Assembly: GCF_033153115.1 (NCBI RefSeq)
Contig: NW_026889803.1
Span: forward strand, 55,862,001 to 55,926,000
Direction: 5' to 3'
Length of the DNA stretch: 64,000 nt
DNA from: Saccostrea echinata
Taxonomy: Eukaryota
A model generated the notes under the pieces. It worked only from the letters and a program-made list of their open reading frames with translations, made no database searches and was not told the origin of the DNA. Positions 1 to 64,000 of this stretch are shown one piece after another. Within the stretch, counting starts at the first letter, position 1, and each line of letters starts with the position of its first letter. The translations under genes were made by a program, and so were the position numbers.

Positions 1-13987: not shown

Positions 13988-14340
13988 CTTTGTTGTGTGT
14001 CAACGTGGTTAGACGGAATCCTGTAACCACGTGATGCAAAGAGAAATACATCATTGGCGTAAGAATTCTATAAATAATTATGGACGGAAACCCCCTTTCT
14101 AACAGTACCGAGGCTTTTATAATCGATATTGTCATTGGATACATTAAAGCGTCCCATAAAATGATATCCAATCAAAAGCTTCAAATCAGACCGTTTAGGT
14201 TTCAAAGCATGTGTTGACATTCTTGAGATCACATGCAGGGAGAGTGCTGACAACAAACTAAAAATGCACTTATAGCATAAATATATTGATTTATGTTTTA
14301 ATTATCATGAGTTTGTGGAATACAATTAAACAAAGGTACA
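13988..14340. promoter_or_regulatory. Putative bidirectional promoter between GMDS and the SAM-SAM-protease gene
   Basis: Divergent ATGs with 353 bp between them. YY1-like AAGATGGCG over the GMDS start, E-box CACGTG at 14028-14033, kB-like GGGGGTTTCC (-) at 14086-14095. Confidence 0.6.
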
Positions 14341-17300
14341 ATGACAGAACGGGTGCAGACGCTTCCAATACGAAAATTTTTAGAGAATATGGGACTAGTG
14401 CAATACTTGGACATGTTTTTGATAAGAGGCTATGACAGAGAAACTGACATTACTTCTCTAGATGAGAATGATTTAGACACAATGTTGATCTCGGATCCTG
14501 ATCACAGGCACCAAATATTACAGGCTGGTAAGTATACTTCCGGTCATGATTCGTGGTAAGACTTAGAAAATCTCAAAAATTGACAAATTACGTTAATTAA
14601 CTGATAAATTACATTATATAAATTCTTTAATCTCCCATGATAATTAGATAACAGATTATCTTCGCTAGCCATGGGTTTTCGGGGGTATGCCAGATCTTTA
14701 GAGGGGGGGGGGGGCGTGCCCCCCCCCCCCCCCTCGGCCAATAATTTTGTAAACATACACAAATCAGAAAACAAATCTAATTTACGGATGTGTCCCTCAA
14801 TAATAACGCCCGATTTTTGTTCTAGATTTGCTTGTCAAGAATTTTTAATTTAGGATCAATACTAACCCCCCCCCCCCCCCGCCCAATTGAATTTGCTTCC
14901 TAAGGGCATGCACGGGAACAGACTCTAGAGTGGTCCGAAAACCCTGGCTAGTGAAGCTGAAGATGATGACAACTATTTTTTTTTATACATGTATGCTTGT
15001 ACATGCGCAGTACAATGTGACACGACATGAACTAGCTGACAGTATCGAAAGTTATTATATGATCTAGCCTTTAATTGAATTTACAAACAAGAAATTAGAA
15101 TTAACCTACATGTATTCAAGTTCCACAGTTCAAGAAATAATGCGGCGAAAATATCATTGATGACTTCTACTACAATTCCTGGAGGCGGTTGTCTAGACGA
15201 AAACTTAACTGAATAACTGAATCAGTATATGTCATAAACTTCTCATAAGACAAATTTTCATTGTGTATTTATGTAAAGATTGCACTAATTTATTATTAGA
15301 TTTGAATCGGTTGAGATGTAGCCTTGTAATAACGGTGTGTGTATAGTACCTGTCACGCACCTGTCCTTTCATGTTTCACATTAATTTTGCATCCCTCCGC
15401 AGGGAAAGCGATAATCGAAGTGAAATGAAAATAGTGTATCGATTTCAGAATCTGTGGCAACGGTGGGAAACTGATAAATGAAAGCATTTAAAGGTGATAT
15501 TTTAACAGGCAATTACAGAGTATTGCTGCAGTTTGCTGTAGTATTGATCTACTGTATTCGCAAAGACTTAAACCGCAACGATGAACAGATTTATCAACAA
15601 TATGAGTACGTCTAGCGAAGTTTTGACAAACTCATTTGCACCACATCCCTAAAGCAAGCAAAGAGTGAAATGTTTAAGTTAGGTTGTATCTGCCGTGTCA
15701 TTTGTAATTGTCCGCTGGGCCTGGCAGAGAATAATTTTTTCCCATATAAAATTTAGATTTTTTAAGGTTCTAAAAACTGCAATTTTTTAAATAATGCGGT
15801 CAAGAATTGAACAAAATTTGCATAAACAATGTAGAAATTCGATTACCCTTGTTACCCCCCCCCCCCCCCCAATTTTCCCGCGTTTTTAAGTCACTATGTC
15901 TTTCTATAAGAAGATCAAATATTTAATCAGTGTACTAACTTTATATACTGGTACAGATTCCTTTTATGTTGTATATTCCCAAACGGCAATTAGTTTAAGA
16001 AAGTTGGACATTCTGTGCGTATCTGTACATTTTAAGTAGGCCAGTATACCTTTAAACATAGTTCTAAATTTCAAATGTTTCTGTAGTTCTTGAATTTGCA
16101 CGAAATTTGAATTCGAGTTTAAAAAAAAAAGATATATTCATATTACATTTTTTGAATTTTCAATCATGAAACCCAATTCGAATCTATATGTCTTCTTGAC
16201 ATTAACTACAATTAATTATAGCATTGCCTAACTCTCTATTTTCAGCGGCCCAGTATCGGTCTCCTGGAAGTTTTCGAGTTCTTGAATGGTTACAGCGTAA
16301 TGGTTTGGAACATTATTACGTCGGTTTCATACAGAGTGAAATTACGTCAATGAACGATGTAAAAAATATGAAAGTAGATGAGAATCTGTTTGATGAACTT
16401 GAAATAACACTTCCTGGACACAAAAAGAGACTGAAAAGAGCAGGTAGATAGGAAGATACTTCACAACACAATGTATCTCAGCCATATTTATTATAGAATG
16501 TAAAAGAGCAGGTAGATAGGAAGATACTTCACAACACAATGTATCTCAGCCATATTGAATTTAGAATGTAAAGCAAATACGTTGTATCATACTCCAATTT
16601 AATTAAATAGAGGATTCTTTTTAAAATAAAACAGTTAACAGAAAACATGATTTTTGCACCCAGTCTCCAATGTAAGACCTTTTTTTCTTTCTTTTTATGG
16701 AAAGGCCGGAGGGGGGGGGGATTACTTTTCGTATCATACATGTAACAACCTCTGTGGCATTGATCCAAAATCAACGATTCGTTGTTTGGTTGACAGTTAA
16801 TTCTGTTTCCCTATAAGAGCATTTCCTTATGATTCTGTAAATCCAATTAATTAATTGATAACCGTACTGTATAAGTCATACCAGTAGAGTTTTAATATTT
16901 TACCTGATATCAATATCCCCTCGAGTCTGCCGCCAGTCATACTTTGACTGCAACTGATGCTGGATCGATTTCATCCTGGTATTTTAGTTCTTTGATTTAG
17001 AAATTGAATAGTTCAATACCAGGCTAAAAAAGACAGGTGCGCTATGGTTAGTGGAGTAACCGAAGACTCATTACTAAATAATTCCATTGTAATATATCGA
17101 CATTGGAAACTTTAAGCTAAATCAGTTTACATTTAACCGATTTTGGTGAAAAAATTAACGAAGTAGATTGTAACGGAACTTGAAGATTTTGGGATGGGAG
17201 CACATTATTTTACATGTGTATACGCAATTGAAATTTAAATGTTCTTATATGAGGGACTTTGAAATAAAGAGCTGCTATATTTTCAGTGCATATATTCCTA

Positions 17301-18638
17301 TAATTTTCAACGTATTTAAAACAATCATGTATCAAACACTTCGACTGTTATGGTCAAACTTTTTTTTTGCCAGTGACCCAGTTACAGAAGGAGCAGGTAG
17401 GAGACTGTCCCACGGAGGATGTGTTAGCATGTGGTCGGTGGAAAAAACCGGCAACACTCAGCGACGCCAAGTTTGATTTTCTTGTAGTTGATGCCAGTAT
17501 TTACTCAACTAAGGAATCCTCAAAATACCGTAGAATAGGTAAGGTGTGATCAGTATATGTTAGGGGAGGGATTATTGTATATAAGAACGTTGATTGTATA
17601 ACTCAAGGACTCTGAAATGAAAGGGATTTGTGTCAATAATTTACCTACGTGGTTTTTGTGGATGGGGAGGGGGTGTTTTTCTCACCCAAAACAGACTCAT
17701 GTCAGCGAGAGGTCAACTGAATTAATAATTCAGTCAACATTTTGTCAGATTTTTTTGCGTGAATTCTTGCTGTAGAAAAAGTGCTCACATTACCCTTTTG
17801 CAATGTCAATCAAACTAAAAATAGATGTTCCGAATCCGTTACAGGATGATTGTGTAATTTTGATTTGAATGACGCACTATTTGTTGTTGTTTCTTTTTTC
17901 AATGTAACCCATTTTACACTTGTTCTTTTTCAGAGTTCATGGTGGACACGGGCAGTGACGTGACCACGATTCGACAAGAAGTTTTAGATGAACTAGACCT
18001 AGAAATTCTGGGGCGAATACACAGTAAAGGTGTTCACGGTTCCAAAACCACGACCCTGTACAAGGCGAAAATACTCATAGGAAATCAGGAGATGGAAATA
18101 GAGGTACAGGGAAGACACAAAATAAAAGACGTTTTGTGCATATATTGGACAATTATCATAATGATATCTAAGCTAAATTTTAATACAGCGCAATATAAGA
18201 ATCAAAATACTTCAAGGTACACGTACTACGTAAAATAACAAAATAACTACAATTTCTTCACAGGTCATGGGAGAGAGTTACGATTCATTAGGAAGTCGTG
18301 TTGTACGGCATTTTCGTCATTACGTTGACGGCAAGCATCACGTGTGGCTTCGCGGGAATTTCTGTGACGAAGACAGTAAACTGTGTCAAACGGCTAAATA
18401 CCAGGCCCTGAATAACGATACCTCTCATCAGTCAGATATTTCTGAATCCTTCAACAGTGCAATAGCTTCCCAACCCAGAAGTCCTAAAGTCCAAGACAAC
18501 CAAACAACAGACAGTGCTATACATTGCAATTCTACCTCAAAAAAGCGGAAGAGAACGTCAACAGAGGAAGACGGTGTTCCGTCCAAAATGTCTTCCACGA
18601 CATATCTCCATGTATCGCCTGATGAATTAGACCTGTGA
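14341..18638 (+). CDS. Uncharacterised protein: SAM + SAM + retropepsin-like (clan AA) aspartic protease + low-complexity tail with KKRKR, 364 aa
   Basis: Exons 14341-14527, 16246-16443, 17374-17538, 17934-18103 and 18264-18638, all GT-AG, intron phases 1,1,1,0, 1095 nt open. SAM motifs FLENMGLVQY...ISDPDHRHQILQAA and EWLQRNGLEHY...ITLPGHKKRL. Protease motifs IEFMVDTGSDVTTI and DSLGSRVV. Confidence 0.88.
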
Positions 18639-18878
18639 TACATTTACTGTCATTAGTCATTTGAATCATTTACAGGAAAGAATTCAAACTTTATTGGGCA
18701 TTTTTATCATTTCATATATGTTAGAGATGAAATATGGTAAACTTTCCGTCCATGTTAATTCAAAGAATTCGATATTCCTTTAGGCTGTATTTATATCTTG
18801 TAAATAGTAAAGATATGCCAGTATAATATTTATTCTTCATATCTATAAAGCTAAAATCAATCTAATTAAAGTTAAATC

Positions 18879-18955
18879 CTTTGATCCGCTCACATACGAC
18901 CGTTACTAAAACTTGTTAAATCCTTTGTGTTGCGGTTGTATGTGAGCGGATTAAA
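18879..18955. repeat. Inverted repeat / hairpin downstream of the SAM-protease stop codon
   Basis: TTTGATCCGCTCACATACGACCG pairs with CGGTTGTATGTGAGCGGATTAAA. Confidence 0.65.
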
Positions 18956-19169
18956 GCTAGGATCTAATTTTAATAAAATTGAGTTAAATTTAATTTACAC
19001 GTATTCTTGAAAAGTTAATGATGGTTGTTGTTGTGCTCCGAGTATATGTTTTAACATGTGTGTATTAAAAATTATTATATGTACCCTAATTGAATCTTCA
19101 TTTTTTTTTTTTGTAAAACTTTACTGCTTATGACCATTCACCCTTTACATGACAACTGAGACATAGCTT

Positions 19170-20535
19170 TATTAATCTACTCATAAATTCTACATCTGGA
19201 AATCCAACCTGTACCACAGTTCACTTTCTAAGGATGAAATTCTTCAAAATCACATTTTAGTCATTAATACTTTTAACATTCCAGCCATCGAAAGTGATGT
19301 CGATCTACCTTATCTATACTGGGTTCCATAACTTTATAAAAAATCCTTACAAAGATACATTGCTTGGTCCAGCAATTAACTGCTCTACCAAATCGATCAG
19401 GAGAAAATTCAGACGTACTATGCTATATCGGAGAATAGTGTAAATCAAACTCCAAAGATCTTTCAGAAAATCTAAAATCACTGTTTGTTTTTTTTTCCAA
19501 AGGTCGGTAACATAAAAAAAAAAAGACTTTTCTACACTTTATACAACCAATCCTCACGATAAATTAAAAATTAACTAAGCTTTTTGATATCATGGACAAC
19601 TGCTTCTTCAATAAAATGGAACTCGTATTTTCCTATAGATCTTTTGATTAGTCATCTTCAAAATTACTTTGTAGAAACACTCTGATTCTACGCACAGGTA
19701 GTCTAGTTCATATTAAAAGGTGCTGGAGTTCCTCATTGATAACATCTACCGATATGTATAGTCTTTGGAGACAGGTCTTCCAACAATGCAATTTTCTGGA
19801 ATTCCGATGGGCACTAATTGCGGTTCATTATTAGCCGCCTTGTTTTATGAAGCAAACTTTATTCAAAAACTTTTTTCATGTTGTGACCTAGCTTCCACTT
19901 AACATTTAGATATATCGACGACGTTTTATCAATTAACATAACTTACCCACCGATTCTGCATGCCACATCTTTTTAATTTTTGGATGTTTTACTGACTATA
20001 GACGATAAGGGCCAACTAATAACTATGACAAACATGATGACTTCGGCTTTTCCATCGTCAACTTTCCTTATTTATGTAGTAATATTCCACTGTCACCTGC
20101 ATATGGTGTTTATATCTCCCAGCTTATTCGATTTTCAAGAGCATGCTTAGAGTACGACAAATTTTAAACCGAGGCAGGCTACTGACAAACAAGTTGATGT
20201 TACAAGGATATCAACCTCATTTAATGTCAGCATTTCGTAAATTCTATGTTCGTTATAATGACCTTGTCTGCAAATACAACCTATCACCGGGTCGTATTAG
20301 TATTATGACTGACATAGTTCATACCAATTGCTAGGCCATTGTTTTTGAAACTAAATTTGATTATAAGGGCTCACAGCGGGTGTGATCAGTCGACAGGGGA
20401 TGCCTACTCCTCATAGGCGCCTGATCCCACCTCTTGAATTTCAAGGGGTTCGTGTTTTTCTGCCCTGTTCATATATTTATATTGTTTGTAGGTTTCATGA
20501 GATCGATCATTCCTTGTTATTGTCACCTTTGTCAT
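19170..20535 (+). mobile_element. Degenerate Penelope-like retroelement (RT relic plus 3' region)
   Basis: Frameshifted RT motifs: YLYWVP (~19310), GIPMGTNC (19798-19821), FRYIDDV (19905-19925) and YDKHDDFGFSIVNFPYLCSNIPLSPAYGVYISQLIRFSRAC (~20024-20146). The 3' GGGCTCACAGCGGGTGTG... segment is shared with 57545-57900. Confidence 0.85.
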
Positions 20536-21100
20536 ATGTTTTCTAACATCTTCTACTTCCCAACGGATGCATGCTCCCTTTTTAACTCATAATTTTCCAA
20601 CTTACATCACCATATATACTCCAACTTGCGGGGTGTATACGTGTACTCTGTTGTGAACGGGGCATACGTATGCTCTCGAAGAAATCGGCTATCCTCGGCT
20701 GATTCCGCTACGCTCTATACAAACTTAAGTGTGCGAGGAACAAGCCACCCGAGGAGCTCCGAGTGCTTATAACGAATTAAAAAAAATTGTAACGAATTTA
20801 ATTCGTTTAAAGGTATTCTAAAATGTGCTTTAATGAATTAAATTCGATGAAACAAATTCTTAAATTTGTTATAACGAATTAAATTCATTTAAACGAATTT
20901 GACAATTCGTTATATTGAAATCATACTTTTCTATAAGCCCGAATTGTCGAATTTGATTAAACGACTTTAATTTGCTATTACAAATTTTAGAATTCATTTA
21001 AATGAATTTAATCTGTTATAACAAATTTTTGAATTCGTTATAATGAATTCAACAAATTTGTTATAACAAATTAATTTCGTTCTAACAAATTCGACACTTT

Positions 21101-22653
21101 CACTGTAAAAAATGTGTTTACAATTCAAACACTTTTCTAAACACTTTCTTGTCACCTCCTTTTTTATATGTTTAATTTCTAAACATGTAAAATTCCTAAA
21201 CATGTCTTAGAAAGTGTTTAGAATTTAAACACTTGTGTGCTTAGAAATTAAACATATCTAAACACATAAACACAAGTGTTTAAGTTCTAAACACATAACA
21301 GCAGATGTGTTTAAAATCTAAACACATCATAAGTTTAATTTGTACCTGCAGAAAAACAAAACACTCTCGTAAATTTAGGCACAAAAAGTATATGGTTTTT
21401 AAATGCGCATAATTGTCAAAATTTTCAAAATATGTAACCAATATTAATTATTTTCCATAAAGCCACTGAACGTTGGGATATGTATTTAATTATACAATGT
21501 AATGGTCACTGTGCGATGTACATGTACTCAATTTACACAAATAATGTAGGAGATAGAACTGAATAGATTTGAATAATCTCAACAATTCAATCAGAATGAC
21601 ACATAATTTATAACGTACACATAGATAACAAACTTTTAATCTTCAAAATTATTAAGAAAATAATATTAAGCTGACAATTTAATATCAAAACTTCATTGAA
21701 TATTTCTAAAAGGCTTTATTAAAGAATTGTTAAACTAAAAATACAAAATGTATATTTATATATATATTTATTATAATCATTATATTTTGAATCGGCTGCA
21801 GAGTTTTCCCCATGTCAATCACAAAATATCAAATTTTATGAACTTTCAGCAAGTCCCAAAGCACCATGTATTATCATCTATATCCCATCAGTAACTGCCA
21901 GAAAATAACCCATTCCAAATACACGGGGATAATTGTAAACACTGTCAAATTAACACTGTAGTCTTCAACAAATGAAGTTTCAAAGTGTTGAGTATAGAAC
22001 AACAACATTGCACTTGAAGATGACACCAGGTACTCTGATACGTGTATTTTGAGTTCGATATTGACTACGTACGGTGCCTGTAGGAAAGAAAGCCAGATTT
22101 TAGAAAAAGTACACTATCACTGATATTTTACATTACTTAGAAAAACAATTTTTTAAAATTGTTCAAATTTTAGTGAAACTACACAGATATAAATATAGAT
22201 GTTTTTTTAACATTATTTCTTCTGCAAGTCTATGAACGAATTCAAGATATCCCAAGTCAACTTTACTTACGTTGCTCATCGTGGTTAATTAATGCAAAGA
22301 AGAAGAAAACAAACCTTTAATGTATTGCAGCAACAAGATGCCCTTTCACGTATTTCACTATTTCGTCATGGTTATCCCTTGAATTGGGTTGTCATAACTC
22401 TCATTGATACATCACCTTAGCTTGTTGCGTTTTCTTTGTTTACATAGCCGCTCAAATTAACGTTCAAATATATGTGTGTCATTTCCGGGAAGATAACTCT
22501 GCACTTTACAGTAAAACGTGTTTAATTTCTAAACGCGTTTAGATATAAAACATGTTCAGACGTACGTGTTTATTTGTTAAACACAATACTATACACGTTT
22601 AGATCTAAACATGTAATAGAAGTGTTTATTTCCTAAACACAATTTTTACAGTG
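21101..22653. mobile_element. Non-autonomous CACTG-ended (CMC/EnSpm-type) DNA element, nested in an AACGAATT/AATTCGTT-rich repeat (~20767-22715)
   Basis: TIR CACTGTAAAAA..TTTTTACAGTG, 2-bp TT flanks, and many subterminal AAACAC/GTGTTT repeats. Confidence 0.75.
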
Positions 22654-23478
22654 TTGTTATATCAAATTCAATAATTTTTTTTGATGGGTCCTAAATGGGT
22701 TTCCATAAGAAGTTTAACATTTTGTACCAAATGAAAATGACTCATCTAGCCACATTTCATATCATATTTTAGCAAACCAAAAAACAATATTGCAAAAATA
22801 TTTCCATTGTCTATATCAAAGGAACCCAATACATCAATTGCATGCTAAAATATCATGTGACGATCAATTAACTTTTCAAGCCGAATCCAATCAAATACAC
22901 CCTCATTCTTTATATATTGCATAAAATATTTTCCATGCAGTTAATAACTTTAGCTTTCTTTGAGCTTTTGCAATACAATTTAGACTTAAATAAAATCTCT
23001 TTTGATTTCAAGGTCAAATGGTTGAGGTCAGAAACTCATATTGGTACATTGCCTAAGCCCTAAAATGGGTTTCCAGCTGATAACTTTAGTTCTCTTTGAG
23101 CTTTGCAATGAAACTTAAGGTGATGATTCAAACTCAAGAAAGACCCTTATGATCTTAAGACCAAAAGGTGAAAGGTCAAGGTCAATCCTTTTTTTCTTTC
23201 TTCATCTGATTTGTTAGGTTTCCATTCTCTTATTCTTTCAGCATGGGACATAAATTCCCTAATTTAGCTTGTTGGAATAAACATACATATACTTGTCTAT
23301 TATTTATAATTAGTCTTTTATTTGGTGTTTTATTTCTACTCCCTGTATCAACGCATGTTAACTAAATAACAATACAATCAAACATTAGCATTCAGCACTT
23401 GAACATGAAATATCACATGATCACATATAAATATAAATGAGCGTCTCTCAAAAAAAAAAAATTATATTGATTCCCATA

Positions 23479-24348
23479 CACTAGACAAAATTGCTAACGC
23501 ACCACCTAAATAGATTAACATTTTTCTTTTCAAAACTTGTTTATGATGTGTTTGATATATAATTATGTTACTTCATTAAAAAATGGGTCATTTAAATGTT
23601 TTAACTGATAAATAATAGCAATGTTTACTGAAGCGTAACCACTTCATTGAAAAAATTAAAATCATATCCATACTTTTTTGGTGGAATAAATTTCTAATTT
23701 TTTCTTTGTGGTTGTGTTCTTTATGTTTGTACTAATTAAAAACTCAGAAAAAAAGTTACACCGTATGCAGCGTTTGACTCTAGAAGAGACCGCTAAGGCA
23801 GCCAGTATGGTATCTACAGGGGGTTCCTTTGAAGAAATTTGTGAAAAATTAAAACAATTCAAAGATTATGCATTTCTCTGGTGAAAAATTGTTGAAAATG
23901 AATTAACGATCATAAAAATATTTACAATAGATATCGACGGCATTAAGTAAGCACCACACAATAACTTCAAGATTGTTCCACAAAACTGGGGCAACCGGAA
24001 GTTGGGTGGATTTGGTAGGGACACCAAGGCACTGGGTGACTATTAAGCAATATGGTAGTCAATCAGGGTATAGCATTTGATTTTTAAGTAGGAGACTGCT
24101 CCCGTCGCAACCTCACGGACCACCTTCGGCAATCACCAACTTCATATCTTGGCAAAAACGGTGCGCAGTGCACGTTGGGACATTGGATTTCGGACAAGGT
24201 CCTTTAAGGGTCTTGACATGACACCAAGACATTTGTCAATCCAACTGTTTTGGAAAAGATGGCATATTTTATATACTAGTACCAATCAGAAAAATGACCA
24301 ATTCACAAATAAGAATAATAAGTGTTGCGTTAGCAATTTTGTCTAGTG
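23479..24348 (+). mobile_element. Non-autonomous DNA element with CACTAG TIRs and TA flanks
   Basis: TA|CACTAGACAAAATTGCTAACGCA ... TGCGTTAGCAATTTTGTCTAGTG|TA. A second partial copy lies at 3623-4092. Confidence 0.88.
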
Positions 24349-25147
24349 TATAACCACAAAAATTTGACCCCAAGAAAATATGTGATTTTACAGAAAGTAA
24401 AACAAAATATTTTTCTTAAAGACAAGATATGCTGTCTTTTAATTTTCATAAGACTATAAATCATGATTTAAATAATCTTAGAGGCCCATGAACCTAAACA
24501 GTCACCTGGATGTCATTTTTTTTTTAAAATCACATTATAAATGTATATTTTATGTTATAAAAGTTACCTTTCTGTAAATCTCAAAACTTTTAGTACATCT
24601 CCACTTTCATCAAAGGGTATTTATTTAGACATATGATGATTTACATTTATTGCACTCTTGAGACAAAATTCCCACACTCATATATGTTTGGAACTTTTGA
24701 GTACTTATCAACGTACCAAAATAAACTTTTAAGGAAACACTATTTTTGTGACTAATTTGGCATTTATGTCTTGTAGTTCTTGTAAGTTCTGAGTGTAAGA
24801 ACTTTAATGCAGTTAACTTGTGTTAGGATCTGTTTTGGATTGGGATGTAATTCTTAATTTTACTACCTGAGGGAAAATCAAAAACAAATTAATGATGTCA
24901 TAAAATGCTATGTAAGAATGGTAATTTGTGTAAATTTATATATATAAAACTAATTAATAAATAGAAACTTAAATGTTCAACCAAAAAAAAAAAAAACCTA
25001 AATAATCAAGCAAAACTTAGATATACTTAAGCTTATGACTGCTTTCATTAAAAAGCTAATATTACCTACATGTACAAGGTGTCAAAAATACAAAACAAAC
25101 TATAATCTGCACAACATCACTGTTTAATGCAACAAATCAGTCAAAGG

Positions 25148-28100
25148 TCAGTAGCGACGAATCTTCTTAGAGGAATCTTCACTCTCTACCTCCATGGTTT
25201 CCTGTATAGACATAGGGGGCGCTATGTAATTCAGAAGGGAATTATTGGACATCTGACCAAACAAGCTGGTCAGCAATGCCACACCATAGCCTGTAGCTCT
25301 TTCTCCCTGGACAAGAAACAAAAATATACATACTGTACCAAACAAAAAATTATCTTTAATAATTAACTATCAATTTCTTTGATATAAAGGCACATACATG
25401 TATTTTTTATCAGCAAATTTACGTTACTTAGCTTGAAGTTTTGTGTAAATATACAGTCAAACCTCATTATCTTGAACTAGATGGGACCTGGAAAAAACTT
25501 CAAGATATCTGGAAATTTGAGATATTGAGGGTAAAATATTTAAAGAAAATGTGGTTGGGACTTCCAAATCATTTCAACATATCCATGTATTGGGGATATC
25601 AATGTTCCAGATAATGAAGCTCAACTGTATATATACAATGTATTTAAAAGCCATTTGAGCATTAAAGATATACAGGCTATAACTTTCCTCAGTTAAAAAT
25701 AAAGTTGGAAATTTATTTATTTTGTTTACCAAATAAAGTAACGAAAATATTGTAAATTACACAATTGGAAATGAACACATTATAAAGATCTCAAATTATA
25801 ATTGTTTATTATCCTACTAGGAAAGTAATGCCTCTATTTAAATTCATGCATCATGTGACACCGTCGCTACTTTTAGATTGATAAACAAAAATGGCATCAA
25901 GAAAACGAGGTAGGTCGTTTGGTATACAAAATACTTTTTGACATGGATGGCATACGGTTTATGCTTAAAGATACTTATCTTTGAAAACAACCAGTATTAA
26001 CCATCTACTCTGTAATGACAGATATTAACTTTTATTCAAAATCGCAGTCAAAATGCAACGTACCTCGTTGTCTATGATTTCCCGTGGACATGCGTGTCTA
26101 TTATACTGTTTACGCACTTCCTTCATCAATATTCGTGAATAGGCTGAATTCTTAATTCCAGATCTTGCTAAATTGTTTTGTAATTACAACCACTTATTTA
26201 GTAAATTATTTTTTATTACACATCATGTTTCTCAAATCATTTAGTCATTTTGTTTCACATAAAAAATCGTGTTTATATAGCGTGTATATCTTTAAAAAGT
26301 CGTCTATCTTCAGAATGAAAGATGCGCTGAAGAAGCACCTTGCAATAAATAAAATATATTTTTTAATTTGCAGTGACCTACATTGTGAACAGGGGCAGCC
26401 ATATCAATATGGAGCCATATTCCGGGATAGTCAAAACCAAGGTTAGATGCTATGTAGAGGCCAGCACAGGATACCTGGGCATTGCTCCTGTCCTGTCAAT
26501 CATTCAAAGGCACAATCTTAACAGGAATTAATCTAAACAATGTAAATCTGAAGAGACATGCCAATCTTACTATAGAGTAATGTCAATTTGTATTCATCTA
26601 TATTTCTACTGTTAGAGAACAGGAAAAAACAACTACAGTAAAACATGCTAAATATAGCCATGTGCCATGGATGAACAATTTTGATTCCTTATATCCATTA
26701 AGTTCACAATATGTTTTAAAACCATAAAGAATGAAAATCACTTCACAGTAAGCATGAATTCATAATAAGCATGTTTGCTATAACCATGTTTTACTGTAGA
26801 TCCTAAGAAATGAAGTCAAAGAATTATATTATAGCCTTTTTTAATCGGACAATAAGTGCAAGCTCTGCCAAAATCTTGATATTCTCTTACGAATGCCATG
26901 CCAGTACCATGAAAGAGGAATAAATTGACTGAACTGTGCTTTAGATTTCCTTACTTTGTATATGATACTGATAATAAATTACATGGTTAAAATTCAGCCT
27001 CACTTACTGCCACTGAGTTTTTGGCATCTGCTATTGCACTACTGAATTCTGGGAAATGAAGCTCGGGGGAGTACGGCATGGCATGTACAAGATCTGCTGA
27101 ATTTTGTCCTGCCTTCACACACCACAGCTCCATGTTTTCATCATTGGTGACAATACTGCCATGGTATTTACCTAATCACAAAAAAAATCTTAATGTCAAC
27201 CAGAAAATAAAACATTTGAAAAGGGGTCAAGAAAATCATTCATTTTCCTTTTACTTACCAGTAGCAATTCCTTGGGCACCAGTTAAAGTTGCCATGTCAA
27301 CAACAACATCAGCTTTCAAATCTTTCCTAGCATAAGCAACCTTTGGACAGAGAGTAGATTTATCATATGAGCAAATTAGAGGAAAATTTTCAGATGTATT
27401 ACAAAGTTTGAATCTAAGCTATTAAAGAACACACCCCATCAGCCAGAACAAGTCTTCCTTCTGCATCTGTGTTATTTACTTCCACAGTTCTGTAAAATAT
27501 GTAAAATATTGATGCTAGTTAACTAGATTTAAACTGCAAAATGGTTCAATGTATAAACACTACTTTGACTACATAAAATTTGGTAAAGTTTTATCCCTTT
27601 ATGAAATCTTGACATTACCTTCCTGAGTAGTGTGTGTAGACATCATCAGTCCGAGTGGCCAGTGGTCCTACAGCATTCTCAGCCACACAGAACACAGCAT
27701 GTAAATTCTCACTAAAACCCTGAAATTATGATAACCGAAAATAATATACCCTTTTCCTTCAATCACACTTATAACATATCAACTTTGAAACTCATTTATT
27801 TTGGATCAGAGGATGATGGAAAGAAGAATGAAATTGCATGGGATATGATATGTAAAGGATATTATGAAGTTAATATAAACTTACAAATTTTTCAGACAGG
27901 CAAGAAAAAAAATCAAAATAAAAATAAAGTTTGTAACTGTGCTTTGAACAGAATCTTTTTCTGTTCAATCAATTCATTTTTAATTTCCCCAATTAATTAT
28001 AAAATAAACAAGTAATAACTGCATAATGCAATAGTTACACTTATTATACCGAGTACTTCTTTAAAATGTTTCCTACATAAAGTTTAGCAAGTAAAATAAC

Positions 28101-31100
28101 TATTTTTCATAAACTGCAAATTTTCACATATAGCAAAGCTATACCCTGTGTTGTCCAACCCTCAGAAAAATTTCATACAAATTTTGATGTCTAATTTGAT
28201 TTCCTGTACAATGTACTATGAATCAGGGAAAATAGTTCCTGCTGCTGGTTTGATAAAAGCGCTATCCTACTCAAAGCCAGTGGATAAAAAATAAAAGCAC
28301 TATCCTAGTCAAAGCCGTGGATAAAAAAAATTAAATGTAAAGTTTTATCACAAGTTGTAGTTATTTTCAATTTGAAGGATTAACAAGTATAATAAAAAAA
28401 ATGCACAAGGAGAAATCATAACTCTGAATTATGAATTAACTATTAAAGCTCATTTTGACAAGAATGTCATCAGACTGAATTTTATTTCAAGATAAAATTG
28501 TCAGAATGTGATGTAAATGTCTGTCAATGTGATGAGAAGAAAATCTTTTTTGGATATTTTTTTTCTGGAATAAATAAATAAAATATAGTTTTATGATACA
28601 AGTATACACACCAGTTTGACAGCACCATAGAAAGCTCCCAGTATACCGGCCGCTCCTCCACAGTCACGCTTCATTCCACACATACCTTGCTATTAGAAAA
28701 ACACATGTGTTTCAGTCAAAAATCTCAGAAAAAATTAAATACAGTAAGTCCATACGGTATAAGTGCTTCCATTGTACACTTTTTACTACTTTTAAACATT
28801 TAAATAGGAATAATTCAAGCAAAATGAATTGGACTAGTGTCTAACACTGGACCACATTTGTATATGCATGTACTAAGACTTTGGCCCAAATTGCTCAAAG
28901 GTACACGTAATTGCACTGAACTGGCATCAAAACTGTTCTAAATACAATCCAATATCTGTGTCCCAGCAACCTTACAACAGGTGAGATAATTTTCTGTTCA
29001 GTATGAACATCCATAACAAACCTTAAGTTACTGTAAAGAATCCAAAATCTCTATTTTAGCAGCAGAAGCCTTGCCCTTTGACCCAATGAACCCAAAAACA
29101 ATCTCATCTGAGCTCTTCATCAGACCAATATATGATTGAAATATGAACATATCAGTATGTGTTATTCTCAAGTGCCTGTATGGAAACCAAAACACTATTT
29201 TCTATATGAGCCAGGCCACTTCATTCCATGACCCTAAGTGATCCCAGCCAAGTTCTTCATAAGATCAACCCTCATGCATACATGAATATTCTTATTTGAA
29301 TCATTTTTACAATGGTATTGCATTGAAATCCCAAAATCTATTTTTAGCAACCAAATCTACCCTTTTGACCCATGATCCTAAAAGCTACATCCTCCACATT
29401 TTGATTTTGCATGTGTAAAAATCATTTCACCTTCTCTATTAAGAAAACTGAAAGAAAATTGAGCTTAACATGCACTATGATTAAATAGTGAATTTAATTT
29501 TGAGAATTCATGAGGACATGAACTACGATGCTTCATGCCGCCATATTTCATGAAGCGCTTTAGCCCTTCATGATAAATGTGCATGCAGGCGTGAAGCGTC
29601 ACAGTTCATGTGCCTCATGAATTCTCAAAAATTAAATTCATTTCTAATATTCACATTATTTGTCTGACAATTTGCCACAATTTATGTCATTCAAAGCTCA
29701 TTTTTAAAACAAAACAGTTTGCACTATATAGATTTACATCAAGTATGATGTCACAATGGAGATATCCTTGTTCATCCATGGTAATTCATGAGAAAATGAA
29801 CAGTCTTCTAATTTGCAAAGAATCTTTTGAAAATGTAAATATATACTGTTAAACATTCATTTTCCCTCCTAACAAGGACTAAAATGATTACATGTACATG
29901 TATAAGGCTTAGATTCTGAGTAAAATAAAAAAAATGTTTCTCTTAAGTAAATTGTTTTTATGTCAGGAAGTTAGAGGAAATTTCTTAAGAATTTTATATT
30001 AGATCTACTTGGTGAAAACAAACAGAATTGCTTTGCCTTAAGGGGGTCATAATTCTGCAGAATCTCAATTTCTGTTCAATCCGCAGGTAATAAATTATAC
30101 AAATTTCTTAGATTGCCACTATATGCCTTAAATGTATTTCAGGTGTGCTGGGACAAACTTCCGTGGAAAATATATGACCATGTACATAGCGTAAATAAAA
30201 AACCATGCTGAAAAAATTCTTCTACAGAATGCAAATCAATCGGCACTAAAAATGATGATAATTTAGTACTATCACTAATCTATTACATCAATTTTTTTTC
30301 ATTTATGCAGTTCTACTTAGTCTTCTTTTACATAGATGTACAATTTTTCTTCAAATTTATGATATACATACAAGTAATTAATGACACTCTGGAAGGTTAT
30401 ATTTTGATTTTTCTTTTGAAGCAACCTTACCCTAGCTTTAATGCAGAGTCCACCAGTATCAAAAACAATCCCCTTACCAACCCAAGCGATATTTTTGGTG
30501 GCTCCCTCTGGCCTGTGGCTCAGAACCACTAGAGCTGGTGGGTGTTCTGCAGCCCTTCCAACATTATAAATACCTGGTCAAAGAAACAAGAGGCCCAAAG
30601 GCCTTAACAGTCACCTGAGTACAATACAACAATTTAGAGGACCCATAAACTGATAAATGAAGCTTTGTTGCCCAAAAGGAAGAAAAATAGTATGATTAGC
30701 ATCAACAAAATAATTGGTCTAGTATCTATCTGCCCCCCCCCCCCCCCCCCCCATTTATCACTATTCCGATGCAGACTATTAACAAAATGTCTATTATTTA
30801 ACCCCATATTATTACTTCTCACAATGGCCTCTCTTGGCCTTTGAAGAACATTTAAAAAGATGAGTTACTTTTGTCTCATTTTTATTCATCTATTATTTCC
30901 AAGTCATTGAAACTATGAAAGTACTTTTTTTATTTTACAATAAATTTTTCTTGCATAATTCTCTTATTCTATTAAGCTTTCAAATACATTATTTACAGTG
31001 ATTAATTATCAAAGATGAGTGGCAAAGGGGAATAACTTTGCTCAGCAGAATACAAGTTAATAGATCCCTGGCCAGGACCAGAACACTTGACTAAATGGTC

Positions 31101-31395
31101 CAGGTGTTCAAAATTCTGGTAAAAATACCCTTGCATATTAAAACTTTTACTCTGTTTGCCTTGAACATCCCCAGAAGCATAGAAGATTTTCAAAGAAATG
31201 CATTTTCACCATATTATTAAATAAATAAAGCCCCATCCTTACACCAGAACATCTGACCCATTGGCCACAAACTCACAATTCTGGAAGAAGCACCCTTTCT
31301 CATTATAACTATACATTTGTTTCTTTACTTTATAACCAGTAGTAGAAAAAATATTTTGAAAGAAATTATGCATTTTCACTATATAATCAATAGAG

Positions 31396-31438
<43 letters not shown>

Positions 31439-32287
31439 CCCCCCCCCTTCACCAGAACCCCTGACCAAGGGGCCATGAATTTTACAATTTTGGAAGAGGC
31501 ATTCTTCTTTATCATAACCATGCACTTCCTTTGTTTGAAAAATACCCAGGAGCAGAGAAGAAGATTTTGAAAGAATTCATGCCTTTTCCCTATATAATCA
31601 ATAGAGCCCAGCCCTAACACCAGGACCCCTGACCCAAGGGCCATGAAATTCACAATTTCTAAAAAGGCAGCCATGCTCACCATAACTATGTTCTCAGTTA
31701 GTTTATTTAATACCCAGGAGCAGAGAAAAAGATTTTCAAAGAATTCATGCATTTTCACTATATAATCAATAGAGCCCCACACTAACACCAGAACCCCTGA
31801 CCCTGGGGACATGAAATTCACAATTTTGGAAGAGGCACTCTTGCTCATCATAACTATGTAATTAGTTACTTTATTTAATACCCAGGAGCAGAGAAGAAGA
31901 TTTTCAAAGAAATATGCACTTTCACTATATGATCTATATAGCCCCACCCTAGCACCAGAACCCCTGACCCTGGGGCCATGAATTTCACAATTTTGGTAGA
32001 GGGCTCAATGCTTATTAAAATGATGCCAACAGTTTGACTGCTTGATGTCCAGGAGTAAAGAAGAAGATTTTTAAAGATTGCATTAATTTTGGTGGTTTTA
32101 CCCCCACCCCTCAGGCCCCAGGGGGGCAGGGACCATGAAATTCACAATTTTTGTTCCCCTTCACCCATAGATGCTATATGCCAAATTTGGTTGAAATTGG
32201 TTTAGTGGTTTCAGAGAAGAAGCTAAAAATGTTCAAATGTTAACATACGACGCACGACGCACACTGCACGCCGACGGACGAGAACGG

Positions 32288-32325
<38 letters not shown>

Positions 32326-35300
32326 TATATAGTGTATGTAGCTTATTTGAATTATGTACAGTTTAAAAATGGAAAGGAATTTGTAATCATATTTACAGCA
32401 TCACTGGTAATAATTCTCTTTTTAAAACATCCCAAAACCGTACATCTTCAAGTTATTTTCAAGTATCTGTACAAGTAACTTAATGCAGCAAGATATATCC
32501 ATTAGAAAATCTACACAAAAAAGAGGTACAGGTGCACATATTCCAGTAAAATGAGGTACCTGGTATATTTACAGACCTTAACAGAAAATTAGGTAATCAC
32601 AAACCTCCAAATCCTTTTTCCTTTAGCTCCTCCCCCCGTACAATATAGGGGGTGATCTGAAGCTCCCTAGCAACAGTCTCTGCCTCCTGGAAATAAAGGA
32701 TCATACAGATATGAATGGTCATTGGTAAACTAGGTCACTAGTGAAAATTGGAATAATCAATATGTTTAATCATTTAAAAAGTAACACATTTTACTAGGAA
32801 GATTAATAAATTTAATAAAGGTTTATCTGAAATAATTCAGAATGAAATTGCAGAGATAGAAATGTAGAAGGTGAATTTACAATTACAAAAGCGAAATACA
32901 TACAAAATATTGGAAAGAAAGCAACAAATCATTGCAAAAGAGTAAAATTTAAGTAACTATGAATATCAAAATGTTCACAAATCAATGTTTATCAAAGAGC
33001 TAAAAGTACAATGTACATGTAGGTAGGTGGTGTTTTATCAAATACTTCTGTATTTGTTAACATATATATCTAAAAGAATAAGTCATTAACTAAAAGAATA
33101 ATAAAATGTTATTTTTCACTGCAATTTTAATGTTAATACATAAAATGTATTCAGTAACTCTAACCACAAAAATAAAAAAAAATCTTACAAAATCTCATGT
33201 ACATGTATTCAAATGAGAACAAGGTGTATTATACCTTCACAAAGTCATCTGTGTTCATATGAGAACATGGCTTATCCACAATTTCTGCAGCAAGTCTGAT
33301 GCCATGGGCTGAGGCAGACAAACAGTGAAGATCATCCTTAGAAAGAGGCTTATCCTTGTCCGCCCCCACCAACAGAAAGTCCACTGTCAGGGTGTAATCT
33401 ACAGAGTTCTGTCCAGACTTCCCCGAGTACAGTGGTAGAATTCTGGCTACAGCACATCCTAAGGCATACACATCCTTTCTCTCACACACAATCTACAAAA
33501 TGATGTAACATTGTGACAAAAAAGAAATTGTAATCAGTACTAAATTTCTTCATATCTAAAAATGATTCACTGTTATATAGAATACTCAGTAAGTTGAATG
33601 ATTTAAAGTACAGGAAGCCAAAAAAACTTTGAAACTTAAAGTACATGTATAATAAAAATATCTTAATATAAGTATAGAATGCTATACAATTTCATTACCA
33701 CAACAAATTCATCCTGGCCAGAAAGACAGCCTTTTACAAGTTTAGATAAAGAATGGGCACGAGACGGGGTATTGTGCCGACTACTCTTCAGGGGCAGGGC
33801 AGCTATGGTAGCATTCCTAAGCCAGAGTGGACATGTGTCAGTTGGTGATGGTCGCAGGCTACTCACAGCTAGACTAAATGTCTGAAATATACAGAGTCAT
33901 CTGGCAAATATTCTTATTTCTGCTGACACCCTATTCAAACAAAGTATTAAAAACAGCTTATACTTACTTCTAGTGTTGTCACGATGATCGATTTATAATC
34001 GATAATCGATCGGAAAGGCTGTCGATTTTAGACAATCGATTAGAGATTTAACAATCGATTATAATTGGTATATTACAACACTTATCTCTTTATTGTTTTC
34101 TCACTTTTATTTCAAGAAAAAGCTATTGTTATCAATATATATCTTCCATATATATCTTCCAAGTGTTGTCATTTACCATTTTAACATACTAAAAATCTGG
34201 TTTAAAATGAAAATTTGGTTTCCGTACAGATAAGTACAACTATGCTTGAATCATATAAAAAAAACTGTTTGTATAAATAAAATATGTTGGTTATCAGTGT
34301 TTGGGGGAAATTCACTTTTCATTTCATATGGAATCACATGGATTTGGAATATTAACTGTCTAATAACAGTTAAAAACAAGAGGCCCAGGGGCCACATTGC
34401 TCACCTGAGCACTATGGCTAGGAAAAAGCAGAAATCACTTCAATCTTGAAAGGTTGAAAAGTTTAAATATAAAAGTGGTTGGGGGGGGGGGGGGGGGAGG
34501 GGGTGTCATGAATTGAACAAATTTGAATCTACATTATCTGAGGATGCTTCCAGTTAAATATGACCAATCATGGCTTTGCTGTTCTTGAGTAGAAGATTTT
34601 TAAAGATTTAACCTATGTATTCCTATGTAAAACTTTGATCACCCATTGTGGCCCCACCCGACCCCCAGGGGTCATGTTTGAACAAACTTGAATGTACACT
34701 ATCTAAGAATGCTTCCATATAAATATGACCAATCATGGCTTTGCTATTCTTAACAAATAGTTTTTTTTTTTTAAAGATTTTTACTATGTGTTCCAATGTA
34801 AAACGTTGATTGCCCATTGTGGCCCCACCCGTCCCCCAGGGGTCATGATTCGAACAAATTTGTATGTACACTATCTGAGGATGCTACCATATAAATATGA
34901 CCAATCATGGCTTTGCTATTCTTAACAAATTGTTTTTTTTTTTATAGAATTTTTACTATGTGTTCCTATGTAAAACTTTGATCGCCCATTGTGGCCCCAC
35001 CCGACCCCTGGGGGTCATGATTTGAACAAATTTGAATGTACACTATCTGAGGATGCTACCATATAGATATGACCAATCATGGCTTTGCTGTTCTTGAGAA
35101 GAAGATTTTTACTATGTGTTCCTATGTAAAACTTTGATTGCCCATTGTGGCCCCACCCTACCCCCGGGGGTCATGAGTTGAATAAATTTGAATGTACACT
35201 ATCTGAGGATACTTCCATGTAAATATGACCAATCATGGCTTTGCTGTTCTTGAGAAGAAGATTTTTAAAGATTTTTCCTATATATTCCTATGTAAAACTT

Positions 35301-36473
35301 TGATCGCCCATTGTGGTCCCACCCGTCCCCCGGGGGTCATGAGTTGAACAAACTTGAATCTACACTACCTGAGGATGCTACCATATAAATATGACCAATC
35401 ATGGTTTTGCTGTTCTTGAGAAGAAGATTTTTACTATGTGTTCCTATGTAAAACTTTGATCGCCCATTGTGGCCCCACCCGACCCCCGGGGGTCATGAGT
35501 TGAATAAATTTGAATGTACACTATCTGAGGATCCTTCCATGTAAATATGACCAATCATGGCTTTGCTGTTCTTGAGAAGAAGATTTTTAAAGATTTTTCC
35601 TATATATTCCTATGTAAAACTTTGATCGCCCATTGTGGTCCCACCCGAACCCCGGGGGTCATGAGTTGAACAAACTTGAATCTACACTACCTGAGGATGC
35701 TACCATATAAATATGACCAATGATGGCTTTGTTGTTCTTGAGAAGAAGATTTTTAAAGATTTTTCCTATATATTCCTATGCAAAACTTTGATTGCCCATT
35801 GTGGCCCCACCCGACCCCCGGGGGTCATGAGTTGAACAAACTTGAATCTACACTACCTGAGGATGCTTCCAAGTAAATATGACCAATCATGGCTTTGCTG
35901 TTCTTGAGAAGAAGATTTTTAAAGATTTTTCCAATATATTCCTATGTAAAACTTTGATCGCCCATTGTGGCCCCACCCTACCCCCGGGGGTCATGATTCG
36001 AACAAACTTGAATCTACACTACCTGAGGATGCTTCCAAGTAAATATGACCAATCATGGCTTTGCTGTTCTTGAGAAGAAGATTTTTGAAGATTTTTCCTA
36101 TATATTCCTATGTAAAACTTTGATCGCCCATTGTGGCCCCACCCGACCCCCGGGGGTCATGATTTGAACAAACTTGAATCTACACTATCTGACGATGCTA
36201 CCATATAAATATGACCAATTATGGTTTTGCTGTTCTTGAGAAGAAGATTTTTAAAGATTTTTCCTGTATATTTCCTATGTAAAATTTTGATCGCCCATTG
36301 CGGCCCCACCCTACCCCCGGGGGTCATGATTTGAACAAACTTGAATCTACACTACCTGAGGATGCTTCCACATAAGTTTCATGTTTTCAAGCACAGTGGT
36401 TCTTGAGAAGAAGATTTTTTAATGATGCCATTAATTTTTCACGAATTCTAAATTATCTCCCCTTGGAAGAAGG

Positions 36474-36519
<46 letters not shown>

Positions 36520-36522
36520 ACT

Positions 36523-36577
<55 letters not shown>

Positions 36578-36623
36578 GTGAAAAGTTTACAGACGGACAG
36601 ACAGACGGACTACAGACAAAATG

Positions 36624-36669
<46 letters not shown>

Positions 36670-37143
36670 TTAAATTCCATATTTTAGATGATCATGTTAA
36701 TTAAAACTCTGTCAATTTTTCTTTTACCCAGGTAAAGTAAATCCTAATCAGGCAAAACTCTGTATTACTGAAATTGTTAATCAAACTGCAAACTGTATTT
36801 AGAATTTTAATCTGTATAATACACCTTTACTTACATTATTATAAAATTATACTTATACATTTTATGTAAAATTTAGTGCCTATTTCATACAAATGGTTAC
36901 CGATTCGATTATTGGCCGATGATCAGTTGGTTAGAGTCAACTGATGCTGCCGATTAATCGATTCTGATTTTCAACCGATTTGACAACACTACTTACTTCT
37001 TTGTTGACTCTAGGTTCCAGCTTAACTTTGATGTCATCAAAAGTGATACTGGTAAGATGAGGCAGCTGACCTACAATGACCACGGGGAAATCCTTGGGGT
37101 CTGACTCAGTCAGTTTACCCCCATACACAAGCTTTACAGGCAT
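25148..37143 (-). CDS. NPEPL1: Probable aminopeptidase NPEPL1 (M17 leucyl aminopeptidase family), 520 aa
   Basis: 12 GT-AG coding exons: 37143-36997, 33881-33699, 33492-33235, 32686-32605, 30573-30431, 28689-28612, 27719-27619, 27489-27435, 27340-27259, 27171-27008, 26492-26382 and 25306-25148 (1563 nt, open). M17 motifs VGKGIVFDTGG, MKRDCGGAA, NNTDAEGRL and DMATLTGAQ, plus NPEPL1-type SRHNTPSRAH and GERATGYGVALL. Confidence 0.95.
25454..25627. mobile_element. Tc1/mariner(pogo)-type MITE
   Basis: TA|CAGTCAAACCTCATTATC...GATAATGAAGCTCAACTG|TA. Confidence 0.8.
26636..26796. mobile_element. Short TA-flanked MITE
   Basis: TA|CAGTAAAACATG...CATGTTTTACTG|TA. Confidence 0.7.
29488..29640. repeat. 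Fold-back palindromic element
   Basis: TGAATTTAATTTTGAGAATTCATGAGG-ACATGAACT pairs with AGTTCATGTGCCTCATGAATTCTCAAAAATTAAATTCA. Confidence 0.75.
30585..32325 (+). mobile_element. Non-autonomous Helentron, second family, with ~170-bp internal tandem repeats
   Basis: Start AACAAGAGGCCCAAAGGCCTTAACAGTCACCTGAG; repeats of CCAGAACCCCTGACCC..GGGGCCATGAA across ~31240-32000; end GGTCACCTGAGTGACTCAGGTGACCTAAA; a (CT)n tract at 31396-31438. Confidence 0.85.
33971..36991. mobile_element. hAT-type non-autonomous element with 8-bp TSD (CTTACTTC), hosting a nested Helentron
   Basis: TIR TAGTGTTGTCA / TGACAACACTA, CTTACTTC at 33963-33970 and 36992-36999, and subterminal AATCGAT repeats. Confidence 0.88.
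34375..36666 (+). mobile_element. Non-autonomous Helentron with ~12 monomers of a variant ~166-bp satellite
   Basis: Same start box and terminal hairpin as 7359-10165. Monomers carry a distinct ATGACCAATCATGGCTTTGCTG block. Confidence 0.92.
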
Positions 37144-37578
37144 CTTCTCTCTCTGTGGCAGTCACAATCCTGCTACAAATACAGCCTGCATAAAGAAAGA
37201 TCAGAGTTGTAAAGGATCTCTGCTATGAAATAAGATAACAATACAATTCAATAAGACTTATTATCTTTTCAGCATATATATTAATGGCTATTCTATTCAG
37301 TGACTCAGATCATAAGGAATAATGATCATTTTAGATGCAAAATATAAAAACAGTTTTTTTAATAAAATTTTAAAATTATTTTTATTTCATGCAGCAAAAA
37401 TCAAAGTTTTTTGTTTGATTGTTTGTTTTTTTTATTTGTTGTTTTTTTTTTTTTTTACTAAAGCAGTAGTAGGCTCATGGGGTAGAATTGCATTGATTAC
37501 CTCTTTCAGTCTGGCAGCTGCATCAGTTAATGTGAAAAAAGTGAACATACCCTCATGTAAAAAAGAAGATGATTTTCA

Positions 37579-39533
37579 AAACAAGGGGCCCATGGGCCAC
37601 AATGCTCACTGGAGTTACACCTGAGAGGCCTGCTTTTCTTTAGATTTTTTTGTCTCCATTATGAATATAATTTTTTTTTGACATTGTTACATTGTTGCCT
37701 CACCCTATCTCATGGGGCCATGATTTGAACAAATTTGAATATGCGCTTCCTATGAATGCTTATGTACTGACTTTAATGGAAACATTCACCATTTGCACTT
37801 ATTTTGTATAATTAAGGAGTTTTACCAGTAAACTGCATCTAATTTTTGCTTGCGATCGATGAGTTTTGAGTTAATTAATTTGATAGTCACCAATGGTACT
37901 GGACGCCATATGCACGATGACTTCCAAGCTTCTCTATGTAAATATAACAAAAACAGTTGCCCAAAAAAATTTAAAAATATGAGGCAACAGTGGGATTTTG
38001 TAATTAAATTAAAAAAAAATTCAGCAAAATAAATTCCTGGATTATCATTTATAAACAGCAACATCAAATTGTAAAAATAGCAGCAAACATTTTGACAGGT
38101 GGCAAAGGGTAGTGACTACAGTGACCTAGAAATGAATGTGTTTTTACATAATATGGCTGTTTTTATAATTTATTTTCCATCAAAGAATGAAAATGCATGT
38201 GCACTTTTAATTATGTAACCCTTCTTAAATATCTGTGACGATGAAAAATCAGGTGTTTTTACAAGCTGGACACATATTAAAAATGTAATTTTGAATCGAT
38301 ACTGTGGTGTTGTTACAAAAATTTAAACAACACAATTACCGGTACATTTAAAATCATAGGTAAATTAGATTTCATGATTTACAATTTATAATTACTTGAT
38401 ATTTATTATTAATTAGATAATTATCATTGCAAAAATATATAACATTTAAGCAAGCTGAAATGTGAAGAAAATTCATATGAAAACACCCCAATTCCAGTTT
38501 CCTTCCAAGTTCCAAGTAGTTGCGCATATGACTTCACAGACCATGGCACGCGATATCTCTTGAAATATGCATAGTGTAAGATTCAAATTTCAGACCAAAT
38601 AATTGCTATTTATTTATTACTTTCATTTTCTTTCCCATTGTATCTCATCAGAAGGAATTCATTCATAGCAAAAATTGGAATCTTTTATTTTTATGATAAA
38701 GTCATCTAATATTAAATAATCATGCCTGTGCAGTTCTTGAGGGAAAAAAATTGAAAGTTTTTTTCCTACATACATGTATTTCTTTGCAGAATTTTTAGAC
38801 CATCCTCAGAAGCCCAATTCCAATCTCTTAATCTGCACTTCCTAAGGATGGTTGCATATTAAAGTTCATCAACCCTCTGCTCACTCATACAAAACCTTAG
38901 ACTTTCCTTCAAGCTTATGATTATCCAAAAGAAATCTAATTTATAATTAAAATTCACACCATTTCAGCATACCTTGCAGGGCTAAATTTGACAGAAATGG
39001 CCTGTAAACTTGACAATTTTATAAAGGAATAAAAGTCATTTGTACCATGCAGTTAGAGTTATCTCTCTTATCAGAGTATCGGTGAACCTTAATATGATCA
39101 ATCATAACCCTCTCGATCTTAAAGTAGAAAAAATAAAAACTTCCTTCAAATTTACCTTGTATGTGAACCCCCATTAATCAAGTAAATTAAAGTCAGGGAC
39201 TGGGTGAGAGCAATTGATTGAAATTTAGTTAGTTTTTTTCTGCCATTTCACAATTATTATCTCCCCTTGAAAGATGGTGTGACTCTTTATTTGAAATAAC
39301 TGAATTTCCTTTTCCCAAGGATGTGTTGTGGCAAGTTTGGCTGAAATTGGTCCAGTGGTCCTGGAGAAGAAGACAAATATGTGAGAAGTTTAAATATGAC
39401 AGATGGATGATAGACAGAATTAAATTCAATTAATGTTGATCAATAAAGCTCAATAAAGATATATGCCAAAGGTGACACGGGCAGTAAGTAAGTAATAAAG
39501 CTCACTTGAGCCTTTGACTCAGGTGAGCTAAAA
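37579..39533 (+). mobile_element. Old, interrupted Helentron of the same family
   Basis: Start AACAAGGGGCCCATGGGCCACAATGCTCAC, decayed satellite motifs, conserved subterminal block at 39250-39400, and terminal GCTCACTTGAGCCTTTGACTCAGGTGAGCTAAAA. The interior may contain other insertions. Confidence 0.6.
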
Positions 39534-39765
39534 ATATTCTTACAAGCTGAAGCAGTATATCACTATATATATGAGATATATGATATGTAGGAAGAGGGAA
39601 GAATTTACCTTCTTCAATAATTTATAAATCAACATTTAAAAAAGGCAATAAAGACCCAGTTATAACTATCCATTTATGAACTATTAAAGAGAGATGCCAG
39701 ACATCTGTTGTGAATGAATAACATAGAAGAAATTTCAGTGTTTTCCTTTTATTTCAAAGTAAAAG

Positions 39766-40003
39766 CATGGCCGTAGGAACTGGGGGGGGGGGGGGGGCAT
39801 CCCCCCCCAATAATTTTGCCAATATATAAAGTACTATAGAAAACATAGATACTATATGCTTGTGCCCCCTCAATAAAAACGTCTGATGACCTTTTTTTTT
39901 TTCTTTTTTGCTTGTCAAGGAATTTCTGGTAGTTGATAGTGCCCCCTAAACTGAAAATGTATGGCTGTGCCCCCCCAAACTGAAATTGCTTCCTACGGGC
40001 CTG
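39766..40003. mobile_element. MITE with CA(T/G)G(G/C)CCGTAGG TIRs and 5-bp TSD (AAAAG)
   Basis: CATGGCCGTAGGAA ... TTCCTACGGGCCTG with AAAAG on both sides. Relatives at 58188-58506 and ~14700-14910. Confidence 0.75.
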
Positions 40004-40437
40004 AAAAGATTAGAGATCAATTGTAACAGGCTTTGGGTTAAAGTTTATGACAAATCTCTGTGGACCTTACAACAATCTAATTTTGATAATTTTTAATTTA
40101 TATATATTTTTTTTACTGCAGAAATTATATCAAATAAAGTATCACAAAAGAAAAGAATTCCACATAAGTGAGAAATCAATGGCACTAGGCACTTATATGG
40201 ATTTCTTTGTGGAAAAGAATTATAGTGAGCGCAGCAAGCGGCTCGATGCTCCGCTCGTCACTGTGAGCTCTAACAACAATGCCTGGGTGAAGAGAAAATT
40301 CGGATTACTGCACAATAATTCATTCAATAGAATTTTTTCGCAGTAATTCTGGACCCACAATGCATCACTTGTTGTTCTCACTGCTAACTTCATTCACGCG
40401 GTAACAACAACTAAATATTCATAAAAAATTAACTCAC

Positions 40438-40629
40438 CTTAATTTCACTCAGCACACCTGGGCCGATTCGTACCTCATCTAACCTCAGCTGTATCACGTA
40501 AACTTCCTTTGAACCGGAGCTATTTATATGCAATATGGCTGCATCCTATAATAACACGTGCACGGTGTGCTGAATTCGATCCGTTAACAAACATGTGATT
40601 ATGTAAAGATACTAGGTTCATTTTTCTTG
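40438..40629. promoter_or_regulatory. Putative bidirectional promoter and non-coding first exons of NPEPL1 (-) and GAN (+)
   Basis: Minus-strand donor AAG|GTGAGT at 40437 and plus-strand donor TG|GTAAGT at 40630, facing outward about 190 bp apart. CpG-richer patch with E-box CACGTG at 40555-40560. Confidence 0.55.
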
Positions 40630-41901
40630 GTAAGTGTTATTCTTAGTGTTACCTAAATGCTTTTGAAATTTTTTATCACATGTCAGATGCATGTTTGTTA
40701 TCATTTTCAAAGTGTTACATTTTCCCTAAGCGTCGCTTAGTAAGCAGTAAACAGACAGCCTTATCACAAATGTTAAGCGGAGACGCATATGAAGTTTCCT
40801 CATACAGCTGAGGTTTGATGAAGGTGACGGAATCAGCCGAGGTTTGCCAAATGACCTTAATTTAAAGGGATATTACATACAGATACTAGATTAAATGTTC
40901 TTTGTTAAAATTTTTGCACTTTTCAAACTTCGTTTATGGAAATGCAGCTAACATATGACGTCATGTGGCATCACAGTCTAGACGTTCCAAATGTCTCATG
41001 CAATTTGAAGAGGTGGATCTTAAAATCAAGTGAACAATGCACTCGCCCCAACGGTAGCACTGTCAACATATTATAATTTTTCATGCATCAAAGGTACATG
41101 TAATAGATAATATGGATGAAACTGTTTCAAATTTTGTTTTTCTTAAACTACGGAATATCCTCCATTTTCTTCTTTAGTAGGAAGAGGGATGTGCTTTCAG
41201 TACAAGAGGTTGGCAAGTATGTAAGCACATAAGAAGGGGCTGTTCTACAGGTAAGAGATTCAGCAAGTTCACAGATCTTTGTAATGGATGAGGAACTTGT
41301 AGTTAAGCAATCATGCAGGTACTGTGTCTTGAAAGGGGGTACATATAAGTCTAAAATAATTTTTTTCCTATAAAAGGGGCAGTGTATATATTGATTAAAA
41401 TACTCCCATTGCCAGCTTCAGCTGAGGAAATTCTGGAAAATGTCTCCATTTAGTATCCTGATTTTTAATTATCAAAAGTAAATGACAATACTTGGATTGA
41501 CATTCAGTCTAGAACATCCTTATTTTTTCTTACCTGTTGTGACTGATTCAGGAAAAACCGGGGCGGGTGGGTTGCACCGCAAACAGTGACAAGCAGAATA
41601 CTTGGAATTTTAAAAGTAAATCGTACCAGAGACATAAATATTTTTATACATGTCTCTGATCGTACCTTCAAAAATTCGTATATGTAACCCGATCATAAAA
41701 AACACCAAACAATAAACAATGTAAAAAAATTTCATGCTTATTATCTACTGGTTGTAAAAATAAGGAAAAATCTAGAATATTCTTATTTCCCAACTATACG
41801 ACTAAATCATGGAACACATTAATGCACACCGGCGACTCCACAGCTGATCAAATTTGTTACAATCAGCCAATTTTTGCATAAATGATTTATAAGAGATCAC
41901 A

Positions 41902-44900
41902 ATGTCGTATATCGTTGATGGAACTGATTCGGACCTCAATAGGCCACAAACATTTACATTTGAAAGGCACGCCAGTAAACTTCTATGTGCTTTGAACAGC
42001 ATCAGAAAGAAGAGACATTTCTGTGATGGATGTGTATTCATCGATGGAAAAGAAATACCTGTTCAAAAGGGAATTTTGGCAGCAGCTAGTCATTACTTCA
42101 GGCAAGAGACTTTCTTTGCAAATGCATGTTATTAGAATATTCATTTTTCTTAAAATGACAATCCAATCAAGCTAATGTAAGGAATTTGTTCAATTTACGT
42201 CCCTTGCCAAGTGACAAAATAAGAGGGTGGGAGACCTAAATAATGGAAATGGAAAAAGAAAAGAAAGAATGACTTTCACCTTTTGAGCTTGAATTAAATC
42301 GACTTTCTTTAGTTGATTCTTCACTTAAGTTGACTTTCTGACTTCAAAATCAACAGAGGAAGTTATTATATAAAATTTCATACCAAAAGCTAAAAAAAAA
42401 ATACAGTAACTTAAGTTATTGTCCGGAAACAATTTTATGCAATGTATGAATTTCTGACCTTGACCTTTTGATCTCAAAATGAATAGGAGTCTTCAAGTCG
42501 TAGGAAGTTATAATATAATATTTCATTGCAAAAACCCAGAGAACTTATGTTTTTCTAATCTATATTATAATTTATCACTTTTAAGTTTTCATATTTAAAA
42601 AAAAAAATGAAATTCTACCAGATGTCATATAACCATAAGTCTTCCTCTTTTTAGATTGGTATTTGATAAAGCTAATGATTGCAGCAGCTATATTGGTGCA
42701 CTGCCTGATTCTACAATGTCTGTGGCAGGTCTTAATTCTGGAGTTGTGGATTTGTCTCCTTTACAGATCACAGCAGACACATTTGAAATAATCTTGGATT
42801 ATTTGTATACATCAGAAATTGTTTTGGATGAGGAAAATATACAGAACATTCTCCAGGCTGCTGACCTTCTTTTATTAACAGATTTGAAACAGGCATGTTG
42901 TGAATATCTTCTGAAATGCATAACACCACAAAATTGTCTAGGAATCTGGGATTTTGCCTCAAGATTCAACTGTTCTTGGGTCCATTTAAAAGCTACACAG
43001 TTTCTTGAGAACAACTTCAGGTCAGTGAAACATTGCTATTGTGAAATCTTTTGAAAATGCCAGTATTTTCATCCACAGGTGGATACTTCTCTACTTGTAA
43101 AGCTTTCTTGTGTGTATATATATATATATATATCATTATGCGAAAACNNNNNNNNNNNNNNNNNNNNNNNNNNNNNNNNNNNNNNNNNNNNNNNNNNNNN
43201 NNNNNNNNNNNNNNNNNNNNNNNNNNNNNNNNNNNNNNNNNNNNNNNNNNNNNNNNNNNNNNNNNNNNNNNNNNNNNNNNNNNNNNNNNNNNNNNNNNNN
43301 NNNNNNNNNNNNNNNGGATTGTGAACATCATAAATCAGATGCATTTGTGCTCTTTGTTTATTTCAAATGAAGGATAGACAAAGATAAATCCACTATGAAG
43401 AGTCAAGATGAACTTTTGCTATCCCCCAAATGTTCATGTCAGTGTCCTGGTCAAAGTCTAAGAAGCAAGTCTGTTGTCAAGCAACTATAAGACTACCTTG
43501 ACTAATATTGCAATGATGATGTATCTAGGGATATATACTATACTACCAGTCATGCTTTGAATTTTGCATCTGACTTATTTTCCTGGATGATTGAACAGGT
43601 TGAAGTGTATGGATTAGGTCCAGCATAGATACTGTATACTTAACTTGAACCAAATTTGCATGGATTATGCATCAAGGATCTGACATTCTTTGGATGATGT
43701 ATCCTGCATGGATGATACATCTAGTGATGCACAATACTAGGCTTGCTTTGGATGATGCACCTTACTGACATTTTCTGCTGAGTGACCTGGTTAAAGGTTT
43801 TGAGCAGGTCCATTCCAAAGATATGGTAATTAATCCCTATCTTATTTGCCGAGACTTAATTATCTTTACTTAGGTAACTTTCATTGAGGTGAGTTTAGTG
43901 ATTTTTCAGCATCTATATTTTGGTTTTTGCCATTGAATTATATATATTTTTAGAAATATTATCAACTATGGAGAGTTTCTACAACTTCCCCATGACATGC
44001 TGACCACCCTTTTGTCTACTGACACACTCCAGGTCAGGACTGAGGGGGACATCCTAAACAGCATTATACGATGGATGAAACATGATGAGGAGAACAGGAA
44101 AGGGCACCTGTCAGATCTGATTAATAAATGTCTCAGGGTTCAGCTCCTCAGTGAAGACGCTATCCAAAGGTTAACAGAGATATATCCAGATATACACAAC
44201 CTTGGGATTCACAAAATGATTCAGGACAAATTACAAAGTCAGAATGGGCATACAGACCAACCAAGGGGGATAATCAATGTGCTTGTGTGTGCTGGAGGAG
44301 ATTCCAGAGTTATCCAGTAATTATGTGAAGTGATATCCTTTATTGAAAATTTCCAAAAATTAAAACATTTAGCAAAATAACATATAAATTAAATTTATGT
44401 TGTAGCAATTATGAGAAAGAGAGTGGAGTGAGGAGGGATGTTTACTGTTTTTCTGCCACACCCACTGGTAACAAATGGCTAGAGTTACCTCCCATGATGC
44501 AGAGTCGAAGTGCTCACAGTGTAGTTGAAGCAGGTACTCAAAACATGTAATATAGCACCAAGTCCTACAGGTTCTGTAATTCATTATCTCTTCTAGATAG
44601 TATTATTCATCTTTAGATTGAATTAAATATTTACTTTAAAAGGAAAATGTTCAGACCAGAGAAATTGTAATCTAAATGCACATGTAAATAGGATTGTTTA
44701 TCAATCACCATTTTAGGAAAAATTTGATTACTCAAAAGAAACAAATAAAGCACTTGTACATGTATCTTTGTACATGTATTTTTATTAGCGTGAAAACTTT
44801 CAAATACAGTCAAACCTTGTTATCTCAAACTCGATGGGACCGAGAAAAAACTTCAAGATATCCAAGGATTCAAGATATCAGGGGTAAAATACTTAGAGAA

Positions 44901-45888
44901 TAAGTGGTTGGAACTTCCAAATTACTTAGACATACCCATGGTATTCAAGATATCAGAGTTGGAGATATCAAAGTTCAACTGTATGTAATTAATGGGGTAA
45001 TTATTGATCAATTAGATGTTCATCTTCACAAAGATGTTTGTTACATTGCACTTTATATTTGTAGGAGGGTGTCTATATGCTATTGGGGGTAAGGATATAG
45101 AGGACAGAATACTGGCCACAGGTGAAAAGTTTGACCCCAAGGTCAACCAGTGGACTCAAATTAGTCTGATGAACCATGCAAGGTTTGGATTTGGTCTGGT
45201 TGCCGTTGAAGATAATATTTATGCTATTGGAGGCAGTAATGATATTAGAGAACCCACCACTTCTATGGAAGCATACAACATTTTTAGCCATAAATGGACA
45301 CCTTTACCAGAAATGAACCTGAGAAGGGTGTGGTCGGCCTATGCAGTAGTGGGCAAGAAGATCTATGTTATAGCTGGGGGAATGATTGGGAAGTTGTACG
45401 AGTCAGTAGAATGTTTTGATACTTGTACTATGACCTGGTCATCTGTCTGTCCAATGAGGGAGAGGAGATGTGATGCTAGGGCTGTAGCTTGTAGGGAGAA
45501 TATTTTTGTGTTTGGGGGTGTTAGGAGGTATGAATGTCCAAGTGCAATGCATGGAGGAAACAACATCAAGTTCTGTGGGACAGAAATTTACAACACCTGT
45601 CAAGACAGCTGGCAGCAGGTTCCCAGACAACAGGAGTTTCTATGCACAATGAATGACTCCTCCCAAATATTTTCTGTGGTGAAAAACGGAGATGAGATCT
45701 GGGTCATTGGGGACCTAGAAATGGGTGGAAGGTTTGAATGCATCAGAGCTTTTAATGTCTGTAGCAGGATATGGAGAACTGTTTCTGTGAGTGGTCCACC
45801 AAACCTACGTGGATACCCATGCTGTATGTTACACATACCTAAACAAGTCTTAAGAAAATTACCTAATTCTAAACCTCCAGTTCAGTGA
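41902..45888 (+). CDS. GAN: Gigaxonin (BTB-BACK-Kelch CUL3 adaptor, KLHL16), 626 aa
   Basis: Exons 41902-42101, 42655-43020, 43954-44316, 44406-44533 and 45065-45888 (1881 nt, open; first intron GC-AG). Gigaxonin-like strings DGKEIPVQKGILAAAS, QAADLLLLTDLK, GKLYESVECFD, CPMRERR and WVIGDL. Confidence 0.9.
43148..43315. other. Assembly gap (N run) in GAN intron 2
   Basis: 168 Ns. The ORFs called across it are artefacts. Confidence 0.99.
44807..44981. mobile_element. Tc1/mariner(pogo)-type MITE
   Basis: TA|CAGTCAAACCTTGTTATCTC...GAGATATCAAAGTTCAACTG|TA. Confidence 0.82.
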
Positions 45889-47569
45889 CAAATGTCAGAA
45901 TTGTGTGGTACAAATGTATATACTCCTCTTTGTATGTAGATGATCAGTTTTATGTATGAGATAAATATATACTGTACAGCATATTTAAATTTATTTTTCA
46001 TTTCAATTTTTTAAATTTTTATTATTCTCCACCGAGGGAAAAACGGGAAAATTGATTTGTGTGCTTGTCTGTTTATTTATTATTACTTGTGATTAATTTG
46101 GTTTCCAATTGTTATTTTTTATACATACATGTATCTAGAAATCAATAAAGCAGTGCTTGTTACATGTAAATTGCTTCTGGAAGATATTTTCAAAACCAAT
46201 GAAGTATTTGATCATTGGTGGGAGAGATAGATCAACCCAAACTTGAAAGGATAATTTGCTTGCTATGCATCATTACAATTAAATTCCTATCTTATATTTA
46301 CATTATTTTTCTGAGGAATTACTAAAAATTATGTCAATCAACTATCATTTTTGAAGCAAAACTGTTTGCACTATAGTTTTGATGTAAAGCATGCCGGTAT
46401 TATGATGTCAGAATGAAGATATTCATGCTCCTGCATCCATGGTAGTTCATCAGAAGATGAACCATTTTCTAATTTGCAAAGGATCTTTGGGAAAATATTT
46501 GAAAATATAAACATTTCTAATTATTTATTTGTTAGTAGTTTCGTATGTTATAGATCAGAATAAAATACAGTTTCACTGCTTGTGCTTCTAATGATGTATC
46601 AAAAACATAGATACAGGTAGTATAAAAGAATATACAAAGAAGTTGATTTCTATTCTGTTCAGTTCTTATCAGCTGTGCTGATATATGTGGAAATTTAATT
46701 AAGAGCTTAATTATCAATTAATGCAAGAAGCTTAGTACATACCAGGGTATGTAATCTGAAATAATGTGGACAAGAAAAGGAAATAAAGACATGTCTAAAA
46801 TGCATTTTTAATGTTATAATTATCTTTGAACTTCGATTGGCAGGCAGAAGCATGTCTTCTTTACAGACTATAATTCTTGAATATAAATGTTGACTTGTTG
46901 TTGATATAAGACACTGTAAATCAATTAAACACAAATATGAGAAGGTCCCTATTAATTTCCAAGGTCTTGGGACAGCTAATAATTTTCAAAGTTGGGTGAC
47001 TTATACCAAAACACAGATAAAATTTCTTTTCAATGATACATGGCTTTGCTGTGAATATTTCAAATTGGTACAATTTTCAGTAGTACTGCTGTACATTCCA
47101 TGAAAGCTTTGATAAATCAACTTCTGATCAAAATGCATTAAAATAAATCTTCCAACAGTTACAATGTAAACTTATGATAAAGATTTGTACTAATTTTTTT
47201 TTTTAATTAACTTCTGATTCTGAATATGGTATGTCTTTTTATTCATATAACAGATCATTTTAAAATAAGAAATAAATATCAATCATTGTGCAAAAACATA
47301 TTGTCAAGCTTTAAACACATTCTAAACAGCATTCTATATTTTGTAACATCAATCTTTGGCCACACTTACTGTAACTAGGTACAAAAAATATAATTCACCA
47401 TCAGTCAGAATCAGTGTACAATACAAGTAATATTGGTAAAATATCACTGAATGCTTATGTTACATATGCAGCATTAAGGTAGATAAGAATTTTAAATTCT
47501 CCATTGTTAAAAAAAATCAACAGATATTGAGAAAACAAATATTAAGCACTTAATTCTTTGTTACTGTCA

Positions 47570-48901
47570 TTATTCCTTTGTCCCTGTTGGGAAGTCTTTA
47601 TCCATGTGTTTCAGCATTTCTGTGAGATAAGTTTGTACAGTAGCCAGTGACGCCACAATAGCAGGAGACCCAAATCCGTGACAAATCATACTGAAACGGG
47701 TCAGAGGATTCTGGATTTCTGGGTCCAAAATATTCTGGGGTCTGGAGTTCCCAATAGGGGAACGATCTTGATTCAAAATGTCCATGAATTCTTTTAAAAT
47801 CTGTTTTGAGGCAATGATCATGTTTTTTCTTGCCATCTGTTCTTCAGGAATGTTGCTATGATACTTTTGAACATTATACTTGGCACATTGTCTTGACGGA
47901 AATTCGGTTTCACATAAATATCCAAAATCACGAGCTAGGCGAATGGCTTCCCCCTCCACTACAGATGTCAGAAGTGTCACCGGTGCTGACTTTCTTCTCC
48001 CTGCTGGTAGAGCCAAGCCAATCTTATCCAGCTTCTCTCGTAGGTTCTTGCCACCATCTTTGGACTTTGCCCTTCTGAGAACACCTCCCAGAAGTGATGC
48101 ATTGAGACACTCTGGTGCTGATAACCTTCTTTGGATCTCTGCGACTGTGACTTTGTATTTTGAGGTACTGCTAAGTAGAGAAAGACGTCCATCCACGAGA
48201 CAGAAAACATCAGCTGGACCAGTTGAACTAGACAGAGGCATGTCATGTGATCTAGATTCCTTGTGAGGTAAAAGTGCTCTCTGAAACTCCATCTGGTTGG
48301 AGATTTCCCTTGGAACATAACTTGTATCCTGAACTGGAGAATCATTGCTATTTGGAGAACCACTATAAGAAGACTCGGACGTGTGCAGATTATCTGGTTG
48401 CTGATTTGGCTCACTATACATGACGGGAAGATTTTCTATGTCATCTCTCAGGTAGGTACTAGGTTCTGGCTTGAACTCTTGGATTCCATTCAAGCTGTGT
48501 GAAGGATAATCGGTCTGCTGTGATTGGTAGAAGTTTATTGGAGGGTATTGTTCTCCATTATACTGAGAATGCTGGCTCGGGTATCTCTCCATTCCTGGAG
48601 GTTGTGAAATAAGGAATGGAGGTGGAAAGAACGGATACTCCACCCCCTGGCTGGTGGGGGGATATTGGGGCGGGAATCCACTGTGAGACTGGATACTGGC
48701 AGATGAATACACACCTTCGTGTGACTGACTGGAAGTTGGGTACAGCCCCCCTGAGAATGACTGGCAGGTCTGTGGGTACATCCTTGACTGTGATGTCAAT
48801 GCAGTATTACTCATTGATGTTAGATGTCCATTATGGGTTGAAGGATTATCAGAACATCCATTATAAAGTCCACTTTCACCAGCCTCCATTGCACTTTTCA
48901 T
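47570..48901 (-). CDS. TFAP2: Transcription factor AP-2 family protein, single coding exon, 443 aa
   Basis: Uninterrupted ORF with a P/Q/S/Y-rich N-terminus, then the AP-2 basic and helix-span-helix region ([50 protein letters not shown]...[20 protein letters not shown]...HGFGSPA). The paralogue subtype cannot be assigned. Confidence 0.95.
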
Positions 48902-50369
48902 TTATGTCATTCACAAATTAAAATCACAATTACAAAAACTATAAAAACAGTTACACACTGATCACTGGATTTTCATATAAAGCTATAACAACCTATCACA
49001 TTTGTATACTTCCTGTTGAATGATTCAGATTAAGGAATTTAGAAGACACTGTCTGTAAACTGTCCTGAGGATATGTATATACACCACACCTTACAATAAT
49101 ACTCTTCCACTCAGTAAGTCTTACTCTCTTTCACATGGAGTACAGATACTATCTCAATTAAACAGTGGACCAATCAAATGATGACACAGTAATGATAGGA
49201 GACACTGATAGGCAGGCCTAATTACGGGTAATTGACTGAGGTCAAAAGGTGTTTGTGCTGGTCCTACACAGGTGTGATAATGGGCTGCCAGACCAACTAC
49301 TATTATTTAATTAATTATTAAACTGTAAATCTAACTGGCTTAGGTACAGTTATTTCCTTTTAATTTCAACTATAAGAACTTTATATGATGATATTTCTTT
49401 AGCATATTTTACATACTTGAAATACTTTCAATTATAATATAAATTTAAAAATTGAATTAAAATGCTTCTTCATTTTACAAAGTAAATGAATGCTAAAAAT
49501 GTCACATGTTTACAAGAAGAATCATATCACTGGTCTTTTTTTTTCAATGATTTGTTACAAATGTTTGGTTAACTGTGTTACAATAGGATTCTGCTTCCTT
49601 TTCTATTTTGGAAATTAAAAATTTCAGATTATCACAAATAGCAAAGTGATAATTATGTACAAATTGAACATTTTACAAGAGAAACACCATACCATTAGTT
49701 CTGTAGAACATAATTTTCATCATAAGACTAGTACATTCTCCTCATGAACAAGTTAATGTGAACATGGAGGGGAAACATAACTACACATTAAAATATTGCA
49801 CTAATTTTACAATTAGAAAATGACATTACATGTACCTTAGATAATATATAATTTCAATTTTAATTGTAATATTTGATCATTAGATCAGTATTGCATTTAG
49901 AATCTTGATAATAAAATACAAACTTAAGCTAAAATTCTACAACTGGTAAAATGACATACAGATTTCAATGCACAGAATCAAAGTTTTTTTTTTTGACTAA
50001 GATATTTAATGAACTTTTTCAAGTAACAGTTTTTTTGTTCAACCAAATAAAGTTATAACAATTTTCAAAATTAAATTTGGAGATGCAATACTGATCAATG
50101 CATTTATACCTGACATACATGTAAGAGTCTCGTCCATCAATGTATACATACCTGATACATAACATACATACATGTACAAACAATTACCGGTAGATGGATG
50201 TAAAACATGGCAATACTCTCAGAAATTCCTAAAAACATCCACCTGCCTCAGACCTTATTTTAAAAATAATTCAATATATGGTCTAAAATACATAATTTTG
50301 TATATATTTGGCCTTTTAATTTCAGAAAGGTTTACTAGTATACATGTATTGGCTAAATAAAATGGACAC

Positions 50370-53300
50370 CTATAGAAGTTTCGGAATGGTGTTCATTTTT
50401 CTCTTCATCTCCTCGGATTGATCATCATCTTCATCATGTTCCCGGAATCCTTCGCTAGCCTGAGTCTTCCCCAGTAACTCCAGCATAGCCTTGGATTCTG
50501 GATCACTTTGTAAGATGCTCTTCTTTGTTCCCTTGAGAATAAAAAGTTTTAAAATGTAAATATTAGGGGTAAATTTCTAGTTTTCCATGTTAATGATGAT
50601 GATAAGCAACTTTACAACTTTTATAAATATCACGTTCACCGAGGTAAGTTATTGCCCCATAACCTCCTCCAAAACAGCAACTATTGTACTCACAGTCTGC
50701 TCCCCTTCATCATCACTATCCTCGTTCTTCTTCTCTGGACCCAGGGCCCAGACTTCAATAACGTCCACCTCAAACTCGGGGTCAGCTGATAGCTGAGGAC
50801 TGCCGTACGTCGTACACTTAGGTTTGGCTTTACTGTGGCCATGATTAAAGCTGCTGTCTATCCACAAACCAAAATAGTCCATCTGTCCCCCCATACCCTT
50901 TATAAAGGAAAGTCAAAGAAGAATAGAAATGAAATGAACATTTGAAATACATATACTTAAACAGCATCAAACAAAATGGCTATATTAGCACCAGCTTTTT
51001 GTCAGGTATATGATTAAAAGATTAGTAGAAATCTTCAGCAAAAATCTTTTAAGCAAGTATAAAAGTAGAGAGTTGATTTTTTTCTACTCTGTGAAATATT
51101 ATACCAGTCCATTAAGAAGTGTGGCCTGTCCTTGGTTGAGGTACATGAAGTTTTCATTGTACATGGTTGGTGTGTAGATCCCATACTGTGGACTCAGAGT
51201 AAAAAGAAAACATGATGAAGAACCTACAGAAATAATAATATATTGGGATATGATTATACATTACTATATCTGTAAAACTGTTGTCAAATTTTCATCAGTT
51301 TTGACTAGCTAGTGAACTTTTTCTTATATGTACATGTAAATATGCAGGATTTAGCAGTCTTGGTCTGTAAAACAACGTTTGAAATAAGAATGCCTAAAAG
51401 CATGCCATTTGTAATGTGAACAAATTCATTAACTGGTTCAGTTTCAATTTTGGATAACCTTGACCCTGCCTGTCCAAATGATGTTTGGTCAGTATCATGA
51501 TAAGTACATGTACATACCCCATGATCATTAGCTTCCTTTTTCACTGAGTAGGAACTTCTAAAGTTTTTCCATTACAAAATTATGGGTTGTACAAGAATTT
51601 CAAACTTCTAATCTCTGTGACCCTGACCTTTATTTATAACACTCTCTGACCTTTATTTATAACACTCTCTTTTGATGACAAATCTGCCACAATAATGACA
51701 TGTTTCCATTGTGCTGAGCTTTCACTGAATGTTTTTCCATATCATAGTTTGTTCACAATGACCTTGGTTCAAGGTTATCAAATACCCACCAGCCAAAAAG
51801 TTACCATCTGAAATCTCAGTGTTCTTTTTTGTAAGATCAAAGTAAATCGAGGTAGTTATTTGGTATTTATAAGTGAGACAATATTTTCAGAATTCTCGTT
51901 TTTGCTGCATGTAGTCTTTCATAAGAAGTTATACAGAAGAATAAAATTTTATGAGCAGAGGGTCTCTTGAAATTATGCTAAATAAAGTTCTGGTGAATAA
52001 AAAGTGATTTACAGTAGACAATAGACAAACAGAAAGAAGGCAAACTGGAAACAATACGACTCGTGATCTTCAATCTTGAGGCATAAATACAGCATTGGAT
52101 ACTGTACACAGGGAAATTTTAGCTGTCGTTTTATTTTTGCCACTTTCATCCTACTCACAGGTGGGTGAATTTAAAATGGGGCTAATTCAATGAACACAGT
52201 AGAATTTCTTAAACAGAACTGTGACTGAGCAAATTTAAAATGGGGCAAAATTGTTTGCAAGCGTAAAGGGTGAAAATAACCCTGTATACAGTATATAGAT
52301 AGATGCACACGAAAATGAGGTTTGCCCCCTACTATAAAAGTCTTACCATAAAATTTAGCCCTACACTCCCAGCTGTCAGCAGCCATTCCTCCAAACAGGT
52401 GTCCCTTCTTGTCCCTGATCACAAGTAGGGTGGGACCTTTATTTATAATTTGTGACAAAAGCTGAGAGAAGCTGTCTCCAAAAACAGAGTTGCTGAACAG
52501 GAACCGCCAATGTGACTGGTGCATGATGGGAAGGTTATAGTTCAAAAACAACACAGAATTGTGGTCGAGAACACTCCGGACTGCCTCATTACGATGACCC
52601 ACAAATACTGGGATTGGTACCATTGCTGAGATATTCTCCAATATCTCTTTTTTCTAAAATTTTGATTATTGTTTCAAAATTTGACTAATTTATAGAAAAG
52701 CTTAGTAGCAAAAAAGACAAATCTGAATTTCTTACATTCTCGAACTGGAACAAAATACTGCACACAGTATCAAAGATGTTCATAAAATGTGGTGTTTTGG
52801 ACATCCAGGTTTCTATGTCACTGATACACATATTCCAATTCTCACCACTGGCTGTAAGAAATATTCAAACATGTAATGAAATTTTATGGTAAGATAAACA
52901 TCAAATCATGAAAAAGCCCATGCAGGGCATCCTTACAGAGTTCATGTGTATTTGAAAATGCGTACAATTACAGTCAAACCTCGTTATCTCAAACTCGATG
53001 GAATCACAAAAAACCTCGAGATATCCAAGGATTCGAGATATCGAGGGTAGAATACTTAAAGAATAAGTGGTTGGGACTTCCAAATCACTTCGATATCCAT
53101 GGTATTCGAGACATCAGCGTTCGAGATACTGAAGCTCAAGTGTATTTAATCACAAAATTTTTACACTGTAAATTTCTGTGATATTTAGATAACCTTGATT
53201 CATGGTGATGACATCCTCTGATCATAAAAAAATGTTTACCAAAATGTAACAGAATGACCTTTGAACATTCCTCTGTTACTAAACTAGACATTAAGTTTAT

Positions 53301-55819
53301 ACTTCTGATCCCCATAACCTTGATCTTTTGATGTCCTTGTCCCCATAAAGCTGGTTCAAGTTTCTGCAAACTAGTTATAGACTTCTTCAGAACTTTATGT
53401 TTCTTCCTAACTTACAAGCCTTTAGACCAAGAACATTTTTTTCACTTCCAATTTGTGTGACCTTGGCTTTTTTCATGACCATAATTTGAGGTTATTACAC
53501 CCTCTATTTCTAACTGATGTAAGCTACATGTAACTTTGTACTAACTATGACCTTTTGATTTTTTTGGACTAACCTGTTAATCCCTTTGTAAGGTAGGAAA
53601 CAAACTGCTTATCTCCCTTTACTCCAGTATTCAGGGCATGGATACCTCTCCAGTGAGGAAGCTGGATCAAGTAATGTTTGTACACCTCCAGTAGACTTAT
53701 TGTCACCTGTAAAACTGACACCTTTAATGTTTGTACACCTCCAGTAGACTTATTGTCACCTGTGAAAACTGGACACCTTTAATTGTACTTGGTAAACAAT
53801 TAAAAAAATACATATTTATGTTTGATAATGTTGCAAGAAAGTATGGAATCTTTCAAGGTTATCTATTTAAAAGAAATAACATGTAGATTATGTTTTATTT
53901 ATTATTCTTTTTAATTAAAATTTTAGTCATTTACATCCGAGACATCAGTTGCACTAATCTGTGTTGAATTTTTCATTCCACAGAAGATGGCTGCCTTTTC
54001 TTCATAGGTGCCCTTCAATGCATGTGAGACAAACACTTGAAACTGCTGGACTGTCACTCCTTGTTTGTGTTTCTGGTGACTATGATGATGTGTCTGAATG
54101 TGACTGATGTACTGATATAGATTCCTGCTTAACTCCTTGTTCAAAGGCACAAGTCCTTCCTGTTTCAAAAGTTTCATAAAATATGTGAGCAGCAGTCAGT
54201 TTGGCTTTCTTTTTTTTTTAATATTCATTAATTCTACAATCATTGGATAAAATTAATGAATTAAAAACATGACCAAGTCATTTCACTTATAAACATTGCT
54301 AGAAATTTGAGGATGAAAATCTTAATAATTTCTTATCCTTTAAAAATTAGGACCCTAGCTACCACTGTCAATTGCTACATTTTTGCGTCATAATTTTCAC
54401 ACAAAAGAATTGGTGGAAAATTTCCCAACATACATTTATGAACATTTTGGCACCAGGTTGCTAGTTTTGTTTATTTTTGGTAAACATTTGTCACAATTAT
54501 TCACTTAAAAACTTTCACTAGAAAATAAACTTTCATTGTGGACTTGAAATTTATTTCTAATTTCTGCTGCTCTGAGGCTATAAGTAAACAAACCTACATT
54601 TCTGATGGGCTGTGTTTCTATACAAATGGATCAACATGTTTTGAAATGTTTAACAACGAAAGTTTTTGTTAAATAGAGTGTATGTCTTCTAGGAACATAA
54701 AATGAATAAACAATGTCTTGAAGCATAGCATGTCCATGATAGATACCAGTATATTTCTGATAAGAATTCAGCAAACAATATATGAGCACTGGTTTTTGCC
54801 TCTAAAACTAAATACATTAACTTCACAGCAACTTTTTTGTTATTTTAAGATTAAAGTGTCTGAAACCTGCATCAAACGTCAAAGTCCTAGCGTCAAATTT
54901 CATAATACATTCATAAAGATCTCTTCACAAGTAATGTACATGTGAAAAAAAATGTGAAACCCCTGTCTCTTCCCGTGCAAAAGTTACGGCCAAAGCTTAT
55001 ATTTTTCATAAGTATTAAGGTCAAACTTCTAGGTCAAGGTCATGAAGTCAAAAATCAAATTTCTTTCTGAAAGGCGTAGTCACAGGTAATAGTCACTGGT
55101 AATGTACATGTCAAATATAAACAACCTGTCTTCTCTCATTCAAAAGTTATCACCAATGTTAGGAAACTACTCTGCCATCCCCAGCTTCCAACCAGATTAA
55201 TCATAATTGATATCAAAATATGTCTTTCTGTCTATTCAACCATCAATGACTGATTACCTATGGGGTGTCCACATTGTGGCTTAAACCTACAACCCCAGAC
55301 TTAAAATCCAATGCTCTACCCACTGAGCTAAAGGATTAAACCCATCGCATGGCTAGTTCTAGCAGGAACATGGCCTCACTATAAACAACACATATTCACT
55401 TTAACTCTGGCCTCACTATAAACAACACATATCCACTTTAACTCTGTTACACATCATATCAAAATTGAACTAAAAGAAGACAACCAACAATTTTTTTTTC
55501 AAAAAACAACAAAAATTGTGAACATGGTGAACGGAAGACGGACAGTCAGACAGAGTGATTACTATAGGGCACTCACAAAGCTTTGCAAAGACCTTAATTA
55601 TGTATACAGCATACTGTAAACAATCAAATGTCGCAAATGTGTATGCAAGAACAAATTCAGATGTTCATCACCTTCCTTTCCCTTTTAACACTGTACCCCA
55701 TTTACCTGAAAAGAATGTGTGGATTTAAACAGCTTATCGAATTTTGAATGAATACACAAGACATCCCCCTGGGTAAATAATTGCGGGGGAGCAGATTCCT
55801 TGCTTTCTGAACCTCCCAT
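50370..55819 (-). CDS. MEAK7: mTOR-associated protein MEAK7 (TLDc domain protein 1), 459 aa
   Basis: Exons 55819-55706, 54159-53935, 53706-53574, 52851-52736, 52653-52347, 51223-51105, 50897-50694 and 50531-50370 (1380 nt, open). N-terminal myristoylation motif MGGSES. TLDc motifs WRFLFS..FGDSFS, GPTLLVIRD..GHLFGG, GLGMGGQMDYFGLWID and CTTYGSPQLS. Confidence 0.92.
52971..53142. mobile_element. Tc1/mariner(pogo)-type MITE
   Basis: TA|CAGTCAAACCTCGTTATCTC...GAGATACTGAAGCTCAAGTG|TA. Confidence 0.8.
55261..55451 (-). mobile_element. tRNA-derived repeat fragment (SINE head or tRNA-containing LTR)
   Basis: The minus strand starts TGTAACA, contains a 35-bp tandem duplication, then TAGCTCAGTGGGTAGAGCA (A-box) and a degenerate B-box (GGTTTAAGCC) ending ...CACCCCA. 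Not an intact tRNA. Confidence 0.5.
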
Positions 55820-56581
55820 TCCTGATTTCTCCCGTCAGTTTCCGATGTCACGCTGACTTGTTTACGTGTTTGGAAAATGTGTCATCACGATCCCGATGGT
55901 AATCGAGTTATTTTTTTTCAATTCGAAGAAAAAATAATAACAAGATTAATGCAATGCACCAAATCGCCCGAAAAAATAAGCATTAAAGTATTGTCACAAG
56001 AGAGTCAAGAAAACCCAGGATCTCCGAAGTAGAAAATTATAAACATTTTTATCGCAAAACTACGAAAACTATGACCTTCACCCCCAGCCCACCCCAGCTT
56101 TCCCCCCGGAATCTGTACTTAGGCGGGGCCTAATTTATACGGGAAATGCTTACTATGACATCACACAAAAATATAAGTTCTTTAAATTACTATAAAATGA
56201 AATGATTTGCTATTTTAAACTGTTGAATAGCTTTATTTAAACTACATCAATACTAATTAAGTAGTGCATGCATTATTGTCGTTAGTTAAATCCCACACAG
56301 CAATATTTAAACAATTCACTGATCGCAACGCACTTGTCAATGTGACGTCATATCGTAAAATTTGACGCAGTTTGTATGCAGTGAGAGGCGGATCAAGTTA
56401 TATTTATACAATGAAAAATGTATTTTGTTATTAAATAAAATATAAATTGTAGATATATAAGAGGCCATTAACTTGGATGCGATGTCTTTTTTATGATTTT
56501 ATTCATATACTTCCCGTACATATTCCCTAGACAAGCGATACTGTCGTATATTTGTATGCAGATTCATTGAAGGGTAATAGA

Positions 56582-56919
56582 AGGGTCGTAATAAATCGAT
56601 ATATTGCAAGGGCATACCCTCAAATGAATTATGACAAGCTTTTACACATAAACTCAAGAAGTATGAAGATATTTGAAAAGTGCTGCGAACCTGTTGAAAT
56701 CTTGCAAATGAATTAATTATATCTATATTTAATGTACTTGACCAGCAAAATATTAAACATACGGACTAACAAATGTAATTTTAGCAATTAGATAGTAGAA
56801 TCTATATAGGTTCGCAGCACTTTTCACAAACTACAAAGAGTGTTGAAAATAATTATATGTTAAACTTAGATTTTTAAGTTGGTTATGTCCTTGCAATATT
56901 AGAATTTATAGATGACCTC
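56582..56919. repeat. Palindromic MITE-like element with nested inverted repeats
   Basis: ATATTGCAAGGGCATA pairs with TATGTCCTTGCAATAT, and GAAAAGTGCTGCGAACCT pairs with AGGTTCGCAGCACTTTTC. Confidence 0.6.
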
Positions 56920-57544
56920 ATTTGCTAAAATCACGTGACTGCCACATCACGTGACAAGTCTAAATAGTCCTCAACATGTAGTTTTCAACCACATTGCATT
57001 TGTCCGATAATAGTAAAGTCCTAAAAAGAAACGCCCATCCTTGTAAAGAATGTATTTTCTATCTAAAAAGTTCGCCGATGTTTCCATTTGGCACCTTAAA
57101 TGTACTGCGTTACAACGCGCTAGCGCGTTGTTCACAACACGCCGTCACACAAACGCAATTTTATTCAACACGCCGTCGCGCTAACACAAAACATTCGGTC
57201 ACGCTAACGCAACTATACACAACACGCTGTCGCGCTGACACATAATTTTATGCCACCCGACAACAAATTCACAACAAGCAAGTTTATTGGTCTGTAGAGA
57301 CGACTATGAAGGGTTAGGAGGTGGATGAATTATACAGGTTGGTTATAGAATATGTCTAGAATTTCGGAATTAATGAAAGGTCGTTGATCGACCAATGCTG
57401 GAAAGTGGCGAAATACATCCCATATTGCACTTTATCTACATTACGGGATCTGTAGCGTTATGGTCAAAGACTAAAATATAAAATCATGACACTACAGTTC
57501 TGCAGTTATTCTCTCAGTTGATTCGATACGCAAGAGAATGCTCT

Positions 57545-57900
57545 ACATACGAACAATTTCTAAAACGAGGCAAGTTAGTGACAAACAAGTTGATGAAACA
57601 ATGATATCAACAATCTCGTTTGAAGTCAAAATTTCGCAATTTCTATGGTCGATCTCATTAAGACGAATGCTGACTGAAGTTTTTCATACTAATTTGTTAG
57701 GCCATCATTTACACACCAAATTTCTATGGATTTTTCCGTTTGCCCGATCATGACAAGGAGCACACGGCGGGTGTGACCGGTTGACAGGGGATGCTTACTC
57801 CTATATGGCACTCGATCCCATGCACCTCTGATGCTTTTAGAGTTCATGCAGTGTTTGCTCTGCTCCCGATTTGTATTGTTTCAATGGACTTTTGAGCTTG
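57545..57900 (+). mobile_element. 3' fragment of the Penelope-like element seen at 19170-20535
   Basis: Shares AAACGAGGCAAG..TGACAAACAAGTTGATG and CACGGCGGGTGTGACCGGTTGACAGGGGATGCTTACTCCT with 20150-20430. Confidence 0.75.
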
Positions 57901-58187
57901 ATTACTTTCTTTATCTTCAAATTCATTGCCTCTAGAGAGGTCAGAAACCGCGCCAAACTTGTTCTTTCTAGACTTTCCGTGCAATTCTGGAACGCCTTTA
58001 CACTTTACTTAGTTAGAAATCATGCACCACTTTCGTGGCTTTCGACATCGGGTTCGGTGCCATATGACGCTAAAGAAATTTCCTTCAAGACTAAGATCGG
58101 GGACTGACGAAAACAATTTGCACATTTTGTTTTTTAATCACAACTTATTTCTTCTGTATCACTTAAACAAGTTTTTAGTGAAAAGTT

Positions 58188-58506
58188 CAGGCCCGTAGGC
58201 AACGGTTTTAAATGTGGAAGGGGGGTGCAACCTCCGAAAAAATCTGACAAGAAAAAAAACTTGTCTGTCCATACTTGAAAATCCTATTTCGTGTGGTTTT
58301 TGGGTTGGTTGGGGGTTGTACCTTTCTCTTACTTTTTCGTACATTTTTTCTAATCCTGGATTTTGCTAGTCCTCGACCTTACAGAAACAAAAAGTGGTGG
58401 TGGTGATGGTGGCGGGAGGCGGGGGCATCTAAATGAAACTTTACTATAGCAAAGTACTATACTCCGAAAAAAGTGGGGAGAGTTCTACCCGCGTTCTACG
58501 GGCCTG
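58188..58506. mobile_element. MITE with CAGGCCCGTAG TIRs
   Basis: CAGGCCCGTAG ... CTACGGGCCTG, with flanks AAGTT/TAGTT (imperfect 5-bp TSD). Confidence 0.7.
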
Positions 58507-58753
58507 TAGTTCACTAATGACGTTTTGTCAAATAATTAAACGATTGCTTGTTGTCAGTTTCATTAAAAATTGCAAGTAACTTTGATCCGCTAACTGTAAC
58601 TACCACCTTACTTTCTCTTTTGCTATTTCACGGCTGTTTATAGAAAACGAATTAAAATTCGAATGAATTCTAAATTTAGTTTTTGTTTTTTGTTTCTCTG
58701 TTTCTTTTTGTTTCTCTGTTTCCTTTGTTTTTATGACTTTTTAACGTTTTTCT

Positions 58754-58794
58754 TTGTCCTGAGGAAGGGACAGGTCGTCCCGAAAATTTGACAA
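58754..58794 (+). ncRNA. Minimal type I hammerhead ribozyme motif (Penelope-like-element type)
   Basis: Stem I TTGTC/GACAA, core CTGAGGA(A), stem II GGGAC-AGGTC-GTCCC, GAAA, palindromic mini helix III AATT, and cleavage triplet UUU. Confidence 0.7.
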
Positions 58795-58911
58795 TTTTTA
58801 TTGTTCGTGTCGTTGGTCATTTTTAGTGCTTTATATGAATTTCCATCTGTGACCTTGTATCTACTTAGTAGATCCGACACTTAGGATATACAGTGTTGCT
58901 GGTTTTTACTG

Positions 58912-58913
<2 letters not shown>

Positions 58914-58953
<40 letters not shown>
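58914..58953. repeat. (TA)n microsatellite
   Basis: About 20 TA units between the hammerhead-containing repeat and a Helentron start. Confidence 0.95.
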
Positions 58954-58957
<4 letters not shown>

Positions 58958-58971
58958 TAAATGCGTAATAT

Positions 58972-60120
58972 AACAAGATGTGTTTACGAAGCACTGATGT
59001 CCCTATATGACTGCTCATGGCGAAGGTTAAAGTTCTCAAATTCAAGTCAAACTCCAAGGTCAAGGTCAAAAGATCAAAATGTTGGCACCCAAAGAAAGGT
59101 CTTGTCGCAAGGAATACACCTGTGAAATATAAAAGCTCTAACACCAACCGCTCAAAAGTTATGCCCAATGTTTTTCAAATGTAGGTCAAACTCAAAGGTC
59201 AAGGTCAAAATTAATGGTACTTAAGGAAAGGTCTTGTCACAAGGAATATGCATGTGAAATACGAAAGCCCTAGCAACAACTGTTCAAAAGTTATGGTCCA
59301 CTGTTAAAAAGGTTAACAAAATTTCAAAAGTAGGTCACACTCAAAGGTCAAGGTCAAAGGGTCAAAATGGGTGATACCCTAGGGATCGAAGGTCTTGTCA
59401 CAAGGAATGCACATGTGAAATATGAAAGTCTTAGAACTAATCGTTTAAATGTTATGGAGGTTGAAGTTTTCAAACAGTTAAGTCAAACTCAAAGTTCAAG
59501 GAAAAAGGGTAAAAATTTTGGTCAAAAGGGAAGGTCTTGTCACATGGAATACATCTACGAAATATGAAAGCCCTAGTAACAACTGTCCAAAAGTTATGGC
59601 CAAGGTTTAAGTTTTTCAAAAGTCGGTCAGACTCCAAGTCAAGGTCAAAAGGTCAAAATTGTTGGTACAGAAGGGAAGATCTTGTCACAAGGAATACGCA
59701 TGTATAATATGAAAGCCCTGGCTCCAACCATTCAAAACTTATTGCCAAGGTTAAAGTTTTTTAAGTAGGTCAAACTCCAAGGTCAAAAGGTTAAAAAATA
59801 TTTGTACCCCAGAAAAAATCTTATCAAAAGGAATACACAAGTGAAATATGAATTAAAGCCCTAGTTCCAACCGTTGAAAAGTTATGACCAAGGTTAAGTT
59901 TGGTAAAATTTGGCAAAAGTGGGTCAAACTCCAAGGTCACATATGTTGGTGCCCAAAGAAAGGCTTTGTCACAAGGAATACACATGTGAAATATGAAAGC
60001 AATAGCTCCAACCAATCAAAAGTTATGGGCAAAGTGAAAGTTTTTGCGGACAGACAGACAGAGTGACAGACAGAGCAAGAACTATATGCCACCGAATCTT
60101 CGATTATGGGGCCATAAAAA
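58972..60120 (+). mobile_element. Non-autonomous Helentron-like element with ~115-130 bp GGTCAAGGTCA-rich tandem units
   Basis: Start AACAAGATGTGTTT, repeated GGTCTTGTCACAAGGAATACACATGTGAAATATGAAAGC units, a (GACA)n tract, and terminal hairpin ATGCCACCGAATCTTCGATTATGGGGCCATAAAA. Confidence 0.8.
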
Positions 60121-60707
60121 TCTAATGAAACATGTCAAGAAAAGTCAGATAAAAGTCTATAGTAAATGTCAAGAAATGTCAATCTGTGCACGTTTTTCCA
60201 CTGGCGGGTTTAAAGGGGGGGGGGGGGGTGGCACGCCAATTAATAAAACCTTGCGAAAAATTGTTCTATTACAATTTATTTGGACATTCTGTTATAATTT
60301 TTTTTTTAACACTGCAAACACCCCCAACCCCCTACACACACACAGATGATCTCCGTCCCTGTTTTATCATGTTTATAAAAAGGATGGGATATGGGTTCCT
60401 TTGAAATCTTTTCTAATCTTTAAATTCCTATAGGCCTATTCATAGATTTATAAATAATTTAAATCTTTCGCTGGTTATCACGTGCATGGGTATATTGTCA
60501 GGTTGATTTTTTTTATTTTTACGGCTTATTAGCAATGAATAAGGTGACCGAAGCCAGCTGATTTTACGTTATCAGATATTTTTAGATCATTCACGCAAGG
60601 AATTCCCACAAGGACTTCCTTGACATTCGGAACACACTTTGGAATTTCCAATGAGGCAGCCATGTTTTAGCTAAGCCTAAATAGAAAGTATTTTGTTAAA
60701 TATTGAT

Positions 60708-61163
60708 ATGTCCGACCAAAATGACAACGTTTACTATATTCTTCTTGCTGATAAAATAGGAAAGAAGAAAGAGAGAGGAATACTACGAACGACATCTTCA
60801 AAAGTTGACGTGTTACCCGGAACTCTCTTGCTGTTGGTGGAGGAGCGCTACGATAAACAGAGAACCACCCTCTCGTGGATATTAGAAACACTTGAACCAG
60901 AGAACATTGAAATTGAATGTCAGCCCACGGACACTGGTCAGCTAACTAAAATAGAATTTGCCTTACTACAGCCCATCCCTGTCTGTCAAGAACGTCTGTC
61001 TATATTCCAGGATCAGGAATGGTTGAAGGAAGGGGCGCAACTTCAAGTAGAGGACCCAGTCACTGTGGCTGTCAAAGGACAACCATATCTAAAAGGAATC
61101 ATCAAGTACAAGGGCGAGCTACCGGGGGTGAAAGGAATTCAGTTTGGGATTGAATTATTAGGG
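60708..61163 (+). CDS. CYLD: CYLD-like deubiquitinase, first coding exon (N-terminus and start of a CAP-Gly domain); no further exon recognised in the window
   Basis: 152-codon exon ending GGG|GTATGT. LLQPIPVCQERLSIF...LQVEDPVTV...GIIKYKGEL..GIQFGIELL resembles the segment leading into the first CAP-Gly domain of CYLD. The USP domain is not in view, so orthology is unconfirmed. Confidence 0.7.
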
Positions 61164-61295
61164 GTATGTGCATGTGTAAATTAGGTGTAACTTGATTCCT
61201 AGAAAAATGTTTGATTTTGAATTCAATGACTTGAAATTGCTCTTGTTGTGTTAATTAAAAAAAAAATTCGATCAGGGTAACATATTTCAATCAGG

Positions 61296-63687
61296 TGTGG
61301 CAGTCAGATGGGTTCAATCGCCGGTGGCCAGATAGCTCGGTAGAGCAACTGACTAGAAATTTGGGGAGGGGGGGGGGGGACCTGGGTTCAAATCCCGGTC
61401 TGGTCCGTCACATTTTTCTCCTCTCCTGTTACATTTGGTGCCATGCCATGTCTTGGAAGTGACATGTGAAAGACCTTTCAGGGAAGAGCCTGGGGCCCGT
61501 TTCATCAAAAGTCGTAAATTTAAGACCTAACTTGGGTGTACTTCCAGGGCTTACGCCAAAATTTAGTCGGGCGTAATTTGCATTTCACGAAGTAGCGTAA
61601 GACTAGTCGTAAACAATACGCTTAGTCTCAGGACTAAGCCCTTGACAACACTGCAATGCACATGCGCAAAAAACATGAACGTCCGCATTGTCTACAATTC
61701 AACATATAGTGTTGTTCTACATACATTGCACACAATACGGTCATATGTACATTAGCTTAAATGAAAAATTACATGAACTTTTAGGGACCTTATAAAAAAC
61801 ATGCATTTTAAATCTACTTATTATAAAATATTAACTACTTACAACATACCATGTATGATTAAACTCCAAAATTAAAGGTCTAAGAAACGAAATAAATGTT
61901 CTTGTAAATGTATTAATATTTATTTTGGAATATTTGCCCCCCCCCCCCCCCCCCACGATTTTGATACAGAGAGAGAGAGATTCTGTTACAATTGTATATA
62001 CTTGTAAATATATGTAACTGGGCATATGATTAAGAATCGATAAAATAATACAAATATGCATCATCAGGAAAAAATAAAGACTTTTTTTTTATTTCTTCTA
62101 TGACATTACCTTGTACAGCTGTACACCATTCCGTTTGTTCCTAAAAATTGTAGTATTTCTTTTTTTAAAATGCGGATTCTTTTTATTTTTCCCGATAAAG
62201 AAAGGCAAGTACCATGGATATTCATTTTGACATTTTCAGAAATTTATCATTCATTGTTTCAACATGAATATATTGTCCTACATGGGAGTAATAATTGTAA
62301 AATTACAGTCAAAGCTGATTCTCAGAATCTACCGAGTGACTTTGTTGTCCCTTGTCCCTTAGGTAAAATCCTCTCTAATTTGTATTCAATATCAGGAAAA
62401 AGTGACTTTCAAGCAACTGGAATCTTTTTCGTCTTTTGAACGTTAACAACTTTTTCTGGAGGCAGGTGCGGGTCCGTGATTTTTTTGGAAGGAGAGGGGG
62501 GAGGGAGCACTGTCATCAGTAACCAAAAATTCCATCTGAAAATCTGAAAAACTTATTGACAAGCTAAATATCGTAATTTTCTTTCCCAAACCCGAAAATA
62601 TTATTGCGGGGGGGGGGGGGGGGCTCCCTTCAATTCCTAAACTTCATAAATATGCCTGGTCTTCCTACCAACGTACTAACTGAAAACTTAAACAGTGGTC
62701 CAAGGTCGTTTCATTTCACACTTACATTATCTTCGATTTGTACGTATATAAATAACTCCGCAAATTGCCGCGAAGAGGACTGGACCCTAGCTCCCTGAAC
62801 CCCCTCTTAATCCATGCGTGTAAACGTGGACTAAATAAGATATGGAGTTTTCAAGCATGATAATTTTTTTAAAAATCCTACTTGGTTTTAAGATAAGTTA
62901 ATAAATTGGGTTTTTTTTTAATTATACGTATTAACCATGCAAAGCTATAGAAGATAACTGTGCTTTTGTGGTAAAATAACTTTTTTCCAAAAAAAAAAAT
63001 AAATATATGTTGGGAAAAGTAGCTTTTTTTTCAAAATAAACATTTTTAGGTTACTTTTCAGTGAATGACACAAAATGTTTACCGTGTAGTGGATTTACAA
63101 TACATCCTCATACTCAAAATACAACAATCAAATGCGTATATATGCAGGGTTGTCAAAACTTAAGAGATAGTGTTAAAATGAATCCCTATCTTTTACGAAG
63201 ATATTTATTAAAGTAATTATGTAAATATTGGATGTCAACTACTTCCCCGAGTGGGTGTACCCCCTCCCCCATTTCCACTCCCCGAAATCTTCATAGTTTG
63301 TGATATTAAATTATGCTTCATTTGTATTAAAAAGACTTCTTAGAACCGTAATTCTCCTTAAAGAATTGCTAAATCGTTTTCAAATCAGTAAAGTCGCTTT
63401 ATTTTATGTTTACATCCGAACTTACGCCTACCCATGAGTAGCCGTAAAATTTTGGCCTAACTTTAGTCCAGTGTAAAGTTACGCTATTTAATGAAACACA
63501 AATCTTTGTGCCAGTCCCGACTTTATGCTGGCATAGCGCTACGACTGGGCGTACGGCCTTTGATGAAACGGGCCCCTGGGTTGGTGTCTTGGGGGGCTGA
63601 AGACCTTTAAGGAGGGAGGTTCGATCGCTGGTGGCCAGATAGCTCAGCTGGTAGAGCACCTGACTAGAGATTCAGGGGGCCTGGGTT
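61296..63687 (+). mobile_element. Miniature non-autonomous LTR element with tRNA-like LTRs (Helenus-type TRIM), interrupted by a DNA transposon
   Basis: LTR1 61296-61433 (TGT...TTACA) contains A-box and B-box-like motifs. PBS-like TTTGGTGCC follows at 61434. Purine tract AAGGAGGGAG lies at ~63609. A partial LTR2 at ~63619-63687 repeats GGTTCGATCGC.GGTGGCCAGATAGCTC...GGTAGAGCA.CTGACTAGA. Confidence 0.7.
61493..63575. mobile_element. PIF/Harbinger-type non-autonomous DNA transposon, 3-bp TSD (CTG)
   Basis: TIR GGGCCCGTTTCATCAAA / TTTGATGAAACGGGCCC, with CTG at 61490-61492 and 63576-63578. Confidence 0.85.
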
Positions 63688-63709
63688 GGAATTAAATGAG
63701 GAAGGCAAG

Positions 63710-63853
63710 TACCAAGGATTCACTAAGTCTGGGTGGTGCAGGAATGTTTTAGTCAATTACCAAGGATTCACTAAGTCTGGGTGGTGCAGGAATGTTTCAG
63801 TCAATTACCAAGTACTACTAAGTCTGGGTGGTGCAGGAATGTTTCAGTCAATT
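63710..63853. repeat. Minisatellite, 3 x ~48 bp
   Basis: TACCAAGGATTCACTAAGTCTGGGTGGTGCAGGAATGTTT(T/C)AGTCAAT occurs three times, with minor changes in the third copy. Confidence 0.92.
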
Positions 63854-64000
63854 ATGAAGGAATACCGTTGTTTTGCCTCGATTTAGGATGTATATATGTT
63901 TTCATCTGGAACAAATGATTAAAAATCCCTACCTTACTTTCTTTGAAAAATATTTTCATATATTGATTTAAGGAATAACTGTCTTATTTTTTGGATTCAT

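Follow-up and report, generated by a model that had tools for sequence, protein, structure and literature searches.

Tandem SAM domains joined to a retropepsin-type aspartic protease domain in an oyster gene belonging to an old animal family

The question raised by this locus is whether reading frames for SAM domains and for an aspartic protease, lying side by side in oyster DNA, belong to a single host gene, and what the product of such a gene might do. The DNA analysed here (the window) is a stretch of 64,000 nucleotides from Saccostrea echinata. The first-pass annotation had joined five short fragments through GT-AG sites into one frame of 364 aa, and this was confirmed when the splice sites were recomputed and RefSeq isoform X1 was found to be the same. 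The RefSeq protein XP_061163137.1 ('uncharacterized protein LOC133172293 isoform X1', Saccostrea echinata, 364 aa) is the gene model obtained from the window DNA: its five plus-strand exons (Table 1), joined at GT..AG sites, sum to 1095 nt, equal to 364 codons plus TGA, and with introns of 1718, 930, 395 and 160 nt the gene spans 4.3 kb. The donor sites, read from the sequence and then recomputed, are in order CTG/GTAAGT, CAG/GTAGAT, TAG/GTAAGG and GAG/GTACAG, all four acceptors are pyrimidine-rich and end in CAG/, the codons split by introns are GCG (A), GTG (V) and GAG (E), and an in-frame stop at 14308-14310 lies upstream of the exon 1 ATG. The exon translations are found without mismatch in the S. 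echinata RefSeq proteins, isoform X1 (P0134) and isoform X2 (P0071), and thus an independent annotation has identical junctions. The motifs quoted in the first-pass annotation (ISDPDHRHQILQA, ITLPGHKKRL, IEFMVDTGSDVTTI, DSLGSRVV and KKRKR) all occur in the translation, and the domain order that it gave, SAM1, SAM2, linker, a single retropepsin-type domain and a tail, held as well.

Table 1. Features of LOC133172293, in positions of the window.
Feature	Position	Strand	Evidence
Exon 1: start codon and SAM domain 1, residues 1-62 and first base of codon 63	14341..14527	+	Pfam SAM_2 5e-9, SAM_1 2.9e-8; exact RefSeq match to residues 1-62
Exon 2: SAM domain 2, residues 64-128, phase 1 at both ends, annotated cassette exon	16246..16443	+	Pfam SAM_1 6e-10
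Exon 3: short linker, then N-terminal protease strands, residues 130-183	17374..17538	+	No Pfam match; invariant columns, AF2 strands
Protease domain start, residue 143	near 17415	+	Exon 3
Exon 4: catalytic half of retropepsin-like domain and flap hairpin, residues 185-240	17934..18103	+	Pfam gag-asp_proteas 8.5e-5, Asp_protease_2 1.5e-4
Catalytic Asp188-Thr189-Gly190 codons	17945-17953	+	Exon 4
Exon 5, whole	18264..18638	+	No credible Pfam match (DUF5703 alone, E 0.16)
Exon 5, first part: C-terminal third of protease domain, residues 241-272, LGSR (G250) and FRHY strand	18264..18359	+	Invariant columns, AF2 strands
Exon 5, second part: disordered S/T-rich tail, KKRKR, C-terminal SPDELDL, stop	18360..18638	+	pLDDT <50 over most of 281-363 (orthologue model)
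KKRKR codons	18540-18554	+	Exon 5 tail
Stop TGA	18636-18638	+	Sequence

Exon 2, and with it SAM2, is retained in RefSeq isoform X1 and missing from isoform X2, and the annotations of S. cucullata and of the chiton Liolophura show a skip of the same 66-67 aa, which makes two oysters and one chiton in total; skipping of this cassette would be expected to alter the behaviour of the SAM tandem. Transcript support consists of the RefSeq models and of short intronless contigs from relatives, in which complete coding sequences of 363-499 aa lie on Logan contigs of 1.3-2.9 kb (Magallana, sea-urchin and cephalopod-like clusters); these contigs, of unverified library type, are transcript-like provided that the genes of these relatives have introns as the 4.3-kb gene of S. 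echinata does. Taken together, LOC133172293 is almost certainly a real gene with a tandem SAM plus retropepsin-type protease architecture.

The proposal that this is a spliced host gene rather than a retroelement is likewise upheld by single copy number, introns in the protease, orthologues across phyla and a gene tree that follows the species tree. Exons 4 and 5 each occur once in the 923-Mb genome, and spliceosomal introns interrupt the protease domain itself. In addition, no ORF of at least 110 aa was found within about 12 kb on either side of the gene, which leaves no intact RT or integrase ORF next to it.

Work on whole proteins made use of database proteins, namely P0134 (the RefSeq product of LOC133172293), P0071 and P0003. 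An exhaustive phmmer search with exon 4 gave 69 matches that in the full-length proteins fall at about residues 170-260. SAM_1 or SAM_2 was present upstream of the match in all ten full-length proteins scanned with Pfam, and the protease region as sole query matched only SAM-bearing proteins or fragments. The named members come from bivalves, gastropods, Octopus, a chiton, the brachiopod Lingula, two nemerteans, crinoids, sea urchins, the hemichordate Saccoglossus and the amphioxus Branchiostoma, such that the architecture, sought across molluscs and other invertebrates as the first-pass annotation had suggested, is shared by six phyla; the family searches turned up no member from vertebrates, arthropods or fungi. 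The protease core is the best-conserved part, with a mean pairwise identity of 58% (20 of 108 columns invariant), followed by SAM2 (52%), SAM1 (44%) and the tail (18%). A quick maximum-likelihood tree recovered a deuterostome clade (support 98) and a mollusc clade (97), with the oysters nested correctly, and the agreement of gene tree and species tree indicates vertical descent. Judged from these sequences, the unnamed orthologous family is no younger than the last common ancestor of protostomes and deuterostomes.

The protease part of the family has been overlooked by automatic annotation. Precomputed Pfam annotation gives SAM families alone, or none, for every family match, and the members go under the names 'uncharacterized' or 'SAM domain-containing', since their protease domain scores slightly below the thresholds of Pfam; several have been auto-named 'ANKS1A-like'. 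Literature searches on the SAM-protease architecture, the Pfam names and the locus names found nothing relevant, in agreement with the earlier statement that no characterised protein with this architecture is known, since none appeared in the literature or among the database names.

For exon 4, gag-asp_proteas and Asp_protease_2 both lie a few bits below their curated cut-offs: the gathering cut-offs are 24.3 bits for Asp_protease_2 (PF13650) and 28.2 bits for gag-asp_proteas (PF13975), and the window protein reaches 22.2 and 23.6 bits, respectively, missing both. The same is true of all 11 members with listed scores, of which the best has 23.3 bits (Asp_protease_2). Asp_protease_2 was nevertheless matched independently at E<=0.01 in 33 of 44 members and is the most-matched Pfam model of the family. 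Of the two SAM domains plus an Asp_protease_2 or gag-asp_proteas-like domain that had been expected, the SAM domains pass the Pfam thresholds and the protease domain stays just below them; as far as sequence comparison goes, this domain is a divergent relative of Asp_protease_2/gag-asp_proteas and not a recognised member. In the PDB, phmmer with exon 4 found nothing at E<=10 and the family profile found SAM structures only among the 60 matches listed. The ESM Atlas gave no usable match to the whole protein; for exon 4, its nearest clusters are those of Asp_protease_2 from bacteria or archaea. Because the domain is below the Pfam cut-offs and has no PDB sequence match, its assignment as a protease rests on sub-threshold matches, motifs and predicted structure. 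As to motifs, the catalytic DTG and the hydrophobic-Gly motif had been described as intact, and they are: D[ST]GSDV is kept in 44 of 44 family sequences, so that no orthologue among them has lost the catalytic Asp, and G250 of LGSR is invariant. Further invariant columns are G149, W151, P154, L157, F164, L165 and A169 in exon 3 and S248, F257, H259, H266, W268 and L269 alongside G250 in exon 5.

The structural part of the argument uses the AF2 model of the Ostrea edulis orthologue, the protease domain of which is 95% identical to that of S. echinata. Most of residues 10-275 have a pLDDT >90, including the exon 3 strands 145-152, 164-172 and 180-187; the strands in exon 5 are 257-261 and 265-270. 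In this predicted model, residues 143-272 adopt a retropepsin fold according to Foldseek and VIA-align, with Z-scores of 10.5 for APRc (5c9b; 111 residues aligned, rmsd 3.0), 10.2 for EIAV, 9.7 for HIV and 8.9 for Ddi1, a range of 8.2-10.5 across the APRc, EIAV, HIV, FIV, RSV, XMRV, foamy virus and Ddi1 proteases, and a Foldseek probability of 1.00 with target TM of 0.5-0.68 against them. At the level of the predicted fold, residues 143-272 are accordingly those of a clan AA retropepsin-like aspartic protease.

A DTG-DTG dimer, put forward in the first-pass annotation as something to be modelled, was also obtained as a prediction: the symmetric protease-domain homodimer scored 0.76 against 0.01 for the best control, with Asp188 facing Asp188', contact agreement of at least 77% and partner pLDDT of at least 81 across the runs. 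The contacts of least predicted error are 188-188', 189-189', 190-190' and 259-261 with 259'-261'; W151 and residues 160-165 lie within the predicted interface, and residues 254-263 self-pair across the predicted two-fold axis, on which the FRHY strand lies. In the calibration of the dimer tool, 21 of 30 proteins solved as one-chain pairs attained its mark, as did 0 of 23 solved as single chains. The score may reflect the memory of the model for solved retropepsin dimers; among eukaryotic pairs without an older solved relative, only 1 of 7 reached the mark.

The best explanation overall is likely to be a single-copy host gene whose product forms a homodimer through its protease domain and uses its tandem SAM as a protein-protein interface; that this dimer is also a catalytically active protease is a reasonable though less firm expectation. 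The protein comprises the tandem SAM (1-133), a short basic linker, the 130-residue retropepsin-fold domain (143-272) and a fast-evolving disordered tail. Its working form is most likely the symmetric homodimer, in which the Asp188 residues of both chains would come together on the two-fold axis and form a single active site; paired-Asp active sites at the homodimer axis are known from HIV protease, DDI1 and APRc. The site and local concentration of the dimer may be set by the tandem SAM, or this module may recruit a partner. Activity as an enzyme, the function of the SAM tandem and residence in the cytosol or nucleus are what we infer from these data; no signal peptide or membrane segment was evident from the model.

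With regard to the SAM module, exons 1 and 2 pass the Pfam thresholds separately, and the solved structures closest by sequence to residues 1-136, among the matches listed, are 5zry (9.8e-17), 2kiv (2.1e-15) and 3sen (3.2e-13), from ANKS1A/ANKS1B and CASKIN. The tail is less informative across the family. An S/T-rich tail with KKRKR had been noted and is present in the S. echinata protein, but it is lineage-specific: KRKR-type clusters occur in many molluscs and not in every member, and both KKRKR and SPDELDL were rejected as family features, as they are limited to oysters or some molluscs.

How the SAM tandem serves the protease can be read in two ways, SAM-mediated targeting of a constitutive dimer and a switch based on SAM assembly, which we regard as equally likely. 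It is quite possible, first, that the protease is a constitutive dimer as in DDI1 and that the SAM tandem is a heterotypic adaptor docking onto a SAM-bearing protein, such as an Eph-type receptor or a scaffold, that is the substrate or its neighbour. The homodimer is predicted without help from the SAM domains, and the top solved SAM relatives, ANKS1A SAM1, SHIP2 and SAMD5 (5zry, with the E-value given above, 5zrx, and 5zrz_B with Z 11.5 and 31% identity), all form heterotypic complexes with Eph receptor SAMs; however, at 22-31% identity this likeness amounts to general SAM similarity, and the partner is hypothetical.

Alternatively, and here too we remain tentative, the tandem SAM might self-assemble into a polymer or ring and only then activate weakly dimerising protease halves, a logic that resembles Gag-driven activation of retroviral protease, induced-proximity caspases and SARM1. 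The tandem is kept alongside the protease in every full-length member, its profile matches the self-assembling CASKIN1/2 tandems (E ~1e-13) and, weakly, the SARM1 tandem (E 0.0025-0.06), the AF2 model has the SAM1 helix 53-65 followed four residues on by the SAM2 helix 70-80, and the annotated SAM2-skipping isoform of three molluscs could be a natural tuning of assembly. However, the modelled tandem fits the CASKIN2 and SARM1 tandems poorly, not being superposable on them (rmsd 9-13 A over about 120-130 residues, 13 A for SARM1), and a dimer of high confidence is predicted for the protease domain by itself, so that the model does not require SAM-driven proximity. Moreover, the best sequence matches are ANKS1A/ANKS1B, and tandem SAMs are known as closed monomers (the intramolecular pair of ANKS1B), fibrils (CASKIN1) and rings (SARM1) (PMC10252437); polymerisation can therefore not be assumed. 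For the same protein, a still more specific proposal is no less tentative: a signalling protease of ancient bilaterian origin in which SAM-SAM assembly, through self-polymerisation or clustering on a SAM-bearing receptor, would turn on the single half-domain, with SAM2 splicing to tune the switch.

That the retropepsin fold has been kept for dimerisation or peptide binding without catalysis, leaving a SAM scaffold, seems unlikely. The interface residues F257 and H259 are invariant, and interface constraint could explain part of the conservation; NRIP2/3, for which we know of no demonstrated proteolysis, would be a precedent for a host retropepsin-like protein of this kind. However, the catalytic Asp, the fireman's-grip Ser/Thr and Gly and the following Ser-Asp are kept in all 44 sequences from protostomes to deuterostomes, which is what retained chemistry predicts and goes beyond the needs of fold or interface. 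Finally, that the protease exons are the remnant of a decayed retrotransposon, attached to an adjacent SAM gene by chance or through mis-annotation, is suggested by the name of the Pfam family with the best E-value, gag-asp_proteas, and is so improbable that we discard it, being refuted by the single copy of the protease exons, by the introns within the protease domain, by the lack of a large flanking ORF, by the vertical descent seen in the tree, by the identical architecture, order and spacing in six phyla, and by SAM and protease parts that lie together on the intronless contigs of relatives.

To our knowledge, host retropepsin-type families in animals are few: DDI1/2, ASPRV1, NRIP2/3 and some domesticated retroelement genes. 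The preferred reading, a SAM-bearing protease homodimer encoded by a host gene, adds to these an old animal family in which tandem SAM is paired with a retropepsin-type protease, SAM being a domain partner previously unreported. If the more specific proposal of a SAM-switched signalling protease is true, a clan AA family of host genes that vertebrates have apparently lost has gone undetected by domain databases. Whether a dimer-dependent aspartic protease can be gated by an oligomerisation or adaptor module is a question that the family makes tractable; others that it raises are which substrate is cut in invertebrates and basal chordates, and for what reason vertebrates seem to lack it.

Compared with known systems, ASPRV1/SASPase and NRIP2/NRIP3 are likewise host or domesticated single-domain clan AA proteins (for ASPRV1, PMC11402058 and PMC7408472), but they carry no SAM and were absent from the sequence and structure search results. 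ASPRV1 is restricted to mammals, whereas the SAM-protease family was found only outside vertebrates. Rickettsia APRc (5c9b/5c9f) is the top structural match of residues 143-272 (Foldseek TM 0.60), although its Z-scores and those of retroviral proteases tie within about 1 unit, the identity is just 16-17%, and APRc is bacterial, membrane-anchored and without SAM. As to where the domain comes from, the Pfam and ESM Atlas matches point towards a prokaryotic type, but the tied structural Z-scores do not favour it over a retroviral one. For the tandem SAM, ANKS1A/ANKS1B (Odin/AIDA-1) and CASKIN1/2 are the best sequence matches, but none of their ankyrin repeats, PTB, SH3 or CASK-interaction domain was found, the Pfam matches being SAM and protease-type only, and the modelled SAM1-SAM2 orientation cannot be superposed on the solved tandems; with the family profile, vertebrate ANKS1A reaches just 72 bits where full-length members have 340-570, and it matches over the SAM tandem only (30% identity, 38% coverage).

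DDI1/DDI2 resemble the oyster protein in being host, non-viral proteins with one D[ST]G retropepsin-fold domain flanked by interaction modules, the homodimer of the oyster protein being a prediction, and the protease domain of Toxoplasma Ddi1 aligns with the model over 101 residues at the Z-score given above. The tandem SAM takes the place of the UBL, HDD and UBA domains, no matches to which, or to the DDI1-type domain PF09668, were found at E<=10 in four members, and the taxonomic range of the SAM-protease family is different and narrower. For DDI1 itself, proteolytic activity long proved difficult to demonstrate. The model has a helix at 198-204, following the catalytic loop; DDI1 and APRc have one in this place, and HIV PR is not known to. 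Proteases of retroviruses and LTR retrotransposons (HIV-1, EIAV, FIV, RSV and XMRV PR) share the fold and the position of the catalytic motif (Z 9.2-10.2), and in the predicted oyster dimer the fireman's-grip contacts recur, as does a C-terminal strand on the two-fold axis; unlike them, the oyster gene lies outside gag-pol, occurs once in the genome, carries introns within the domain and is vertically inherited. Gag-driven crowding activates the viral protease and is the nearest precedent for the proximity idea, and an induced-proximity aspartic protease in the oyster would, if true, be its cellular counterpart.

The product of LOC133172293 is almost certainly that of a real gene with a SAM-SAM-protease architecture. 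The first-pass annotation had joined five open fragments through GT-AG sites into one 364-residue frame, and recomputation of the junctions reproduced that join: the exons total 1095 nt (364 codons plus TGA) and, with introns of 1718, 930, 395 and 160 nt, cover 4.3 kb, an in-frame stop lying just 5' of the ATG. The donors read, in order, GTAAGT, GTAGAT, GTAAGG and GTACAG, all four acceptors consist of a pyrimidine tract followed by CAG, and junctions 1-3 are in phase 1, splitting Ala, Val and Glu codons, with junction 4 in phase 0. The translation is residue-for-residue RefSeq isoform X1 (XP_061163137.1, 364 aa; here P0134), a cluster mate of isoform X2 (XP_061163138.1, 'uncharacterized protein LOC133172293 isoform X2 [Saccostrea echinata]'; here P0071), of which exons 1, 3, 4 and 5 are exact substrings. 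Since the two RefSeq proteins match the exon model exactly, the same junctions are used by an independent annotation.

Exons and motifs of LOC133172293 and other reading frames of the window, in window coordinates (exon junctions read from the sequence and recomputed)
Feature	Position	Strand	Pfam match	Remark
In-frame stop	14308-14310
Exon 1	14341-14527	+	SAM_2 5e-9; SAM_1 2.9e-8
Exon 2	16246-16443	+	SAM_1 6e-10	codes for whole SAM2
Exon 3	17374-17538	+	none
Exon 4	17934-18103	+	gag-asp_proteas 8.5e-5, 23.5 bits (cut-off 28.2); Asp_protease_2 1.5e-4, 22.9 bits (cut-off 24.3)	catalytic DTG
Exon 5	18264-18638	+	none credible (DUF5703 alone, E 0.16)
KKRKR cluster	18540-18554
C-terminal SPDELDL	18615-18635
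186-aa ORF	31387-31947	-	none	three ~60-aa units, (RE)n run at end; probably a tandem DNA repeat beside a microsatellite, not a gene
BTB-BACK-Kelch (KLHL-type) gene exons	42656-43054, 45016-45888	+	BTB 1.6e-12; Kelch_1 8e-32
Transcription factor AP-2 homologue	47570-48901	-	TF_AP-2 2e-72	single-exon 443-aa ORF
TLDc-domain ORF	52171-52641	-	TLDc 3.7e-15	probably exon of an OXR1/NCOA7/TLDC-type gene

At the sequence level both SAM domains are certain because of the Pfam matches in exons 1 and 2. The first-pass annotation had expected them beside an Asp_protease_2 or gag-asp_proteas-like domain, and a match of that type was indeed found, albeit under the curated cut-offs, the protein falling below Pfam's own Asp_protease_2 threshold. 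Across the family, Asp_protease_2 is matched independently by 33 of 44 members at E<=0.01 and gag-asp_proteas by 19, the curated cut-offs for protease models are reached by none of the 11 members with listed scores, the RVP and spumavirus protease models give E ~0.1-0.2 at best, and the DDI1-type model has no match in the members scanned. Every family match in the precomputed Pfam annotation carries SAM families only, or nothing; the protease domain of this family is invisible to automatic annotation.

The ESM Atlas neighbours of exon 4 are bacterial and archaeal Asp_protease_2 clusters. AlphaFold2, run on the Ostrea edulis orthologue (P0003) with a 44-sequence alignment of the family, gave a mean pLDDT of 78; values exceeded 90 over most of the stretch 10-275, and the tail was disordered from residue 281. 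Foldseek matched the C-terminal domain of this model to Rickettsia APRc, to the XMRV, HIV-1, FIV, RSV, HTLV and foamy-virus proteases and to pepsin lobes. Structural alignment (VIA-align, 48,161 PDB representatives) paired residues 143-272 with APRc (Z 10.5, 111 aligned, rmsd 3.0), EIAV (10.2), HIV and FIV (9.7 each), a Bacteroides endopeptidase and RSV (9.6 each) and Ddi1 (8.9), Z-scores that tie, so that the nearest retropepsin subfamily is not decidable. Pfam and the ESM Atlas would fit a prokaryotic rather than an LTR-like type, a distinction that the structural scores do not make. Because both structural searches match retropepsins and the Pfam matches recur across the family, the retropepsin-type fold of the modelled residues 143-272 is solid.

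A DTG-DTG homodimer site had also been foreseen, and one is predicted: two copies of P0003 residues 140-280 obtained a binding score of 0.76, as against 0.01 for the best of three controls, with runs agreeing in at least 77% of contacts and a partner pLDDT of at least 81. In calibration, 21 of 30 proteins solved as one-chain pairs reached the tool's mark, as did none of 23 solved as single chains. The predicted interface is symmetric, its least-error contacts being 188-188', 189-189' and 190-190' (the fireman's grip), with strand 258-263 paired to itself across the axis, and W151 and residues 160-165 of the N-terminal extension would also take part in it. This predicted dimer is the classical retropepsin arrangement, in which the model may be recalling solved dimers, and is no proof of self-binding in the cell.

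Mean pairwise identity and invariant columns over the 44 sequences were 58% and 20/108 for the protease core, 56% and 4/21 for the N-terminal extension of the protease domain, 52% and 6/62 for SAM2, 44% and 0/55 for SAM1, 23% and 0/9 for the linker and 18% and 0/92 for the tail. The catalytic and hydrophobic-Gly motifs, described as intact in the oyster, proved to be so throughout, D[ST]GSDV being kept in 44/44 sequences and G250 being invariant, as are F257, H259, H266, W268 and L269. Identity to S. echinata is 96% in the protease region and 90% over the whole protein for S. cucullata, 95% and 85% for Ostrea, and 91% and 77% for Magallana. The pattern suggests strong purifying selection with the catalytic domain at its centre. 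Histidines 218, 259 and 266 (P0003/P0134 numbering; exons 4 and 5) are invariant in 44/44 members, and H259 is predicted to contact H259' at the two-fold axis; a pH- or metal-sensitive dimer contact there would be pure speculation. The KKRKR tail of the first-pass annotation is present and, like the C-terminal SPDELDL, common to oysters (SPDELDM in Pinctada), yet neither is family-wide, and gastropod tails carry a DDDIDHMD-like acidic motif instead. Nuclear import is hinted at by the basic residues that follow SAM2 (consensus GHKKRL...LRKRRK) and by the KRKR clusters seen in the tails of many molluscs.

An exhaustive phmmer search with exon 4 over 1.84 billion representatives returned 69 matches; in full-length matches the similarity lies at about residues 170-260, with SAM_1/SAM_2 upstream in the ten scanned with Pfam. 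Named family members were found in bivalves (oysters, pearl oyster, scallops, mussels, clams, Solemya), gastropods (Lottia, Patella, Haliotis, Aplysia, Biomphalaria and others), Octopus, one chiton, the brachiopod Lingula, the nemerteans Lineus and Tubulanus, crinoids, sea urchins, the hemichordate Saccoglossus and three Branchiostoma species. Among the matches of the family searches there was no vertebrate, arthropod, nematode or cnidarian member, an absence that is not proof of loss; the next-best profile matches were true vertebrate ANKS1A, through the SAM tandem only, at 72 bits versus 340-570 for full-length members. Scoring on residues 143-275 alone yielded only SAM-bearing proteins or fragments, and therefore this protease subtype seems always to be coupled to a SAM tandem. 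A quick maximum-likelihood tree built from 45 members, some taxa having long branches, tracks the species tree (deuterostome clade 98, mollusc clade 97; expected nesting of Saccostrea, Ostrea, Magallana and Pinctada), which indicates vertical inheritance and not the behaviour of a mobile element.

Database labels for members are 'uncharacterized', 'hypothetical', 'SAM domain-containing', 'ANKS1A-like' and, wrongly, 'ANP32E-like'. The Strongylocentrotus purpuratus orthologues P0113 and P0153 are called 'acidic leucine-rich nuclear phosphoprotein 32 family member E(-like)', which looks like a misnomer, apparently from tails that are 40-45% D/E. In one 854-aa Octopus bimaculoides model (P0123, 'probable E3 ubiquitin-protein ligase bre1') the SAM domains occupy 11-64 and 544-599 and the protease domain 611-668; this spacing would reflect either a long insertion separating the two SAMs or the merging of gene models.

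Exon 2 is in phase 1 at both ends, and skipping it stays in frame, with a GTG split codon. RefSeq annotates the same 66-67-residue skip in S. echinata, S. cucullata and the chiton Liolophura sinensis (isoform pairs P0071/P0134, P0072/P0135 and P0014/P0121), which suggests that one-SAM and two-SAM isoforms are conserved among them. Provided that the isoforms are genuine, the SAM2 exon has long had these boundaries and been used as a cassette in molluscs, and the cell makes protease forms with one and with two SAMs. Complete coding sequences occur on short Logan contigs: a 131-member Magallana cluster has them at 365-368 aa on 1.4-1.8 kb, with 19 contigs carrying one and the same 365-aa form; in sea urchin the contigs reach 2.9 kb and encode 363 aa; and a cluster grouping with Octopus has 499 aa on 1.8-2.6 kb. 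Because LOC133172293 spans more with its introns, these are most simply intronless transcript assemblies, if the relatives' genes are similarly interrupted; together with the RefSeq models they support transcription of the family indirectly.

Our proposal is that the protein works in the cytosol or nucleus as a homodimeric aspartic protease, whose SAM tandem would determine the site of dimer formation or what the dimer encounters. From the P0003 model no signal peptide or membrane segment is evident, the chain opening directly with SAM1 helices. A catalytically active dimer appears probable. How the SAM tandem might act was considered against its nearest solved structures, which by sequence profile are ANKS1A SAM1 (9.8e-17), the ANKS1B/AIDA-1 tandem (2.1e-15) and the CASKIN1/2 tandems (~1e-13), with SHIP2, SAMSN1 and SASH also among them and SARM1 reaching only 0.0025-0.06. 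The modelled single domains match SAMD5 (Z 11.5) and EphA1 (Z 9.8), and the modelled SAM1-SAM2 pair fitted none of the CASKIN2, SARM1 and SHIP2-EphA2 pairs on superposition (rmsd 9-13 A). By analogy, heterotypic docking, as of ANKS1A or SHIP2 with Eph receptors, would be as good a reading as self-assembly. A heterotypic SAM adaptor for a constitutive protease dimer, a DDI1-like logic, is possible, though less likely than not. The first-pass proposal that SAM self-assembly is the on-switch of the protease is possible but doubtful; tandem SAMs are reported to differ in assembly, ANKS1B having a closed intramolecular pair, CASKIN1 making fibrils, CASKIN2 branched oligomers and SARM1 rings (PMC10252437), and given this variety and the failed superposition on CASKIN2 and SARM1, self-assembly is not to be presumed. 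A pseudo-protease without catalysis, set beside the invariant catalytic motif, is unlikely. A retroelement fragment or artefact is hardly credible, given one copy each of exons 4 and 5 in the 923-Mb assembly, the introns, no long ORF found adjoining the locus, and the tree. The neighbouring genes (BTB-BACK-Kelch, TF AP-2, TLDc) are ordinary host genes.

The first-pass observation is confirmed and its interpretation supported in part: the proposed architecture and host-gene status are borne out, as is the homodimer at the level of prediction, while SAM-gated activation is a hypothesis. With respect to known systems, an LTR-element protease is ruled out because LOC133172293 is single-copy, intron-bearing and vertically inherited; the gene falls outside the DDI1 family since UBL, HDD and PF09668 are missing, and outside ANKS1 and CASKIN since ANK, PTB and SH3 are missing. 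The first-pass annotation named no characterised protein of this kind, and our literature searches likewise turned up no paper on a SAM-retropepsin protein or on the family's locus names. We class these already public sequences as a host clan AA family that has not been described before and whose domain partner is new; as modelled, its catalytic domain would work like those of DDI1, ASPRV1 and the retroviral proteases.
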